64,000 bases of DNA, from the NCBI GenBank assembly GCA_934503195.1, contig CAKSVM010000002.1, positions 850 through 64,849 of the forward strand. Reading direction: 5' to 3'. Source of the stretch: an uncultured Eubacteriales bacterium (lineage in GTDB: Bacteria > Bacillota > Clostridia > Oscillospirales > CAG-272). Both the position numbers and the translations under genes were made by a program. The notes beneath the pieces are model-generated. The model worked only from the letters and a program-made list of their open reading frames with translations. It made no database searches and was not told where the DNA came from. Every line of letters begins with the position of its first letter. Position 1 is the stretch's first letter. This document shows positions 1-64,000 of the stretch, piece by piece.

Positions 1-1764
1 GCCGCGCAGGATCAGCGAAATCTTTCCGCGTCCCTTTGTCGAGCCGATAAGCTCGCGGTAATATCCGCGCATCTCCGAGACCGGAGCCTTTCCGGTGACA
101 AGAGTCGTCTCGCCGAGCGTTTCGGTCGGGTCGAGCTTTCCGCTCCTTTGCAGAATGTCGGTCATGACCTTGCCGACGAACTCGCCCGGAACCTCGATTC
201 TGAAGTCATACCACGGTTCGAGAAGCAGATTTTCCGCGCCCATCAGCCCCTGACGCACGGCGCGGTAGGTCGCCTGACGGAAATCCCCGCCCTCGGTGTG
301 CTTCTGATGCGCTCTGCCCGCGACGAGGGTTATCTTCATGTCGGTGATCGGCGACCCGGTCAGGACTCCGATATGCTGTTTTTCGGCAAGATGCGTCAGA
401 ACGAGCCGCTGCCAGTTTATGTCAAGTTGATTCTCGGGGAGATCGGCCGAAAATTCCAGTCCGCGTCCGCGCGGGAGCGGCTCCATTAAAAGCTGAACCT
501 CGGCGTAGTGCCGCAGTGGCTCGTAGTGACCGATTCCGAGAGCCGACTCCTTTATCGTCTCGCGGTAGGCGATCCCGCCGTCGGCGAAATCGACGTCGAA
601 TCCGCAGCGTTCGGGGATCAGGCGTTTTAATACCTCAAGCTGAACCTCGCCCATTATCCGCACGTGAATGTCGCCCGACTCGGAGCAGTCGATGTGAAGC
701 TCGGGTTCCTCCTCGCAGAGAGTTTTCAGCTTTGAAAGCGCGGTGTGGACGTCGATCTCCCTTGGAAGCACGACACGGTAGGAAAGCACGGGTTCGAGAT
801 GCGCCGCGCCGGAATCAGTTTCGGTTCCGAGTCCCTCGCCCGGATAGGTGAGCGTCAGCCCGGTGACGGCGCAGATTGTACCCGGAGAAATTTCGTTCAC
901 GGTTTTATATTTCGCCCCGGTGTAGATCCGGATCTGATTCACCTTTTCGTTCCACTCGTTTCCGGACGGGGTTCTTCCGGTGAGCTGATCCCTGACGGCG
1001 AGCCGGCCTCCGGTGAGCTTTATGTGCGTGAGTCTTTCGCCCGAGTCGTCGGTCGTGATCTTGTAGACCTTCGCGCCGAATTCCCTCGGATACGCCGGAG
1101 CCTTCACGAAGCGCGAGACTGTGTCGAGGAGTTTTTCGGTTCCGTCCGACCTCAGCGCCGATCCGAAGCAGACCGGGAAGAGTCTTCTCGCGGCGACCGC
1201 CTCCGAAATCGCCTTGTCCTCAAACGGACGCCCCGCGAGGAAATCCTCCATCAGTTCCTCGCCGCACATCGCGACCGACTCGGCCTGATCCTTTCTCGAA
1301 AGGTCAAGACATGAATCCGAAAGACCGTGGTGAAGCTCAGAAAGCAGCTCGTCGCGCGAATAGGGCGAGATATCCATTTTGTTGACGAAGATGAAAGCCG
1401 GGATTTTATAGCTTTTAAGCAGCCGCCAGAGCGTTTCGGTGTGGCTCTGGATGCCGTCGCTTCCGCTTATCACGAGGACGGCGTAGTCGAGAACCTTGAG
1501 CGTCCGCTCCATCTCGGGCGAGAAATCTATGTGTCCGGGCGTGTCGAGCAGTGTGAATTCTACGTCGTTATACGTGAAGACGGCCTGACTTGAGAAAATC
1601 GTGATTCCGCGGTCGCGCTCGATTTCGTTGGCGTCGAGAAGCGCGGTCTTGTGGTCGACCCGTCCGGGTGAGCGGACGACTCCGGTTTTATATAGTATCG
1701 ACTCAGAGAGCGTGGTCTTGCCCGAGTCGACGTGTGCCAGTATTCCGATTACGATCTTTTTCAT
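1..1764 (-). CDS. Translation-factor GTPase of the EF-G/TetM (ribosomal-protection-like) family; C-terminus cut by window edge
   Basis: Own translation of the minus strand from ATG (complement of 1762-1764) gives MKKIVIGILAHVDSGKTTLSES...LDTPGHIDF...FVNKMD. It stays open to base 1 (588 codons). GTPase G1/G3/G4 motifs and length fit EF-G/TetM paralogs. It is absent from the ORF track because no stop lies in the window. The + ORFs 148-1786 are its mirror frames. Confidence 0.85.
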   Translation of the reverse strand, partial: MKKIVIGILAHVDSGKTTLSESILYKTGVVRSPGRVDHKTALLDANEIERDRGITIFSSQAVFTYNDVEFTLLDTPGHIDFSPEMERTLKVLDYAVLVISGSDGIQSHTETLWRLLKSYKIPAFIFVNKMDISPYSRDELLSELHHGLSDSCLDLSRKDQAESVAMCGEELMEDFLAGRPFEDKAISEAVAARRLFPVCFGSALRSDGTEKLLDTVSRFVKAPAYPREFGAKVYKITTDDSGERLTHIKLTGGRLAVRDQLTGRTPSGNEWNEKVNQIRIYTGAKYKTVNEISPGTICAVTGLTLTYPGEGLGTETDSGAAHLEPVLSYRVVLPREIDVHTALSKLKTLCEEEPELHIDCSESGDIHVRIMGEVQLEVLKRLIPERCGFDVDFADGGIAYRETIKESALGIGHYEPLRHYAEVQLLMEPLPRGRGLEFSADLPENQLDINWQRLVLTHLAEKQHIGVLTGSPITDMKITLVAGRAHQKHTEGGDFRQATYRAVRQGLMGAENLLLEPWYDFRIEVPGEFVGKVMTDILQRSGKLDPTETLGETTLVTGKAPVSEMRGYYRELIGSTKGRGKISLILRG

Positions 1765-1864
1765 ACGCAAAACTCTCTTCAGGTGATTTATACCTCATAT
1801 TATAACGCACAGATATTTCACTGGTATTATCCCAAAATGAACAAATATTTTACACGTTCCCCAC

Positions 1865-1893
1865 TTGAAATTTTCCTCAATCTGTGGTAAAAT
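1865..1893 (+). promoter_or_regulatory. Sigma-70-type promoter for the MFS/GDPD operon
   Basis: TTGAAA (1865-1870), 17-nt spacer ending TGG, TAAAAT (1888-1893); about 33 nt upstream of the ATG at 1926. Confidence 0.6.
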
Positions 1894-1925
1894 AGAGATA
1901 ACGAAACTTTTGAAAGGAACTCATA

Positions 1926-3257
1926 ATGAAACTCAACTACAAGCGTACCCTCGCGGTCGGCTTCGCTTTCTTCCTGATCTGCGCTTTCTGGCAGGCGTAT
2001 GACAGCATCATTCCGAAGATCCTGACCGACAAATTCGGCATGGCGCAGGTCTGGTCGGGCGCGGTCATGGCTCTTGACAACGTCTTCGCGGTCTTTCTTC
2101 TGCCGCTCTTCGGCGCGGTTTCAGACAAGTACAGCGGACGGCTGGGACGCAGAACCCCGTTCATTCTCTTCGGAACAATCGCCGCGTCGATCGGACTCGT
2201 GATCCTTTCGCTGGCCGACGATCTCCAGCTCTCAAAGCTCGACGGACGCGACCCGTGGGAAGTGACGCGCGAAAATCCGATGATCCTCGTCCTTTTCATG
2301 CTGATTCTGTTATTCGTCCTCGTCGCGATGTCGACCTTCAGATCCCCGGCCGTCGCGCTGATGCCCGACGTGACGCCGAAGCCCCTCCGTTCAAAGGGCA
2401 ACGCGATCATAAATCTGATGGGAAGCGCGGGCGGAATCCTCGTCCTGATCCTCGGAATGGTCTTCGGCACCGGAAAGCCCGGGAACTCACAGATGAGCTA
2501 CACCGGATTCTTCGCGGTCATCGCGGGGCTGATGATCGCCGCGCTCGTGATTTTCATGCTGACCGTCCGCGAGAAGAAATGGGCGGCCGAGGCCGATAAG
2601 ATAAACTCAAAGCTCGACAAGGCCGAGATCACCGGAAAGGGCGGAAAGCTCAGCGGCGACGAGAAAAAATCGCTCATCCTGATCCTGGCGTCGGTTGTGC
2701 TCTGGTACATGGGCTACAACGCCGTGACGAGCAAATATTCGGTCTACGCCGGAGCCGTTCTCGGACTCGATTTCAACTTGACGCTGATAATAGCGCAGGC
2801 CGCCGCGATAGTTTCCTACATCCCGGTCGGAATCATCTCGTCAAAGCTCGGGCGGAAAAAGACAATTCTCGCCGGAGTCGTGATGCTCGGCGCGGCCTTC
2901 TTCTTCGCGTCGTTCATGAGAGAGGGAAGCAGTGTTGTCGTGATGAACTGTCTCTTCGCGCTCGCCGGAATCGGCTGGGCGACGATAAACGTCAACAGCT
3001 ACCCGATGGTCGTGGAGCTCGCGAAGTCGGGCGACGTCGGAAAATACACCGGATATTACTACACGGCGAGTATGTCGGCGCAGATAATCACCCCGATCTT
3101 TAGCGGCGCGTTCTTAACCTATGGCGGCATGACGACGCTTTTCCCCTACGCGGCGGTCTTCGTCGCGGGCGCGTTTGTGACGATGCTCTTTGTAAGGCAC
3201 GGCGACTCGCTCGGCGAAAAGAAGGATCTCCTCGAACATCTTGACGTGGGCGACTGA
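1926..3257 (+). CDS. MFS transporter (SLC45/GPH-like, 12-TM type)
   Basis: 443-aa highly hydrophobic ORF. It has the MFS loop motif GAVSDKYSGRLGRRTPF after TM2. The RBS-like GAAAGGAAC lies upstream. Confidence 0.85.
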   Translation: MKLNYKRTLAVGFAFFLICAFWQAYDSIIPKILTDKFGMAQVWSGAVMALDNVFAVFLLPLFGAVSDKYSGRLGRRTPFILFGTIAASIGLVILSLADDLQLSKLDGRDPWEVTRENPMILVLFMLILLFVLVAMSTFRSPAVALMPDVTPKPLRSKGNAIINLMGSAGGILVLILGMVFGTGKPGNSQMSYTGFFAVIAGLMIAALVIFMLTVREKKWAAEADKINSKLDKAEITGKGGKLSGDEKKSLILILASVVLWYMGYNAVTSKYSVYAGAVLGLDFNLTLIIAQAAAIVSYIPVGIISSKLGRKKTILAGVVMLGAAFFFASFMREGSSVVVMNCLFALAGIGWATINVNSYPMVVELAKSGDVGKYTGYYYTASMSAQIITPIFSGAFLTYGGMTTLFPYAAVFVAGAFVTMLFVRHGDSLGEKKDLLEHLDVGD

Positions 3258-3258
3258 C

Positions 3259-4062
3259 ATGGCGGTTATTATAATTCTTCTGATTATCCTCGCGCTGTGG
3301 GTTTTCCTGATCTTCCCCGGAAAGCGGACGATTCCCGGGGTTTTCCGCCGCGACTACGCTCACCGCGGGCTTCACAACAACGGCGATTCCGGAGAGATTC
3401 CGCATATCCCCGAAAATTCGCTTCCGGCGTTTGATCTCGCCGCGTCGAAGGGATTCGCGATCGAGCTTGACGTTCAGCTATCAAATGACGGCGAGGTCTA
3501 TGTCTTCCACGACTATTCACTGAAACGCATGACCGGGCGCGACGCGAAGCTCTCTGAGCTTGACTCGGAGGAACTTGACGAACTCCGGCTCCTTGACACC
3601 GATGAGAGAATTCCGCGCTTTACAGAAGTCCTTGAAAAGATTGCCGGGCGCGTTCCGATACTTGTCGAACTAAAAGGCGAGAGTATGGACACCTCGCTCT
3701 GTCCGAAAACCGACACGATTCTCTCGGCCTACAGCGGAGATTACATCGTCGAGTCGTTCAATCCGCTTTTACTCTGCTGGTACAGAAAGCATCGTCCCGA
3801 CGTGATCCGCGGACAGCTTTACACGAATGTCGTGAAGTCGAACGGATTTTCCGCGCTGAATCTCTTTCTCACCGGGATGTTGTTTAATTTTCTCGTCCGC
3901 CCGGATTTCGTGGCGTATGACAAGGCAAGGCCGGATTCGGTTCCGGTCGCGCTGACAAGGTTTTTCGGCACGGGGCAGTTTGTCTGGACGATAAAGTCGC
4001 GTGAGGAGTACGCGAAAAAGAAAAAAGCCTTAGCGATTTTCGAGGGCTTTATACCGGATTAA
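3259..4062 (+). CDS. Membrane-anchored glycerophosphodiester phosphodiesterase family protein
   Basis: GDPD motifs: YAHRGLH...ENSLPAF...IELDVQLSNDGEVYVFHD. N-terminal TM helix MAVIIILLIILALWVFLIF. ATG at 3259 is preferred over the TTG at 3241 and lies 1 nt after the MFS stop. Confidence 0.85.
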   Translation: MAVIIILLIILALWVFLIFPGKRTIPGVFRRDYAHRGLHNNGDSGEIPHIPENSLPAFDLAASKGFAIELDVQLSNDGEVYVFHDYSLKRMTGRDAKLSELDSEELDELRLLDTDERIPRFTEVLEKIAGRVPILVELKGESMDTSLCPKTDTILSAYSGDYIVESFNPLLLCWYRKHRPDVIRGQLYTNVVKSNGFSALNLFLTGMLFNFLVRPDFVAYDKARPDSVPVALTRFFGTGQFVWTIKSREEYAKKKKALAIFEGFIPD

Positions 4063-4069
4063 AACACAA

Positions 4070-4095
4070 GGCGGCCGCGAAGCGGCCGCCTTTTT
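4070..4095. terminator. Bidirectional rho-independent terminator between convergent genes
   Basis: Perfect hairpin GGCGGCCGC-gaa-GCGGCCGCC followed by TTTTT on +. An A/T-rich tract lies on the other side for the minus-strand pmbA. Confidence 0.8.
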
Positions 4096-4118
4096 GCGCG
4101 TGTTTTGTTATCCTGTTT

Positions 4119-5480
4119 TTATTCTCCCGCGACCGAAAGTCCTTTTATCAGCGTGTCGGGAGCCGCGATGTTGGTGTAGCCTGGGCCGCCGAAGTCGATG
4201 AAGGAGCTGAGCGTGTCGACCGATTTCAGGAGATCGAAGAAGTTTCCGGCGATCGTGAAGGACTTGACCGGCGCGGATTTCTTTCCGCTTTCGATGAGGA
4301 AGCCCTCGGACTCGATCGAGAAATCGCCCGTGATCGCGTTGGCTCCGGCGTGGAAGCCCTTCATTCCGGTGACGAGAATTCCGTCGCCCGCCTTTTCGAT
4401 AAGCTCGTCGGTCGAAAGCTTTCCAGGCTCGATATAGAACCAGAAGGGAGTCGTGTCGATCGAGGATCCGTTGCGGTCGGCGTTTCCGGTCGTCTCCACG
4501 CCGTCCTTTTCGGCCGAGTTCAGGTTGTAGAGGAGCGTTTTCAGCACGCCGTTCTCGATGACCTTCTTCTCACGCGTCGGAACGCCCTCGCCGTCGAAGT
4601 TTATCTGCATCGTGTTGCCGGGATAGAAAGGCGTGTCGGTGATCGAAACGCAGTCGGCCGCGATCTTTTCGCCGGTCTTGCCTTTGAGGAGCGAAAGCCC
4701 CTTCTGCGCGTTCTCGGCGAAGAACACCGACACGAAGGTCGAGAGAATGTTCGACATCTGCTTCGAATTAAAGATTATATTGTACTTTCCGGTTTTGGGA
4801 CGTCCCGCGCCGAACTTGGCGCGCGCGCCGTCGATGATCTTCTTCGCCAGTGCCTCGCGGTCAAGGCGTTCGCCGTCGGTTTTGCCGAAGCAGTTGTACT
4901 TCGACTCGTAGTCGTAGACTTTTTCGTTTCCGTCGTCGAGAACCGCGTACATATAGGCCGCCGTGTTGCCGACGTGGCTCTGGAGGTCGAGTCCCTTCGA
5001 GTTGTAGAGGAAGATTGTGCTTTCTCCGCCGCCGGCGTAGCACTCGGTTCCGTCGGCGACCTGAGGATCGGCCGCGTAGACCGTGTTCCGGCAGTCCATG
5101 ACTACCTTCTTGACCTCGGCGGCGTCGGGCATCTCAAACTCGTGCTTTTCGACCGGGTGGTAATCCCCGGGCTTCGCGCCGCCGAAGATGATCGCCTTTT
5201 CGTCCTTTTCGATGAGCTTCGCGTTATCGGCCGCGCGGCTGACAAGCGATCTCACCTCGTCCTCGGTCAAAAGCGCGGTCGACGCGTATCCGAGCTTTCC
5301 GTCGACTATGCAGCGGAAGGAGAGCGAGCTTCCGACGCTGCTCGAAAACGAGCTGATTTCGTCCCGGTAGGTTTCGGCTCCGATCGAGGCGTCCTCGATA
5401 TAGTAAAGCTCATACTCGGTGATTCCGAGCGACTCGGCCGCTTCCTTCGCGGCCTTCTTAAGTGAATCAAAGTTGTTCAT
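4119..5480 (-). CDS. pmbA: PmbA/TldE family metalloprotease partner
   Basis: 453-aa ORF immediately downstream of tldD (1-nt gap). Typical PmbA_TldD family sequence without the HExxxH motif. Confidence 0.85.
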   Translation of the reverse strand: MNNFDSLKKAAKEAAESLGITEYELYYIEDASIGAETYRDEISSFSSSVGSSLSFRCIVDGKLGYASTALLTEDEVRSLVSRAADNAKLIEKDEKAIIFGGAKPGDYHPVEKHEFEMPDAAEVKKVVMDCRNTVYAADPQVADGTECYAGGGESTIFLYNSKGLDLQSHVGNTAAYMYAVLDDGNEKVYDYESKYNCFGKTDGERLDREALAKKIIDGARAKFGAGRPKTGKYNIIFNSKQMSNILSTFVSVFFAENAQKGLSLLKGKTGEKIAADCVSITDTPFYPGNTMQINFDGEGVPTREKKVIENGVLKTLLYNLNSAEKDGVETTGNADRNGSSIDTTPFWFYIEPGKLSTDELIEKAGDGILVTGMKGFHAGANAITGDFSIESEGFLIESGKKSAPVKSFTIAGNFFDLLKSVDTLSSFIDFGGPGYTNIAAPDTLIKGLSVAGE

Positions 5481-5481
5481 C

Positions 5482-6861
5482 TTATCTGCCTCCTACCGTG
5501 ATCTCTCTGACCCTGATGAGCGGCTGGCCGACGTCGGTCGGGATAGATCCGCTTGACGATCCGCACATTCCCTGCGCGCGGGCGAGATTCTGTCCGACCA
5601 TGTCGATGTCCATCAGTATCTCGGAGCCTTTGCCGATCAGCGACGCGCCGCGGACTGCCTCGCAGATCTTTCCGTTACGGACGATATAGCCCTCGCTGAC
5701 CGCGAAGTTGAAGGAGCCGTCGATCGGATTGACCGAGCCGCCGCCCATCTTCTTAGCGTAAAGTCCGTATTCGATCGAGGCGATGATGTCCTCGTTCTTA
5801 TCGGTTCCGTTTTCGATGAAGGTGTTGGTCATGCGCGAGGTGGGGTCGTACTCAAAGCTCTGTCTGCGGCTCGAACCGTTAGCTTCCATGCCCATTCTGC
5901 GGCCGTTGAGCTTGTCGATCATATAGCACTTCAGAACGCCCTTTTCAATGAGAACCTTGCGGTTTGACGGAGTTCCCTCGTCGTCGATGTTCATTGAGCC
6001 CCACGCGTTCGGAATCGTGCCGTCGTCGATCGCGGTGACCTTTTCGGAGGCGATCTTCTGACCGAGCTTTCCGGCCATCTGGGAGGTGTTCTTGGCGACC
6101 GACGTGGCTTCGAGCGAGTGTCCGCAGGCCTCGTGGAAGATTACTCCTCCGAAGCCGTTTTCAATCGCTACGGTCATTTTTCCGGCCGGGCAGTAGGACG
6201 CGCCGAGGTTCACCATCGCCTGTCTCGCGGCCTCGCGGCCGACGTCGGCGGGGTTGATTTTTTCGAACATTTCAAGTCCCATGCGGCTTCCGGGCGACTC
6301 TCCGCCCGACTGATTCTCGCCGTCCCTGCTCGCTACCGCGCCGATCGCGAGTCTGGTTCTTATCTGGCGGTCGCCGGTGAGAAGTCCGTCGCTGTTGGCG
6401 ATAAGGATCGAGTGATCGACGTCGAGGAGCGTTCCGCGCACCTGAGAGATCTCGGGCGCGTATTCCTTCGCGGCGAAGTAGCCGGATTTGAGGATATCGA
6501 TCTTGGTTGCCTTCTTCGCGGTGTCGGGGACGATCTTTACGGGGTGGATGTTCGGGAAGATACGCTCGGTCAGGTGGATCTGGATCTCAGCCTTGCCGTC
6601 GGCAAGGACGTCGGCGACCTGTCCGGCGCAGCGGAGCAGACCCTCGCGGGTGAGATCCGTGGTCGACGCGCTGACCATGCGGAGTCCCGAAAACGCGCGG
6701 ATGCCGACTCCGGCGACCGTGGTGTCCGAGATTTCCTCGACTCTGCTGTCGATCATGCTTATCGCGTTGTATCGCGAATTCTCGGCGAAGACCTCGGCAA
6801 AGTCCGCGCCGGTTGACATGGCGCGCCCGAGGACCTCTTCGAGAAGCTGTTTTGCTATCAT
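5482..6861 (-). CDS. tldD: TldD metalloprotease
   Basis: 459 aa. Contains the HEACGHSLE (HExxxH) motif and the GSCG-type C-terminal region (GMCGSSSGSIP) characteristic of TldD. Confidence 0.9.
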   Translation of the reverse strand: MIAKQLLEEVLGRAMSTGADFAEVFAENSRYNAISMIDSRVEEISDTTVAGVGIRAFSGLRMVSASTTDLTREGLLRCAGQVADVLADGKAEIQIHLTERIFPNIHPVKIVPDTAKKATKIDILKSGYFAAKEYAPEISQVRGTLLDVDHSILIANSDGLLTGDRQIRTRLAIGAVASRDGENQSGGESPGSRMGLEMFEKINPADVGREAARQAMVNLGASYCPAGKMTVAIENGFGGVIFHEACGHSLEATSVAKNTSQMAGKLGQKIASEKVTAIDDGTIPNAWGSMNIDDEGTPSNRKVLIEKGVLKCYMIDKLNGRRMGMEANGSSRRQSFEYDPTSRMTNTFIENGTDKNEDIIASIEYGLYAKKMGGGSVNPIDGSFNFAVSEGYIVRNGKICEAVRGASLIGKGSEILMDIDMVGQNLARAQGMCGSSSGSIPTDVGQPLIRVREITVGGR

Positions 6862-6923
6862 TTTCCTTGTTCTCCTTTCAGGATGATAACTCTATTGTAC
6901 CATATTTCACAGGAAAAAGGAAG

Positions 6924-6951
6924 ACCCGGACGCGAAAATTTACGTCCGGGT
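6924..6951 (-). terminator. Terminator downstream of melA
   Basis: 9-bp stem ACCCGGACG/CGTCCGGGT. On the minus strand it is followed by CTTCCTTTTTCC. Confidence 0.6.
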
Positions 6952-6979
6952 GGGAAAAATTCACAAATTATGCGATGTT

Positions 6980-8308
6980 TCAGTCGCCATACTCGGGAAG
7001 CCAATCGCCGTGAGCCGCGATAAGCTCGTCGCAGAGCTTCACTATGTCGTCTATCGAAAGCTCGGCCGCGGTGTGGGGTTCGAGCATCGCCGCCTGATAG
7101 ATCTTCGAACGCGATTTTGTGACCGCCGCCTCGATTGTCAGAAGCTGCGGGTTTATGTCCGCCGAGTTCATCGCGGCGAGGACTGTCGGAAGCTTTCCGA
7201 TCTTCGTCGGGTGGATGCCCATTCCGTCGACAAGGCAGGGAACCTCGACGCAGGCGTCAGGTGAGAGATTCGTTATAAGACCGTCGTTTATGACGTTTCC
7301 GCCGATTTCATAGGGCTTTCCGGTGACTACCGCCTCCATGATGTAGGACGCGTATTCGAGGCTGCGGTTGTGGGTCAGCTTCGACGGGTCGTCAAGAAGC
7401 TCGGAACGCTGCTTTTTCCAGTTCTCGATCTGATTTACGCAGCGTCTGGGATATTCGTCGAGCGGGATGTTGTATTTTTCGATCAGCTCGGGATACTTCG
7501 ACTTGATGTAGAAGGGATTGTACTCGGCGTTATGCTCGCTCGACTCGGTGCAGTAATAGCCGAAGCGGTTTATGTAATCGAACCTGACCATGTCGCAGTG
7601 CTTTTCGGTGCGGTTCTTTTCGATGGCGCGGCGTTTCGCCTCGGGATAGATATCGTTGCCCTCAAGGTCATGAAGTTCGAGAAGCCAGCCCATGTGGTTG
7701 ATTCCGGCGATCAGCGCGGAATTCTTTCCGACGTACTCGTCCATTCCGACCCGTCTCAAAAGCGTGTCGGCGCAGGTCTGGACGCTGTGGCAGAGTCCGA
7801 TTGTCTTCACTTTGGTGAATCTCTGCATATATCCGGTGAGCATCGCCATAGGGTTGGTGTAGTTGAGGAAGAGGGCGTCCGGACAGACCTCCTCGATGTC
7901 GCGCGCGATTTTCTCAAGCACGGGAATGGTTCTGAGCGCGCGGAAGATTCCGCCGATTCCGAGTGTGTCGCCGATAGTCTGCCGCAGACCGAACTTTTTC
8001 GGAATTTCGAAATCGGTCACGGTGCAGGGCTCGTAGCCGCCGACCTGAATCGCGTTGATGACGAACCGCGCGCCCTCAAGCGCCGCCCTGCGCTCGCTTA
8101 TTCCGAGGTACTTCTTTATTGTCGCCGCGCCGTTATTGATATTTTTATTGAGGGCGGTGAGCATCAGATACGAGTCCTCAAGCCGCTCGGAGTCGATATC
8201 ATAGAGCGCGATCTCGGCCTCGTGAAGCGACGGGGTGAGCATGGTGTCGCCGATGACGTTTTTTACAAACACGGTGCTTCCCGCGCCGATGAAGGTGATT
8301 TTAAGCAT
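6980..8308 (-). CDS. melA: GH4 NAD-dependent alpha-galactosidase (MelA-like)
   Basis: 442 aa. N-terminal Rossmann motif KITFIGAGSTVFVKN. GGYEPCTVTDFEIPKKFGLRQTIGDTLG, GLCHSVQ and C-terminal AAHGDWLP closely recall E. coli MelA from memory. Confidence 0.9.
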   Translation of the reverse strand: MLKITFIGAGSTVFVKNVIGDTMLTPSLHEAEIALYDIDSERLEDSYLMLTALNKNINNGAATIKKYLGISERRAALEGARFVINAIQVGGYEPCTVTDFEIPKKFGLRQTIGDTLGIGGIFRALRTIPVLEKIARDIEEVCPDALFLNYTNPMAMLTGYMQRFTKVKTIGLCHSVQTCADTLLRRVGMDEYVGKNSALIAGINHMGWLLELHDLEGNDIYPEAKRRAIEKNRTEKHCDMVRFDYINRFGYYCTESSEHNAEYNPFYIKSKYPELIEKYNIPLDEYPRRCVNQIENWKKQRSELLDDPSKLTHNRSLEYASYIMEAVVTGKPYEIGGNVINDGLITNLSPDACVEVPCLVDGMGIHPTKIGKLPTVLAAMNSADINPQLLTIEAAVTKSRSKIYQAAMLEPHTAAELSIDDIVKLCDELIAAHGDWLPEYGD

Positions 8309-8367
8309 TTTATGGCCTCCTTGAAATTTTCCGGATATATTATAGCATTATTTGTGTCAAATGTCAA

Positions 8368-8397
8368 TTGCAAAAAGGAAGGAATATATGGTATAAT
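8368..8397 (+). promoter_or_regulatory. Promoter of the AraC-type regulator gene
   Basis: TTGCAA (8368-8373), 18-nt spacer ending TGG, TATAAT (8392-8397). RBS AAGGAG lies before the ATG at 8427. Confidence 0.6.
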
Positions 8398-8426
8398 GTA
8401 AGATATAAGTTGAAGGAGATGATCAG

Positions 8427-9405
8427 ATGAGAATCGGAGTTTCACCCGGCGAGATTGATCTGGCGGACCGCGGCTTTACGGATCTGAATCCGGTGCTTTG
8501 CGGCGACGAGGCCTGTCCGCCGGGACATAATGTGGGGCCGGGCGCGAGAAGCTGCTATCTTCTGCACTATATCGTCAGCGGCCGGGGAACGCTCGAAAAT
8601 CCGCGCGGAAGCTTTGAGGTGGGCGCGGGAAAATGCTTCCTCATCCGTCCTGACGAGCTGACGGTCTACCGCGCGGACGACGCCGACCCGTGGTATTATG
8701 GCAATACCGCACAATTCGCGGCTGACGCCTTAAGCACGCATCTGCTTGCGTCTTTTCCGTCATACGTCACAAAAATTCTTGACGTGGGACCTACCACGCC
8801 TGCGAATTTTTGTTTAGTCTGACGAAATAATCTGACGACTTGCGGAGCAAGTCGTGCGCATCCTACGCGCTTAGAATTATGCGGTGTTGCCTTATATCTG
8901 GATCGGACTGACCGGAAAGCTCGCCCCGCGCCTTGTCGAATACGGCGACGTGATAGATATCGGGTATCCGACGCTCTTCACGACTCTTCCGGAATGCCGG
9001 AACTTTGAGAAGGGACGCGAGGAATTTCTGGCGGGGAAGGCCTTCATGCTGCTTTCGGCTCTGAGCTCGGCGGCTCCGGGCAGAGTCAGGCACGGCACAC
9101 GCGAGACTGTCGAATACGCCGCGAACTTCATAAACCAGAACTACGGAGAGCGGATAGTCGTCGGGGAGCTCGCCGACCGGCTTCATTTCGACCGGCATTA
9201 TTTTTCCGCGATGTTTCACCGCGTGTACGGAATGAGTCCGAAGGAATACATCACGATGGTGAAGCTCGACAACGCCGACCGCCTTTTGAAGTCCGGAATG
9301 AGCGTCTCCGAGGTCGCGCTGATGGTCGGGTACACCGACATTGCCGGATTCTCGAGGCTATACAAGAAGCGGTTCGGAAAGAGCCCGTCAGGGTGGGCGA
9401 GATAA
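8427..9405 (+). pseudogene. AraC family transcriptional regulator interrupted by a MITE insertion
   Basis: The cupin-type N-terminal half (8427-8699, ...RADDADPWYY) and the remainder (8896-9405, IWIGLTGK... plus the AraC HTH GMSPKEYITMVKLDNA...GYTDIAGFSRLYKKRFGKSP) lie in different frames. They are separated by 196 bp. Removing 8700-8895 joins them in frame as DPWYYIWIGLTG. Confidence 0.9.
8700..8891. mobile_element. 192-bp non-autonomous MITE-like insertion
   Basis: 18-bp terminal inverted repeats: GGCAATACCGCACAATTC (8700-8717) versus the complement of GAATTATGCGGTGTTGCC (8874-8891), 16/18 matching. Flanking 4-bp direct duplication TTAT (8696-8699 and 8892-8895). Internal 9-bp hairpin at 8835-8855. 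No ORF of transposase size. Confidence 0.85.
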
Positions 9406-9425
9406 GAGCGGGCGGACAGAAAGAC

Positions 9426-9460
9426 CCGGGCGCGTTTTTTTCGCGTCCGGGCGGTTTTTT
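9426..9460. terminator. Terminator between the convergent AraC and DeoR genes
   Basis: Stem CCGGGCGCG/CGCGTCCGG (one G-T pair) with a T7 loop, followed by GCGGTTTTTT. Confidence 0.65.
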
Positions 9461-9473
9461 GTGATTTTGTGTG

Positions 9474-10166
9474 TCAGTCCTCGGTTATTACACCGTCAAG
9501 CTCCTCGCGGCCGCAGAGGACATAGGTCGCCCTGATTCCGAATTTGCTTTTGTCGCAGAGAAAGTACTTCTTGTCCGAGCGTTCGATAAGCACCTGACGG
9601 AGGATCGTCTGCGGCTCGGAATCGTCGGTTATGACCTTTCCGTCATATCCGTTTGACGAGAAGAAGAGCATATCGAAATTCACCTTTGACGCCGCGACTA
9701 TCGCCGCCTCTCCCGCGATCGCGTTTGATCTCGGAAGCACTTTTCCGCCGAGAAGGCAGGTTCCGATCCCGTTGTCGCTGAGCGTCGCCGCGACCTGAAG
9801 TCCGTTTGTGAAGACGGTGAGCCCCGGCGACCATTTGAGAAAACGCGCCATCTCGATGCAGGTTGAGGAAGCGTCGATGAAGATCGTCTTTCCCGCTCTC
9901 GCGATTTCCGCGGCCTTTTTGCCGATAGCGACCTTGGCGGCGTGATTTTTCGCGATCCGTGAGTTTATCGGAACGCCGCCGGCGATTTCCGCGATTTCCG
10001 CGCCGCCGTGCCGTCTCACGATGAGTCCGGAGCGTTCAAGCTCGTCAAGGTCGCGGCGGATTGTCGACTGACTCTGATAGGTTTTCTGCGAGAGATATTC
10101 CACCGACGCGTAGCCGGTCGCGGAGATTATTTCGTACAGCTCATCCTGACGCTTTGACTTTATCAT
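9474..10166 (-). CDS. DeoR/GlpR family transcriptional regulator
   Basis: MIKSKRQDELYEIISATGYASVEYLSQKTYQSQSTIRRDLDELERSGLIVRRHGGA is a DeoR HTH, followed by a sugar-phosphate-binding C-terminal domain. The start at 10166 forms an ATGA overlap with the upstream GDPD stop. The track's longer N-terminus (R/G-rich) is rejected. Confidence 0.85.
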   Translation of the reverse strand: MIKSKRQDELYEIISATGYASVEYLSQKTYQSQSTIRRDLDELERSGLIVRRHGGAEIAEIAGGVPINSRIAKNHAAKVAIGKKAAEIARAGKTIFIDASSTCIEMARFLKWSPGLTVFTNGLQVAATLSDNGIGTCLLGGKVLPRSNAIAGEAAIVAASKVNFDMLFFSSNGYDGKVITDDSEPQTILRQVLIERSDKKYFLCDKSKFGIRATYVLCGREELDGVITED

Positions 10167-10954
10167 CTGTATCCGTGCTTTTTGAGGATTTCCATCATCT
10201 CTGCCGGATGATTCGATGTGAAGAGCTCGCCGCCGAGCTTCGCGCCGCGGAGGATGTCCTCCTCCTTTACCGCGCCCGCGCCGATCCACGGATGGATTCC
10301 GTCGGCTCTCACCTTATCGTACCAGTCGGGCGGACAGATCGGGTCGCTGTGCCAGTTTGCCATTCCGTCCTCGTAGGTCACGTTGAAGAGGCAGGCGCAG
10401 TAAAGAACCTTCGACGCCGCCTCGTTCCCCATGATCTTATAGGGATAGTAGCCGTGGAGGCGGTATTTGTGACCGTATTCCGAGTCGATCCAGATGAGAA
10501 GATCGCCGTCGAAGCTGTTGATGTAAAGCCTTTCGGAGAGATTGTATTCCTCAAAGAGCGCGATGATCTTCCGCGCGCTTTCCTTGGCGAAGTCCTCGCC
10601 CTTGTCGCGGAAGTAGTCCTTGAACTCGAAATTGAACCACATCTTTTGGTCTCTTTTTGTGAGTTCTAGGAATTCGCGGAAGGTCGGGATCCGCGTCCCG
10701 GCGAACCTTGGATCCTTTTTGATTCCGAAGTCGAGCTTTTTCAGCTCGGCGAGAGTCATTTCTGAAACGGTTCCGCGGCCGTCCGACGTGCGGTCGACCG
10801 TCGCGTCGTGGATCACGACGATTTCGCCGTCCTTTGTCATGCGGAGGTCGAGTTCGATCATGTCGGCTCCGATTTCGTACGCGCTCTCAAACGCGGGCAT
10901 TGTGTTTTCGGGGAAACCGTCGACGTTTCCGCGGTGCGCGGCTGTTTCGATCAT
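10163..10954 (-). CDS. Cytoplasmic glycerophosphodiester phosphodiesterase family protein
   Basis: AAHRGNVDGFPENTMPAFESAYEIGADMIELDLRMTKDGEIVVIHD matches the GDPD catalytic motifs. 263 aa. Confidence 0.85.
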   Translation of the reverse strand: MIETAAHRGNVDGFPENTMPAFESAYEIGADMIELDLRMTKDGEIVVIHDATVDRTSDGRGTVSEMTLAELKKLDFGIKKDPRFAGTRIPTFREFLELTKRDQKMWFNFEFKDYFRDKGEDFAKESARKIIALFEEYNLSERLYINSFDGDLLIWIDSEYGHKYRLHGYYPYKIMGNEAASKVLYCACLFNVTYEDGMANWHSDPICPPDWYDKVRADGIHPWIGAGAVKEEDILRGAKLGGELFTSNHPAEMMEILKKHGYR

Positions 10955-11115
10955 TGATTTTTACCTCTTGGCTGAATTTTTTTCGAGTGAATCCTGTTAG
11001 GTGGAAACTCTCATTACGATTATATCACGTATCACGGCCTTTGTCAATACGTGGCGGCAAACTTGCGCAAATGAGCAGAAATGCGCAAAAATTTCCCGCG
11101 GAGTTTAATTGCCTC

Positions 11116-11144
11116 TTGACATTCTCACAGAAATATGTTATAAT
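11116..11144 (+). promoter_or_regulatory. Consensus sigma-70 promoter for the GH36 gene
   Basis: TTGACA (11116-11121), 17-nt spacer ending TGT, TATAAT (11139-11144). Confidence 0.7.
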
Positions 11145-11173
11145 TGACACACCCAAACATCGGAGGTAAAATT

Positions 11174-13087
11174 ATGAAGGAAATCATGAAGCCCCAGCCG
11201 TTTTCGGTCAGGGTATATACAACCGACATCGGATTCCGCCGCGACGGAGATATCTATGTCAACGATCAGTACAGGCTCACGGTCAGCGTGAAGCTCGATG
11301 AGTTCGATGGCACCGGGGCGGTCAGACAGACAAACACGATCACGAACAACGGCGACAGCGAGGTGATTCTCTCGGGATTCTCGTCGGCCGCGATAAAGAC
11401 CTCGCGCGGACTCATCGGAGTCGACCGCAACCGCTGGCAGGCCGAGGGACAGTGGAATTTCTTCACGGCCGCGCAGTGCGGACTCGTCCCGGCGTCGATT
11501 CATCCGTGGGAACGCGAGACCTATCGGATTGAGTCGGTCGGAAGCTGGTCGACCGGGGTTTTCTATCCGCTTACCGTTGTCATCGGTGAGGACGGATATT
11601 CTTACTACATGGAGATCGAGGGCGCGCACAACTGGATGCTGACTCACTCGGTCACGGGCGGAATCAAATCCCCGGCCTTCGAGCTTGAGGGAACCGCTTC
11701 GCACGAGGAAAACGGCGGATGGATTTATCATCTGAAGCCGGGCGAGAGCTACACGACCCAGCCGGCCGTCTTCGGCCGCGTGAAGGGCGGATTTGAGGAA
11801 GTCTGCGGCGAGCTTGTCGCTTACCGCCGCGCCACGACTCTGACTCATTTTGAAAGCGACGTGATCCCGGTCGTCTTCAACGACTACATGAACTGTCTGT
11901 GGGGAGTTCCATCTGACGAAAAGCTTCTGCCGCTCATAAAGGCGGCGTCTAAGGTCGGATGCGAATATTTCTGCATCGACGCGGGATGGCACAAGAACGC
12001 GGCTCCGAATTCCTTCGGCGCGGCCGGGGACTGGATCGTCGCGAACGAGCGTTTCGGCGAGGGCGGACTCGCGAAGATTTTCGCGAACATGAAGGAGAAC
12101 GGACTTGTCCCGGGCGTGTGGTTCGAGTTTGACACGGTAAATCCGTCCGCGGCGGCGCACGGGCTTGACGACGACTGCCTTCTTCGCCGCTACGGGAAGG
12201 AATTCCCGCGCGCGTTCTTCAATTTCCGTAACGAAAAGGTGAGGGCGCACCTGAAATCGCGCGTAGCCGAGCTTTACGGAATGGGCGTCCGCTACATAAA
12301 GAACGACTACAATCAGACGACCGGAATCGGCTGCGACAACGAGGGCGACGCTCCGGCCGAGGGGCTGATCCGGAACTACGAGGCGTTTGTAAGCTTCATC
12401 GACGAGGTCCGCGCGGAATTTCCCGATCTTGTGATCGAAAACTGCGGAAGCGGAGCCTGCCGCGCCGAAAACGGAACGCTGAAGCATTTCCATCTCCAGT
12501 CGACGAGCGATCAGGAGATATACTACAATTATCCGTCGATAATCATCGGCTCGGCGGCGCAGTACGCGCCCGAGAAGGCCGGAATCTGGTCGTATCCGAT
12601 GCCGGTTTTCTACGATGAGCGTAACGACGCGAAGTTTGACGACGAATGGCGTTCGCGCTTCACCGACGGCGAGGAGACGATCTTCAACATGGTGAACGGA
12701 ATGTGCGGCGCGCTCTATCAGTCGGGTCACCTTGAGTATTCGGACGAGAAGAATCTCTCACTCGTGGCAGAGGGAATTTCGGCATACAAGAAGATGCGCG
12801 GCGACGTTGTGAAGGCGCGTCCGATTCTCCCGACCGGAACGATTCTGATCGGCGAGGAGGGCTTCGCGTCGTACGGACTTGAGACTCCCGACAAAACCCG
12901 CGCGTATCTCGCGGTCTGGCGTATCGGCGGGGATTCTGACGAGGCTGTTATCGACCTTTCGAAGTACGGATACAAAAAAGCGTCGGCGTTCTATCCGGCG
13001 TCAGGCGAGTGTGAGTTTGAGGATGGCGTACTTAAGGTAAAGCTTCCGGCAAAGCATTCGGCGAGAATGATTCTGGTGGAGAAATAA
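11174..13087 (+). CDS. Alpha-galactosidase-like glycoside hydrolase (GH36-type)
   Basis: Start is the ATG at 11174, after a GGAGG RBS. Motifs FCIDAGWH, RYIKNDYN and ENCGSGACR resemble the GH36 catalytic TIM-barrel signatures. The 530-aa antisense ORF is R-rich and rejected. Confidence 0.75.
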   Translation: MKEIMKPQPFSVRVYTTDIGFRRDGDIYVNDQYRLTVSVKLDEFDGTGAVRQTNTITNNGDSEVILSGFSSAAIKTSRGLIGVDRNRWQAEGQWNFFTAAQCGLVPASIHPWERETYRIESVGSWSTGVFYPLTVVIGEDGYSYYMEIEGAHNWMLTHSVTGGIKSPAFELEGTASHEENGGWIYHLKPGESYTTQPAVFGRVKGGFEEVCGELVAYRRATTLTHFESDVIPVVFNDYMNCLWGVPSDEKLLPLIKAASKVGCEYFCIDAGWHKNAAPNSFGAAGDWIVANERFGEGGLAKIFANMKENGLVPGVWFEFDTVNPSAAAHGLDDDCLLRRYGKEFPRAFFNFRNEKVRAHLKSRVAELYGMGVRYIKNDYNQTTGIGCDNEGDAPAEGLIRNYEAFVSFIDEVRAEFPDLVIENCGSGACRAENGTLKHFHLQSTSDQEIYYNYPSIIIGSAAQYAPEKAGIWSYPMPVFYDERNDAKFDDEWRSRFTDGEETIFNMVNGMCGALYQSGHLEYSDEKNLSLVAEGISAYKKMRGDVVKARPILPTGTILIGEEGFASYGLETPDKTRAYLAVWRIGGDSDEAVIDLSKYGYKKASAFYPASGECEFEDGVLKVKLPAKHSARMILVEK

Positions 13088-13127
13088 ATCGGGGGCGGGC
13101 TGAGACTTCCGTTCAGAGTTATGGCAA

Positions 13128-13164
13128 CAGGGCTGCCGCGAAAAGCGGCAACCCTGTTTTTTTT
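13128..13164 (+). terminator. Rho-independent terminator of the GH36 gene
   Basis: CAGGGCTGCCGC-gaaaa-GCGGCAACCCTG followed by T8. Confidence 0.85.
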
Positions 13165-13194
13165 GCTATAAAAATCTTTGATTCCGGGAAAAAT

Positions 13195-13527
13195 TCATTT
13201 CTCCCCGCTGTCATTCTCCGCGGTGAAGAGACGGTATGTGCTGTAGGCTCCGAGAAGCACCGACGCGGCGACTATCGCGGCGATTCCGAGATTCGACGCG
13301 CGCTGACGGTGGCGGATTGTACGCGCCAGAGCGGCGTATTTTTCCTCCGGGCTCTGCGGCGCGGGGCGTCTTCTCGTTTCGTGTCTGCGTCTGTAGGCCT
13401 CATATGCGCGGGAGCAGACCGGGCAGACCGCCAGATGCTCGCGGACGGCTTTCTTTGTGTCGGGGCTGGCGACTCCGTCACAGTAGAGGGCGATAAGATC
13501 CATCGCCATGTCACAGGATATGTTCAT
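13195..13527 (-). CDS. Anti-sigma factor (zf-HC2 type, single TM)
   Basis: N-terminal H/C zinc motif: REHLAVCPVCSRAYEAY. C-terminal TM helix NLGIAAIVAASVLLGAY. Overlaps the upstream sigma gene by 17 nt. Confidence 0.8.
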   Translation of the reverse strand: MNISCDMAMDLIALYCDGVASPDTKKAVREHLAVCPVCSRAYEAYRRRHETRRRPAPQSPEEKYAALARTIRHRQRASNLGIAAIVAASVLLGAYSTYRLFTAENDSGEK

Positions 13528-14017
13528 TCTTTAATTCCTCCGACAAAAGTTTTTTCGCGCGGTGAAAGATCACCTTCGCTGAATTTTCCGAGATATTGAG
13601 CGACTCCGCGATCTGCGCGAAGGGGAGCTCGGCGTAAAGTCTCAAAACCACGACGTCGCGGTATTTTTCCGGGATGCGCGCGATGACCCGCCGTATCGCG
13701 TCGACCGTTTCGTGCTGCTGGAGCGTTTCCTCGGGGTCGTTATCGGTGTCAAGCAGATTGTCGGCTAAAAGCTCGATGTCGACGCTGTCGCTCATGTGCT
13801 TGTTCTTCTTGACGTAGCCGAAAAAGGTGTATTTCGCGATCGACGCCAGCCACGTGAAAAGCTCGCTTTCGCCGCGGTACTTCGGAAAGGATCTGAACGC
13901 CTGAAAAAACGTTTCCTGAGTCAGCTCCTCGGCAAGGCTCTCGTCGCGGCACATACGGTATAGAAAAGCGTACACACGGGTAAAATACTGCTCGTATATC
14001 GCCTCAAATGGTTCCAA
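13511..14017 (-). CDS. ECF-type RNA polymerase sigma-70 family factor
   Basis: Region 2 (LAEELTQETFFQAFRSFPKYRGESELFTWL) and region 4 HTH (LPFAQIAESLNISENSAKVIFHRAKKLL). Confidence 0.9.
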   Translation of the reverse strand: MEPFEAIYEQYFTRVYAFLYRMCRDESLAEELTQETFFQAFRSFPKYRGESELFTWLASIAKYTFFGYVKKNKHMSDSVDIELLADNLLDTDNDPEETLQQHETVDAIRRVIARIPEKYRDVVVLRLYAELPFAQIAESLNISENSAKVIFHRAKKLLSEELKNEHIL

Positions 14018-14180
14018 GCGTTGTCACCGCCTTTTCTTCTTTTTCTTTCTTCATTATATTTAGTGTCGGCTTTTTTCGCAAGGTTACACAAAAACGCGAA
14101 ATTTTCACCGGGATTATTTTTCGCGAAACGGTAACTTTGCTTCGGGGCGTTTTTACTTACTTACAGATAGGAGGGAGAAT

Positions 14181-15134
14181 ATGAACTTCAAGATTACAGG
14201 TACCGGCTCGTACCTTCCCGAGCGGATCGTTACCAACGACGAACTTTCCGGGATGGTTGAGACCTCCGATGAATGGATACGTCAGCGCGTCGGGATCCGT
14301 GAACGCAGGATCGCGACTCACGAAACCACGGTTGATATGGCGGTCGAAGCGGCAAAGGCCGCGCTTGAGGCCTCCGGCACAAAGCCAGAGGAACTCGATC
14401 TGATCCTCACCTCAACCGTCAGCGGCGAGATGATCTCGCCCTCGACCGCCTGCATGGTGCAGAGAAGACTCGGCGCGACCTGCATGGCTTATGAAATCAA
14501 CGCGGCCTGCTCGGCTTTTATTTTCTTACTTGAGACGGCGGCCGGGTATTTCGCCCGCGGAAAGGCGAAGAAGGCTCTTCTCGTCGGAACCGAGAAGTTA
14601 AGCCGGATAGTAAACTGGGCTGACCGCTCGACCTGCGTCATCTTCGGCGACGGAGCCGGCGCGGTGGTGCTCGAGGCCGGGGAGAATTATCTCGATTCGA
14701 CGTTTGACGTACAAGGCGGCGACGAGGTGATCAGAATCCCGCACTGGCACGGGGAATCGCCGTTTGACACGACCGAACCCGACGAGCCGTTCATCCACAT
14801 GGCGGGTCAGGAGACCTTCAAGTTCGCGGTCAGCTCGATCACGCGCGACGTGAAGCTGCTTCTCGAACGGAACTCGCTTTCGGCCGACGACATAAAGTAC
14901 ATCGTCCCGCATCAGGCCAACGCGCGGATTATCGACACGGCGGCCAGAAGGCTCGGGATCCCGCAGGAAAAGTTCTATCTTGACATCGACCGGCTCGGAA
15001 ACACTTCGAGCGCGAGCGTGCCGATAGCTCTTGACGAACTCGCGCGGTCGGGTAAGCTCGGACGCGGCGACAAAATTATCTTCTGCGCGTTCGGCGGCGG
15101 ACTTTCCGCGGCGGCCGCGCTGATGGAATGGTAA
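14181..15134 (+). CDS. fabH: 3-oxoacyl-ACP synthase III
   Basis: 317 aa. Active-site context NAACSAF and HQAN...GNTSSASVP; typical KAS III. Confidence 0.92.
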   Translation: MNFKITGTGSYLPERIVTNDELSGMVETSDEWIRQRVGIRERRIATHETTVDMAVEAAKAALEASGTKPEELDLILTSTVSGEMISPSTACMVQRRLGATCMAYEINAACSAFIFLLETAAGYFARGKAKKALLVGTEKLSRIVNWADRSTCVIFGDGAGAVVLEAGENYLDSTFDVQGGDEVIRIPHWHGESPFDTTEPDEPFIHMAGQETFKFAVSSITRDVKLLLERNSLSADDIKYIVPHQANARIIDTAARRLGIPQEKFYLDIDRLGNTSSASVPIALDELARSGKLGRGDKIIFCAFGGGLSAAAALMEW

Positions 15135-15201
15135 ATCACGCAAACCTCCGGTAAAACCGGAACCAAATATATTATAACATAATTTTAAGGAGATTACAAT
15201 A

Positions 15202-15420
15202 ATGGTACTCGAAAAACTCACTCAGATTCTCGCGGAAAAGCTCGACGTCGACGCTTCGACGATCACCCCCGAAACCACCGCCGCTGACCTTGGAATGGAT
15301 TCGCTCGACGTCGCCGAGCTTCTCATGGACATTGAGGACAACTTCGGCGTGACGGTTGAGCCTTCGCCCGACCTCAAGACCATCGCCGACTTCGTCAAGG
15401 CGATCGAGGCGCTTCAGTAA
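15202..15420 (+). CDS. acpP: Acyl carrier protein
   Basis: 72 aa with the phosphopantetheine-attachment motif LGMDSLDVAEL. Confidence 0.92.
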   Translation: MVLEKLTQILAEKLDVDASTITPETTAADLGMDSLDVAELLMDIEDNFGVTVEPSPDLKTIADFVKAIEALQ

Positions 15421-16343
15421 TGAAGACCCGCGTCACCGAACTTCTCGGCGTGAAGTATCCGCTTCTTCAGGGCGGAATGGCGTGGATTGCCGACGGAAGG
15501 CTCGCGGCGGCGGTTTCGAACGCCGGGGGAGTTGGAATCATCTCCGCGATGAATATCGATCAGCTCAGAGCCGAGATAAAGACCGCGCGCGAGCTTACCG
15601 ACAAGCCGTTCGGAGTGAACATCATGCTCCAGTCGAAGTTTGCCGACGAGGCGGCTGAGATCATCGCGGACGAAAGAGTCGCGCTGGTCACCACCGGGGC
15701 GGGGATGCCGACAAAGTACATGGAACGCTGGATTTCGGCCGGAACGAAGGTGATTCCGGTCATCGCGTCGGTTTCAATGGCGCGGATGATGGAAAAGCTC
15801 GGAGCCGACGCGGTCGTCGCGGAGGGTCAGGAATCGGGCGGACACATCGGCGAGCTTACGACGATGGCGCTTGTCCCGCAGGTCTGCGACGCGGTGAAGA
15901 TTCCGGTCATAGCGGCCGGAGGAATCGCGGACGGACGCGGAGTGGCGGCGGCGTTCATGCTCGGGGCCGAGGGAGTGCAGATCGGAACGAGATTCCTCTG
16001 CGCGTCCGAATGCTCGGTTCACGAGAACTACAAGAAGGCGGTGCTTGATGCGTCGGACATTTCGACTGTCACGACCGGACGCAGATTCGGCGGCAACACC
16101 TGCCGTTGCATAAAGAACAGATTCGCGCGCGAGTTCCTCAAGAAGGAATACGCGCCCGACGCGACCGCCGAGAGCGTCGCTGAGCTCGGAGTCGGCGCGC
16201 TTCGCCGCGCGGCGGTCGAGGGAGACGTCAAGGACGGATGCGTGCTTGCCGGACAGGTTTCGGGAATGGTAAAGAAAATCGAGCCCGCGGCTGATATCGT
16301 CTCGGAGATCATGACAAAGGCCGGGGAGCTTCTTAAGCTCTGA
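15420..16343 (+). CDS. fabK: Enoyl-ACP reductase II (FMN, nitronate monooxygenase fold)
   Basis: MKTRVTELLGVKYPLLQGGMAWIA... is typical of FabK. TAATG overlap with acpP. Confidence 0.88.
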   Translation: MKTRVTELLGVKYPLLQGGMAWIADGRLAAAVSNAGGVGIISAMNIDQLRAEIKTARELTDKPFGVNIMLQSKFADEAAEIIADERVALVTTGAGMPTKYMERWISAGTKVIPVIASVSMARMMEKLGADAVVAEGQESGGHIGELTTMALVPQVCDAVKIPVIAAGGIADGRGVAAAFMLGAEGVQIGTRFLCASECSVHENYKKAVLDASDISTVTTGRRFGGNTCRCIKNRFAREFLKKEYAPDATAESVAELGVGALRRAAVEGDVKDGCVLAGQVSGMVKKIEPAADIVSEIMTKAGELLKL

Positions 16344-16388
16344 CACTCCGGAGCCTGATTTTTCGCATGGTTTTGAAAGGAAAAGAAA

Positions 16389-17285
16389 ATGAGTAAGATA
16401 GCGTTCATATTCCCCGGACAGGGGGCGCAGTTCCCCGGAATGGGAAAGGGATTTGACAGCGGGGTTTTTGACGTCGCCGAAAGGCTCTGCCCCGGGATCA
16501 GGGCTCTCTGCTTTGAGGGCGACCCGGCCGAGCTGAAACTCACGAAGAACGCTCAGCCCTGTCTCTACATGGCTGAGACGGCCGCGGCCGAGGCTCTTGT
16601 GAAGGGCGGTCTTAAGCCCGATATGGTCGCCGGATTCTCGTTCGGCGAGATTGTCGCGCTCGCCTTTGCCGGGGCTTTTGATATGGAGACGGGCTTTGAG
16701 ATCGCGAAGAAGCGCGGAGAGCTGATGTCAGAATCCGCGCCCGACACCGGAATGGCCGCGATTCTCAAGCTTCCCGACGAGACGGTCGAGGAGATCTGCG
16801 CGCTCCACGGAATCTATCCGGTCAACTACAACTGCCCCGGTCAGGTCTCCGTCTCCGGAAAGAGCGAGGCTCTTAAGGAGGCGCGTCCCGATTTCATCGC
16901 GGCGGGCGGAAGATACGCTCCGCTGGCGGTCAGCGGAGCCTTCCATTCTCCCTTCATGTCGAAGGCCGCGCTCGGATTTGCCGACTTCCTTGACGGAACT
17001 CAGGTGAAAAAGCTGGAAATTCCGGTCTACTCGAATTTCGACGCCGAGGTTTACGGCGACAACATCAAAGAGCGGATGTCAAAGCAGATCGACCATCCGG
17101 TCTACTGGACAAAGCTCATGAAAAACATGAACGCCGCCGGAGCCGAGACCTTCATCGAGGTCGGACCCGGCGACACGCTGACAAAGCTCGGGGCGAGAAT
17201 TCTCCCCGAAGCGAAGTTCATCCACGTATCGACGCCTGAGGAGGTAGCTGAATGCTTAACGGAATTCTCAAAGGAAAGACAGTGA
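16389..17285 (+). CDS. fabD: Malonyl-CoA:ACP transacylase
   Basis: FIFPGQGAQFPGMG and the GFSFGE active-site serine motif. Confidence 0.92.
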   Translation: MSKIAFIFPGQGAQFPGMGKGFDSGVFDVAERLCPGIRALCFEGDPAELKLTKNAQPCLYMAETAAAEALVKGGLKPDMVAGFSFGEIVALAFAGAFDMETGFEIAKKRGELMSESAPDTGMAAILKLPDETVEEICALHGIYPVNYNCPGQVSVSGKSEALKEARPDFIAAGGRYAPLAVSGAFHSPFMSKAALGFADFLDGTQVKKLEIPVYSNFDAEVYGDNIKERMSKQIDHPVYWTKLMKNMNAAGAETFIEVGPGDTLTKLGARILPEAKFIHVSTPEEVAECLTEFSKERQ

Positions 17286-17980
17286 TCGTCACCGGAGGCT
17301 CGCGCGGAATCGGACGCGCGATCTGCGAGGCCTTCGCAAGGGACGGCGCGAATGTCGCGCTCATCTACTCCGGCAACACCGCGGCGGCCGAGGAGGTCGT
17401 GAAGTCACTCCGTGAGGAATACGGAGTTCACGCCGAGAGCTACTGCTGTCAGGTTCAGGAGTACAGCGAGGTCGACCCGACCGTTTCGAAGATTGTCGAG
17501 ACCTTCGGCGGAGTCGATATTCTGGTCAACAACGCCGGAATCAACCGCGACAGGCTGCTCATCTCGATGAAGGAATCCGAGTTCGACGAGGTAATCTCGG
17601 TCGACCTCAAAGGCGCGTACAATATGATGCGCCGGGTTTCGCCGATCTTCGTCCGCAAGCGTTCGGGCAAGATCATCAACATCACCTCGATCGCCGGACT
17701 TGACGGAAACGCCGGACAGACGAATTATTCCGCCGCGAAGGCCGGACTCGTCGGACTCACAAAGTCGGCGGCAAAGGAACTCGCCCCGCGCGGAATCACG
17801 GTAAACGCGATCGCGCCCGGATTCATCGCGACCGACATGACGGTCGGGCTTGAAGAGGCGGCAAAGGCCGTTCCGCTCGGCAGAATGGGACGCCCGGATG
17901 AAGTCGCTCAGCTCGCGGTTTTCCTCTCGGGAGCCGATTATATCACCGGAGAGGTCATCAGAATAGACGGAGGTCTTTAA
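17252..17980 (+). CDS. fabG: 3-oxoacyl-ACP reductase
   Basis: SDR motifs TGGSRGIG, NNAG and YSAAKAG. GAGGAGG RBS lies before the ATG at 17252. Confidence 0.92.
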   Translation: MLNGILKGKTVIVTGGSRGIGRAICEAFARDGANVALIYSGNTAAAEEVVKSLREEYGVHAESYCCQVQEYSEVDPTVSKIVETFGGVDILVNNAGINRDRLLISMKESEFDEVISVDLKGAYNMMRRVSPIFVRKRSGKIINITSIAGLDGNAGQTNYSAAKAGLVGLTKSAAKELAPRGITVNAIAPGFIATDMTVGLEEAAKAVPLGRMGRPDEVAQLAVFLSGADYITGEVIRIDGGL

Positions 17981-19197
17981 TGAAACGAGTTGTTATAACC
18001 GGCATGGGAGCGGCGACGCCGATCGGATGCTCGGTAAAGGAATACACTGACTCGCTTTTCGCGGGGAAGAACGGAATCGGAAAAATCACCCGCTTTGACG
18101 TCGGCGACTCAAAGTTCACGCTGGCGGCCGAGCTGAAGAATTTCGATCCGCTGACAAGACTTGAAAAGCCGCTTGTGAGAAAGAACGACCCGTACGCGGT
18201 CTACGCGCTCTACGCGGCTGATGAGGCGATGGAGGATTCCGGAATCGCCGGAAAGATCGACCCCGAGGAGCTCGGAGTCTACATCGGCTCTGGCATCGGC
18301 GGCTTCGATACCTTCTGCCACGAGCATTCGGTTCTGCTTGAAACCGGGGCGAAACGGGTCGCGCCGCAGTTCATCCCGAAGCTTATCTCGAACATCGCGG
18401 CGGCGAGCGTCGCTATAAGACATAACGCTCACGGGCCCTGCATGGCGCACGTCACGGCCTGCGCGACCTCCTCGACCGCGATCGGCGAGGGCTACCGCGC
18501 GATTCAGTTCGGCGCGGCGAAGGCGATTCTCTGCGGCGGAAGCGAGGCGACGATAAATCCGCTCGCGGTCGCGGGATTCGCGAACTGCATGGCTCTCTCG
18601 CCGTCAGACGATCCGAACGCGGCGTCGCTTCCGTTTGACATAAGACGCGGCGGATTCGTCATGGGCGAAGGCGCGGGCGTTCTGCTTCTCGAGGAATACG
18701 AACACGCCGTGAATCGCGGCGCGAAGATTTACGCCGAGGTTGTCGGCTACGGCACGACCTGCGACGCGCATCACGTCACGGCTCCCGACCCGACCGCGAA
18801 GGACGTCGCCAGAGCGATAAGACTCGCGCTCCCCGAAGAGCTTCCGGAGAACATCTACTACAACGCTCACGGAACCGGAACGAAACTCAACGATCTCACC
18901 GAGACCTCCGCGCTAAGGCAGGTCTTCGGCGAGGACGCGAAGAAGATTCACATAAGCTCGACGAAGTCGATGACCGGGCATATGCTCGGAGCGGCCGGAG
19001 CGGCCGAGGCGATCGCCTGCGTCGCGGCTCTTGGCCGCGGCATGATCCCGCCGACGATAAATCTCAAGGAACCCGATCCCGAATGCGATCTCGATTACAC
19101 CCCGAACGAGGCGAAGCCGCTTGACATCGGACTCGCGCTCTCGGCGTCGCTCGGATTCGGCGGACATAACGTCTGCCTCGCCTTCAAAAAGATCTGA
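17980..19197 (+). CDS. fabF: 3-oxoacyl-ACP synthase II
   Basis: 405 aa. KAS I/II motifs (ACATSS active-site Cys, two His: CDAHHVTAP, NAHGTGT). Confidence 0.92.
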   Translation: MKRVVITGMGAATPIGCSVKEYTDSLFAGKNGIGKITRFDVGDSKFTLAAELKNFDPLTRLEKPLVRKNDPYAVYALYAADEAMEDSGIAGKIDPEELGVYIGSGIGGFDTFCHEHSVLLETGAKRVAPQFIPKLISNIAAASVAIRHNAHGPCMAHVTACATSSTAIGEGYRAIQFGAAKAILCGGSEATINPLAVAGFANCMALSPSDDPNAASLPFDIRRGGFVMGEGAGVLLLEEYEHAVNRGAKIYAEVVGYGTTCDAHHVTAPDPTAKDVARAIRLALPEELPENIYYNAHGTGTKLNDLTETSALRQVFGEDAKKIHISSTKSMTGHMLGAAGAAEAIACVAALGRGMIPPTINLKEPDPECDLDYTPNEAKPLDIGLALSASLGFGGHNVCLAFKKI

Positions 19198-19212
19198 GGA
19201 AACGCTGATTTT

Positions 19213-19288
19213 AGGTTGTTTTCACGCAAAAAAGCCCATAAATCCAAGCCTTTTCCGCGTGAAAACTCCATTTATTCAGCTTATTCCT
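19213..19288 (+). repeat. Short intergenic repeat (about 76 nt), copy 1, in the fabF-fabZ spacer
   Basis: AGGTTGTtTTCACG..AAAAAGCCCATAAATCCAAGCCTTTT..CGCGTGAAAACTCCATTTATTCAGCTTATtCCT is near-identical to 38768-38843. Contains an imperfect hairpin (TTCACG.../...CGTGAA). Confidence 0.8.
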
Positions 19289-19314
19289 GACGATACCTTC
19301 AAGGAGAACTTAAA

Positions 19315-19734
19315 ATGACTCACGAAGAACTCAAAAATCACCTCCCGCACCGCGACGCGATGCTTCTCATCGGCGAGGTCGAGGTCGAGGATCGCGACGG
19401 CGTCAGAACCGCGGTCGGAAAAACTCCGGTTTCGGGCGACGAATGGTTTCTTAAGGGGCATTTCCCCGGACATCCCGTCGTCCCCGGCGTCATTCTCTGC
19501 GAGATCATGGCGCAGAGCTGCTGTCTTCTCTGCGACACGGCGAACGGGCTTCCGTTTTTCGCCGGGATAAAGAACGCGAAGTTCCGCCGTCAGGTACGCC
19601 CCGGAGACACGTTTGTCACCGAATGCGCGATCACCCGCTCGCTCGGCGGATTCTACACCGCGAAGGGAATCGGCAAGGTCGACGGCGAGGTCGCGGTCGA
19701 AGCCGAATTCTCGTTCGTCTGCAAGACCGAGTGA
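19315..19734 (+). CDS. fabZ: 3-hydroxyacyl-ACP dehydratase
   Basis: 139 aa with the hot-dog fold motif LPHRDAMLLI...GHFPGHPVVPGVILCE. Confidence 0.92.
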   Translation: MTHEELKNHLPHRDAMLLIGEVEVEDRDGVRTAVGKTPVSGDEWFLKGHFPGHPVVPGVILCEIMAQSCCLLCDTANGLPFFAGIKNAKFRRQVRPGDTFVTECAITRSLGGFYTAKGIGKVDGEVAVEAEFSFVCKTE

Positions 19735-19754
19735 ATTTGTTAAAGGAAAAGAAA

Positions 19755-20576
19755 ATGTTTGAAACGCTAAAGCAAAAGATCTTCGGCATCGTCACACCGC
19801 CGAAGATGATCGCCTGCCCGTCCTGCAAGAAGGAAACCTCCGAAAAGGAGCTGATGGATTCATACTTCGTCTGCCCTGAGTGCGGGAAATATATGCGCGT
19901 CGGCGCGCGCGACCGGATTTCGCTGACGGTCGACAAGGGAAGCTTCAAGGAGCTTTTCGACGATCTCACCAGCCGCGATTTCCTTGAATTCCCCGGCTAC
20001 GCCGAAAAGCTGAAATCGGCCGAGGAAAAGCTCGGCGAGCGCGAGGCCGTCGTCTGCGGAACCGCCTCGGTCGGCGGCGTGAAGACCGCGATCTTCGTCA
20101 TGGAGCCGAGATTCATCATGGCGAGCATGGGCTCGGTCGTCGGCGAGAAGATCACGCGGCTCTTTGAGTACGCGACAAAGAAAAAGCTCCCGGTCATCGG
20201 ATTCACCGCGTCGGGCGGCGCGAGAATGCAGGAGGGAATCATTTCGCTGATGCAGATGGCAAAGGTCAGCGGCGCGGTCGGTAAGCATTCCGACGCCGGA
20301 CTCCTCTACATCACGGTTCTCACCGACCCGACCACCGGAGGTGTTACCGCCAGCTTCGCGATGCAGGGCGATATCCTGATCGCCGAGCCGGGCGCGCTTA
20401 TAGGCTTTGCCGGGCGCAGAGTCGTCGAGCAGACGACCGGAACCGCGCTTCCCGACAACTTCCAGAAGGCCGAGTTCTTACTGAAGCACGGATTCATCGA
20501 CTCAATCGTCGGGCGCGACAGGCTCACGAAGACGCTCGCGAATCTGTTAATCTGCCACAAGGAGAGTGCGTCATGA
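19755..20576 (+). CDS. accD: Acetyl-CoA carboxylase carboxyltransferase beta subunit
   Basis: Starts MFETLKQK... after an AAAGGAAAAG RBS. N-terminal Zn ribbon CPSCKK...CPECGKY. The track's upstream extension (R-rich) is rejected. Confidence 0.9.
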   Translation: MFETLKQKIFGIVTPPKMIACPSCKKETSEKELMDSYFVCPECGKYMRVGARDRISLTVDKGSFKELFDDLTSRDFLEFPGYAEKLKSAEEKLGEREAVVCGTASVGGVKTAIFVMEPRFIMASMGSVVGEKITRLFEYATKKKLPVIGFTASGGARMQEGIISLMQMAKVSGAVGKHSDAGLLYITVLTDPTTGGVTASFAMQGDILIAEPGALIGFAGRRVVEQTTGTALPDNFQKAEFLLKHGFIDSIVGRDRLTKTLANLLICHKESAS

Positions 20577-21364
20577 CTACTATGACCGCGGGAGAAAAGC
20601 TCCGTACGGCGCGGATGAATCACCGTCCGGGCGGAGTGGATTATATAAACAAAATGATTGAATCTCCGATCGAGCTTCACGGCGACCGGAGATTCGGAGA
20701 CGATCTCGCGATTGTCGGCGGAGTCGGATTCCTTTCGGGAATTCCGGTGACCTACATCGCGACCGACAAGGGAAATGATCTCTCCGAGCGGATCGAGCGG
20801 AATTTCGGCTGTCCGAAGCCCGAGGGGTACCGAAAGGCTCTGCGTCTCATGAAGCAGGCCGAGAAATTCGGACGTCCTGTAATCTGCTTTGTCGACACTC
20901 AGGGCGCGTGGTGCGGTGCGGACGCCGAGGAACGCGGTCAGGGCGAGGCGATCGCCGAGTGCATTCAGACGATGATGGGGCTTAAGGTTCCGGTAATCTC
21001 GGTACTGACCGGAGAAGGCGGAAGCGGCGGCGCGCTCGCGCTGGCGGCGGCTGACAGAGTCTATATGCTCGAAAACGCGGTCTATTCGGTAATTTCGCCC
21101 GAGGGATGCGCGAGCATCCTCTGGAAGGACAGCTCAAAGGTCGAGGAAGCCGCGTCCGCGCTCCACATCACGGCGCAGGACATGAAGAATTTCGGAGTCG
21201 CCGACGAGGTGATTCACGAGGATTTCGAGCATTTCGACTCGATGTGCGAATCACTTGAAAAGCTGATCGCCGACGAGCTTTCGAAGCTTATGAGATCATC
21301 CGGCGCGGTTCTGGCCGAGGGACGCTACGAACGCTTCAGAAAGTTCGGCATGTTCGGAAACTGA
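20573..21364 (+). CDS. accA: Acetyl-CoA carboxylase carboxyltransferase alpha subunit
   Basis: 263 aa. Motifs FGRPVICFVDTQGAWCG...EERGQGEAIA. 4-nt overlap with accD. Confidence 0.9.
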   Translation: MTTMTAGEKLRTARMNHRPGGVDYINKMIESPIELHGDRRFGDDLAIVGGVGFLSGIPVTYIATDKGNDLSERIERNFGCPKPEGYRKALRLMKQAEKFGRPVICFVDTQGAWCGADAEERGQGEAIAECIQTMMGLKVPVISVLTGEGGSGGALALAAADRVYMLENAVYSVISPEGCASILWKDSSKVEEAASALHITAQDMKNFGVADEVIHEDFEHFDSMCESLEKLIADELSKLMRSSGAVLAEGRYERFRKFGMFGN

Positions 21365-21381
21365 TAAGGAAAAGAAAGCGA

Positions 21382-21416
21382 AACGCGGAGATGCTGACAG
21401 TCTCCGCGTTCTTTTT
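21382..21416. terminator. Bidirectional terminator after accA and the convergent hydrolase gene
   Basis: AACGCGGAGA-tgctgaca-TCTCCGCGTT followed by CTTTTTATT. Confidence 0.8.
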
Positions 21417-22485
21417 ATTCGAATAAAGTCATATGAATCCTCTCGACAAGATCGGTGATCGTTGAGAAGACCTCGTCGGAATTCTTATCGTACGGGAAGA
21501 CGCGGGTCATGATCGTGAGAATATAGGGCGTCGGCGCGTAGACGATCGCCGTGTCGTGATAACCGTCGTATCCGCCGTGGAATCCGTACTTGTGCGCGGT
21601 CACATAGGCCGAGCCGCCGTCGATGAGTCCGGCGGGCGCGCTGGTTTTCAAAAGCTCAATGAACCAGTCGTAGTCGTTTTCGAGACTGTAGTCGTAGATG
21701 TCGAGCATCCCATAAGTCAGATCGTGCGCCGTGACGGTCGAGAATTCGTATCCGGGCGGAAGCTTTGGCGTTGAGAGTCCGAGCGTGTCCTTCACGTAGC
21801 TGTTGAAGCCGTAGCGGCCGTAGGTCTTGAAGAGCAGGCGGTAGGCCATGTTGTCCGACATTGTGATCGAAAGCCCGATGAGCTTTTTCACGGTGAAATC
21901 GCTTCCGACGGTATCCTCGGTCAGCTCTCCGGTGCTGCTTGTGCGGGTCGCCTCGTCAAAGTGGAGTTTCCGGTCGAGGTCGGCTCCGTGTGAGATGAGA
22001 AAATGGCAGTACATCGCCTTGAGCGTACTCGCGCCCTCGTGTTCGTGCGACTCGTTGATTCCGAGGAAGTATTTACGTCCGGTGTCGGTGTAGTATACCG
22101 AAATGTCGCGGTATTTGTCGGTGAAGGCTTTGAGTTCGCCGATGAGACCGGAGACCGATTCCTTGTCGATGTTCGAGTTCACGCCGTCGGGGAGGGGAAT
22201 CGGCTCGCCGGGAGTGTCGGGGATTTGGGCGGTCGTTTCGTCGGGAGCGGTTGACCCGTCTGTCACGGATGTTTCATCCGTTCCGGTCGTTTCGGGAGCT
22301 TCGGTCGATTCGTCCGGCTCTGTAGCTTCGGCCGGTTCAGTGACGATTCCGGACCCGGGCGGTTCGGTTTCGGGACGTTCGGCCGGAGAGAGAGTTCCGG
22401 TCGGGGAATCCGCTTCGTGTCCGCATCCCGATAAAAATACCGCCGCCGCGAGGATGAGTGCGGCGGCTCTGACTTTTTTTGTCAT
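21415..22485 (-). CDS. Class A beta-lactamase-related serine hydrolase lipoprotein
   Basis: Lipobox signal MTKKVRAAALILAAAVFLSGC. T/E/P-rich linker. SxxK (ASTLK), SDN (MSDNMAY) and KYG (KTG-like) motifs. Start moved to the ATG at 22485. Confidence 0.75.
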   Translation of the reverse strand: MTKKVRAAALILAAAVFLSGCGHEADSPTGTLSPAERPETEPPGSGIVTEPAEATEPDESTEAPETTGTDETSVTDGSTAPDETTAQIPDTPGEPIPLPDGVNSNIDKESVSGLIGELKAFTDKYRDISVYYTDTGRKYFLGINESHEHEGASTLKAMYCHFLISHGADLDRKLHFDEATRTSSTGELTEDTVGSDFTVKKLIGLSITMSDNMAYRLLFKTYGRYGFNSYVKDTLGLSTPKLPPGYEFSTVTAHDLTYGMLDIYDYSLENDYDWFIELLKTSAPAGLIDGGSAYVTAHKYGFHGGYDGYHDTAIVYAPTPYILTIMTRVFPYDKNSDEVFSTITDLVERIHMTLFE

Positions 22486-22486
22486 C

Positions 22487-22903
22487 TCAGAAGAGCGTGA
22501 GACTGCCCGTGATCGGGTCGAGAACCTCGGCCTCGGCGGGTTCGCTCGCAAGGCAGGTGAAGGTCGGTTCGCCGTGGAACTCGGTGCATCCGGCGTCCTC
22601 GATGAGCGCGGAGATAAGTCCGGCGGCTTTCAGCTTCGCGTTGACCGTGAGCAGCTCGTCAAGCGAGTTCACACAGACGCAGATCTTCGCCTCCCCGTCC
22701 GAAAACCAGCGGGTGAGCGGCGTGCTGTCGGAGGTGTCGAGCTTTATCTGACCGTTTTCGTATCGGATTTCGGACGCCCGGCCTTCCCTCAGAATCGCGC
22801 GGAGAGTAGCCTCGACCGCGGCGTGTCCGGCCTGAGCGGCGATTTTGCCCTTGCGCATCTTAAGGTCGCGGCGGACGACGATCATCATTTTTGACGTGTA
22901 CAT
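22487..22903 (-). CDS. PTH2-family peptidyl-tRNA hydrolase
   Basis: MIVVRRDLKMRKGKIAAQAGHAA...ALIEDAGCTEF..GEPT matches the archaeal/eukaryotic-type Pth2 fold. GGAGG RBS lies before the ATG at 22903. Confidence 0.75.
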   Translation of the reverse strand: MYTSKMMIVVRRDLKMRKGKIAAQAGHAAVEATLRAILREGRASEIRYENGQIKLDTSDSTPLTRWFSDGEAKICVCVNSLDELLTVNAKLKAAGLISALIEDAGCTEFHGEPTFTCLASEPAEAEVLDPITGSLTLF

Positions 22904-22914
22904 TTTACCTCCGT

Positions 22915-24009
22915 TCATTCGGTGAAGCGGACGTTTATATCGCCGCCCGAGGTCTTCGCGGTGAGCTTATACTGCGCGCGGGGATTTTCGGACGACTTCG
23001 GATAAGCGGTGCGGTCGGTTTCGGTTTCGATCTGGAAAAGCGATTCGGTGCCGAGAATCGAGCCGTCGATATCGCCGTTTGAGGTTTCGAAGTTGAATTT
23101 TTCGCCGAAGAGCCGCGAGAAGTCGAGCGACGCGTTCGAGGTGGCCGCCGAGAGACGCTTTACTGTGAGGTCTTCGAAGTTCAGGCGGCCGTTGCTGGTC
23201 TTGGCGTTTATCTCGGTCGCGGAGAGGCGCGAGAGGCTGATCCGGCCGTTTGAGGTCGAAGCGTCGATTTCATAGGCCTCGATGTCGGAGAGTGTGATAT
23301 GCGAGCCGGAGGTAGTGACGCTGAGCTTTTCGTCGAGCTTCAGGTTGCCGAGTTTGAGTTCGCCGTCAGAGGTCGAGACGCTGATATCGCCCGAAAAGTC
23401 CTTCGGGAGGTAGACGACCATCGCGAGTCCGGTGTATTTTGTGACGTGCTTTGTGGTGCCGAGCGAGAGCTTGTAGCCGAAGATATTGACTTCCTTTTTT
23501 TCGCCCTGACTCTGTTCGTCGCGGACGAGGAGGGTGTTGCTCGACGTTGAGAAATCGTAGCGGAAGTCGTCGCTTTCAAGTACGTCGACGATAATCGAGT
23601 CGTAATCGCCGGACGCGACGACGACGCTGCAACCCGAGACCGAGATATCGAGCGCGCGGTTGATCGCGGGGTCGAAGGTATAGCGTTTTTCTGAGAATCC
23701 GGACTCGGTGACGTCGATGGCGTCGAAGCTTCCGGGGAGCGCGGAATCGCCCTCTCCGGTATTTCCGGACGGTTCGGAGGTCTGACCGACGTTCTGTCCG
23801 CCTATTGAGATTCCGGACGAGTCGATTTTTATGTAGTCGGCGATATTGACGCCGTCATCGGTGATGTTTATCATATCGACAACCTGCGAGACACTGCCAG
23901 TGATCGCGCCCGCGATCCTCATGAAGATCGAACGCATTCCGAACGAGATCGCGATGACGACGATAAAGATCGTGATGACCGCGCGGCGTGTGAATTTTTT
24001 GAGGTTCAT
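22915..24009 (-). CDS. DUF4097-type beta-strand-repeat (putative adhesin) protein with N-terminal TM
   Basis: N-terminal TM helix AVITIFIVVIAISFG. C-terminal repeated motif: SNGxIxxxxL / TSGGDINV. Confidence 0.7.
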   Translation of the reverse strand: MNLKKFTRRAVITIFIVVIAISFGMRSIFMRIAGAITGSVSQVVDMINITDDGVNIADYIKIDSSGISIGGQNVGQTSEPSGNTGEGDSALPGSFDAIDVTESGFSEKRYTFDPAINRALDISVSGCSVVVASGDYDSIIVDVLESDDFRYDFSTSSNTLLVRDEQSQGEKKEVNIFGYKLSLGTTKHVTKYTGLAMVVYLPKDFSGDISVSTSDGELKLGNLKLDEKLSVTTSGSHITLSDIEAYEIDASTSNGRISLSRLSATEINAKTSNGRLNFEDLTVKRLSAATSNASLDFSRLFGEKFNFETSNGDIDGSILGTESLFQIETETDRTAYPKSSENPRAQYKLTAKTSGGDINVRFTE

Positions 24010-24110
24010 TTGATATCCTTTCGAATTAAATCGATAACGATTGCTATATATAATATTATAGAGCGAATAGCAAAACCAGTAAAGAATATTTCATGAACTT
24101 TCTGTAAAAC

Positions 24111-24386
24111 CAGGGGACGCCCCTGGACGCATACGTCAGGGTTAGTTTGTGCGAATGGGTTAATCTCGGGTCTATCAGTGGGGATTCGGAGTTGCCACCG
24201 CGTGGCAACTCCTTCACCCCGTTCGGGCTTACCGCCCTCACCTGCCGTGCGGGGAGCCCCCGCGGGCGGACGTCAGGGTTTGTGTCTGCGGATGTGTTAA
24301 TCCCGGGTCTATCAGTGGGGATTCGGAGTTGCCACCGCGTGGCAACTCCTTCACCCCGTTCGGGCTTACGCCCTCACCTCGCGTAG
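24111..24386 (+). repeat. Tandem pair (units A 24111-24249, B 24250-24386) of a structured repeat of about 130 nt
   Basis: The units share ...ACGTCAGGGTT...GGTCTATCAGTGGGGATTCGGAGTTGCCACCGCGTGGCAACTCCTTCACCCCGTTCGGGCTTAC.GCCCTCACCT. Each has a 5' hairpin and an 11-bp central hairpin (24188-24212, 24325-24349). Homologous units lie at 41259-41530. Confidence 0.85.
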
Positions 24387-24583
24387 AAGAACGGCAAATG
24401 ACCATAGAGGACGGCCGATGGACGCCGTAGGTGAGGGTCTTGACCCTCCCGCTTCCCATATCGGTTGAGGTGCATCCACAGGAACGACCACAAAACAAAC
24501 GCCCGCCCGGAGCCCCGATCCGGAGCCGCGAGCGAACGCCTAAAAAAATCCAGTGTATAAAGCTTTGGTGGAGGGTGGGGGTC

Positions 24584-24628
24584 AAGGGGGCGGGAACCGC
24601 TTTTCTCGAAAAGTGGTTCCCGCCCCTT
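24584..24628 (-). terminator. Strong GC hairpin downstream of kdgK (putative terminator, no clear U tract)
   Basis: AAGGGG(G)CGGGAACCGC-ttttctcgaaaa-GTGGTTCCCGCCCCTT, about 16 bp with one bulge and one G-T pair. Confidence 0.5.
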
Positions 24629-24634
24629 GTGAAT

Positions 24635-25666
24635 TTATCTGGCTATTCTTCCTGTGCCGTCGCCGCCGATGAGTTTTTCGACTTCTTCGACCGTGACGAG
24701 GTTGAGGTCGCCGTTTATCGTGTGCTTAAGGCAGGACGCGCCGACCGCGAATTCGAGCGCGGCTTTCGCGTCGCCCTTGGTAGCGAGGCCGTAGATGAGT
24801 CCGCCCGCGAAGGAATCGCCGCCGCCTACGCGGTCAACGATATCGGTGATGTCATAGACGCGGCTGCGCGCGAAGATCTTACCGTCGTTGATGCAGGCCG
24901 ACCAGACGTTGCGGTTTGCCGACTTCGACTCGCGGAGGGTGATCGCGACGGTCTTGACGTTCGGATAGTCGGCCATGACCTTATCGCTGATCTCCTTGTA
25001 GCAGTTGAGGTCGATCTCTCCGAGTTCGGGCTTGTTCGAGGAGCTGATTCCGAGAGCCTTCTGGCAGTCCTCCTCGTTGGCGATTACGACGTCGACGTAC
25101 TTGACGAGCTCGGGCATGACTTCGTCGGCGCGCTTGCCGTACTTCCAGAGCTTAGCGCGGTAGTTGAGGTCGCAGGAGGTGGTGACGCCGAGTTCCTTCG
25201 CGGTCTTCAGAGCCTTGATCGCCTCAGCGGCGACGTCAGCCGAGACTGCCGGGGTGATTCCGGTGACGTGGAACCATTTCGCGTCCTTAAGTATCTCGTT
25301 CCAGTCGAAATCGCCTTCCTTGATGTTGGCGAAGGACGAGAACTCGCGGTCGTAGATAACCTTGGACGGACGCTGGCACGCGCCGGTCTCAAGGTAGTAG
25401 ATTCCCATTCTGCCCTTGGTGTGAGCGATCGCCGAGGTGTCGACGTCGTACTTCTTGAGCTCGCGCTCGCAGGCCTTTCCGATGTCGTTGTCGGGAAGCG
25501 CGGTGACGAACTTCGCGTCAAGGCCGTAGTTCGAGAGAGAGACCGCGACATTCGCCTCGCCGCCGCCGAAGGTGGCTTCGAGTGTCGGCTGCTGGAAGAG
25601 CCGATCGTATCCGGGGGACTTCAGGCGGAGCATGATCTCGCCGAAGGTGACAAACTTGTTTTTCAT
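24635..25666 (-). CDS. kdgK: 2-dehydro-3-deoxygluconokinase (PfkB family)
   Basis: MKNKFVTFGEIMLRLKSPGY...FGGGEANVAVSLSNYG and C-terminal DRVGGGDSFAGGL. Typical KdgK. Confidence 0.88.
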   Translation of the reverse strand: MKNKFVTFGEIMLRLKSPGYDRLFQQPTLEATFGGGEANVAVSLSNYGLDAKFVTALPDNDIGKACERELKKYDVDTSAIAHTKGRMGIYYLETGACQRPSKVIYDREFSSFANIKEGDFDWNEILKDAKWFHVTGITPAVSADVAAEAIKALKTAKELGVTTSCDLNYRAKLWKYGKRADEVMPELVKYVDVVIANEEDCQKALGISSSNKPELGEIDLNCYKEISDKVMADYPNVKTVAITLRESKSANRNVWSACINDGKIFARSRVYDITDIVDRVGGGDSFAGGLIYGLATKGDAKAALEFAVGASCLKHTINGDLNLVTVEEVEKLIGGDGTGRIAR

Positions 25667-25734
25667 GGTAATATCTCCTTTTTTGAAAGAAAAATTTTTC
25701 CCATATACATTATATCACAGTTTCGCGGAAAATG

Positions 25735-25778
25735 CAATAAAAATCCGACCGATTTTCAGGGAAAAGATTGAAAATCGG
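25735..25778 (-). terminator. Terminator of the LiaF-like gene
   Basis: Stem CCGATTTTC/GAAAATCGG. On the minus strand it is followed by GGATTTTTATT. Confidence 0.6.
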
Positions 25779-25787
25779 CCGAAAAAA

Positions 25788-26432
25788 TTATCTGACTGAT
25801 CCGCCGCCGAAAACGCAGAGGGCGTTTATCTTCACGGTCGGGTTTGAGTCGTTGTGGGTCCGGTTCTTCGACTCGGAGATTCCGCCGAAGAGGGGGATGC
25901 AGGTGACCTCGGCGTTGACGTTTTCGGGAAGGATTATGTCGACCCCGCCGAAGACGGCGAGAAGGTCAATCACCGCGCCGTCCTGAATCTTCGCTTCGCT
26001 GAGCTTAAGGTCGACTCCGCCGAAGAGGGCGGCGCAGAGCGCGCCGGAGAATTCCCTGCCGTTGTAGTTCGGCGTCCGGCCGGAGAAGATCGCGATATAC
26101 ATGGGCGACGACTTTCCGTCCTTCGCGCGGAAGATTATGAGGAATCCGATCGCGAGGATTATCGCGGGGATGAAGAGCTTTGCGAGCCACGACGGCAGGA
26201 TTCCCGACTGACGGACGAAAAGGAGGATTCCGAGGATCAGCCAACCGGCGTTCCGCGGCGAAAATCCGTTTCCGGCGATCGAGACGACGGCGGGGATTAT
26301 GATAAGGAAAGTCCACCAGCCTGGGAAGAAGAGCGTGAAATGCCAGACCTCAAAGACGTTCCCGATGAATCCGAGCGCGATGGCGACGAGGATGGTTCCG
26401 ATTATTATATTTGTGGAAAGCTTCAGTTTCAC
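25788..26432 (-). CDS. LiaF-like membrane protein (cell-envelope stress module)
   Basis: 4-5 N-terminal TM helices plus a C-terminal LiaF/DUF2154-like repeat (FGGVDLKL...VFGGVDIILP...PLFGGISE). Confidence 0.7.
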   Translation of the reverse strand: MKLKLSTNIIIGTILVAIALGFIGNVFEVWHFTLFFPGWWTFLIIIPAVVSIAGNGFSPRNAGWLILGILLFVRQSGILPSWLAKLFIPAIILAIGFLIIFRAKDGKSSPMYIAIFSGRTPNYNGREFSGALCAALFGGVDLKLSEAKIQDGAVIDLLAVFGGVDIILPENVNAEVTCIPLFGGISESKNRTHNDSNPTVKINALCVFGGGSVR

Positions 26433-26453
26433 GCCTTGTTTCTCCTTTTAATA

Positions 26454-27572
26454 TCAATAATAGAAGTTAGCGGTGCAGGTCGCGAGCGGATAGTCGTTTA
26501 TGACATCCTTGTTGATGACGACGCTGTCGCCGTAGCCCGAGATGAGAGTCTGGAGCTTGACCGCGTTGACGGTCGCCCTGATGTCGCCGATCAGCTCGGA
26601 CTTGTAGGGCTCGGTGTTGTAGGCGTCGTTTTTCAGCTCATAGCGGCGGACGATCGAGATTCCGTATGACGACTCAACCGTTTTGGTCTCGCCGACTTTC
26701 ATCTTCATTACGGCCTGAGTGATTTCGGTGGGGAGGAAGGTGCAGGCCGAGGTGATGTAATATCCGTCCTCGAAGTGCTGCATTCCGGTGTCCTCGCTGT
26801 ATTCCGTTACAAGCTTGTCATAGTCCTCTCCGGCGGCGATCCGCTTTTCGAGGTCGGCGGCGAGTTCAAGCTGAGCGGCCTTTTCGGCCTCGGTGAGCTC
26901 GACCGTCTTGTAGGCGGTGCCCTCGTCGTTGACGATCGGCTCGCCGTTCTCATCCTTTTCGTATCTTACGTCGGTGCGGATGAGGATATGCTTCATGCGG
27001 TAGTAGTTGCTCGTGAAGTACTGTTCGATCTCGGCGTCGGTGGCGGCCTCGATTCCGTTTTCGCCGTAGAGGTAATCGTTCACGGCCGAGATCTTCGCCT
27101 CGGCGATGTAGATATCCTTAAGCATATTGGTGTTGACCCCGTAGGCCGAGAGGGCGGAGTTGAGCGCGGATTTGCTGCCGGCCTGAGTGATTTTGGTGTC
27201 GATGGCCTGATCGATCTCGTTCATCTTCTCGTCGCTGACGGTGAGGTTATATTCCTCGAAGAGACCGAGCATGATGGCGTTCTGCATGATCTGCGACGCG
27301 GCCATCGCGCCGAGGTAATCGCCGACGGAGACGGTGTCGGTCATTTTACTCGACCAGTACTGAGGGTTATCGTTGGTGGTTCCGAACATACTGTAGAGGT
27401 ACATGGCCTTATACTTACTCATCCAGTAGCAGAACATATTGGAGGTGATCCTGACCTTACCGAAGGTCATGGCGGCGGGGTTCGCGCCGCATCCGGCGAG
27501 GGTCGCGAGGGTCATTATGACGACGAGCGCGGCGGCGACAATCCGGCGGAGGGTTTTAGACATGGGTTTCAA
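26454..27572 (-). CDS. PrsA/SurA-like parvulin peptidyl-prolyl isomerase lipoprotein
   Basis: Lipobox LATLAGC. SurA-N-like helical region. Parvulin-like segment starting MKHILIR and ending GISIVRR. Confidence 0.7.
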   Translation of the reverse strand: MKPMSKTLRRIVAAALVVIMTLATLAGCGANPAAMTFGKVRITSNMFCYWMSKYKAMYLYSMFGTTNDNPQYWSSKMTDTVSVGDYLGAMAASQIMQNAIMLGLFEEYNLTVSDEKMNEIDQAIDTKITQAGSKSALNSALSAYGVNTNMLKDIYIAEAKISAVNDYLYGENGIEAATDAEIEQYFTSNYYRMKHILIRTDVRYEKDENGEPIVNDEGTAYKTVELTEAEKAAQLELAADLEKRIAAGEDYDKLVTEYSEDTGMQHFEDGYYITSACTFLPTEITQAVMKMKVGETKTVESSYGISIVRRYELKNDAYNTEPYKSELIGDIRATVNAVKLQTLISGYGDSVVINKDVINDYPLATCTANFYY

Positions 27573-27652
27573 TTCGGTTGCTCCTTTGTGGATAATGGTA
27601 ATATATATTATACATCATTTTCCGCGGTTTGTCTATAGTTCCGGCGAAAAAT

Positions 27653-29677
27653 TTACACTTTTTTTCTGACGCGGTCGTAGACGTAGACCGGAACCGCCGA
27701 CCAGCCGTGGCAGAGACTTCCCGCCTTGCCGAACGCCGCGTCGCCCTCGATCGTCTCCCAGAAGCTCGTCGCGCCGTGAGTGAGCATATGACCGAACTTC
27801 TCCGCGATGTCGTTCATCACGAAGTCCTCGTTTCCGTCCTTTGAGAGGAGCGCGTCGTACTTGAATATGCTGTGGCTGAGCGTCACCGCGATAAGCTTTC
27901 CCGACTTCAGGGCTTCGAGAACGCGCCCGAGTCTTTCCTCCGGAACCGCGCCAGCACAGACGAGAAGCGAATTCGTGAGCTCGGCGAAGTGACTCCGCCT
28001 GCCGCCGCGGAGATAAGACGCGTAGACGCCCTTCTCGGGATCGTAGAAGGCCTCCGCGGCTTTGTTTATTTCGCTTCTGAGATTCAGATAACGCTCCGAA
28101 TCGGCGTCGCCGAGCCTCTCGCATAGCTTTGAAAGCGATCCGAAGGCCATCGAGACGAAGGCTGAGAGCGGCGCGTCGTATCCGATTCCGTTGTCGCGCG
28201 ACTCGCTAAGGTTTGTCTGCCATTCGTAGAAGTTCCAGTATTTCGGCTCGGCGAAGCAGGCGATGAGGCCGTTTTCAAGCCTTGAGGCGAAGGTTTCCGC
28301 GATTTTCTTCGCGGTCGGGAGAAGTTCTTTCGCCGTCTTTTCGTCGCCGCTGAACTCAAGGTATTCGAGAAGCTGCACGATGAAGATCGCCGAGAAGCAG
28401 GGAATCGTGATCGGAACCCGCGCGGGCGAGCAGAGTTCGAGCATCCCGTCCTCGCGGAGCGAATGCGCGATGAGTCTCAGCGACGCCGCCGCGAATCTCG
28501 TCTCGCCGAAGGCTATGTAGCCGCAGAGCATCTGATTGCGCGAATCCATCGTGTAGAGCGACTGCTCGCGCCAAGGGCAGTCCTCGTAATGCTCGTGCAT
28601 ACAGAGTTCAAGCGTTCTCACACAGACGTCGTAGATCATTTTATGGAGCCGGTCGCCGATCGGACAGGGATTCGCCGCCGGGAGCGGATAATCGGTCGGG
28701 CGGATTCCGACGTTATGGATTTTCGCGGTCTTCGCGAAGATGTGAATCTGCATGAATCTGAGTCCGAGGCGCAGAAGGGGATTCTCAAAGGTGTTCCGTC
28801 CGGCCTTCGCGAGATAACGCGCGGCGAAATTGCGGTTTCCGATCGAGGTTCTGACCTTTAAGTCGGCGAGGTGTTCGCCCCAGCCGACGAGGATTTCGCA
28901 GTCCTCGGGAACCTCGACGTCAAAGGTCATGAAGCCCGCGCTCTCGGCTCCGAGGTCGATTATCGCGGCGATTCCGTCGCCGTCCCAGACCTTAAGCTCA
29001 ATTCCCGCGTCGGATGGGAGCTTCGCGCCGCCGCCGTCGACCGCGCTGACCGAGAGCGACGAGTCCTGCATCCGCTCGGCCGCCGTGCCGTCCTTTTTCC
29101 GCTCGGTGAAGGAGCCGAAGTTGATCATACGCCCCCCGGACGGCTTTCCGATTCTGAGCTTTTCGACCGGGCGGGGGAGATATTCGTCGAATCCTTCGAC
29201 GACCTTCGCCGGAATCCATTCGGTTTCGTCAGCCGTGGAATCGTAGCCGAAGGTGAAGCCGAGCTGTGAAGAGACCTTTCCGACTCCCTCTCCCGAAGCG
29301 TAGTTCGGGTCGGCGCGGCAGAGCGTTTCCTCGCCCGAAGCGGCCGTTATTACTCCGTTTGCCGTGACCTCGAAGATGACAAACGGCGGCTTGTTCCGGC
29401 AGGTCGAAAAATCGACGCCGGGATGATGCGCGATGATCAGAAGCTCGTTCTCACCGTCCTTCACGAACGGCGAGATGTCGGGCTCGTCGAAGAACTGAAG
29501 ATCCTCGTAGCCGGGATACTGTCCGGCGTCGACGAAGCTTCCGTTTATGTAGAGCGCGTAATTTCCGTCGCAGGAGACGCGGACTCTGTCGCCCTTTCCG
29601 AATTTTGCCGAAAAGTCGGCGTAGGTGTTGACTCCGGACGAGGGAGTCCAGATCCGTTTCGCTTTCTCAAATTTCAT
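27653..29677 (-). CDS. GH78-like (alpha-L-rhamnosidase-related) six-hairpin glycoside hydrolase
   Basis: 674 aa. N-terminal AKRIWTPS...GNYALYINGSFV beta-sandwich and EDCPWREQSLYTMDSRNQ, resembling the GH78 DCPxRE motif. Family assignment is from memory of family motifs only. Confidence 0.6.
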   Translation of the reverse strand: MKFEKAKRIWTPSSGVNTYADFSAKFGKGDRVRVSCDGNYALYINGSFVDAGQYPGYEDLQFFDEPDISPFVKDGENELLIIAHHPGVDFSTCRNKPPFVIFEVTANGVITAASGEETLCRADPNYASGEGVGKVSSQLGFTFGYDSTADETEWIPAKVVEGFDEYLPRPVEKLRIGKPSGGRMINFGSFTERKKDGTAAERMQDSSLSVSAVDGGGAKLPSDAGIELKVWDGDGIAAIIDLGAESAGFMTFDVEVPEDCEILVGWGEHLADLKVRTSIGNRNFAARYLAKAGRNTFENPLLRLGLRFMQIHIFAKTAKIHNVGIRPTDYPLPAANPCPIGDRLHKMIYDVCVRTLELCMHEHYEDCPWREQSLYTMDSRNQMLCGYIAFGETRFAAASLRLIAHSLREDGMLELCSPARVPITIPCFSAIFIVQLLEYLEFSGDEKTAKELLPTAKKIAETFASRLENGLIACFAEPKYWNFYEWQTNLSESRDNGIGYDAPLSAFVSMAFGSLSKLCERLGDADSERYLNLRSEINKAAEAFYDPEKGVYASYLRGGRRSHFAELTNSLLVCAGAVPEERLGRVLEALKSGKLIAVTLSHSIFKYDALLSKDGNEDFVMNDIAEKFGHMLTHGATSFWETIEGDAAFGKAGSLCHGWSAVPVYVYDRVRKKV

Positions 29678-29692
29678 TATGTTACCTCACTT

Positions 29693-30505
29693 TTAGTTTT
29701 TTCTGTATTCCGACGGCGAGACGCCGAATTTCTTTCGGAAATGTCTGTAGAGATCCGACGGTGAGTTGAAGCCGGAGCGCGTGCAGACCTCGGTCACACT
29801 CAGATCCCCGGTCAGAAGCCCGGCCGCGACCTTGACTCTGAAATCGGCTAAGAATTCCATCGGCGTCAGGTCGTATTCGCGGCGGAATTCCTTGATGAAC
29901 CAGCTCGTGCAGAAGCCGCATTCCGAAGCGAGATCGGCGTTTGTCAGCGGCTCGGAGTAGTCGAGCATGATCCGCCGCAGTGCCGGGAAGAGCCGCCCCG
30001 AGTCGGTTTTCACCTCGGGGAGATTGTCGGGGAGCTTCGCTAAGAAAAGCGCGAACCAGAGCGCGGCCTCGTAGCTGTCGCGCGTCTCGATCATCGAAAT
30101 GAGTATCTCCGCGAGCTTTTTGTCGCGGATCACGGGCGGCATCGACGCGGGGAGCTTTCTCCTTGGCTCGATTTTCGCGTATCCGAGCAGGAGGTCGGCG
30201 TCAAAATATATGAACTCGCACCGGCAGGACTTTGACACGCTTCGCGAATAATGGTGGACGCCGGGCGGGATTATCATGACGTCTCCGGGGTGAATCGCCT
30301 CGACTATGTCGCCGACAAGCCAGAGTCCGTTCCCGCAGCGGCAGTATCCGACCTCGCAGACATTGTGAAAGTGCAGTGAGTCGATTTCGCCCGCGGGGAG
30401 TCCCATCGCGTTCCGGTCGCGCGAGATCAGTCCCGGTGTCTGCGGGAAAAAAACGGGTGAAGAGCTTTTTTGCACGATATTCGCCACTTTTTCCATTGAT
30501 TTCAT
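29693..30505 (-). CDS. AraC family transcriptional regulator
   Basis: Cupin N-terminal domain (HFHNVCEVGYC...HPGDVMIIPPGVHH) and C-terminal AraC HTH (SGFNSPSDLYRHFRKKFGVSPSEYR). Confidence 0.9.
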   Translation of the reverse strand: MKSMEKVANIVQKSSSPVFFPQTPGLISRDRNAMGLPAGEIDSLHFHNVCEVGYCRCGNGLWLVGDIVEAIHPGDVMIIPPGVHHYSRSVSKSCRCEFIYFDADLLLGYAKIEPRRKLPASMPPVIRDKKLAEILISMIETRDSYEAALWFALFLAKLPDNLPEVKTDSGRLFPALRRIMLDYSEPLTNADLASECGFCTSWFIKEFRREYDLTPMEFLADFRVKVAAGLLTGDLSVTEVCTRSGFNSPSDLYRHFRKKFGVSPSEYRKN

Positions 30506-30566
30506 CCTCCCTGAGTGTTATCATTATTATAGCACATATCTTCATAAAAATCAAGGAGGTTCTGAA

Positions 30567-32639
30567 ATGTTTATTGAATCGAAAGGGATAAAAATCGGGT
30601 TCTCGGAGGATTTCCGGAAAATCACGTCGCTTGTCCTCGGAAACGAGGAGAGAATCGGCGAGACTCTGCCGCTCTTCTTTCTGCGGCTCCGCGACGCGAA
30701 GGGAAATCCGGTCATTCTGAACGGAGGCGACGCGAAAATATCCGCGTCCGACGTGGTATCCACGGAAAAACGTCTTACGCTGACATATCACTTTGAGCCG
30801 CTCGACGTGGTTGTAAGTGTTTCCGGCGGAGAGCGGATCGAATGGGGGCTTAAGGTAGAAAATCATTCTCCGCTCGCCGTCGAGTACGTCGACTTCCCGA
30901 ACATAAGCGTCGGGGGGAAGCTGAGGCGAAACGGCGGCGACGGCGCGATTGTCTCGTCCTACAACGAGGGGCTTTATGTCGACGACGCGTCGATGAAGCG
31001 CGACATGGCCGCGCCCGAGTATCCGTCGCAGGGCTGGTACATGATGTTCCCGTATATGCTTTCGTCGCAGTTCATGCTCTATCTCGCCGGGGATCACGGA
31101 CTATATATCGGCGTCCACGACACAAAGCGCGCGCCGAAGGGACTCGACTTTGCCTGCGGCGATAACTCGACGCTCTTCCGGATCCGGGATTTCGTCGGCG
31201 GGGAATACGGCTCGGACATCGCGCTTCCGCCGATCGCCTGGGAATACTTTGACGGCGGCTGGCAGGACGGCGCGGAGATCTACCGCGGATGGATGAACCC
31301 GACTCTCGGGATAAAGCCGCTCGCCGAACTCGACGTCCCCGACTGGTACAAGAGCGATATGCCGCTTGTGATCACATATCCCGTGCGCGGAATTCACGAC
31401 ATGGACGAGATGAAGCCGAACAAGCTCTTCCCCTACGAAAACGTCCTCCCGATCGTCAGAGAGCTTGAGGAGAGGACGAAATCGCGGATCATGGTGCTTC
31501 TCATGCACTGGGAGGGAACCGCTCCGTGGGCTCCGCCGTACGTCTGGCCGCCTTACGGCGGGGCGGAGAGCTTCCTTGAATTCATGAGAAAGCTTCATGA
31601 GCGCGGGGATCTTCTCGGCGTCTATTGCAGCGGACTCGGATTCACCGAGCAGTCGAATCTGATCGACTCTTATAATATGGTAGAAAGCGTTCTCAGAAAT
31701 CAGTTTGACCTCGGATTCTGCCGCGCGCCCGATCAGTCGCTCCCGCACAGCCGGATCTGTACCGGACAGCGCGTCGGATATGATGTCTGCCCGGCTTCGA
31801 GGGTCGGAAAGAAGCTGCTCGACGACGCGCTCGAACCGCTTCTGAAATCGGGCGTTGACTACGTTCAGGCTCTCGATCAGAATCACGGCGGCGGAATGTA
31901 CTTCTGCTACGCGAAGGATCACGGTCATCCCCCGGTCCCGGGCGGATGGATGACGAAGGCTTCGGCTGAGCTTCTGCGCGGCTGGAAGTCGATCTGCCCC
32001 GAAACGCTTCTCGGATGCGAATCGGCGGCGGCCGAGCCTTACATCGACTCGCTGAGGCTTTCCGACAACCGCTATGAGCTCTGCTACCGCCACGGAAAGG
32101 CGATTCCGCTCTATTCGTTCCTCTATCATCCGTATCTGAAGAACTTCATGGGAAATCAGGTGTCCTGTCCGCTCGATTACACGACCGGGCTGCTCGAATA
32201 CCGGCTCGCCTACTCGTTCGCGGCGGGAGATCTTTTGACGCTTGTCCTTAACGACGACGGCGAGGTTATGTTCCACTGGGGAATGCGCGACTTCTCGAAG
32301 ACGCCCGACCGGGACGAGATCATCGGCTTTGTGGCGAAGCTTCAGGAGTTCCACAAGCGTTATCCGGCGGTCTTCCGCGGAGCCGGAATGGTGAAGCCGA
32401 AGGCGTTTGAGTGCGACGAGATTGTGCTCGAAAAGCTCGGCGGCGGCGTTCCGTCCTACGACTCGGCGGTGCTTTCGACGGCCTGGAGAGTCGGTGAGAA
32501 GACGATCCAGATCTTCGTCAACTGGACGAAGGAGGAGAGAATCTGCCGCTTTGAAAACGGCACGGAACTGAGACTTTCGCCGCTTTCGGCCGGGGCGATG
32601 GAATTTGACTGCGAAGTCTGTTTGACGCCGATTGAGTGA
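30567..32639 (+). CDS. Large cytoplasmic protein of unknown family, probable glycoside hydrolase (DUF-type)
   Basis: 690-aa ORF with an AAGGAGG RBS and protein-like composition. It sits between an AraC regulator and an SBP. No catalytic motif that I can name. Confidence 0.5.
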   Translation: MFIESKGIKIGFSEDFRKITSLVLGNEERIGETLPLFFLRLRDAKGNPVILNGGDAKISASDVVSTEKRLTLTYHFEPLDVVVSVSGGERIEWGLKVENHSPLAVEYVDFPNISVGGKLRRNGGDGAIVSSYNEGLYVDDASMKRDMAAPEYPSQGWYMMFPYMLSSQFMLYLAGDHGLYIGVHDTKRAPKGLDFACGDNSTLFRIRDFVGGEYGSDIALPPIAWEYFDGGWQDGAEIYRGWMNPTLGIKPLAELDVPDWYKSDMPLVITYPVRGIHDMDEMKPNKLFPYENVLPIVRELEERTKSRIMVLLMHWEGTAPWAPPYVWPPYGGAESFLEFMRKLHERGDLLGVYCSGLGFTEQSNLIDSYNMVESVLRNQFDLGFCRAPDQSLPHSRICTGQRVGYDVCPASRVGKKLLDDALEPLLKSGVDYVQALDQNHGGGMYFCYAKDHGHPPVPGGWMTKASAELLRGWKSICPETLLGCESAAAEPYIDSLRLSDNRYELCYRHGKAIPLYSFLYHPYLKNFMGNQVSCPLDYTTGLLEYRLAYSFAAGDLLTLVLNDDGEVMFHWGMRDFSKTPDRDEIIGFVAKLQEFHKRYPAVFRGAGMVKPKAFECDEIVLEKLGGGVPSYDSAVLSTAWRVGEKTIQIFVNWTKEERICRFENGTELRLSPLSAGAMEFDCEVCLTPIE

Positions 32640-32655
32640 AAGGAAGCAATATATA

Positions 32656-34110
32656 ATGAAGAAATTTACGATTCTGCCCCTCGCGCTCGCGCTTATCCTG
32701 ACCTCCTGCGGGGCGGAGAAGCTTCCGGATGAGACGACGGCGGGGGATACGACGACCGCCGCCGGTGAGTCAGGCGAGACGACCGGACTTTCGGCCGAGC
32801 TTCCAGACGCCGACTACGGCGGGTATGAGTTCAGGGTTCTGATCCGCCCGAAGACGACGGTTGACTGGGCGGGGGATATGTTCCGCGAGTCGAGCGGCGA
32901 CGTGCTTGACGACGCGGTTTACAACCGGAATCAGGCGGTCGAGGAAAAACTCGGCGTGAAGCTTGTCAAGGTCGAGTCGTCCGACGCTAACTACGCGGGC
33001 GACGGAAAGAACTCTATCTTAGCCGGGGACGACGCGTATGATCTCATAATGCCGCACACGAGAACGGCGTTCGGCTACGCGGAGGAAGGACTCTGCCTCG
33101 ACTTCAACGATCTGCGCTACGTCGACCTCGACAAGCCGTGGTGGAACGCCGACGCGCGCGAGAGCTTCACGATCAACGATAAGCTCTATGTGATGACCGG
33201 GGACATCAGCTTCCAGCTTCTCGGGCAGTCGATGTGCCTCTTCTTCAACAAGACTCTGCTTGACAGGTACAACGAGGAATACCCATATCAGACTGTCGCC
33301 GACATGAAGTGGACGCTTGAGGAGTTCGGACGGCTCGTCGCGCTCTGCTCGGACGATCTCAACGGCGACGGCAGGATGACCGACACCGACGATCTCTTCG
33401 GTTACTCGACGCATCAGTGGCGCGGGCCGATGCAGGCTCTCGTGATCTGCGGCGGGCGGGTCGCTTCGAAGGACAAGAATGGCGATATCGTCCTCTCGCT
33501 GAACACCGAGCGGGTTCAGAAGTGCTTTGAGGACTTCTTCAAGATCGCCGACTCGGCGAACGTCAACCTCCAGATGAACAAGGAGAACGCCGCGAAGGGC
33601 GATTACTTCATCGACGTCTTCCGCGACGGACGGGCTTTGTTCCTCTCGGCGAATCTCAACAATGCGTCGTATATGCGGAGCATGAAGGACGATTTCGGAA
33701 TAATTCCGTCGCCGATGTACGACGAGTCGGACGGGAGATATTACACGAACGTCGACGGCGGTCTGCATCTGCTGATCGTGCCGAAGACGGCTTCGGATCC
33801 GGATCGGACGTCGGCGGTGCTTGAGGCTCTTTCGGCCGAGGGGTACAGCCGCGTCATGCCGGCCTACTACGAGGTCGCGCTGACGACGAAATATGTCCGC
33901 GACGAGCTTTCGGTCGCGATGATCGATCTTATACGCGACGCGCGGGTACTCGATCTCGGCTACAACAACAACGGACTCACCGGGCGGTTTGCGTCGTTCG
34001 GGTATTTCCTCGCGGACGATCCGAACCACGCCTTCGCCTCGTTCTACGCGAAATACGAGTCAGAGGTGAAGACCGGAATGGAGAAGGATCTCGAAAGCTA
34101 CGGAAAATAA
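32656..34110 (+). CDS. ABC-transporter extracellular solute-binding lipoprotein (large, sugar-type)
   Basis: MKKFTILPLALALILTSCG lipobox, T/G/E-rich linker, about 484 aa. Paralogous to 39786-41258 and to the pseudogene 34155-35124. Confidence 0.85.
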   Translation: MKKFTILPLALALILTSCGAEKLPDETTAGDTTTAAGESGETTGLSAELPDADYGGYEFRVLIRPKTTVDWAGDMFRESSGDVLDDAVYNRNQAVEEKLGVKLVKVESSDANYAGDGKNSILAGDDAYDLIMPHTRTAFGYAEEGLCLDFNDLRYVDLDKPWWNADARESFTINDKLYVMTGDISFQLLGQSMCLFFNKTLLDRYNEEYPYQTVADMKWTLEEFGRLVALCSDDLNGDGRMTDTDDLFGYSTHQWRGPMQALVICGGRVASKDKNGDIVLSLNTERVQKCFEDFFKIADSANVNLQMNKENAAKGDYFIDVFRDGRALFLSANLNNASYMRSMKDDFGIIPSPMYDESDGRYYTNVDGGLHLLIVPKTASDPDRTSAVLEALSAEGYSRVMPAYYEVALTTKYVRDELSVAMIDLIRDARVLDLGYNNNGLTGRFASFGYFLADDPNHAFASFYAKYESEVKTGMEKDLESYGK

Positions 34111-34116
34111 AACACA

Positions 34117-34142
34117 CCGCCCGCCGGATTTCCGGCGGGCGG
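34117..34142. terminator. Hairpin terminator between the convergent SBP gene and SBP pseudogene
   Basis: Perfect 12-bp stem CCGCCCGCCGGA/TCCGGCGGGCGG, flanked by AACACA...TGTTT. Confidence 0.7.
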
Positions 34143-34154
34143 ATTTCGCGTGTT

Positions 34155-35124
34155 TCAGCGGTCGCGGTAGGCGCTGTTTATCTCGTCGAGCTTGGCGTTC
34201 GCGGTGTTTTCGTACTTCGCGTAGAAGGTCGGAAGGACGTTATAGTGTCCGTCGGCGCAGAGGGCTTCGATGATGATCGACGTGCGCTCGGGATCGGAGG
34301 CCGTCTTGGGGACGCCGATCATGTTGCATCCGGCGTCGACGTTCGAGTAATATCTGTCGTACGACTCGTCGAACTTCGGCCACGGGATGATTCCGAAGTC
34401 GGCCTTCATGTCGCGCAGATTTTCAGAAGCTTGATGTTCTGGTCGATGAAGAGCGCGCGGTTTTCGACGAAGGCCTTGGTGTTGACGTCGTTGTTTCCGT
34501 CGATGGCGATATTGACGCTTCCGCTGTCGGCGAGGGCGAAGAACTTATCGAAGATCTCGACCGTCCGCTCGGTGTTAAGTGAGAGGACAAGCTCGTCGTT
34601 TTCGTCCTTGGTGCAGATCCGCTGACCGCCCGAGTAGAGCACCTGAATCGGTCCGACCCACTGCGAGGTGACGTGGCCGAGGCGATCCGACTCAACGCTC
34701 AGGCTTCCGTTGCCGTCAAGATCCTCCGAGCCGTCGCGGACGTACTTCGAGAAGAGGTCGAACGTCCACTTTCCGTCGCGCACCGTGTCGTAGATCCCCT
34801 CGATTTTGAGATCCTCGAAGAGCTTCTTGTTGAAGAGCATCGCGTCGGCCGCGCCGAGATTCTGATAGCTGATGTCCCCGGCGCAGGTGTAGAGCTTATC
34901 CGCGACCGAGAGATTCTCGCGCGCGTCCTGGTTCCACCACGGCTTGTCGAGGTCGATATAGGGCGGCTGTTGCGCTCGTAGATCGCGTCGGTCATGATGT
35001 CTCCGTCGGCGTCCCCGACGTACATATCGGCGATGAAGGTATCGTCGTCGCGGATGTACATGACGAAATCGTAGCCGTTGTAGTTCTTTTCGGGAAGATC
35101 GTCGGAGATTTTTCCGTCGGTCGT
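34155..35124 (-). pseudogene. Decayed paralog of the solute-binding lipoprotein (5' truncated, frameshifted, internal deletions)
   Basis: Fragments in three frames align to the 32656 gene. DDLPEKNYNGYDFVMYIRDD aligns to ELPDADYGGYEFRVLIRPK. YIDLDKPWWNQDARE aligns to YVDLDKPWWNADARE. LSLNTERTVEIFDKFF aligns to LSLNTERVQKCFEDFF. FGIIPWPKFDESYDRYYSNVDAG...PKTASDPERTS aligns to FGIIPSPMYDESDGRYYTNVDGG...PKTASDPDRTS. There is no signal peptide; it starts directly after the AraC stop. Confidence 0.85.
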
Positions 35125-35985
35125 TTATATCGTTTTCTGACGTGCCTCGGCCGGGGTGACGCCGACGCGCGACTCGAACGCGCGGTAGAAATCCGTCCGG
35201 TTCGTGTAGCCGACTCGCTCGATGATCTCGTCGATCGGAAGCTTTGTCGTCGTGAGGAGTCTTTCGGCCTCGTCGATCCGCTTCTGCTTGATGTAATCCT
35301 TGACCGTGACGCCCAGGCTCTCGCGGAAGATCCGCGCGAAGTGCGTCGGGTTGTAGAAGCAGCGTTCGGCGAGTCCGGCGACGGTCAGTCTCTCGGCGAA
35401 GTGATCGTCGATGTATTCGAGTATCTCGCGCGGGACGCGGCGTTCGGGCTCGCTGTCGCCGACGAGCGGGCGGATCATCAGCGTGAAGATCATCGAGAGC
35501 ATCCCGCGGATCGCCGACTGCCAGCCGAGCTTCTTTTCCTTGAACTCAAGCGCGATCCGGTCGAGAAGCGACTCGGCGAAGAGCATTTCGCCGCCGGAAA
35601 GCTTTGTGCAGGGGATATTCGCCCCGGTGAACTCCCGCAGCTCGGAGAACTGCGAGAGCGCGAGAATGTCGAGAAAATTGTCGGTTCCGGCGAGCTCGTT
35701 CGAGATAAAGCGCGGCGAGAGGAGAATGTCGATCTGAATCACCGTCTCGTCGACCTCGATTGCGTGCTCGGAATTGTAGTTTATGAAGATAAGCGTCCCG
35801 CGTCCGACCGGGTAGCTGACTCCGTCGATTATATGCCGCGCCTTTCCCGAATAGGTGTAGGCGAGCTCGGCGAAATCATGGTGGTGCGGCGGCGCGCCGA
35901 AGACCGGCGACTTCTGGTGCTTGTTTACGAAAAGATCGACGCCGTTTTCAAAATAGTTCTTCGCGTAGTAGTTCTTGTGGATCAT
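35125..35985 (-). CDS. AraC family transcriptional regulator
   Basis: Cupin N-terminus (PPHHHDFAELAYTYSG) plus the AraC HTH (GYTNRTDFYRAFESRVGVTPAEAR). Confidence 0.9.
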   Translation of the reverse strand: MIHKNYYAKNYFENGVDLFVNKHQKSPVFGAPPHHHDFAELAYTYSGKARHIIDGVSYPVGRGTLIFINYNSEHAIEVDETVIQIDILLSPRFISNELAGTDNFLDILALSQFSELREFTGANIPCTKLSGGEMLFAESLLDRIALEFKEKKLGWQSAIRGMLSMIFTLMIRPLVGDSEPERRVPREILEYIDDHFAERLTVAGLAERCFYNPTHFARIFRESLGVTVKDYIKQKRIDEAERLLTTTKLPIDEIIERVGYTNRTDFYRAFESRVGVTPAEARQKTI

Positions 35986-36055
35986 GTGACGTCCTCCCTA
36001 TGCGATAATTATATCATAAAATCCCGTCCGGCGCAAGGTGTTTCGGGAAAAAGAC

Positions 36056-36084
36056 TTGAATTTCCGGAGAATCTGTGGTATAAT
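36056..36084 (+). promoter_or_regulatory. Consensus-like promoter for the esterase/serpin genes
   Basis: TTGAAT (36056-36061), 17-nt spacer ending TGG, TATAAT (36079-36084). Confidence 0.7.
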
Positions 36085-36108
36085 GGAGAAAAAACGGAGG
36101 TTTTGTAT

Positions 36109-36906
36109 ATGAGTATAATTTCTGGAATTCTGGCGTTTGTGATGTTCGGGACGATGCTTGTCTCGTGTTCCGGCGGGGCTTCGGCTCCGGGCGGGACTGA
36201 GACCGAAACCGGAGCGGAGGCTGAGGCTGAGACTGAGACTGAGAAGGCGGTGTATTCGATGAGCGCGGAGTCGATGACAATCGAAGGCACGGAGTGGTTG
36301 TATCTCTTCTACGCGCCCGAAACCGAGCCTTCCGAAAAGCTTCCGATGATCGTCTATCTTCACGGCGGGAGCGGGAAGGGAAAGGATCTTTCGCTTCTGA
36401 CGTCGGCCGACGGCTTCCCGGCGTATCTGAACGACGGAAAAATCGCGCCGGAGTGCTATGTCGTGATTCCTCAGCTTGACGGCTGCAAGGGCTGGAACGA
36501 GGCCGGGGACAAGGTTATGAAGCTCATCTCGACGCTGGAGGGCGAATATATGATCGACCCCGACCGTGTTTCGCTGACCGGACACAGCATGGGCGGAACC
36601 GGAGTCTGGTCGCTCGCGCTGACATATCCGGGGAGCTTTTCGGCGATCGCGCCGCTTTCGGGAAGCGTTTTGACAAACGAGCTGAACTTAAAGAAGCTTT
36701 CGGGGCTTCCGGTTTACGCTGTCGTCGGCGGCTCAGACACGATCGTTCTGCCGGAGAGTTCGGAGAAGTTCATCTCCGCGCTCGGGAAGACGAACCCCGA
36801 CGCGAGAATCGAGGTCATCGAAGGAGCCGATCACTTCGACGTTCCGGCGGCCTATCTTGACGAAGAGCTGGGGATTGTCGACTGGCTTTTGTCGGAATCA
36901 GAATAA
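36109..36906 (+). CDS. Secreted alpha/beta-hydrolase (esterase/peptidase S9-like) lipoprotein
   Basis: Start MSIISGILAFVMFGTMLVSCSG (lipobox). TE/AE-rich linker. Nucleophile elbow GHSMGG and HGGSG oxyanion-type motif. The 256-codon upstream extension in the track is antisense to the AraC gene and rejected. Confidence 0.8.
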   Translation: MSIISGILAFVMFGTMLVSCSGGASAPGGTETETGAEAEAETETEKAVYSMSAESMTIEGTEWLYLFYAPETEPSEKLPMIVYLHGGSGKGKDLSLLTSADGFPAYLNDGKIAPECYVVIPQLDGCKGWNEAGDKVMKLISTLEGEYMIDPDRVSLTGHSMGGTGVWSLALTYPGSFSAIAPLSGSVLTNELNLKKLSGLPVYAVVGGSDTIVLPESSEKFISALGKTNPDARIEVIEGADHFDVPAAYLDEELGIVDWLLSESE

Positions 36907-36971
36907 ATTTCCGAAAGCCGCAAATATCCGCGCGGGTTTTGCGTCTTATATGACAAAAGGAGGATCGCACA

Positions 36972-38189
36972 ATGAAAAAAACCACAAAACTTCTCACGGC
37001 GGCTCTGCTTGCCGCCACGCTCACTTCCTGCGGCGCGAAGGCCGAGCTTCTCACTCCCGGCGCGGCTTCCCCGGTCTATTCAAAGGTCGACGAAAACGCG
37101 CTCTCCGACTTCTCGCTGAAACTCTTCCAGACGGCGTATGAGGAGGGGAAAAATACGATGATCTCGCCGCTTTCGGTCGCGTACGCGCTCGGAATGACCT
37201 CGCTCGGCGCGTCGGGTGAGACTCTCTCGCAGATGGAGGAGCTTTTCGGACTCGACCGGAAGACGCTCGCCGAAAGCCTTTCCTCGGTCGCCGCGACGCT
37301 TTCGGCCGCAAACGACAACAAGAATAAAACCATCCTCGCCGACTCGGTCTGGATCCGGAATTATGACTTCACGCCGGATGAGGATTTCCTCGACGCCGTC
37401 AAAAATTCCTACGCGGCCGATATCTTCACGGCTCCGTTCGACTCGTCGACCCGCGACGAGATAAACTCGTGGATCAGAAAGAACACCGAAGGTACGATTA
37501 AAAAGGTTCTCGACGAGATACCCGAGGACGCCGTGATGTACCTTGTGAACACGCTCTTCTTCGAGGCGGAGTGGGAGAATGTCTATAAGTCGACCGACGT
37601 GTACGACGGGAAATTCACCTCGTTTGACGGCGAGATTTCGGACGTGAAGATGATGTCGTCCGAGGAGAATACCTACCTTAAGGGCGAGGGCTTCACGGGC
37701 TTTGTGAAGTATTATAAGGGGCGGAAATTCGGCTTCGCGGCGATTCTGCCCGACGAGGGGAAGACTCCGGGCGAGGTTATTTCGTCGCTTGACGGCGCGG
37801 CTCTGACAAAGCTTCTCTCCGAGTGCGACCGGGGCGGACTTGTGTCTGCCGCGACGCCGAAATTCGAGTCGGAGTATGAAGCCGAGATGTCGGATATCCT
37901 CATAAAGCTCGGGATGACCGACGCGTTTGACTCCGATCTTGCCGACTTCTCCGGGATCGGAAAATCGCCGCGCGGGAATATATTTATAAACCGCGTGCTT
38001 CACAAGACCTTCATCGAGGTCGCCGAGAAGGGTACGAAGGCCGGAGCCGCGACGGTTGTCGAAATGTTTGACGAATGCGCGCTGGAAGAAGTGCGCGAGG
38101 TGATCCTCGACCGTCCGTTCGCGTATGTGATCTTCGAGACGACCGATTATGTGCCGTTATTTATCGGAACATACGAAAATTTGAAATAA
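36972..38189 (+). CDS. Serpin family serine-protease inhibitor lipoprotein
   Basis: Lipobox LTSCG. Serpin body motifs NTLFFEAEW. Reactive-centre-loop hinge EKGTKAGAATVV followed by DRPFAYVI. Confidence 0.88.
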   Translation: MKKTTKLLTAALLAATLTSCGAKAELLTPGAASPVYSKVDENALSDFSLKLFQTAYEEGKNTMISPLSVAYALGMTSLGASGETLSQMEELFGLDRKTLAESLSSVAATLSAANDNKNKTILADSVWIRNYDFTPDEDFLDAVKNSYAADIFTAPFDSSTRDEINSWIRKNTEGTIKKVLDEIPEDAVMYLVNTLFFEAEWENVYKSTDVYDGKFTSFDGEISDVKMMSSEENTYLKGEGFTGFVKYYKGRKFGFAAILPDEGKTPGEVISSLDGAALTKLLSECDRGGLVSAATPKFESEYEAEMSDILIKLGMTDAFDSDLADFSGIGKSPRGNIFINRVLHKTFIEVAEKGTKAGAATVVEMFDECALEEVREVILDRPFAYVIFETTDYVPLFIGTYENLK

Positions 38190-38193
38190 GCTA

Positions 38194-38222
38194 TTGACAA
38201 ATTCTTCCGGATGAGGTATAAT
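38194..38222 (+). promoter_or_regulatory. Consensus promoter upstream of the GNAT gene
   Basis: TTGACA (38194-38199), 17-nt spacer, TATAAT (38217-38222). Confidence 0.7.
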
Positions 38223-38297
38223 AAGTGTACTTTTATTTATTTTATTATACTTCTGGAGGAGTTATATGAAAACCGTAAAGCTCACGGAGGCGGCGTC

Positions 38298-38759
38298 ATG
38301 ACTATAAGAAGATATGAACGCGAGGATCTTCCCGCGATGCGGAAGGTCTTCCTTGACGCGCTCTATAAGAAATGTTCGCGCGATTATACGAAGGAGCAGC
38401 TTGACGCGTGGGCGTCGGGATTCCCGGACGACGATTCGCTTGACGAACGCTTCACCTCGTCGCTGACGCTTATCGCCGAAAAGGGCGACAGGCTTGTCGG
38501 CTTCGCGAATCTCGAATACGATTATGTCGATATGCTCTACGTCGTTCCGGACTATAACGGAAACGGCGTCGGAAGCGAGCTTCTGCGCGGTCTTGAGGCC
38601 GCCGCCAGACGAAAGGGAATCATCAAGCTCTCAACCTGCGCCTCGGCCACGGCAAAGACCTTCTTCACCGAGCGCGGCTGGTCGGTCGCGCGGCCGAATA
38701 TCGCGCTGAGGCAAGGGATAGTCCTGCAAAACTATGTTCTTGAAAAGCTGATGATCTGA
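38298..38759 (+). CDS. GNAT family N-acetyltransferase
   Basis: Start MTIRRYERED after a GGAGG RBS. Acetyl-CoA motif LYVVPDYNGNGVGSELL. Confidence 0.85.
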   Translation: MTIRRYEREDLPAMRKVFLDALYKKCSRDYTKEQLDAWASGFPDDDSLDERFTSSLTLIAEKGDRLVGFANLEYDYVDMLYVVPDYNGNGVGSELLRGLEAAARRKGIIKLSTCASATAKTFFTERGWSVARPNIALRQGIVLQNYVLEKLMI

Positions 38760-38767
38760 CATTATTA

Positions 38768-38843
38768 AGGTTGTATTCACGACGAAAAAGCCCATAAATC
38801 CAAGCCTTTTTCGCGTGAAAACTCCATTTATTCAGCTTATCCT
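38768..38843 (+). repeat. Short intergenic repeat (about 76 nt), copy 2, upstream of the SIMPL gene
   Basis: Near-identical to 19213-19288, in the same orientation relative to the downstream gene. Confidence 0.8.
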
Positions 38844-38859
38844 AAAGAAAGGAAACGAA

Positions 38860-39501
38860 ATGAAAACCATCACTGTCAGAGGCACCGGGACTGCCTCAAA
38901 ACACCCCGATAAGATTACGCTGACCCTTTCGGTCGAGGGGAAGAGCGGCGATTATGAGACCGCGCTCTCCGAATCGTCAGGGCGTGTCGAAAAGCTGACC
39001 GCCGCCCTCGCCGCTTCGGGCGCGGGAAAGCCGAGGACGACCGACTATGACGTCCGCACCGAATATAAGAGCGTCCGTGACGAGGAAGGGAATTATACGC
39101 GGGTGTTTGACGGCTACGTGTCGGCTTATTCGCTGACGGTTTCGTTCGGACTCGATATGGAGCTGCTGGCCGCGGCGATAAGCGCGGTGTCGGCTTCGGG
39201 AACCGAACCGGGTATCGGAGTCAGCTTCGGGCTTTATGACCCTTCGTCGCTTGACGCCGAGCTTCTCAGGGCGGCCGCCGTGAACGCCAAGGAAAAAGCC
39301 GGGGTTCTCTGCGGGGCGATGGGAAAAAAGCTCGGAGAGCTGATCTCGATCGACTATGATTTCAGGAATCAGAATCCGGTTTCCCGGACGAATATCGAGT
39401 GCGCGGCTCTTGGCGCGGCTCCGAAGCGCGCGATGGCGTGCGTTGAACCCGACGATATAGAGGCGTCCGACTCGGCGTCGTTCGTCTGGGAAATAGTGTA
39501 A
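38860..39501 (+). CDS. SIMPL (DUF541) domain protein
   Basis: MKTITVRGTGTASKHPDKITLTLSVEG is the typical SIMPL N-terminus. 213 aa from the ATG at 38860. Confidence 0.7.
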   Translation: MKTITVRGTGTASKHPDKITLTLSVEGKSGDYETALSESSGRVEKLTAALAASGAGKPRTTDYDVRTEYKSVRDEEGNYTRVFDGYVSAYSLTVSFGLDMELLAAAISAVSASGTEPGIGVSFGLYDPSSLDAELLRAAAVNAKEKAGVLCGAMGKKLGELISIDYDFRNQNPVSRTNIECAALGAAPKRAMACVEPDDIEASDSASFVWEIV

Positions 39502-39541
39502 ATTCCTGTTACACTATAGTAAACGGCATTTACTTTGTGAA

Positions 39542-39576
39542 AAATCCCCGAATTAACATCGGGGATTTCTTGCGTT
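39542..39576 (+). terminator. Terminator after the SIMPL gene
   Basis: AAATCCCCG-aattaacat-CGGGGATTT followed by CTTGCGTT. Confidence 0.6.
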
Positions 39577-39684
39577 ATGACGGGATAATATATGAAGCGA
39601 ATTTTCCAGGTCTCGTCAAACCGCACAAGAATAATGAAAAGTGTATTATCGGTGTAAAATGATTGTTAAATCAAAATTACGCCC

Positions 39685-39713
39685 TTGACTTGAAGAGGAA
39701 AAAGTGGTATAAT
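39685..39713 (+). promoter_or_regulatory. Promoter of the second SBP gene
   Basis: TTGACT (39685-39690), 17-nt spacer ending TGG, TATAAT (39708-39713). Confidence 0.7.
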
Positions 39714-39785
39714 ATTACCGTAAATCAAGGGACGGCACGGGCTGACAAACCGGGGTCTCCCGAAAAGAAAAGGAAAGAAAAGTAA

Positions 39786-41258
39786 ATGAAAAAGGCATTA
39801 TCTCTCACCCTCGCGCTCGCTCTTCTCATGACGACGGCCGCGTCCTGCGGACAGTCGGGGAACGGCGGAAATGAAACGACCACCTCGGGCGGATCGACGA
39901 CCACAAACGGCACGACCGAACCCGAGACCACAAAGTCGCTTGTCGATCAGCTCGGCGACATCGACGAGAAGTACAAGGGACGCACCTTCACCTTCCTCGA
40001 CGCGAACGGTTCGCCGTCGATTCACGTCAATATCCCCGGCGACTCGGAGACCGGCGAGGTCATAAACGACGCGCTTTACGAGCGTGACACTTATATGGAG
40101 GATCGCTACGGAATCAAGATCGACTACGTTTCGGTTCCCAAGGCATCCGACGGATGCAATCAGCTCAAGAACTCGGTGCTGGCGGGCGACAACGACTATG
40201 ACTTCGTCATGTCCTGCCTGATGGGCGGCGCGCTCGGAACGATCGCGACCGAGGGAGTTCTCGCGAACCTCATCGATGTTCCGCACCTCTCGCTGACCGA
40301 TACGTGGTGGAGCCACTATATGTACGAAAATCTCCAGATTGACGGCAAGATGTACTATACGACCGGAGATATCACGCCGTCGCTCTATCAGATGCCGGCC
40401 TGCGTCTACGTCAACCGCGACCTCGTTGAAAAGTACGGAATCGACGTCGACTTCTACAAGGAAGTTACCGACGGCACATGGACGATGGACGTCCTCGGCG
40501 AGGCTACGAAGGGTCTTGATCAGGATCTCAACAACGACGGCGTTATGAGCGACGATGACGATTTCTTCGGCTTCGCGCCGCAGATGAACACGCTTATGAC
40601 CGAGTCTCTGCTTGTCGGCGCGGGCGTTCCGTTCTGCACGGTCGACAACACCAAAGACACGGTGACGATCGGATTTGACGATGAGTACACCGCGAACGTA
40701 ATGGAAAAGATCGCCTCGATCCTCCCGAAGGATATCACCTTCACGCCCTACGCGGTCAACACCGGAAAGGTCTTCAGCGAGGACCGCGCGGTTGTCACGA
40801 TGCACTTCGTCGAGAAGGCGATCAACACCTTCAGAAGCATGAAGAGCGATTATTATATTCTTCCGGTGCCGAAGTACTCGGCCGATCAGGACGGCTACCG
40901 TTCGTTCGTGAACGCGTGGATCCACGCCTTTGTGGCAATCCCGTCGAACGCGGATCTTGATTTCGCGGGCTTTGTGACCGAGGCTATGGCGAGATATTCC
41001 TACGAAAACATCCGTCCGAAGGCGTATGACATCACCTATAAGGCAAAGGCGGCGCGCGACGAGGAGTCGGCCGAGATGCTCGACATCATCTTCGACAACG
41101 TTTACCTTGACTTTGAGGCGGTATACGATTTCGGCAACATGATGAACTCGCTCCACTCGGTAGCTGTCGGAGACGCCGGACTGGCGTCGACCGTAGCGTC
41201 GAAGAAGGACTCTGCAAACACCGCGGCGGCAACGTTCGTCAAGTCGTGGCTAGGCTAA
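39786..41258 (+). CDS. ABC-transporter extracellular solute-binding lipoprotein (paralog)
   Basis: MKKALSLTLALALLMTTAASCG lipobox, T/G-rich linker, 490 aa. Shares blocks with the 32656 SBP (e.g. DYDFVM, WW.., LNNDG). Confidence 0.85.
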   Translation: MKKALSLTLALALLMTTAASCGQSGNGGNETTTSGGSTTTNGTTEPETTKSLVDQLGDIDEKYKGRTFTFLDANGSPSIHVNIPGDSETGEVINDALYERDTYMEDRYGIKIDYVSVPKASDGCNQLKNSVLAGDNDYDFVMSCLMGGALGTIATEGVLANLIDVPHLSLTDTWWSHYMYENLQIDGKMYYTTGDITPSLYQMPACVYVNRDLVEKYGIDVDFYKEVTDGTWTMDVLGEATKGLDQDLNNDGVMSDDDDFFGFAPQMNTLMTESLLVGAGVPFCTVDNTKDTVTIGFDDEYTANVMEKIASILPKDITFTPYAVNTGKVFSEDRAVVTMHFVEKAINTFRSMKSDYYILPVPKYSADQDGYRSFVNAWIHAFVAIPSNADLDFAGFVTEAMARYSYENIRPKAYDITYKAKAARDEESAEMLDIIFDNVYLDFEAVYDFGNMMNSLHSVAVGDAGLASTVASKKDSANTAAATFVKSWLG

Positions 41259-41530
41259 GCGGGGAGCCCCCGCTGGCGGACGTCAGGGTTAGTCTGTGCG
41301 GAATCGGTTATCGCGGTTCTGTCAGGAGGGATTCAGGAGTCACCGCTACGCGGTTACTCCTTCACCCGTTCGGGCTTATCGCCCTCACCTAAAGGCGGGG
41401 AGCCCCCGCTGGCAGACGTCAGGGTTAGTCTGTACGGAATCGGTTATCGCGGTTCTGTCAGGAGGGGGTCGGAGTTACCGCTGCGCGGTCACTCCTTCAC
41501 CCCGCTCAGGCTACGCCTTCGCCTGCCGTG
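41259..41530 (+). repeat. Tandem pair (units C 41259-41394, D 41395-41530) of the structured repeat of about 130 nt
   Basis: Starts 1 nt after the SBP stop codon. Same architecture as 24111-24386: 5' hairpin GCGGGG-agc-CCCCGC and central hairpins at 41336-41360 and 41471-41495. Confidence 0.85.
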
Positions 41531-41592
41531 ATACTGCCGGGCGTTAGTTTTCGGCATGACGTCGCGAAAGAAACAGAGACAAATATTTTTGG

Positions 41593-41634
41593 AAAATCCC
41601 GGGGGCGGCTCCGGGATTTTTCACGCACTTTTTT
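41593..41634 (+). terminator. Rho-independent terminator downstream of the SBP gene and the repeat pair
   Basis: AAAATCCCGG-gggcggct-CCGGGATTTT followed by TCACGCACTTTTTT. Confidence 0.75.
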
Positions 41635-41668
41635 GTCTTGATAAGTCAAAATTCGTCGTAATTCCGGA

Positions 41669-41697
41669 TTGACAAGGGGCGCGTTTGGTAGTATAAT
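41669..41697 (+). promoter_or_regulatory. Consensus promoter of the MATE gene
   Basis: TTGACA (41669-41674), 17-nt spacer, TATAAT (41692-41697). Confidence 0.7.
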
Positions 41698-41795
41698 ATT
41701 CTCCGTAATTTTCATTCCGTGGGGGCGATATTATCTTTACCGCGAAAAAAAGAAAATCCTCAGTCGACCTTGTCTCGGGCGGCGAGGGAAAGGTT

Positions 41796-43199
41796 TTGTT
41801 AAAATTCTCCGCGCCGATTATATTCTCGTATCTCCTTCAGCAGATCTATACGATCAGCGACGCCGCGATCTGCGGGCAGACCCTCAGCGCGGATGAGGTC
41901 GCCGGGGTCAATGACGTATTTCCGCTGATGTTCATCTTCCTTCAGTTCGCGTTCGGCTGTACGGCCGGGTTCTCGGTAATAACGTCGCTGAAGCTCGGCG
42001 AGGGCGACCGGGAAGGCGTCCGCAAATCCTTCGCCGCTCAGCTTGTCTTAGGCGGCGTTGTGACGCTGATTCTGACCGCTCTCGCGATCCTGACTCTCGA
42101 TCCTCTGCTCCGCTTCATCGGGCTTTCCGAGGCGAATTTCGGCGTCTGGAGGGCGGCGTACGACTACTCGCTCGTGATCTTCATCGGAATCTTCGCTCAG
42201 CTTTACTATAATCTCATCTGCTCGGTGCTGCGGAGTCTGGGCGACTCGGTGACGCCGCTTGTCTTCCTCTTCATCTCGACCGCGCTGAATATCGGACTCG
42301 ATCTTCTCTTCATTATGACCTTCGGGTGGGGAGTGATCGGCGCGGCGTCGGCGACCGTGCTGGCGCAGGCTCTGAGCGCGGCGGCCTGCCTTGTATATAC
42401 CTTCGCGAAATATCCCGAGCTGAGGCTTTCGCGCGGGGATTTCGGCTTCGATCTTCCGCTTCATCTGCGGCATTTGCGGCAGGGGATACCGCTCGGCTTG
42501 CAGTTTTCGGTGCTGGCGGTCGGAATCATCGTGATGCAGTCCGCGCTTGTGAGCTTCGACCTCGGGGCGGACGGAATCATGGCGGCGGGGAATCCGGCTC
42601 AGAACGGCTTCGGCGCGGCGAACAAGCTGAACAACTTTCTGATGTGTCCGATGAGCGCGCTCGGGGCGGCGATTGTCAGCTTCAACGCGCAGAATCTCGG
42701 CGCGGGGCGTCAGGATCGGATCCGGCGCGGGACGATAAAGAGTCTTCTCATCGGACTCTGTATGTACGTTGTCCTCGGCGGAATCGGGCTTCTGCTGACC
42801 ACTGGCGGCGCGTATCAGTATATCTTCATGAGCGCGGACAAGATCAGCGTCGAGTCGATAAGGTTCGGGAACATTTATCTTTACGTGGATCTTGCGATGT
42901 ACTTCATGCTGGCGGCACTTTTCGTGCTGAGGTCAGGCGTGCAGGGAGTCGGGCATTCGGAGTTCACGCTTCTCGCGGGATGCGCGGAGCTTACGGCGCG
43001 GATTCTGATATGCAGTCTGCTTCCGGCGGCGGTGAACGGCGGCGCGATCGATTCCTCGGCGTCGACTCTGGCGTATGCCGCGCTCTGCTTCGGCGATCCC
43101 GGCGCGTGGACTCTGGCGGTTCTGTCGCTTCTCTGGCCGACCGGGAAGTATCTGCTTTGCGGGAAAAGGGCGGAGAAGGCCGGAACGGGGGAAAAGTGA
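41796..43199 (+). CDS. MATE family efflux transporter
   Basis: 12-TM profile. N-terminal LLKFSAPIIFSYLLQQIYTISDAAICGQ is the MATE signature. The start is uncertain: a TTG at 41796 with GAGGG 7 nt upstream, while homology-like sequence (VDLVSGGEGKV) continues upstream without a canonical start. Confidence 0.85.
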   Translation: MLKFSAPIIFSYLLQQIYTISDAAICGQTLSADEVAGVNDVFPLMFIFLQFAFGCTAGFSVITSLKLGEGDREGVRKSFAAQLVLGGVVTLILTALAILTLDPLLRFIGLSEANFGVWRAAYDYSLVIFIGIFAQLYYNLICSVLRSLGDSVTPLVFLFISTALNIGLDLLFIMTFGWGVIGAASATVLAQALSAAACLVYTFAKYPELRLSRGDFGFDLPLHLRHLRQGIPLGLQFSVLAVGIIVMQSALVSFDLGADGIMAAGNPAQNGFGAANKLNNFLMCPMSALGAAIVSFNAQNLGAGRQDRIRRGTIKSLLIGLCMYVVLGGIGLLLTTGGAYQYIFMSADKISVESIRFGNIYLYVDLAMYFMLAALFVLRSGVQGVGHSEFTLLAGCAELTARILICSLLPAAVNGGAIDSSASTLAYAALCFGDPGAWTLAVLSLLWPTGKYLLCGKRAEKAGTGEK

Positions 43200-43211
43200 A
43201 CAAACGGAAAG

Positions 43212-43234
43212 GCTCGGCTCTGCCGGGCTTTTTT
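43212..43234 (+). terminator. Terminator of the MATE gene
   Basis: GCTCGGC-tct-GCCGGGC (one G-T pair) followed by TTTTTTG. Confidence 0.7.
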
Positions 43235-43245
43235 GTATGGGACAC

Positions 43246-43280
43246 GAAAAAACAGGACCTTTCGGTTTGAAAAGTCCTGT
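43246..43280 (-). terminator. Terminator downstream of the prophage integrase
   Basis: ACAGGAC/GTCCTGT stem. On the minus strand it is followed by TTTTTTCGTG. Confidence 0.6.
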
Positions 43281-43361
43281 AAAATGGTCGGAGTGAGGTG
43301 ATTCGATGAAATGCCGATAATTCCTGACAAATTCGGGATTTCTACACGATTTTTACACGAT

Positions 43362-44498
43362 TTATTCGGAAAAAGCCGGAATCCGATCTAAAACCCTGAC
43401 CGCGCGTTCCTCTTCGCGAGGGTAAAGATGCGCGTAGGTCTGCCATGTCGTTTCGACGTTTGAGTGACCGAGACGGCGCGCGACTTCCTGAATGTTTATC
43501 CCCTCGTTCGCGAGAAGCGAGGCGTGCGTGTGGCGAAAATCGTGTATTCGGATATGCGGCAGTCCGGCGGCTTTGGAGTAAGTGGTATTCCGGAGTTCGA
43601 TTGAGGCGTCGCGAAGCGCACGAACCCCACCGCATACCCGGAAGTCCTCGGTGAAACGCGAATCTGCCGCCTGAAGCTTTCTCTGCTCGGAGAGGACAGT
43701 CATCAGCGGCGCGGGAATCTGAAGATCGCGGTAGGACGAGCGGTTCTTCGGAGAAGTTTCGACATCCTCGCCTCGGAGCTTCTGAGTCAGACTCCGGCGG
43801 ATGTGCAGGACATTGCCGTCGATGTCCGACCATTTCAGCGCGTTTATCTCGCCCTTGCGTGCGCCCGTGTAGACCGCAAGCGCGAAGAAGGTGTAATAAC
43901 CGTAGTCGGCGATGTCGCCGGACTGTGCGGCGTCATGCGCGGCTGTGAGGTACTTTCCGACCTGCTCGGCGGTGTAGAAGTGCAGACGCTCCCGCGGGAG
44001 ATCAAATTCGGAGTTCCGGAAGTTGCCGAGAGTCTTAAGCGGGTTTTTCACGATGTAGCCCATCCGTTCGGCGAAGCTCAGCATGGCGGAGAACTGCGTG
44101 AAGTAGTTCTGACAGGTCTTGCAGGAATATCCGCGGGCGGCGATCGAGTTCTTCCATTTCTGCGCCTGCGGGAGATCGAAGTCAGCGAGCTTCACGCCGC
44201 CGACCTCGGGCAGAATGACGTTCTCGAACATCTGGCGTTTCTTGTCGAGAGTCGTCCCGCGGAACTCGGAGCGGACAGAGTCAATATACTCATCGTAGAG
44301 CGACGAGAGGGTCAGCTTCTTTTCGACCGGAGACTTTTTCAGCTCCTCGGAGAGCCTGCGTTCGAGGTCCTTCGCCTCGGTCGCGCCGTAAGCGACGCGC
44401 GTCAGCTGGCGCGGCTTGCCGGACTGGTCGACGTAGTTGATCCGGACGCGGTACTGCTGTTTGCCGTCCTTTTTCTGGTCGGTTTTGTAGATCGGCAT
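43362..44498 (-). CDS. Tyrosine-type site-specific integrase
   Basis: MPIYKTDQKK... SAM-like N-terminal domain. The C-terminal catalytic region has ARKGE, HDFRHTHASLL, LGHSNVETTWQTYAHLY (R..HxxR..Y). The ATG at 44498 with an AAGGAG RBS is preferred to the TTG at 44519. Confidence 0.92.
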   Translation of the reverse strand: MPIYKTDQKKDGKQQYRVRINYVDQSGKPRQLTRVAYGATEAKDLERRLSEELKKSPVEKKLTLSSLYDEYIDSVRSEFRGTTLDKKRQMFENVILPEVGGVKLADFDLPQAQKWKNSIAARGYSCKTCQNYFTQFSAMLSFAERMGYIVKNPLKTLGNFRNSEFDLPRERLHFYTAEQVGKYLTAAHDAAQSGDIADYGYYTFFALAVYTGARKGEINALKWSDIDGNVLHIRRSLTQKLRGEDVETSPKNRSSYRDLQIPAPLMTVLSEQRKLQAADSRFTEDFRVCGGVRALRDASIELRNTTYSKAAGLPHIRIHDFRHTHASLLANEGINIQEVARRLGHSNVETTWQTYAHLYPREEERAVRVLDRIPAFSE

Positions 44499-44613
44499 TT
44501 TGTGGAACTCCTTTCGCAAAGTAAAAGTCCGTGAATTCTGCTTATCCCGGATAATGGGCGCGTACTCTCACGGACTGGCTGATATTTTTCGCGGACGTCT
44601 CCGCTATGGGTAT

Positions 44614-44642
44614 ATTATACACCTTTTGCGTGAGGTTGTCAA
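44614..44642 (-). promoter_or_regulatory. Consensus promoter reading into int
   Basis: The minus strand reads TTGACA (complement of 44637-44642), a 17-nt spacer, then TATAAT (complement of 44614-44619). Confidence 0.65.
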
Positions 44643-44686
44643 GATGGGGGGGAGCATTTTCGTGAGGTCACGAAGATGGTCACTCG

Positions 44687-46252
44687 TCACCTTCGGTATT
44701 TTTTATCCCATTCCTGTTGCTTCGAACGAATATACAGCCAATACAGAATATTGCCTATTCCACAGGTTAGAAAGAAGAGTATGATATGTACCGCGTATTC
44801 GTTTTTCGGACGGGAAGGAATAGTCTCGCTCGGATAATAAACATAGTCATTCTCATCATCCCCCTCATCGGCGTCAGGCGGGACTTCCAGAATGTTTGCT
44901 CTGCTGTACACCTCACCGATCAGACTGCTGTTGTCTGATAAAGAAGCGGTTATCAGCAAGCCCGCATCATGTAATGATAAAACACGACCCTGAGCGGGCA
45001 TTGTTGCCATTACATTATCAAAAAGCTCCAGATATTTTTCAATGCTCATGTTTTCCGCGAGCAGATAAACTTTCAATTTGTCGATGGGAGCTTGATTTAT
45101 CAAGAGCCGATCATCAATGTCGAATTGCGTAGACACTACGTTGATCGAGTAATACAAGACCTCGCTTATTGCCCATATTGCGCAATCATACCGATTGTTT
45201 GCCCCGAAGAAGTCAGCCATACGTTGTTTGATATCCATGTGGATGAAATCATCGTGGTTCTCGTCACAAAGCGATAGACGACGGTTGAGTTCATTGAATA
45301 TTACTTCATCGGAAGACGCACCCGGATTCTGTGACATTAACTTCGACATGGTACACATAGAAATTCCGTATTGCGGCTTTGGATGGAATTTTCTTACCCA
45401 TGCGTTTGAGCTGATCTCGCTATCGCCCATTTCAGTCAGTTCGCCATTTTTTATGAATCCTCTGTTTTCGAGCGATTTGAGCAGAGCGGGAACGTCAGAC
45501 ACGCCATATGTACTTTGCCAGAATTTCGCGATTGGTTTTCCGGAATAATATTTTTTTGCGTATGTCAGCAAAAGTATCTCATGTGGATATAGTCCTGACG
45601 TACTCTTGCCGCATAGCTCCGTTTTGTAATAAAAATCCGTTGACGGACAGTATTGGCTGTACGTAGAAGGCGCGGTACGAGTGTTTGATGAGACGCCGGA
45701 GTTGCTTGAAGCGATGTCATTGCCATCGTCGGATTCAGCGATCTGCCGTAACTGATTTATGTAATCGAGATTGGTTTTATAAAGAGATTCGTAGTAATCT
45801 TCGACTGAATCGCAGAAATCCAATACTTTTTGCTTTCTTGTGGATTCCTGCTTATAGCTCTCAACAATATGTTTAATACCACGTGTTATAAAATTGTTGA
45901 TCGAGGTCTCTTGCTTTTCGTAGATCAATTTTACGGCTTTTGCTGGTGGAGTGCCACGGAATGAGACGTAGTGAGAGATGCTTTCGAGTTTGAGAAAATT
46001 CAAAAGCATAAGATTATATCGTTTGAAATAAACGTCAGGCGTACAGGTTGAATTGACTAGGTTCTTGCTTTCGTCACCGATTTTCAACCACTGCGGTGCC
46101 ATGAATTCGGCATACTCGCGGCGACCTTTGACTGAACGCTTTGATTCCATCATAGCGGTTTCTTTAATGTTTGCGCGATGTACATTAAATAAAGTCGAAT
46201 CGCAAGGGATATTGGTAGGTGCAGGCTCTTGAACTGATAGATAGTCTTTCAT
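44687..46252 (-). CDS. Orphan 521-aa protein with a single C-terminal TM helix, low-GC (prophage moron, function unknown)
   Basis: GAGGTGA RBS. GC of sampled 60-nt lines is about 35-43%, versus about 57% in flanking phage genes. C-terminal TM YAVHIILFFLTCGIGNILYWLYI followed by a basic tail. No motif I recognise. Confidence 0.8.
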   Translation of the reverse strand: MKDYLSVQEPAPTNIPCDSTLFNVHRANIKETAMMESKRSVKGRREYAEFMAPQWLKIGDESKNLVNSTCTPDVYFKRYNLMLLNFLKLESISHYVSFRGTPPAKAVKLIYEKQETSINNFITRGIKHIVESYKQESTRKQKVLDFCDSVEDYYESLYKTNLDYINQLRQIAESDDGNDIASSNSGVSSNTRTAPSTYSQYCPSTDFYYKTELCGKSTSGLYPHEILLLTYAKKYYSGKPIAKFWQSTYGVSDVPALLKSLENRGFIKNGELTEMGDSEISSNAWVRKFHPKPQYGISMCTMSKLMSQNPGASSDEVIFNELNRRLSLCDENHDDFIHMDIKQRMADFFGANNRYDCAIWAISEVLYYSINVVSTQFDIDDRLLINQAPIDKLKVYLLAENMSIEKYLELFDNVMATMPAQGRVLSLHDAGLLITASLSDNSSLIGEVYSRANILEVPPDADEGDDENDYVYYPSETIPSRPKNEYAVHIILFFLTCGIGNILYWLYIRSKQQEWDKKYRR

Positions 46253-46317
46253 AAAATAATATCACCTCAATTTTTCTTACTTTCAACCCACACTGTCATC
46301 ATAGACAGTGACATAAT

Positions 46318-46752
46318 TTATAGTCCTTCAACCCTGAGCCGCGCGATCTTCTCGTCAACCCCGAACATCTTGCCGAGCTGTTCATACGTGAAGTGTCTGT
46401 ACTCGTCAAGGTCATCATCGCTGATAAGCAGACAGGACGCGAAGTAAGTCGCTTCCTTTTCATATCGGCTGATCGGATACAAGGTATGATTCCGGAGAAA
46501 ATGCGTGTTGTTGTCCGGATGCAGAATGGCGTGTCCGAGTTCGTGGGCGCACACAAATCTCTGCTCCCCGCGCGTAAGCTGTGAGTTGATATGTATGAAT
46601 TTCTGCCTGTATGCTGTATTATAGAATCCGTTTATCTGATATAGCGGCTCAAAGGTGACGATGATTCCGAGTGAGCGCGCTATACAGCACGGGTCACGGC
46701 TGTATTCGTCAGCGAGCTTCGCGGCGATGCCGGAGATTGCATCAGCCTTCAT
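46318..46752 (-). CDS. ImmA/IrrE family metallopeptidase
   Basis: HELGHAILH (HExxH) within a 144-aa protein. It overlaps the upstream XRE repressor gene by 11 nt, the classic ImmR/ImmA arrangement. Confidence 0.88.
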   Translation of the reverse strand: MKADAISGIAAKLADEYSRDPCCIARSLGIIVTFEPLYQINGFYNTAYRQKFIHINSQLTRGEQRFVCAHELGHAILHPDNNTHFLRNHTLYPISRYEKEATYFASCLLISDDDLDEYRHFTYEQLGKMFGVDEKIARLRVEGL

Positions 46753-47215
46753 TATTTGAATCCTTCCGGTATTTTTTCGGTGTGTATTTTTGCTTCGCGA
46801 TCAGCTTGCCCATTCTTATTGAGTTTTCGATAGACTTGATCAGCGCGTCGCGCGTCTCGTCGTCAAGTTCAAGCGGCTCGCCGTCGAACATTAACGCTTC
46901 TCCGGTCGAACCGAGGTCTTCGAGGACGGCGTTCAGTCGCTTTGAAATGTCGATCTCGTCCCGCTCTGTGATCGTCGGGGCAAAATCTCCTTCGCTCTGC
47001 GAGGGGGATTTTTTTGCTTTCGGCGTGTCTGTGCGTTCGAGAAGATAGTCGACCGTTACATTGAAATACTTGGCGATCGCCGAAAGTGTTTCGGTATCCG
47101 GGTCACGTCTCCCGCATTCATACGCGCTGAGTGTATTCTGCGCTATGTTCAGAATCTTGCCGAGTTCTGTCTGAGACAGCCCATGTTGCTTTCTTAATTC
47201 TTTAATCCTTTCCAT
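46742..47215 (-). CDS. XRE-family phage repressor (CI/ImmR-like)
   Basis: N-terminal HTH: LRKQHGLSQTELGKILNIAQNTLSAYECGRRDP. 157 aa. Divergent from the cro-like gene. Confidence 0.88.
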   Translation of the reverse strand: MERIKELRKQHGLSQTELGKILNIAQNTLSAYECGRRDPDTETLSAIAKYFNVTVDYLLERTDTPKAKKSPSQSEGDFAPTITERDEIDISKRLNAVLEDLGSTGEALMFDGEPLELDDETRDALIKSIENSIRMGKLIAKQKYTPKKYRKDSNNEG

Positions 47216-47228
47216 GACACAACTCCCT

Positions 47229-47257
47229 TTCTGTAATCATAATATCACAAATTGGGC
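47229..47257 (-). promoter_or_regulatory. Repressor (lysogenic) promoter
   Basis: The minus strand reads TTGACT, a 17-nt spacer ending TGA, then TATTAT. Confidence 0.65.
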
Positions 47258-47307
47258 TAAAAGTCAAGGGGACGAAAAAAATATTTTGAAAATATCTCAA
47301 AAAGGGC

Positions 47308-47336
47308 TTGACAAATAGCACGTAATGTGCTATAAT
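47308..47336 (+). promoter_or_regulatory. Early lytic promoter with an embedded palindromic operator
   Basis: TTGACA (47308-47313), 17-nt spacer, TATAAT (47331-47336). The spacer contains the palindrome TAGCAC-gtaat-GTGCTA. Confidence 0.7.
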
Positions 47337-47391
47337 CTTAATCAAGCAAGAGAAAATCTTGAAAATATCCGAAAAGGAGATAAAAAGCAAA

Positions 47392-47604
47392 ATGCGTAAC
47401 TGGCTTACAGCACTTCGCAAAGCTCGCGGAATGACGCAGGCGAAACTTGCCAAAGCCGCCGGGATTTCGCAGAACTACCTCAGCGCGATTGAAGTCGGGC
47501 AACGGAATGTTCCGGTTTCAACAGCGAAGCGGATCGCGTCCGCGCTCGGCTTCGAGTGGCAGAGATTTTATGAAGACGAAAACGAAAAGGAGACAGCAAA
47601 ATGA
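47392..47604 (+). CDS. XRE-family Cro-like regulator
   Basis: MRNWLTALRKARGMTQAKLAKAAGISQNYLSAIEVGQRN HTH. AAAGGAG RBS. The ATG at 47392 is preferred over the TTG at 47359. Confidence 0.85.
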   Translation: MRNWLTALRKARGMTQAKLAKAAGISQNYLSAIEVGQRNVPVSTAKRIASALGFEWQRFYEDENEKETAK

Positions 47605-47933
47605 CCGAAACAATCATCCGGGTTTACACCGGAATCATCAAGACAATCAGAAAGCCCGACTGGAAAACCAGACAGACCGGCTACTACGAACTCGCCTACA
47701 AGGAGTTCGACGCGGAGACCGGCGAGCTGATCGGCGAAGGGACAGAGGACTTCACCGGCGAAAGAATGTGCGAGGAACTCAGGCAGTATGAAATCCTGCT
47801 CCGCGACGACGTGAGGAACGGCATAGACGAGCCTCACAGGTGGATATACGTTAGTAAGAATCAGGTCTACCCCGCAATCGCGGCTCGGTTCGTGTACGGC
47901 GAAGAAGTTTTAAGAGTCAAAAGAATACATTAA
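47601..47933 (+). CDS. Phage hypothetical protein
   Basis: 110-aa ORF with a 4-nt overlap to the cro-like gene and protein-like composition. Confidence 0.6.
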   Translation: MTETIIRVYTGIIKTIRKPDWKTRQTGYYELAYKEFDAETGELIGEGTEDFTGERMCEELRQYEILLRDDVRNGIDEPHRWIYVSKNQVYPAIAARFVYGEEVLRVKRIH

Positions 47934-47948
47934 GAGGAGATAAAGAAA

Positions 47949-48557
47949 ATGACCATCAAAGAATTCACCGAGCGCACGGGTTTCTACCCGACCTACGAGC
48001 ACTACAAGTTCATCGAGAAGTCCTATATGGACTTCGACGGCGACAAGGACGCCTTCTGCAAGGCGTTCCGCGAGAACACCGACGGCATCGCCGAGAAGAT
48101 CACCCGCGAAGTTGAACGCTTCGTTGAAGAGCAGACCGAACTCGGAATGCACGAACACGACGCGATGGAAGAGCGCATCGCGCGGCAGGCTGGCATCATA
48201 AACGATCTTCAGGCGCAGCTCGACGCCGAACTCGAATGGACGCCCTGCAAGGACGCCGGGACGCGGATGACTCAGCGCGACTACGTGAAGCTCAAAGAGG
48301 ACAGGTTCACGAAGACGATGACCGATGAGGAAGCCGCGAACTTCATCGCCGAGGAACTCGGGTTCAACGCCGAGAGGGTGCGGATCATCCGCAAGGCTGA
48401 GACCTACGAGGTCAACAAGCACCGCCGGATGAGAGTCGCCGAGACCTACGAGCGCGAGCCGCTGTACGAGTCGACCGATTGGAACTACGTCAGATTCGAT
48501 GTGTACGGCATGACGTACGAGTACGTCAACGGACAGCTCATGATGTACCAAAGATAA
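47949..48557 (+). CDS. Phage hypothetical protein
   Basis: 202-aa ORF with a GAGGAG RBS; E/D/K-rich helical protein. Confidence 0.65.
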   Translation: MTIKEFTERTGFYPTYEHYKFIEKSYMDFDGDKDAFCKAFRENTDGIAEKITREVERFVEEQTELGMHEHDAMEERIARQAGIINDLQAQLDAELEWTPCKDAGTRMTQRDYVKLKEDRFTKTMTDEEAANFIAEELGFNAERVRIIRKAETYEVNKHRRMRVAETYEREPLYESTDWNYVRFDVYGMTYEYVNGQLMMYQR

Positions 48558-48569
48558 GGAGGCAAAGAA

Positions 48570-48764
48570 ATGAAGAAGTACAAGGTCTATGACCTTTATG
48601 AAAGTAAGGAAACCTTGGGCTACGCCGACACGATGGATGAGGTAAAGCTCATGGCGAGAGATCAGGCGGAGGCTACTGACGGCGAGTGCCTCGTGGTCTG
48701 CGCGGAACTCAACCCCGACACGGGCAGGTATCGGTTCAGCGAATACAAAGAGGTCAAAATCTGA
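48570..48764 (+). CDS. Phage hypothetical protein
   Basis: 64-aa ORF with an AAGGAGG RBS. Confidence 0.6.
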   Translation: MKKYKVYDLYESKETLGYADTMDEVKLMARDQAEATDGECLVVCAELNPDTGRYRFSEYKEVKI

Positions 48765-48858
48765 TCGCAGAGTGAGGGAGCACCGAGTGCTCCTGTAATG
48801 CGGGAACGTCGGTCACAACCCCGACGAATCGCAGAATTTTCAAAAAGGAGAAACCACA

Positions 48859-49470
48859 ATGGAAAACGAAAACAAGATTCAGGTCTTCGAGAAAGAAGAA
48901 TTCGGCAAAGTCCGCACGCTCATGCGTGACGGCGAGCCGTGGGCAGTCGGCAAGGATGTAGCCGAAGCCCTCGGTTACAAGAACCCGCAGGAAGCGGTCA
49001 GAATGCACGTAGACCCCGAAGACAAAGGGGTGAGCAAAACTCTCACCCCTCGCGGAGAGCAGGACGTAACCCTCATCAACGAATCCGGCTTATACTCCCT
49101 CATCCTCTCATCAAAGCTCCCGAAGGCGAAGGAGTTCAAACGCTGGATAACCTCCGAGGTCCTGCCCGCGCTCCGCAAGACCGGACACTACGGCACGGCG
49201 AAAGCTCCCGACGCCGCCGGAACGGTCGCGCTGATCGAATCGCTCCGGAAGATCATGGAGTCACAGCGCAGTCACCCGGTCGAAATCGCCGAGATGGCGA
49301 AGTCGCTCTGCGAACAGGCAGGAATCGCGCTTCCCGAGAGCTTCATCTGCAACCGCTACTTCCCGACCGCCCCGCTCGGTCAGAGCAAACAGGACAAGCT
49401 CGACTACATCTTCGATTTCACGCACATGGATCGCTTCCAGTTCGAGGCGAAGTACAAGACAAAGGAGTGA
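48859..49470 (+). CDS. Bro-N domain antirepressor-like protein
   Basis: IQVFEKEEFGKVRTLMRDGEPWAVGKDVAEALGY...LINESGLYSLILSSKLPKAKEFKRWITSEVLP matches Bro-N. Confidence 0.8.
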   Translation: MENENKIQVFEKEEFGKVRTLMRDGEPWAVGKDVAEALGYKNPQEAVRMHVDPEDKGVSKTLTPRGEQDVTLINESGLYSLILSSKLPKAKEFKRWITSEVLPALRKTGHYGTAKAPDAAGTVALIESLRKIMESQRSHPVEIAEMAKSLCEQAGIALPESFICNRYFPTAPLGQSKQDKLDYIFDFTHMDRFQFEAKYKTKE

Positions 49471-49474
49471 TAAG

Positions 49475-49792
49475 ATGATCAACGTCCCGACTATAACGAG
49501 CGTCGAAGCCGCGCTCGACACCTTCTACAAGTTCCCTCAGCTCGGGAATAAGGAAATAAAGCTGATCTTCGGGCAGATCGGCTCGGCGAAGATATGTGAG
49601 CTGAAAGTCCTCGCCCGCGAGAAGATGAAGGAGCAGAATCAGCCGCTCTGGAACAACAAGACAGTAAACACCGACAGCGCGTATCAGGCGTGGGGACTCG
49701 ACGTCGCCGACCTCGAACGCCGATACGCGAGACTCAAACGAATGGAGAAGGCAAATGGAGAAGAACATTCCCGGACTGAAAAAGGCGTATAA
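49475..49792 (+). CDS. Phage hypothetical protein
   Basis: 105-aa ORF in the early operon. Confidence 0.55.
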   Translation: MINVPTITSVEAALDTFYKFPQLGNKEIKLIFGQIGSAKICELKVLAREKMKEQNQPLWNNKTVNTDSAYQAWGLDVADLERRYARLKRMEKANGEEHSRTEKGV

Positions 49793-50012
49793 CGCCCATC
49801 TTTCGCGGCTCCGGGCGAACAGACCGTCGAAGGACGAAGCGACCCGCGACCTCATGTACTGGTCGGCGAAGTACCTCGAAGCGGTTCTGGACGGCGTGAG
49901 CTTCGACCCCGCTTCCGGACTGTACGGAGGGATCCTCGAAGCCTACGCCCGCCGTGAAGCGTTAAAACAGTATCTGGAGGAGGTGAAAGCAGATGCAGAC
50001 CGTACCATATGA
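49755..50012 (+). CDS. Phage hypothetical protein
   Basis: 85-aa ORF overlapping its neighbours, as is typical of phage early genes. Confidence 0.5.
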   Translation: MEKNIPGLKKAYNAHLSRLRANRPSKDEATRDLMYWSAKYLEAVLDGVSFDPASGLYGGILEAYARREALKQYLEEVKADADRTI

Positions 50013-50253
50013 GAAGACGCACGCGATCCAGAGCGACATCATCAAAAAGCAGGAGCGCGAGATCAACGCTCTGCGCGAGTCGAACAGGATCCTCGAAGCG
50101 ACCGCGCAGACGCTCGCGGAAGCCCTTTCGCAGGCTCTGAGCCGCGAAGGACGCGACCGGGTGTTCGTACCCGTCAAGGAGATAAAGCCGTCCGGCGCGT
50201 CGTTCAGAGTCGAGCAGACCATCGACGGCGATGTTCTTCTCATCCGCGCATGA
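49993..50253 (+). CDS. Phage hypothetical protein
   Basis: 86-aa ORF with a predicted coiled-coil-like N-terminus. Confidence 0.5.
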   Translation: MQTVPYEKTHAIQSDIIKKQEREINALRESNRILEATAQTLAEALSQALSREGRDRVFVPVKEIKPSGASFRVEQTIDGDVLLIRA

Positions 50254-50332
50254 GAAAAGCCCGCGCGGAATGGCAGTTCCGACGGCGGGCAGATAAAAGT
50301 ATCCACCAATATTATATCACAAAGAAAGGTAA

Positions 50333-51607
50333 ATGTCAATGAAAATCAGCAAACTTGAAATCGAAAACGTGAAGCGCGTCAAGGCGGTCAGCATCGAGCC
50401 GACGCAAAACGGCTTAACCGTCATCGGCGGCAGGAACAATCAGGGCAAGACGTCCGTCCTCGATTCCATCGCGTGGGCTTTGGGCGGGGACAAGTTCAAG
50501 CCGACTTCGGCAAGACGCGACGGTTCGGTCGTACCGCCCTTCCTGCACGTCGAGATGGATAACGGACTCGTTGTCGAACGCAAGGGCGAAAACAGCGCGC
50601 TTAAGGTCATCGACCCGGCGGGACGGAAGGGCGGACAGCAGCTCTTAAACGAGTTCGTCGAGACCTTCGCGCTCGACCTGCCCCGCTTCATGGAGCAGAC
50701 CTCGAAGGAAAAAGCGAACGTCCTTCTGCGGATCATCGGAGTTGAAGAGCAGTTAAAGAAGCTCGACTACGACGAGTCGACGACCTTCAACCGGAGGCGC
50801 GAGGTCGGCAGAATCGCGCTTCAGAAGCAAAAGTACGCCGAGGAGCTGCCGCTCTACCCCGACGTTCCGAAGGAGCCGATCTCGGCGTCCGAACTCATCC
50901 TTCGCCAGCAGGACATACTCGCGAAGAACGGCGAGAATCAGCGTCTCAGAAGCGAATACGCGAGCATGGTCAAGCGTCACGACGAACTGCTCGAAAAGCT
51001 CAGAGCGACGCAGGCTGAGTTCGACGAGCTGACCGCGAAGATTGCGATCTCGACGAAGACGGTGGAGGAGCTTGTCGACGAGAGCACCGACGAGATCCGC
51101 GAAAGTCTTCTGAACATCGAGAAGATCAACACGAAAGTTCGCGCGAACGGCGAGCGTGAACGCGCCGAGATCGAAGCCGAACAGTACAAGAAGGACTACG
51201 ACGCGCTGACGGCTGAAATCGAAGACCTGCGCGCCGCCCGGACGAAGCTGCTCGACAACGCCGATCTCCCGCTCCCCGGCTTGTCGGTCGTCGACGGCGA
51301 GCTGACTTACAACGGTGTTAAGTGGGACTGCATGTCCGGCTCAGATCAGCTTAAGACAGCTACGGCGATTGTAAGACGCCTGAATCCGAAGTGCGGATTC
51401 GTCCTGCTCGACAAGCTCGAACAGATGGACATTGACACGCTCCGTGAGTTCGGACAGTGGCTCGAATCCGAGGGCTTGCAGGCGATCGCGACCAGAGTTT
51501 CGACCGGGGATGAATGCTCGATCATCATCGAAGACGGCACGGCAGTTGCCGAAAAATCCTCGGCAACTCCGAAGAATGAAATCAAATGGAAGGCAGGGGA
51601 ATTTTAA
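50333..51607 (+). CDS. SMC/SbcC-like AAA ATPase (phage recombination/replication module)
   Basis: N-terminal Walker A (GGRNNQGKTSVLDSIAWALGG), a long central coiled coil, and a C-terminal Walker B-like FVLLDKLEQMD. Confidence 0.75.
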   Translation: MSMKISKLEIENVKRVKAVSIEPTQNGLTVIGGRNNQGKTSVLDSIAWALGGDKFKPTSARRDGSVVPPFLHVEMDNGLVVERKGENSALKVIDPAGRKGGQQLLNEFVETFALDLPRFMEQTSKEKANVLLRIIGVEEQLKKLDYDESTTFNRRREVGRIALQKQKYAEELPLYPDVPKEPISASELILRQQDILAKNGENQRLRSEYASMVKRHDELLEKLRATQAEFDELTAKIAISTKTVEELVDESTDEIRESLLNIEKINTKVRANGERERAEIEAEQYKKDYDALTAEIEDLRAARTKLLDNADLPLPGLSVVDGELTYNGVKWDCMSGSDQLKTATAIVRRLNPKCGFVLLDKLEQMDIDTLREFGQWLESEGLQAIATRVSTGDECSIIIEDGTAVAEKSSATPKNEIKWKAGEF

Positions 51608-52677
51608 TGAACATCACAAAAGGCAAAATCAAGTCGCCGCTCAAGGTCGTTCTGTACGGCACGGAGGGAATCGGAAAAAGCACGTTCGCGTCGCGCTTCC
51701 CGGATCCGCTCTTCATCGACACTGAGGACAGCACGAAGAATCTCGACGTCGCCCGCTTTGACAAGCCGACATCATGGTCGATGCTGATGCAGCAGATCAA
51801 GTACACAAAGGATAACCCGGACATATGCAAAACGCTTGTCATCGACACCGCCGACTGGGCTGAACAGCTTGAAATCGAGGACCTCTGCGCCCGCAGGAAG
51901 TGGTCGGGAATCGAGGACGCCGGATACGGTCGCGGCTACCAGTACAGCGCGGAGGAGTTCGGCAAGATGCTGAACGCGCTGAATGAGGTCATCGCGGTCG
52001 GAATCAACGTCGTCGTCACGGCTCACGCCTGCCTGCGCAAGGTCGAGCTTCCCGAGGAGATGGGCTCGTTCGACCATTGGGAGATGAAGACCTCGAAGAA
52101 GGTCGCGCCGATGCTCCGCGAATGGGCGGACATGGTGCTCTTCGCGAACTACGAGACAATCGTCGTCACGACCGACAGCAAGAAGAACAAGGCTCAGGGT
52201 TCGCGCCGAGTCATGTACACCGAGCATCACGCCTGCTGGGACGCGAAGAACCGCGCCGGACTCGCGCCGAAACTCCCGTTCGACTACAATGAGATCGCGG
52301 CGGTCATCGAGGGCAACGCCGCTCAGATTCCGGTTCAGAGTCAGATTCAGACGCAGAGTCAGGTTCCGGTTCAGACCGCGGCGGCCGCTCAGATTCAGAC
52401 TCCGCCCCCCGCTCAGGCTCCGGCCGATCCGCTCGATGAGCTGACCGAAGCCGTTGCCGAGGAGAATTCCGCCGTCTCGCCTGAACACAAGAAGCTCGCC
52501 GATCTGATGGCCGCGAACAACATTTCGGCCGATGAGATCCGCGCGATCGTCGCGAAGAAGGGCTACTATCCCTTCGAAACCCCGCTCGAAAATTACGATC
52601 CGGCCTTCGTCGGCGGAGTCCTCGTAGGGGCTTGGAATCAGGTCTATGAAGCGATAATGACAAATATCAGCAGATAA
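51607..52677 (+). CDS. AAA_24/Sak4-like RecA-fold ATPase
   Basis: KVVLYGTEGIGKSTFASRFPDPLFIDTEDS is typical of the Sak4 family. TAATG overlap with the upstream gene. Q/P-rich linker. Confidence 0.8.
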   Translation: MNITKGKIKSPLKVVLYGTEGIGKSTFASRFPDPLFIDTEDSTKNLDVARFDKPTSWSMLMQQIKYTKDNPDICKTLVIDTADWAEQLEIEDLCARRKWSGIEDAGYGRGYQYSAEEFGKMLNALNEVIAVGINVVVTAHACLRKVELPEEMGSFDHWEMKTSKKVAPMLREWADMVLFANYETIVVTTDSKKNKAQGSRRVMYTEHHACWDAKNRAGLAPKLPFDYNEIAAVIEGNAAQIPVQSQIQTQSQVPVQTAAAAQIQTPPPAQAPADPLDELTEAVAEENSAVSPEHKKLADLMAANNISADEIRAIVAKKGYYPFETPLENYDPAFVGGVLVGAWNQVYEAIMTNISR

Positions 52678-52808
52678 TTCTTCCGAAATTTGTTAAAAAA
52701 GCTGACGTGTTCTGACGCGTTGTGGCGTGCGGTGACGCGTTCAGTTATGGTAGAATAATTACACTGGTTCAGAAAACCAGAACAATAATTTACAGGAGGT
52801 ACATTCAG

Positions 52809-53474
52809 ATGTACGAAAATACGACACAGGGATATGAACTCGCGTGGGACGGCGTGATCGAAAAGGACGCGCCCGACTTCATCCTCCTCCGCGACGGCGA
52901 TTACGACTTCGAGATCACGAACTTCGAGCGTCAGCGTCATCCCGGCTCGAACGGCGGTAAGCTTCCGCCCTGCCCGAAGGCGGTCATCACCCTGCGCGTC
53001 GAGGGCGTCGACAAGGACGGCAACCCCGGCGTCGCGACGATAACTCACAACCTCTTCCTGCACTCCTCGTGCGAAGGACTGCTCTCGGCGTTCTTCACCG
53101 GAATCGGCAGGAAACGCAAGGGTGAGCGTCTCAATATGGACTGGTCGAACCTCATCGGAGTCCGCGGCTACGCGCATATCGGCGTGCGCGAATGGACTGG
53201 ACGCGACGGCGAGCCGAAGTTCTCGAACGAGGTGAAACGCTTCTACGCTCCCGAGGAAGCCGCGCTCAGAAGAGCGAAGAACGGCGTCGCTGCGACTATG
53301 AGTCGGAGTCAGAATCCGGTTCAGCCGAAGCAGTCGTTCCACGTCTCGGGACAGGCTCAGCCGACCTTCACGACGCTTGAAAACGCCGACGATCTGCCCT
53401 TCGGAACGCTCGCCGAACAGCAGGCAAAGCCGACTCAGGGCAGACAGATGAGCTTCACGCCGGGTAACTTCTGA
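52809..53474 (+). CDS. DUF669-like phage protein (usual Sak4 partner, possible SSB-like)
   Basis: Start MYENTTQGYELAWDG after an AGGAGG RBS. Its position directly after the AAA_24 gene matches the common module order. Confidence 0.6.
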   Translation: MYENTTQGYELAWDGVIEKDAPDFILLRDGDYDFEITNFERQRHPGSNGGKLPPCPKAVITLRVEGVDKDGNPGVATITHNLFLHSSCEGLLSAFFTGIGRKRKGERLNMDWSNLIGVRGYAHIGVREWTGRDGEPKFSNEVKRFYAPEEAALRRAKNGVAATMSRSQNPVQPKQSFHVSGQAQPTFTTLENADDLPFGTLAEQQAKPTQGRQMSFTPGNF

Positions 53475-55063
53475 TGAAGCTTCGTCCATATCAGGAGGAG
53501 GCGAAGAACGCGATCTTCGCTGAGTGGGCGGCAGGGCATCGGAGGACATTAGCTGTGATGCCGACCGGCACGGGAAAGACGATCCTCTTCGGCGGCGTGA
53601 CCGAGGATTGCGTAAAGATGGGTGAGCGGGTATTGATACTCGCTCACCGCGCCGAGCTCCTGACTCAGGCCGCCGACAAGATCGGTAAATTAACCGGACT
53701 CGGATGCGCTGTCGAAAAAGCCGAAGAATCCTGCCTTGGCTCATGGTTTCGCGTGGTAGTCGGCAGTGTCCAGACGCTCGGACGCGAAAAGCGGCTCGCG
53801 AATTTCCCGCCGGACTACTTCGACACGATAATAATCGACGAGGCGCATCACGCGATCTCGGATACCTACCGCGCCGTCATCGACCACTTCAAATCGGCGA
53901 AGCTCCTCGGCGTCACGGCGACTCCCGACCGCGGCGACATGAAGAATCTCGGCGAAATCTTCGACTCTCTGGCCTACGAATACACGCTTCCGAAGGCGAT
54001 CCGCGAAGGCTATCTTTCGCCGATCAAGGCGCAGACGATCCCGCTTTCGCTCGACATTTCGGGTGTCGGGATTCAGTCGGGCGACTACAAGCCGGGCGAA
54101 CTCGCGAACGCGCTCGAACCCTACCTCGGAAAGATCGCCGACGAGATGAAAAACTACTGCGAAAAACGCAAAACCGTCGTCTTTCTGCCGCTCGTCAAGA
54201 TCAGTCAGAGCTTCCGCGACGTGCTGATTTCGAAGGGCTTCAGAGCCGCCGAGGTCAACGGAAACTCCCCCGACCGCGAAGAGATACTCCGCGATTTCGA
54301 CGAGGGGAAATATGACATTTTGTGCAATTCGATGCTCCTCACCGAGGGGTGGGACTGTCCGAGCGTCGACTGCGTGGTCGTTTTAAGACCGACGAAAGTC
54401 CGCGGGCTCTACTGTCAGATGGTCGGACGCGGAACCCGTCTCTCGCCCGGCAAAAAAGAGCTTCTGATCCTCGATTTCCTCTGGCACACCGAGCGGCACG
54501 AACTCTGCCGACCCGCGAACCTGATCTGCGAGAATCCCGAAGTCGCGAAGAAAATGACTGAGAATCTGGAAAGGTCGGGTGTGATGGTCGACCTCGAAGA
54601 AGCCGAAAGAAAGGCGTCCGAAGACGTCGTGGCACAGCGCGAAGAGGCACTCGCAAAGCAGCTCGCCGAGATGCGGACGAGGAAGCGGAAGCTCGTCGAT
54701 CCGCTTCAGTTCGAACTCTCGATTCAGGCCGAGGATCTTTCGGGCTACGTGCCGTCGTTCGGCTGGGAAGCCGCTCCGGCGAGCGAAAAGCAGCTCGCGC
54801 TCCTCGAAAAGTACGGAATCTTCCCCGACTCGGTTCAGAACGCCGGGAAGGCTTCGAAGCTCCTCGACAGGCTCGCGAAACGCCGCGCCGAGGGTCTGAC
54901 GACGCCAAAGCAAATCAGATTTCTTGAATCCCGTGGATTTCTCCACGTCGGGACATGGGCGTTTGAGGACGCGAAACGAATGATCGACCGGATCGCCGCC
55001 AACGACTGGCGCGTGCCGTACGGAATCAACCCGGGGGAATATGTCCCTCAGAGAGGTGCTTAA
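53474..55063 (+). CDS. DEAD/DEAH-box (SF2) helicase
   Basis: Motif I MPTGTGKT, motif II IIIDEAHHAIS, motif III TATP, motif VI QMVGRGTR. Confidence 0.9.
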   Translation: MKLRPYQEEAKNAIFAEWAAGHRRTLAVMPTGTGKTILFGGVTEDCVKMGERVLILAHRAELLTQAADKIGKLTGLGCAVEKAEESCLGSWFRVVVGSVQTLGREKRLANFPPDYFDTIIIDEAHHAISDTYRAVIDHFKSAKLLGVTATPDRGDMKNLGEIFDSLAYEYTLPKAIREGYLSPIKAQTIPLSLDISGVGIQSGDYKPGELANALEPYLGKIADEMKNYCEKRKTVVFLPLVKISQSFRDVLISKGFRAAEVNGNSPDREEILRDFDEGKYDILCNSMLLTEGWDCPSVDCVVVLRPTKVRGLYCQMVGRGTRLSPGKKELLILDFLWHTERHELCRPANLICENPEVAKKMTENLERSGVMVDLEEAERKASEDVVAQREEALAKQLAEMRTRKRKLVDPLQFELSIQAEDLSGYVPSFGWEAAPASEKQLALLEKYGIFPDSVQNAGKASKLLDRLAKRRAEGLTTPKQIRFLESRGFLHVGTWAFEDAKRMIDRIAANDWRVPYGINPGEYVPQRGA

Positions 55064-55594
55064 ATGGATGATCTTACAGGAAAAAAATTCGGTAAGCTTT
55101 TAGTCTTAAAAAAATCAGAGCACAAAGCAGCTTCCGGGGCAATGTATGACTGCAAATGCGATTGTGGTAGCTTTTTGACTGTAGCCCGTTGTAGTCTCAC
55201 AAGCGGTCATACAAAAAGTTGCGGATGCACTACGAAAAAGTTCCTATCTTCGGAAAAGCCGTCTAAAACGCATGGTTTTTCGAAAGGAAAAGACGGGAAA
55301 TGCGAACGCCTATATCGAGTTTGGTTAGGGATGAGACAACGCTGTAATAATAGGCATTCAAACAGTTATAGTCGTTATGGTGGTCGTGGTATTCGTATTT
55401 GCGACGAATGGAATGACTATTCGACTTTTAGAGAATGGGCACTTCTGAACGGCTATGACGAAAAGGCACCACGAGGGAAATGCACTATAGATCGGATAGA
55501 CAACGATGGAATGTACTCTCCCCAAAATTGCCGTTTCGCAAATATGTCTCTTCAAAGGATGAACCAAGAAAGGAGTAAACATGGAAAAGAATGA
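55064..55594 (+). CDS. Low-GC free-standing HNH/homing-endonuclease-like DNA-binding protein
   Basis: Cys-rich N-terminus (CKCDCG...SCGC), then YRVWLGMRQRCNN...YGGRGIRICDEW...IDRIDNDGMYSPQNCRFA, recurrent in phage-borne nuclease-like genes. A sampled line has about 38% GC, versus about 60% in neighbours. Confidence 0.6.
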   Translation: MDDLTGKKFGKLLVLKKSEHKAASGAMYDCKCDCGSFLTVARCSLTSGHTKSCGCTTKKFLSSEKPSKTHGFSKGKDGKCERLYRVWLGMRQRCNNRHSNSYSRYGGRGIRICDEWNDYSTFREWALLNGYDEKAPRGKCTIDRIDNDGMYSPQNCRFANMSLQRMNQERSKHGKE

Positions 55595-57788
55595 CCTGCT
55601 ATCTATGCTTGATTATGTTGATCCGTCATTGGTCGACTATGCAGGATGGATCAATATAGGCATGGCACTTAAGCAAGAGGGCTGTTCCGTCGGGACGTGG
55701 GACGAGTGGTCGAAGCGCGACCCGAAGCGTTATCACGCCGGAGAGTGCGAGAAGAAGTGGCGAACCTTCAACGGCTCGGCAAACCCCGTAACTGGCGGCA
55801 CAATTTACGAATACGCCGTACAGCAGGGATGGTCTCCGGCAGTCAGCGGGCATGCTCTCGACTGGAACGACGCGATTGAAGCCGACTATGACGGTAATCT
55901 TAAAATCATCGACCAGAACTGGATTCAGGGCGAAGAGATCACCGAGCCGGTCAACTGGAACCCCGCAAGCGAACTTATCCGATACCTCGAAACGCTCTTC
56001 GAATCTACGGAGAACGTCGGATACGTCACAAGCTCATGGCAGAACGAAGACGGAAAATTCCTGCCGTCGAAAGGCTCATGCGACCGCACGGCGGGCGAGC
56101 TGATCGAAGCTCTGTCGAAGTGTCACGGCGATATCGGCGCGGTCTTGGGCGACTATAACCCCGAATGCGGCGCGTGGATACGCTTTAATCCCCTCGACGG
56201 CAACGGCGTGAAGGACGAGAACGTCACCGACTACCGCTACGCGCTCGTTGAGTCGGACAGCGTGCCGATTGAGAAACAGAACGCCATACTCCGGAAGCTA
56301 GAACTGCCGATCGCGATGCTCGTCTACTCCGGCGGAAAGTCGCTTCACGCCATCGTCAGAGTCGACGCCATAGACTACAGCGAGTACCGCAAGCGTGTCG
56401 ATTACCTTTTCGACGTCTGCGAAAAGAATGGTCTCCATCCGGACGGAGCGAACCGAAACCCATCACGACTATCCAGAATGCCTGGCGTCACGCGCGGCGG
56501 GAGAAAGCAGTTTATCGTCGCGTCGGGTATAGGCAAAAGAGACTTTGCGGAGTGGAAAGAATGGATTGAAGGCGTAAACGACGATCTTCCGGACGTCATG
56601 AACCTCTCCGAGGTGTGGGACAATCTGCCCGACCTCTCGCCCTGCCTGATCGACGGCGTGCTGAGGCAGGGACACAAAATGCTCCTCGCGGGTCCTTCCA
56701 AAGCGGGTAAGTCATTCGCTCTGATTGAGCTCTGCATTGCCATTGCCGAGGGGCGGCAGTGGTTCGGCTTCAACTGCGCGCGCGGGAAGGTCATGTATAT
56801 CAACCTCGAGCTCGACCGCGCGTCCTGCCTGCACCGCTTCAGGGACGTCTACAGCGCCCTTGGCTGGACGCCGGAGCACGTCGGGGACATTGATATATGG
56901 AATCTCCGCGGACGCTCTGTGCCGCTTGATTTGCTCGCTCCGCGGCTCATACGGCGCGCGAAGGAGGGCGGGTATATAGCGATAATCCTCGACCCGATCT
57001 ACAAGGTCATCACCGGCGACGAGAACGCCGCCGACCAGATGGCGAAGTTCTGCAATCAGTTTGATAAAATCGCGTCAGAACTCGGATGTGCCGTTATCTA
57101 CTGCCACCATCATTCGAAAGGTCAGCAAGGGCAGAAGCGGTCTATGGACAGAGCTTCCGGTTCAGGCGTCTTTGCCCGCGACCCCGACGCGCTGATAGAT
57201 ATGCTCGAACTCGATGTGCCGTATGACGTCCGGCGCGATCAGCTGACAAGAGCCTACAGGCACATCATGAACGAGCATCTGAAACGGCTCGGCATCCTTG
57301 CCGAGGTCAATCAGTGCGAGATCGGGGACATTGAACAGGTGCTGGCGTACGTAAGCAAACTGCCGCCGGAGGAGCAGAACGCGATCCGGGCGGAATTCGA
57401 AGCCGCCGACAAGCGCGAGTGGGCGAAAACAGCATGGAGAATTGAAGGGACTCTGAGAGAATTCGCGAGCTTCAAGCCGTTCAACGTGTGGTTTGACTAT
57501 CCGGTTCACAAGGCGGATTCCGAGGGGCTTCTCAAAGACGTCAAGCCCGAAAGCATGATGCCGGGAACGATCGAGTACGCGACACGCGCTCATGTCGGAA
57601 ACGGTGAGAAGCGCAAAAAAGAGCGCGACGATTCAATCGAAACCGCCTACGAAGCGTGTGCTATTAACGAAACGGTCACAATTAAAGACCTCGCCGAATA
57701 CCTCAGTGTGACCGAAAAAACCGTCCGCCGGAGGCTCGCCGAGCATGGCGATTTCTGGGTAGATAAGAACGAAGTAGGACGAAAGTAG
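55581..57788 (+). CDS. Phage primase/replicative helicase fusion (primase-like N-terminus, AAA_25/RepA-like P-loop, C-terminal HTH)
   Basis: 735 aa. Walker A LLAGPSKAGKSFALIEL and Walker B IAIILDPIYK. The N-terminal part resembles bifunctional primase-polymerase/PriCT regions. C-terminal VTIKDLAEYLSVTEKTVRRRL. Confidence 0.8.
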   Translation: MEKNDLLSMLDYVDPSLVDYAGWINIGMALKQEGCSVGTWDEWSKRDPKRYHAGECEKKWRTFNGSANPVTGGTIYEYAVQQGWSPAVSGHALDWNDAIEADYDGNLKIIDQNWIQGEEITEPVNWNPASELIRYLETLFESTENVGYVTSSWQNEDGKFLPSKGSCDRTAGELIEALSKCHGDIGAVLGDYNPECGAWIRFNPLDGNGVKDENVTDYRYALVESDSVPIEKQNAILRKLELPIAMLVYSGGKSLHAIVRVDAIDYSEYRKRVDYLFDVCEKNGLHPDGANRNPSRLSRMPGVTRGGRKQFIVASGIGKRDFAEWKEWIEGVNDDLPDVMNLSEVWDNLPDLSPCLIDGVLRQGHKMLLAGPSKAGKSFALIELCIAIAEGRQWFGFNCARGKVMYINLELDRASCLHRFRDVYSALGWTPEHVGDIDIWNLRGRSVPLDLLAPRLIRRAKEGGYIAIILDPIYKVITGDENAADQMAKFCNQFDKIASELGCAVIYCHHHSKGQQGQKRSMDRASGSGVFARDPDALIDMLELDVPYDVRRDQLTRAYRHIMNEHLKRLGILAEVNQCEIGDIEQVLAYVSKLPPEEQNAIRAEFEAADKREWAKTAWRIEGTLREFASFKPFNVWFDYPVHKADSEGLLKDVKPESMMPGTIEYATRAHVGNGEKRKKERDDSIETAYEACAINETVTIKDLAEYLSVTEKTVRRRLAEHGDFWVDKNEVGRK

Positions 57789-58010
57789 AGGGACAAAAAG
57801 GCGTTATTGTCCTTCATGTCTCACAGGGACAAAAAGGCGTTATTGTCCCGCGCGGACAGGGACAAAAAGGGTATATATATGTGTGTGTCCCTGTCCCTGA
57901 TGTCCCTGACTTTCCGTCGCCGGGTCTTGGGGGAACAAAGTGGTTAAAAACCACCACTTTGTCCCCTGCCCAAGACCTGCGAAATTTTGATTGATTTTGA
58001 TTTTACTTTA
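57789..58010. repeat. Iteron/inverted-repeat cluster, putative phage origin of replication
   Basis: AGGGACAAAAAGGCGTTATTGTCC occurs twice (57789-57812, 57825-57848), plus a partial copy at 57858-57872. An alternating TATATATATGTGTGTG tract follows. There are three inverted GTCCCT copies (57887-57907), a long imperfect hairpin at 57922-57978, and an AT-rich TTTTGA repeat. Confidence 0.65.
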
Positions 58011-58014
58011 AGAG

Positions 58015-58428
58015 GTGAACTTGTTGAAATATGAATTCTTTATGAATATGACGCCGCCGACTGTGACGCACCAAGAGAAGCGCGTGACAGTGAAGAATGG
58101 CAAGCCGATCTTCTTCGAGGACACGGCTTTGAAGAACGCGAGAGCTTCGTTCATGGCGAATCTCGCGAGGTTTCACCCGGCTGAACCGATGAGGGGCGCG
58201 GTCAGGCTTCTCACGAAATGGTGCTTCGCCGGGAAGACGAAAGAGCCGAGGTACAAGACGACGAAGCCCGACACGGACAATATGATCAAGCTTTTGAAAG
58301 ACTGCATGACGCGGTCGGGATTCTGGGCGGACGACGCGCAGGTGGCTTGCGAGGTGACGGAGAAATTCGTCGTGCCGAATCGGCCGGGAATTTATGTGTA
58401 TGTGGAGGAATTAACAAATGACGACTGA
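58015..58428 (+). CDS. RusA family Holliday-junction resolvase
   Basis: KPDTDNMIKLLKDCMTRSGFWADDAQV matches the RusA catalytic Asp cluster. The start is uncertain (GTG 58015, TTG 58021/58024, ATG 58042). Confidence 0.8.
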   Translation: MNLLKYEFFMNMTPPTVTHQEKRVTVKNGKPIFFEDTALKNARASFMANLARFHPAEPMRGAVRLLTKWCFAGKTKEPRYKTTKPDTDNMIKLLKDCMTRSGFWADDAQVACEVTEKFVVPNRPGIYVYVEELTNDD

Positions 58429-58684
58429 CAGAAAAGAACAGCTCTGCGGCCTTGCCGAGAAGGCGGCAGTTGCACCAACCGTTGCACCAACTGATACACC
58501 AACCGCGGTCGTGAAGACACGGCAGGAAAGGTTCCTCGAATTGTTCCCGCGCGCCGCTATGCGCAGGGGTGTGCTTGATATATGCCCGGAGAAAGTAGAT
58601 ACGCAGCGTAACTACTGCGCAGATTTCGATGGCTGCCTTGACTGCCAGAGGGAATACTGGCTCGCGGCTGAGAAGGAGGACTGA
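58418..58684 (+). CDS. Phage hypothetical protein
   Basis: 88-aa ORF overlapping the rusA end by 11 nt. Confidence 0.5.
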   Translation: MTTDRKEQLCGLAEKAAVAPTVAPTDTPTAVVKTRQERFLELFPRAAMRRGVLDICPEKVDTQRNYCADFDGCLDCQREYWLAAEKED

Positions 58685-58687
58685 TGA

Positions 58688-59143
58688 ATGAGCGGTTACA
58701 CCAAATGGACGAGTGGAATGGTTCAGCGGATCATCAGGCTTCGCGAAAAGGGGCTTTCGTCGCGCGAGATCGCCGACATCATGGGGCTTTCTCCGGCGGC
58801 GGTCAGGGCGCGCGTTCAGTGTCTGATCGACACTGGCGAGATAGCTGAGCAGAAGCGTATCGGCTCGGTGGTAAAGTACGTCGACAAAGGCGCGACAGGA
58901 AGCAAGATCGGACGGCTGATCGGCCACATACATGACTGGCTGTGGACGCATCCGGATTCGGAATTCGCGCTGAGAACTACACCCGAGGGCAGGTACTTCA
59001 GCATGACGTTTTACGATGGCGGCGTCCATTACGCGCAGGTCGGCGACGACAAATACTGGTCGCAGTTTCAGCCCTGCACTGAGGAGAATCTTCGGATTCT
59101 GCTCGCGGCACTGCGGGCGATTGAGAAGGAGGCGGCAGAATGA
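58688..59143 (+). CDS. Phage HTH DNA-binding protein
   Basis: N-terminal IIRLREKGLSSREIADIMGLSPAAVRARV resembles a sigma-70 region 4 / LuxR-type HTH. Confidence 0.6.
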   Translation: MSGYTKWTSGMVQRIIRLREKGLSSREIADIMGLSPAAVRARVQCLIDTGEIAEQKRIGSVVKYVDKGATGSKIGRLIGHIHDWLWTHPDSEFALRTTPEGRYFSMTFYDGGVHYAQVGDDKYWSQFQPCTEENLRILLAALRAIEKEAAE

Positions 59144-59481
59144 TTGACGAGTCAACCCGGAAGAAAATCGAAGCCTATATCCCGTCGCCGCGGGACACGT
59201 CGCTGAAATTCAGCGAGTACTACGTCAACGACGCGGGCGGCAGGGTTCAGAAGGGACGCGTGACCGACATCATCGGTTTAGCGGGCGACGAGAAGACGCG
59301 ATACATTCTTCGCAACAATCGCGGACGAATCAAAGGTCCGTGGAAGTACGATTCGTTTCTGAAAGCCGAGATGTACGACAACGCGGAGGACTGCAAGGCA
59401 CGCAATCATGGCGCGTGCGACTACTGGGAGACGCTTCGCGAAATACAGGAGAAAGGGGAATCAGACAATGCTGAAAGCTGA
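59140..59481 (+). CDS. Phage hypothetical protein
   Basis: 113-aa ORF with a 4-nt overlap to the upstream gene. Confidence 0.55.
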   Translation: MIDESTRKKIEAYIPSPRDTSLKFSEYYVNDAGGRVQKGRVTDIIGLAGDEKTRYILRNNRGRIKGPWKYDSFLKAEMYDNAEDCKARNHGACDYWETLREIQEKGESDNAES

Positions 59482-59674
59482 AATCGACGCGAAGACAGAG
59501 ACAGCGAAGATTCAGGCGACCGGAAGCCTCGGCGACGTTTATGTCGAGTGCGTTTACCTGATCAGGGCTATCGCCGACGAGATCGCCGACACCGATACGA
59601 AATACCTGTTCTACAAGGACATATTGCAGTCGGTCGTGACGGAAATGAAGAAGATCGAGAACAAGGAGGGATAA
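59468..59674 (+). CDS. Phage hypothetical protein
   Basis: Start MLKAEIDAK at the ATG at 59468. 68 aa. Confidence 0.5.
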   Translation: MLKAEIDAKTETAKIQATGSLGDVYVECVYLIRAIADEIADTDTKYLFYKDILQSVVTEMKKIENKEG

Positions 59675-59676
59675 AA

Positions 59677-59928
59677 ATGCCGGTAAGTCAGGAAGAATGC
59701 CGTCTGCTCGCGGCTTTCGGAAAGCTTGATAATGAGAAGCGGAAGATCGTCCTCGCGTTTGCGAGACTTCTCGCGAACGGACTTGAACCGAACGTCACCT
59801 GTGGGGCTTGCGAGGAACACGAGGAGATTCCGGGAAAGCTGAACGAGATTTACTGTCGGATGTTTGACACCATAAGAAAGCGTAGCGACTTTTGCAACGT
59901 CAGTATCAGAGGTGATCACAATGCCTGA
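59677..59928 (+). CDS. Phage hypothetical protein
   Basis: Start MPVSQEECRLL after a GGAGGG RBS. 83 aa. Confidence 0.55.
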   Translation: MPVSQEECRLLAAFGKLDNEKRKIVLAFARLLANGLEPNVTCGACEEHEEIPGKLNEIYCRMFDTIRKRSDFCNVSIRGDHNA

Positions 59929-60265
59929 ATACCTCAGCGCGGACGTTCTCCGCGCGTACCTTACGAAAAGCATGGGAAAGTTCGACAAGGCGGTGGCGGC
60001 GCGCCGGATAAAGCCGAATACCGCGACGCTGGCACACAGTATGCTTAAAGGCATCAATGACGCGATCGGCGGCAGATTCCTGCCGCTTGCCGCGGATGCC
60101 GTTCATGTCGTGCGGTGTAATGACTGCAAATTCGCGTCACGCCGCGCGGCGAGCGTCTATCCGGTCGTCGAGTGTATGAGACCGGACGTCGGATATGGCG
60201 CGGTGCGCGAGCTTGACGATTATTGCAGTTATGGCGAGAGGAGGGAGGACGAAAATGCCAATTAA
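59921..60265 (+). CDS. Phage hypothetical protein
   Basis: MPEYLSADVLRAYL... 114 aa. Cys-rich C-terminus. Confidence 0.55.
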   Translation: MPEYLSADVLRAYLTKSMGKFDKAVAARRIKPNTATLAHSMLKGINDAIGGRFLPLAADAVHVVRCNDCKFASRRAASVYPVVECMRPDVGYGAVRELDDYCSYGERREDENAN

Positions 60266-60458
60266 AATTATCAAGCCCGGCAGAGAACTGAAGGACAAAC
60301 GCGGCCCGATTCGTTTCGAATGCCCACGGTGTGGCTGTATATTCGAAGTGGATACGAATGAAGTGGGGGCTTACCGCCGTATATGGGATTTCCCGGAATA
60401 TTTCGCGGCTTGCCCGAACTGTAACATCCTGTGCTATTCGGCGGGTGACAAGAAATGA
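60255..60458 (+). CDS. Small zinc-ribbon protein
   Basis: MPIKIIKPG... with CPRCG...CPNCN. GGAGGA RBS. Confidence 0.55.
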   Translation: MPIKIIKPGRELKDKRGPIRFECPRCGCIFEVDTNEVGAYRRIWDFPEYFAACPNCNILCYSAGDKK

Positions 60459-60847
60459 CCCGGCGCGAGCTCTCGCAGGTCTACCATCTGCGAAAAGAGA
60501 TCGAGGAAGACCGCGCCCGGCTTCACAGGCTCGAAGCGGCGGCAACGTCGGCTTCGCCTTCAAACGGCGGTTCAGGCGGCTCGGGAATCCCGACCGACCG
60601 CACGGCAATTGCCGCGAGTATCGCTGACCTCCGCGCTCAGATCGCCGACAAGGTTGAGCGGGAACACCGCGAGCTGATCCGGCTGATGGACTACATCGAC
60701 ACGATCAGCGACGCGCTGACGAGGCGTATATTCAAGCTCAGATTCGCCGACGGGCTTTCATGGGCGGCAATCGCGAATCGAATCGGCGGCGGGAATACGC
60801 CCGACATGGCGCGCCAGAGGTGCTACAGATATTTGCGCGATAATTAA
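60455..60847 (+). CDS. Sigma-70 region-4-like late transcription regulator (DUF1492/ArpU-like)
   Basis: The C-terminal RIFKLRFADGLSWAAIANRIGGGNTPDMARQRCYRYL resembles a sigma region 4 HTH. It is the last gene before the packaging genes. Confidence 0.65.
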   Translation: MTRRELSQVYHLRKEIEEDRARLHRLEAAATSASPSNGGSGGSGIPTDRTAIAASIADLRAQIADKVEREHRELIRLMDYIDTISDALTRRIFKLRFADGLSWAAIANRIGGGNTPDMARQRCYRYLRDN

Positions 60848-60850
60848 ACC

Positions 60851-60884
60851 TGTCACACCTTGTCACGGTTTTATGTGCTATAAT
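60851..60884 (+). promoter_or_regulatory. Putative late promoter: extended -10 without a -35, preceded by direct TGTCAC repeats
   Basis: TGTCAC at 60851-60856 and 60861-60866. TGCTATAAT at 60876-60884. No TTGACA-like hexamer at 17 nt. Confidence 0.45.
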
Positions 60885-61045
60885 GGTATCATCGGGAGAC
60901 TGCAAATAAGCGGTCTTCCGATTTACTATGCGCGTACACTCCTTCGCGGCATAGGAAAGGGTACAGGGAAAAAAACGCGCTGTATATCGCAGTGGTGGGG
61001 GCGGGCGCGAACTAATTTTTCAGAAAGGAAGGCGGGTGAAACCGG

Positions 61046-61468
61046 ATGACGAACAAACAGAAACGCTTCTGCGAGGAATACCTCGTGGACCTCAACGCGA
61101 CGCAAGCCGCGCTGAGGACAGGATACTCTGAAAAAACCGCCGCGAGCATAGCGAGCGAGAACCTACAGAAACCTGAGATACTGGGATATATTGCCAAATT
61201 ACGCGTTGAGCAATCGAAGCGTACCGGTATAACCGCCGATAAGGTCCTTGAAGAGCTGTCGAAGGTGGCGTTCTTCCCCGCGGAGGAATGCGAGCTCAAA
61301 GCGTCGGACAAGCTCCGCGCGCTGGAACTGATCGGCAAGCATATCGGAATGTTCAAGTCCGACGATTCGGCCGATACGCCCGCGCTTGAAAAGCTCGACA
61401 AGATTCTAGCCGAGGTGAAATCAGATGCTGACCGCGAAGCAAAAGCAGTACATCGCCGAGGCAAGTAA
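61046..61468 (+). CDS. Terminase small subunit
   Basis: MTNKQKRFCEEYLVDLNATQAALRTGYSEKTAASIASENLQKPEI matches Terminase_2-type TerS. Confidence 0.88.
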   Translation: MTNKQKRFCEEYLVDLNATQAALRTGYSEKTAASIASENLQKPEILGYIAKLRVEQSKRTGITADKVLEELSKVAFFPAEECELKASDKLRALELIGKHIGMFKSDDSADTPALEKLDKILAEVKSDADREAKAVHRRGK

Positions 61469-62655
61469 GCGGTGGAACTTCAAGTCCGGCGCGGTCAGAT
61501 CGGGCAAGTCCTATGTGGACGTCACGGCGGTTATTCCGATGCGGATTCGCGAACGGATAGGCAAGGACGGCTTATGTTTCATCGTCGGCGTCAGCAAGGA
61601 GACCATCGAACGAAACGTTCTACAGCCGATGCGCGAGCGATACACGTCGGCGGTTGTCGGGACGATCAACTCGCGAAATATCGCCCGTGTCTGCGGCGAG
61701 GACGTCTATTGTCTCGGAGCTGAAAAGGTCTCGCAGGTGGCGAAGATTCAGGGCGCGAGCGCGAAATACGTTTACGGCGACGAGGTGGCGAAGTGGCACG
61801 AAGACGTCTTCAATATGCTGAAATCGCGTCTTGACAAGCCGTACTCCTGCTTTGACGGCTCGCTGAACCCCGAGCATCCGACGCACTGGCTGAAGAAGTT
61901 CCTCGATTCAGACGCTGACATATACTGCCAGCAGTACACGATTTTCGACAACACGTTCCTCTCGCCGGAGTTCGTGAAGAACCTCTGCAAAGAGTACGAG
62001 GGGACGATTTACTATGACCGCCTGATACTCGGCGAATGGGTGCGGGCTGAGGGCGCGATTTACCGACGTTTCGCCGACGATCCGGCGAAATTCCTGCTGA
62101 CCGGAATTCCGACGCAGAAGGAGATTTCGGAAATCGTCATCGGAGTCGACTTCGGCGGCACAAAGTCAGGACACGCGTTTGTCGCGACCGCGAAGATTCA
62201 CGGCTACGAGAAGCTGATCGCGCTCGCGTCTGAGCGGCATTTCGGCGAGTACGAGCCGCGGGACATCGACGAGCTCGCGGTCAAGTTCGCGAACAGGGTT
62301 GCCGCGAAATACGGCGCGATTGATTACATTTACTGGGACAATGCCGAGAGCGTTCTCGGCAGAGGTCTCAAACACGCTTTCGATCGCGAAATGCCGTCGG
62401 TCATCGTTCGTCCGGCAATCAAGACGCGCGTCAACGACCGCATAGCCGCCACACAGCGTCTTATGGGCACGGGAAGGTTTTCTGTATACCCCTGACTGTG
62501 AGACGCTCAGAACGGCTCTCTGCGAGGCTGTATGGGACTCTGACGCGAAGGGCGACGAAAGACTCGATGACGGATCATCCGATATTGACTCGCTCGACGC
62601 CTTCGAATACACCTTCGAGCGCGACATAAAACGCTTCATAAATTACGAGGTTTAA
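61425..62655 (+). pseudogene. Terminase large subunit (PBSX-type) with a +1 frame break near 62489-62492
   Basis: Walker A GAVRSGKS. The ORF stops at 62495 (..GRFSVYP*). The next frame continues PDCETLRTALCEAVWDSDAKGDERLDDGSSDIDSLDAFEYTFERDIKRFINYEV* to 62655, which is the usual TerL nuclease C-terminus. That frame is open only from 62446. Confidence 0.8.
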
Positions 62656-62657
62656 CG

Positions 62658-63995
62658 ATGGGATTCATTTCATTCATGAAAGGACTGATAAGGCAATTGT
62701 TCTCGCCTGACGAATTAAAAACGGTACTCGGAGTCAAGCCGGTCATGACGCTTGAATCCACTGAAAAATTAAAGCTCTGGTCTGACATGTACACCGGAAA
62801 CGCGCCGTGGCTGTCCGACGCGGTGAAGAGCCTGCGGTCTGAGCAGGGCATTGTCCGCGAGTTCTCGAATATCTCGGTCGGCGAAATGACCGCTTCGGTT
62901 TCGGACGCGAATCTGGACGCGGCTCTGAAGGCGGCTCTCAGAAACTTCAACGTCAGCTTCCAGTCAGGACTCGCGACAGGGGCGTTGATCGTCAAGCCGA
63001 TGCCTGATCTCACAGTACAGTTCCTGCCGCAGACGGCTTTCGTGCCGCTTTCCTACGACATCCGCGGGCGGCTTATTGACGTCGTGTTTCCGGAAGTCGT
63101 GCAGGATGGCGAACGATGGCTGACGAGGCTTGAATGGCATCGGCTCGACGAGACGGGGCTGACGATAACAAACCGCGCTTTTGTAAGCTATTCCAAAAAC
63201 CGCTTAGGAACAGAGACCGATTTATCAGTTATAGACAAATGGGCGGCGTTATCGCCTGAGACGCGCTACCCCGGCATGACGCGCCCGATCTTCGGCTATT
63301 ACCGAAATCCTATTGACTCGCCGGACAACACCGGAATTTCGATCTTCGACCCGGCGGTCGATTTAATTAAAATCGCCGACACGCAGTTCGGACGGCTCGA
63401 ATGGGAATTCGAATCCGGCGAGCGCGTCATTCACGCCGATCCGGCGGCGTTCAAATCCGACGAGAACGGCAAGGGCAAATTCACACTGCCGAAGCTGAAC
63501 AAACGGCTCTACCGCGCGATCGACATCGAGGCGGGCGAAGGGAAGAGCTTCTTCAGCGAATTCTCGCCGGAGTTCCGGGAGACTTCGATTATCGCCGGAC
63601 TTGAAGAGTTCAAGCGTTCAATCGAGTTCGCGGTCGGCTTGTCCTACGGCGATATTTCGAACCCTCAGACTGTGGAGAAGACCGCGACCGAAATCCTCGC
63701 CGCGAAGAAGCGCAAGTACAACACGGTAAACGCGATTCAGCAGAATCTGCGTGACTGTCTCGACGATCTTGTTTTTGCGCTCGCCTTCTGGTCGGCGAAA
63801 ACCATGTCGGGCTACGAATTCGTCTGCGACTTCAAGGACAGCATTCTGACCGATGAGGAGACCGAGCGTCAGCAGGACCGTCAGGACGTTTCGATGGGTG
63901 TCATGCGGCTTGAAGAGTACCGCGCGAAGTGGTACGGCGAGAGCGTCGACGAAGCCGCGAAGAACCTTCCTGAGCCGACCGAGGTTGTACTGTAA
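62658..63995 (+). CDS. Phage portal protein (SPP1 gp6-like)
   Basis: 445 aa directly after terL, with typical size and position. A next gene starts at the TAATG overlap at 63995. Confidence 0.8.
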   Translation: MGFISFMKGLIRQLFSPDELKTVLGVKPVMTLESTEKLKLWSDMYTGNAPWLSDAVKSLRSEQGIVREFSNISVGEMTASVSDANLDAALKAALRNFNVSFQSGLATGALIVKPMPDLTVQFLPQTAFVPLSYDIRGRLIDVVFPEVVQDGERWLTRLEWHRLDETGLTITNRAFVSYSKNRLGTETDLSVIDKWAALSPETRYPGMTRPIFGYYRNPIDSPDNTGISIFDPAVDLIKIADTQFGRLEWEFESGERVIHADPAAFKSDENGKGKFTLPKLNKRLYRAIDIEAGEGKSFFSEFSPEFRETSIIAGLEEFKRSIEFAVGLSYGDISNPQTVEKTATEILAAKKRKYNTVNAIQQNLRDCLDDLVFALAFWSAKTMSGYEFVCDFKDSILTDEETERQQDRQDVSMGVMRLEEYRAKWYGESVDEAAKNLPEPTEVVL

Positions 63996-64000
63996 TGCTC

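Follow-up and report, generated by a model that had tools for sequence, protein, structure and literature searches.

Gene Organization of the Locus

Within the window, as we call the whole 64,000-nucleotide stretch analyzed here, a gene of 521 codons (hereafter X) lies between a tyrosine integrase gene and the genes for an ImmA-like metalloprotease and a repressor. The features of the locus are as follows.

43362..44519, minus strand: tyrosine integrase gene (int), downstream neighbour of X (Pfam Phage_integrase, E 2.5e-20)
44614..44642, minus strand: perfect promoter-like sequence TTGACA-17-TATAAT between X and int (consensus scan, 12/12 positions)
44687..46252, minus strand: X coding sequence including the stop codon (ORF list; 521 aa, ATG start)
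46261..46268, minus strand: ribosome-binding site GAGGTGAT, read from the sequence, 8 nt 5' of the X ATG
46291..46310, minus strand: 7-bp inverted repeat CACTGTC-TATGAT-GACAGTG between the immA stop codon and X, read from the sequence
46318..46752, minus strand: ImmA-like metalloprotease gene (immA; Peptidase_M78, Pfam E 7e-24), upstream neighbour of X
46742..47215, minus strand: repressor gene (rep; Pfam HTH_3, E 9e-18), first gene of the presumed operon
47239..47267, minus strand: promoter-like sequence TTGACT-17-TATTAT (with TG) 5' of the repressor gene (consensus scan, 10/12 positions)
47359..47604, plus strand: divergent gene for a Cro-like HTH protein

The order int, X, immA, rep, with all four genes on the minus strand, agrees with the initial annotation, which had placed X in the int-immunity slot on the lysogenic strand. 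Its description of the gene itself was also borne out. The open frame is present, and its translation contains every quoted peptide, namely DDGNDIASSNSGVSSNTRTAPS, LYPHEILLLTYAKK...RGFI, PPDADEGDDENDYVYY, and the hydrophobic C-terminal helix followed by a basic tail. X has its own strong ribosome-binding site (46268-46261), and its GC content is low, at 42.7% (GC3 46%) vs 58.1% in int (GC3 75%) and 56-60% in two host genes. The corresponding values for immA and the whole window are 50.8% and 56.1%, and homologues of X lie 2-11 GC points below their own loci. Chance is far too small to explain an open frame of 521 codons in 43%-GC DNA. We considered an alternative start at M33/M34 and rejected it; the upstream ATG was retained because it is the sole start with a strong ribosome-binding site, and because the frame is kept open in P0001, the only close relative with the full-length architecture of X (96% identity).

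The promoter-like site at 47239..47267 is the likely origin of a rep-immA-X transcript, as judged from its sequence. A terminator scan reported no terminator-like site between immA and X, and the inverted repeat at 46291..46310 was not called a terminator because it lacks a T-run. This arrangement suggests that X is co-transcribed with the repressor gene. X closes the repressor-immA transcription unit at its 3' end and is therefore probably produced in the lysogen. The perfect promoter-like site at 44614..44642 falls outside the cassette shared with a second prophage (described below). The 167 nt separating X from int contain no open reading frame of at least 50 aa, the lower limit of the ORF list, and Rfam gave no matches within positions 41000-48000.

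Domain Architecture and Predicted Structure

We divided the X protein into seven segments, whose coding positions are listed from the N-terminus to the C-terminus.

46127..46252, minus strand: residues 1-42, weakly constrained N-terminal extension, absent from family A relatives
45728..46126, minus strand: residues 43-175, helical N-domain (family A, PHROG 7974), by the phrog_7974 match
45608..45727, minus strand: residues 176-215, S/N-rich linker and fusion joint of the two modules, modeled with low confidence
45383..45607, minus strand: residues 216-290, winged helix-turn-helix-like module (GLYPHEIL...FW...L..LE.RGFI, then a hairpin), predicted by AlphaFold
44888..45382, minus strand: residues 291-455, alpha-helical TPR-like solenoid half of the family B core, predicted by AlphaFold
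44801..44887, minus strand: residues 456-484, acidic unconserved linker with a net charge of -7 and 9-12% identity to the homologues P0002/P0003
44690..44800, minus strand: residues 485-521, hydrophobic helix VHIILFFLTCGIGNILYWLYI and basic tail RSKQQEWDKKYRR, a putative membrane anchor by hydropathy

The family A relatives begin near 'AEFMAPQWLK', and 6 of the 24 amino-acid differences between X and P0001 are located within residues 1-32. The phrog_7974 profile matched aa 48-169 over profile positions 78-202 of 213 (E 4.3e-12, 47 bits). A single-sequence AlphaFold model of X was unusable (mean pLDDT 39). We rely on an alignment-based model built from the 102 sequences of alignment A2, comprising the window protein and 101 relatives, in which pLDDT exceeds 90 over residues 210-455. 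Confidence in the modeled N-domain is low to moderate because A2 contains no family A sequences. The pLDDT values fall below 50 at residues 176-196 and 469-484, and two short homologues, P0002 and P0003, start at a position matching approximately residue 197 of X.

The middle segment, which had been suggested to be winged-helix-like, adopts such a fold in the alignment-based model (pLDDT >95), with helices at residues 223-236, 244-249, and 254-263 and a beta-hairpin at 267-272. Its nearly invariant columns are G220, L221, P223, E225, L227, L229, Y231, F244, W245, Y249, L261, G265, T273, and G276. The top structural match in BFVD was a gut-virome protein labelled MarR-family (E 4e-12). DNA binding is doubtful, because the recognition helix of the winged-helix module is poor in basic residues. 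The following solenoid consists of nine helices (residues 299-454), with a block-mean pLDDT of at least 88 up to approximately residue 450. As in the initial annotation, no catalytic motif was found in X, and its activity may be binding rather than catalysis.

The C-Terminal Hydrophobic Helix

Hydropathy analysis identified residues 486-511 as the sole hydrophobic segment, consistent with the single C-terminal membrane helix predicted earlier; the N-terminus (MKDYLSVQEPAPTN...) is hydrophilic and has no signal-like segment by the same measure. In the near-identical P0001, the 19-residue Kyte-Doolittle window starting at residue 490 has a mean of 1.96. Residues 478-521 are the best-conserved segment, sharing 68-70% identity with P0002/P0003 vs 48-51% overall, and the conserved helix has a polar GxGN center. 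An acidic stretch precedes the helix and a +4 tail follows it, and the AlphaFold model shows a helix break at G498. Judged by the positive-inside rule, these charges run against a simple N-in tail anchor and, together with the G498 break, make the topology uncertain. X is probably tail-anchored.

A conserved hydrophobic helix with a polar center could also belong to an addiction or toxic element that stabilizes the prophage, for example, a membrane-active toxin that its own cytoplasmic domains, or a partner encoded by the prophage, would restrain. The family B genes are often fused to, or trailed by, small membrane proteins, in keeping with this reading. X, however, is a single gene and has no small cognate partner, P0002 and P0003 retain the helix although these short forms lack the N-domain, and X is unlike the known toxin-antitoxin families in Pfam and PADLOC. 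We consider this explanation very unlikely.

Relatives of the Two Domains

The label "orphan" given to X did not hold, as an exhaustive search returned 461 homologues of its two domains at E<=1e-3. A word-indexed search of 5.8 billion clusters yielded only 4-5 relatives, even by profile, and the sources gave no names for ten cluster representatives. Family A includes many stand-alone homologues of 140-200 aa, and tblastn with X gave N-domain matches in the Acutalibacter phage Fontainebleau and in the C. difficile phiCD38-2 group. In relatives, the N-domain is fused to a TM2 domain, DUF4236, SHOCT, zinc ribbons, a DEDDh exonuclease, or a Cys-rich domain. Homology to the family B core extends across aa 216-375 and on to approximately residue 450 (phmmer E 1e-89 to 1e-8). 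By tblastn, with either X or the L029 protein as the query, family B was not found in cultured or deposited phages. A SAP/HeH insert follows RGFI in 74 of the 102 rows of A2. X and its nearest relatives lack the insert; X has no SAP match at E<=1 and just 'KNGE' between RGFI and LTEMG. About half of the family B relatives have an N-terminal MG[LF]FD..KK motif, and small membrane proteins are often encoded 3' of, or fused to, family B genes. One relative (L008) looks fragmented, on a contig with masked N runs.

On sequence grounds, X is a chimeric protein, and the two domain families that it joins are widespread but uncharacterised. An hhalign comparison of families A and B gave only a self-match, which is trivial because the window sequence is present in both alignments. 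P0023 and P0042 were examined as further A+B fusions and rejected, as the C-terminal half of each proved to be another domain, rich in Cys (FGCHRLQ...NNPWW); X and P0001 are therefore the only A+B fusion seen.

Database searches assigned neither domain to a function. The initial annotation had proposed a check for defence systems; PADLOC was run as suggested, and none of the component models of PADLOC-DB v2 matched X at E<=10. The defence and exclusion families of PADLOC, Pfam, NCBIfam, and the function-annotated PHROGs likewise gave no match to X, and the family B core has no model in Pfam, NCBIfam, PHROG, or PADLOC. A Foldseek search of the X model against the PDB returned only non-significant TPR-like matches (best E 0.05, rmsd >11 Å). 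Among PDB sequences, phmmer with X found nothing, the family A profile found nothing meaningful, and the family B profile matched nothing beyond the SAP insert and a designed TPR (E 0.006). Literature searches for DUF4236, or for the SAP domain with prophages or abortive infection, found nothing relevant.

Recurrence at the Repressor-Integrase Junction

The positions of the two families were compared across phage and prophage loci. For family B, the order rep-ImmA-B-int was observed in L002, with further loci (L006, L007, and L020) backing the synteny, and rep-B-int lies on one strand in 33 of 39 IMG/VR contigs, where one B lineage pairs with several integrase and repressor clusters. These 39 loci represent two lineages at 60% identity, and the independent support therefore amounts to about six B lineages, not dozens. 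For family A, the order is regulator-A-integrase in phage Fontainebleau, rep-ImmA-A in L025, and CI/S24 repressor-A fusion-int in L022. The A gene stands immediately behind rep in 10 of 13 IMG/VR contigs, and in one of these loci (L070) a serine recombinase gene is next. The junction placement is not tied to one type of repressor, and it occurs with tyrosine as well as serine integrases. From this synteny, each module alone is a recurrent cargo of the repressor/ImmA-integrase junction in many Clostridia phages.

Two neighbors were noted in distant relatives. In one case, a gene for a Pfam SieB membrane protein (E 1.5e-17) comes after a family B gene of the SAP type; in the other, a family A gene is followed by a gene matching PDC-S19, a PADLOC candidate (E 9e-142). 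Separately, SAP-type relatives in L010-L013 have ordinary chromosomal surroundings, adjoining polysaccharide or metabolic genes.

Mobility, Selection, and Dispensability

A comparison of the X locus with the prophage at L027 by blastn defined a mobile cassette.

44673..46462, minus strand: mobile cassette made up of 145 nt from the 3' end of immA, the intergenic region, and X with 14 nt beyond it

The two loci share a single 1791-nt match with 95.9% nucleotide identity, and the flanking DNA is unaligned. The L027 repressor is 54% identical to that of the window, and the ImmA proteins are 67% identical, with the C-terminal ~48 aa nearly identical; no similarity was detected between the integrases. 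The cassette thus travels between unrelated prophage backbones, in agreement with the separate acquisition that had been proposed from the low GC content.

X and P0001 differ by 35 synonymous and 25 non-synonymous changes (dN/dS 0.18); X is under purifying selection. This result bears on whether X might be a decaying or non-functional frame, a fusion artefact of two degraded morons. The weak constraint on residues 1-32, which hold 6 of the 24 substitutions, could be read in this way, as could the apparently fragmented L008 relative, but for the masked N runs in its contig. The 521-codon frame is nevertheless intact in two independent samples, its ribosome-binding site is strong, and each domain either folds with confidence or matches a family profile. 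Together with the dN/dS value, these observations make decay extremely improbable.

We collected 58 contigs with related repressors, many of which are at least 90% identical. Family B is present in 19 of them, and 34 carry other cargo of 1.2-2.7 kb ahead of int. Phages with near-identical repressors thus often hold different cargo in this slot, which indicates that X is accessory. Family B, the middle domain of X, is dispensable among close phage relatives. Overall, X is very probably a mobile cargo of the lysogeny module.

The same data bear on a regulatory role, in which X would be an accessory lysis-lysogeny regulator whose winged-helix and TPR-like core senses a peptide or the state of the membrane or envelope, and modulates the repressor, ImmA, or integrase/excision, in the manner of AimR or Rap. 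The architecture, with a winged helix leading into a helical repeat, is regulator-like, and Rap proteins are among the weak Foldseek matches. Both modules are packed tightly behind the repressor/immA genes of many phages; the gaps in L025, L002, and L007 are 4-14 nt, and in L066-L074 the starts overlap or adjoin. ImmA is undetectable in many phages with family B behind the repressor. The partners, however, are not constant: the modules pair with XRE+ImmA, XRE-only, and CI/S24 repressors and with tyrosine and serine integrases, and the cassette is common to prophages with 54%-identical repressors and unrelated integrases. Family B is altogether absent from phages with repressors of at least 90% identity, and SAP-type relatives occur at non-prophage loci. 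Furthermore, a small pro-peptide gene is absent 3' of X (no ORF of at least 50 aa), and the profile search of PDB sequences returned no RRNPP protein. Rap appeared in Foldseek at E ~0.5 only, which we did not accept as evidence of RRNPP membership. Regulation of the lysogeny decision by X is thus unlikely.

A Possible Role in Inter-Phage Conflict

Our preferred explanation is that X is a horizontally mobile prophage accessory gene, or moron, acting against other phages. X would be made in the lysogen from the 3' end of the repressor-immA transcription unit, and the conserved C-terminal hydrophobic helix would keep the non-enzymatic protein on the cytoplasmic side of the membrane, with the helical N-domain (PHROG 7974) and the winged-helix/TPR-like solenoid core exposed. 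Each of these modules recurs separately at the junction, and here the two are fused. In inter-phage conflict, these tethered modules might recognize the DNA or an early or ejected protein of a superinfecting phage at the membrane. The outcome could be either a block of entry or early development (exclusion) or a membrane-level abortive response mediated by the conserved helix. We assign this whole explanation, a mobile, membrane-tethered, and lysogen-expressed X acting against other phages, a probability of roughly 0.4.

The anti-phage role itself is tentative, with odds somewhat short of even. The case for defence draws on the prophage position, the domain promiscuity, and the two guilt-by-association cases, the SieB-like and PDC-S19 neighbors, both of which belong to distant relatives and not to X.

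Many of these properties would also suit a lysogenic-conversion factor, that is, a membrane-tethered scaffold that alters the envelope, transport, stress, or colonisation physiology of the host. X is a mobile accessory gene on the lysogen side and evolves under purifying selection; its product carries a membrane helix and is unmatched in defence libraries. Among the relatives, the MG[LF]FD..KK motif is found in about half of family B, and the SAP-type genes of L010-L013 adjoin polysaccharide or metabolic genes. No X domain, however, is tied to a metabolic, adhesion, or envelope function, and the extreme domain shuffling and the hypervariable slot fit conflict genes better, as do the SieB-like and PDC-S19 neighbors of relatives. 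We judge the probability of host conversion to be low.

The inter-phage conflict explanation can be extended to a broader picture, which we regard as rather doubtful. The two families, along with the small membrane, zinc-ribbon, DUF4236, TM2, and bPH modules to which they are joined or adjacent, may belong to a modular toolkit that has so far gone unrecognised and that supplies gut Clostridia prophages with immunity proteins at the lysogeny junction. Interchangeable cytoplasmic recognition modules would be mounted on membrane or effector modules. In this picture, X, with two sensors and a membrane anchor, would exclude or abort superinfecting phages, and its mechanism would be unrelated to those of the catalogued defence systems.

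Prophages are abundant in the strictly anaerobic gut Clostridia, and their lysogen-expressed cargo is nearly all unannotated. The present analysis shows that the repressor-integrase junction in phages of these bacteria is a hypervariable slot, stocked with uncharacterised modules that form a linked pool. PHROG 7974 and the winged-helix/solenoid core are two of these modules, and they are defined here with clear signatures of synteny, mobility, and selection. Should the modules act in exclusion or abortive infection, the defence catalogue would gain new families, part of the phage-host specificity in the gut could be accounted for, and a compact, readily testable single-gene system would be at hand. 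If they are not, they still mark a conserved, unexplained part of the lysogeny modules.

Comparison with Known Systems

The two families were compared with the proteins that most resemble their parts. The N-domain (aa 43-175) corresponds to PHROG 7974 (function unknown), whose members include WAK78922 of Fontainebleau and gp15 of phiCD38-2. Unlike X, the named members are stand-alone proteins (~144 aa) or DUF4236 fusions. The gp15 gene is located in the tail module, before the tape-measure gene, and in Fontainebleau the homologue is flanked by the genes for the regulator and the integrase. The winged-helix and solenoid core, including its helical-repeat half, is shared with un-named "SAP domain-containing" proteins of family B, and gut-virome proteins in BFVD share its fold (E 4e-12). 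Most of these family B proteins are soluble, and a start with MG[LF]FD..KK is common among them; X instead has the extra N-domain and the C-terminal membrane helix. At the C-terminus, the motif LTCGIGNILYWLYI aligns to positions 3-27 of the 70-position DUF4234 profile (PF14018), a sub-threshold match scoring 13.3 bits vs a cut-off of 25.3 bits and covering only the first third of the domain.

With the RRNPP proteins (AimR, Rap, and PlcR), X has in common a DNA-binding-type fold, a helical-repeat domain, and a location in the phage lysogeny region. It differs in having a winged helix and not an XRE-type HTH, repeats of only ~150 aa, and no adjacent pro-peptide gene (no ORF of at least 50 aa between X and int). 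The profile search of PDB sequences contained no RRNPP chain at E<=10.

Superinfection exclusion genes are found between int and the repressor gene in lactococcal and streptococcal phages (PMC7693887, PMC3952083). This position often, though not always, marks an exclusion factor: the three genes located between int and the repressor gene of the lactococcal phage Dub35A were expressed and conferred no resistance (PMC7693887). X resembles the Sie2009/Ltp type in occupying the same slot and strand and in having one membrane helix. Sie2009, however, is small with an N-terminal hydrophobic anchor, whereas X has 521 aa and a predicted C-terminal anchor. Ltp is a secreted lipoprotein that acts outside the cell on the tape-measure protein, whereas X has neither a signal peptide nor a lipobox. 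Furthermore, X is predicted to face the cytoplasm, unlike the outer-face Sie2009 and Ltp. Searches of Pfam, PHROGs, and PADLOC, libraries that may contain no Sie2009/Ltp model, gave no similarity of X to these proteins.

A further group, of abortive-infection systems with a sensor and a membrane effector, comprises RexAB of lambda, SieB of P22 and lambda, and gp30/gp31 of the mycobacteriophage Sbash, the last being a lysogenically expressed defence system with a membrane component (PMC6426596). X showed no homology to any of these proteins in Pfam or PADLOC, and RexB, SieB, and gp31 are multi-pass membrane proteins, whereas X has a single C-terminal hydrophobic helix. The genes of this group are prophage genes expressed with or near the repressor, and they combine a cytoplasmic sensor with a membrane component (PMC6426596). 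X is like them in its layout, with putative sensing modules and a conserved membrane helix united in one chain.

Gene X and transcription signals of the lysogeny module

X is encoded by a frame of 521 codons with an ATG start (44687..46252, minus strand; ORF list of the window), as given in the initial annotation, and all peptides quoted there occur in its translation. Pfam searches of the neighbouring genes likewise bore out the placement of X between the integrase and immunity genes on the lysogenic strand.

Genes and promoter-like sites around X
43362-44519, minus strand: tyrosine integrase gene, int (Pfam)
44642-44614, minus strand: perfect TTGACA-17-TATAAT (12/12 sigma-70 consensus) between X and int, ~95 nt upstream of int, outside the cassette shared with another prophage
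46318-46752, minus strand: ImmA/Peptidase_M78 protease gene, immA (Pfam)
46742-47215, minus strand: HTH_3 repressor gene, rep (Pfam)
47267-47239, minus strand: promoter-like TTGACT-17-TATTAT with extended TG, upstream of the repressor gene (sequence level)
47308-47336, plus strand: perfect TTGACA-17-TATAAT (12/12 sigma-70 consensus), upstream of the Cro-like gene
47359-47604, plus strand: divergent Cro-like HTH gene (Pfam)

The ribosome-binding site (GAGGTGAT, 46268-46261) lies 8 nt upstream of the ATG, and the GC content of X (42.7%; GC3 46%) is lower than that of int (58.1%; GC3 75%), immA (50.8%), neighbouring host genes (56-60%) and the whole window (56.1%); both features had been recognized correctly. 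A scan found no terminator-like site between immA and X. The simplest reading of these signals would be a rep-immA-X transcript in the lysogen, with int transcribed from its own promoter. A full-consensus promoter preceding an integrase gene is unusual, and its presence suggests that int may be controlled through repression rather than promoter weakness. The mobile cassette also contains, in the spacer separating immA from X, a 7-bp inverted repeat (CACTGTC-N6-GACAGTG, 46291-46310). It lacks a T-run and may serve as an operator or as an element for RNA processing or stability.

The strongest terminator-like site of the region, a hairpin with a 14-bp stem and a T-run (46982-47012, plus strand), is antisense to the repressor ORF and falls within the linker that separates the HTH of the repressor from its C-terminal part. 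Elsewhere, ~500 nt between solute-binding-protein and MATE-type transporter genes (41296-41800) have a lower GC content (~52%), contain only short, improbable ORFs and matched no Rfam family at threshold.

X joins two unrelated modules

The proposed PADLOC check matched no component in X, nor did NCBIfam. The sole Pfam match was a sub-threshold DUF4234 on the hydrophobic helix, and in PHROGs residues 48-169 matched phrog_7974 (function unknown; E 4e-12). A word-indexed search of 5.8 billion clusters returned four relatives: P0001, full-length with 96% identity; P0002 and P0003, of 320-326 aa and ~50% identity, equivalent to X residues ~197-521 only; and P0004, a distant SAP-domain protein. Among 1.84 billion representatives searched exhaustively with phmmer, 461 proteins were homologous at E<=1e-3. 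The overall reading of the initial annotation is partly supported: X is cargo, but not an "orphan", the one incorrect word in its description.

The 461 proteins form two mutually unrelated sets, family A aligning with residues ~43-175 and family B with ~216-375 and as far as ~450, which makes X a chimera. Its modules meet in the S/N-rich linker (176-215), within which the short forms begin. Family A proteins mostly stand alone (140-200 aa) and share the invariant motif N-x-T-x-x-P-x-x-x-F-x-R-Y; the fusion partners of the domain in relatives are DUF4236, TM2, SHOCT, zinc ribbons, a DEDDh exonuclease, TPR repeats and an unannotated Cys-rich domain. Family B is marked by a near-invariant segment, GLYPxEIL...FW...L..L..RGF, followed immediately after RGFI by a SAP/HeH insert in 74 of the 102 rows of its alignment A2 (X and 101 relatives); X and its nearest relatives are without this insert. 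No model in Pfam, NCBIfam, PADLOC or PHROG covers the family B core.

The Cys-rich domain (~170 aa by eye) forms the C-terminal halves of P0020, P0023, P0042, P0067 and P0141, recurrently joined to the family A N-domain, with the motifs ...SFGK[ST][ST]S.N[YF]...NG.L[IV]D.K.IG.I[KN]YCYGDKCRS...FGCHRLQ[IM]S..NNPWW. The two of these five proteins scanned against Pfam, P0023 and P0042, gave no match there. P0042 continues with a zinc ribbon and a membrane helix, and its gene lies between a CI/S24 repressor gene and int.

Predicted structure

A single-sequence model of X was useless, whereas the model built with the 102-sequence family B alignment reached pLDDT >90 over residues 210-455. Residues 223-272 are predicted to form three helices and a beta-hairpin, supporting the winged-helix-like middle module postulated initially, and a nine-helix solenoid follows. 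Foldseek searches with this model gave only TPR-like, non-significant matches in the PDB, and gut-virome proteins labelled MarR-family or SAP in BFVD (best E 4e-12). Matches of the family B profile among PDB sequences were limited to a designed TPR (E 0.006) and the SAP insert. We found no catalysis-like pattern of conserved residues in X and read its core as a binding module. Among the rival readings, a toxin or addiction element is unlikely.

Both modules recur at the repressor-integrase junction

The modules of X recurrently fill the repressor-integrase junction of Clostridia phages.

Gene orders at loci carrying relatives of X
L002: rep-ImmA-B-int
L007: rep-ImmA-B-bPH-int
L006: rep-B-lipoprotein-int
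L020: B, three small genes, int
L008 (uncultured Blautia MAG): ImmA-B
Acutalibacter phage Fontainebleau: regulator-A-integrase
L025, L026: rep-ImmA-A
L022: CI-type HTH+S24 repressor, A fusion protein, int

Family A genes start within a few nt of the repressor stop on 10 of 13 IMG/VR contigs; at L070, a gene for a 502-aa serine recombinase comes next after family A. For family B, rep, B and int occur in this order on one strand on 33 of 39 IMG/VR contigs, the remainder being truncated at the contig ends; these contigs are non-independent, 36 falling into one cluster at >=90% identity, with two lineages at 60%. A single B lineage nevertheless pairs with integrases from five clusters and repressors from five clusters (60% identity, IMG/VR), and all sources combined give about six family B lineages in this slot. 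An IMG/VR search using the repressor from the large group of family B phages gave 58 contigs, and B followed the repressor in 19 of them. Another 34 carried 1.2-2.7 kb of other cargo before int, including membrane, MGFFDFLK-type and DUF4236-like proteins, many behind repressors >=90% identical. These data show the slot to be hypervariable, with family B as accessory cargo and not as a core function of lysogeny.

The early genes of L008 are clearly related to those of the window prophage (49475-50253; MINIPPITSVE..., MEKNIPGLKKAY..., ...KQEREINELRES...), and here a short cargo form without the N-domain follows immA, with a 523-aa membrane protein in place of the integrase. Related backbones thus hold different cargo variants. 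In L012 (Syntrophomonadaceae MAG), a SAP-type family B gene (5809-6945) is directly followed by a gene for a 184-aa membrane protein (7111-7665; Pfam SieB, E 1.5e-17). The nearly identical family B locus of L010 (Tissierellia MAG) continues instead with genes for an integron-cassette-like and an HNH protein, followed by an XRE + M78/CapP-like pair; this neighbourhood is a variable island.

On two independent contigs (L023 5001-7193; L024 420-2612), the family A fusion P0023 is followed by a DUF3644/EC042_2821 protein matching the PADLOC candidate PDC-S19 (E 9e-142), with which it may form a two-gene unit; a TIR-fragment gene is also nearby in L023. The family A domain is used in another genomic context as well: gp15 of C. 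difficile phage phiCD38-2 (L005 4758-5399), a DUF4236 + family A protein, is encoded in the tail module, flanked by tail-chaperone-region genes and the tape-measure gene, outside the lysogeny module. By tblastn, this protein also occurs in five related phages, phiCD111, phiCD146, CDSH1, slur17 and AR1075-1.

Exchange of the cassette and selection

The ENA contig L027, which encodes P0001, is arranged as cro-rep-immA-X-int. It aligned with the window (blastn) over a single 1791-nt stretch of 95.9% identity (window 44673-46462), which runs from 145 nt before the end of immA through the spacer and X to 14 nt past the stop of X. The two repressors share 54% identity, the ImmA proteins share 67% with only the C-terminal ~48 residues nearly identical, and no similarity was detected between the integrases. 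X has therefore been exchanged between prophage backbones, and its homologues elsewhere also have a GC content 2-11 points below their own surroundings. The X and P0001 genes differ by 35 synonymous and 25 non-synonymous changes (dN/dS 0.18); a decaying frame is unlikely. Six of the 24 amino-acid changes lie in residues 1-32, which points to weak constraint on the N-terminal extension. X as a mobile cargo gene under purifying selection, composed of two uncharacterised modules, is a solid lead.

A regulator of the lysis-lysogeny switch would fit the combination of HTH and repeats in the architecture and the tight spacing of the modules after rep or immA. We consider this doubtful, however: the modules accompany repressors of three types and integrases of two, the cassette was swapped between diverged immunity systems, phages with near-identical repressors lack family B, and relatives also occupy non-prophage loci. 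Furthermore, no pro-peptide gene was found among ORFs of at least 50 aa in the 167 nt between X and int, and similarity to RRNPP proteins was not significant.

C-terminal helix and probable membrane association

As claimed from the sequence, X has one segment hydrophobic enough for a membrane helix (about residues 486-511), and its N-terminus is hydrophilic. The helix and basic tail (478-521) share 68-70% identity with P0002/P0003, compared with 48-51% overall and just 9-12% in the acidic linker ahead of the helix, which suggests that the helix does more than anchor X passively. About one-fifth of family B proteins carry a hydrophobic segment of their own at the N- or C-terminus, and small membrane proteins are often fused to or encoded 3' of family B genes (zinc-ribbon-TM in P0006 and L011 and DUF4282 in L013, among others); closeness to the membrane may be a trait of the whole family. 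An N-terminal MG[LF]FD[FI][FL]KK opens 49 of 101 family B members (A2) and 18 of 49 family A members (alignment A1), possibly as a shared localisation or membrane-binding signal. The same start is found in unrelated 136-138-aa proteins in the same slot (L110-L120).

Proposed role and comparison with known systems

X is most likely tethered through its C-terminal helix to the cytoplasmic side of the membrane, since export of 484 N-terminal residues that lack a signal peptide is implausible and the domains are of nucleic-acid- or protein-binding types. The segment is acidic before the helix and has a tail of net charge about +4, from which the positive-inside rule predicts the reverse orientation. 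In the model, the helix is broken at G498, which would allow a monotopic hairpin, and the topology is uncertain. At the cytoplasmic face, the two binding modules would be exposed where incoming phage DNA and ejected proteins emerge. Given such modules close to the membrane, we propose that X is a lysogen-expressed factor, acting either in exclusion or as a Rex/SieB-like abortive factor that would couple cytoplasmic recognition to the conserved GxGN-containing helix.

Lactococcal and streptococcal phages carry exclusion genes between int and the repressor (PMC7693887, PMC3952083), and mycobacteriophage Sbash expresses lysogenically a defence with a membrane component (PMC6426596). Beyond position, an anti-phage role is supported by just two associations, the SieB neighbour in L012 and the PDC-S19 neighbour in L023 and L024, both beside distant relatives. 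Searches of PADLOC, Pfam, NCBIfam and PHROGs gave X no homology to a known defence protein, and a further weakness of the proposed role is the few basic residues in its recognition helix. Cargo of the int-repressor slot is not invariably protective (PMC7693887). A host-directed conversion factor is a less probable alternative to the exclusion or abortive factor.

Lysogeny-module cargo is well known as a kind of element. The literature searched contained no description of these domain families, their fusion or the C-terminal anchoring. As prophage exclusion or abortive-infection cargo, X is functionally nearest to Sie2009/Ltp, Rex/SieB and Sbash gp30-31, but it belongs to none of these families. 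By its N-domain, it is a member of PHROG 7974; by its middle region, it belongs to the un-named winged-helix/solenoid family otherwise known solely as "SAP domain-containing protein", yet without the SAP insert.
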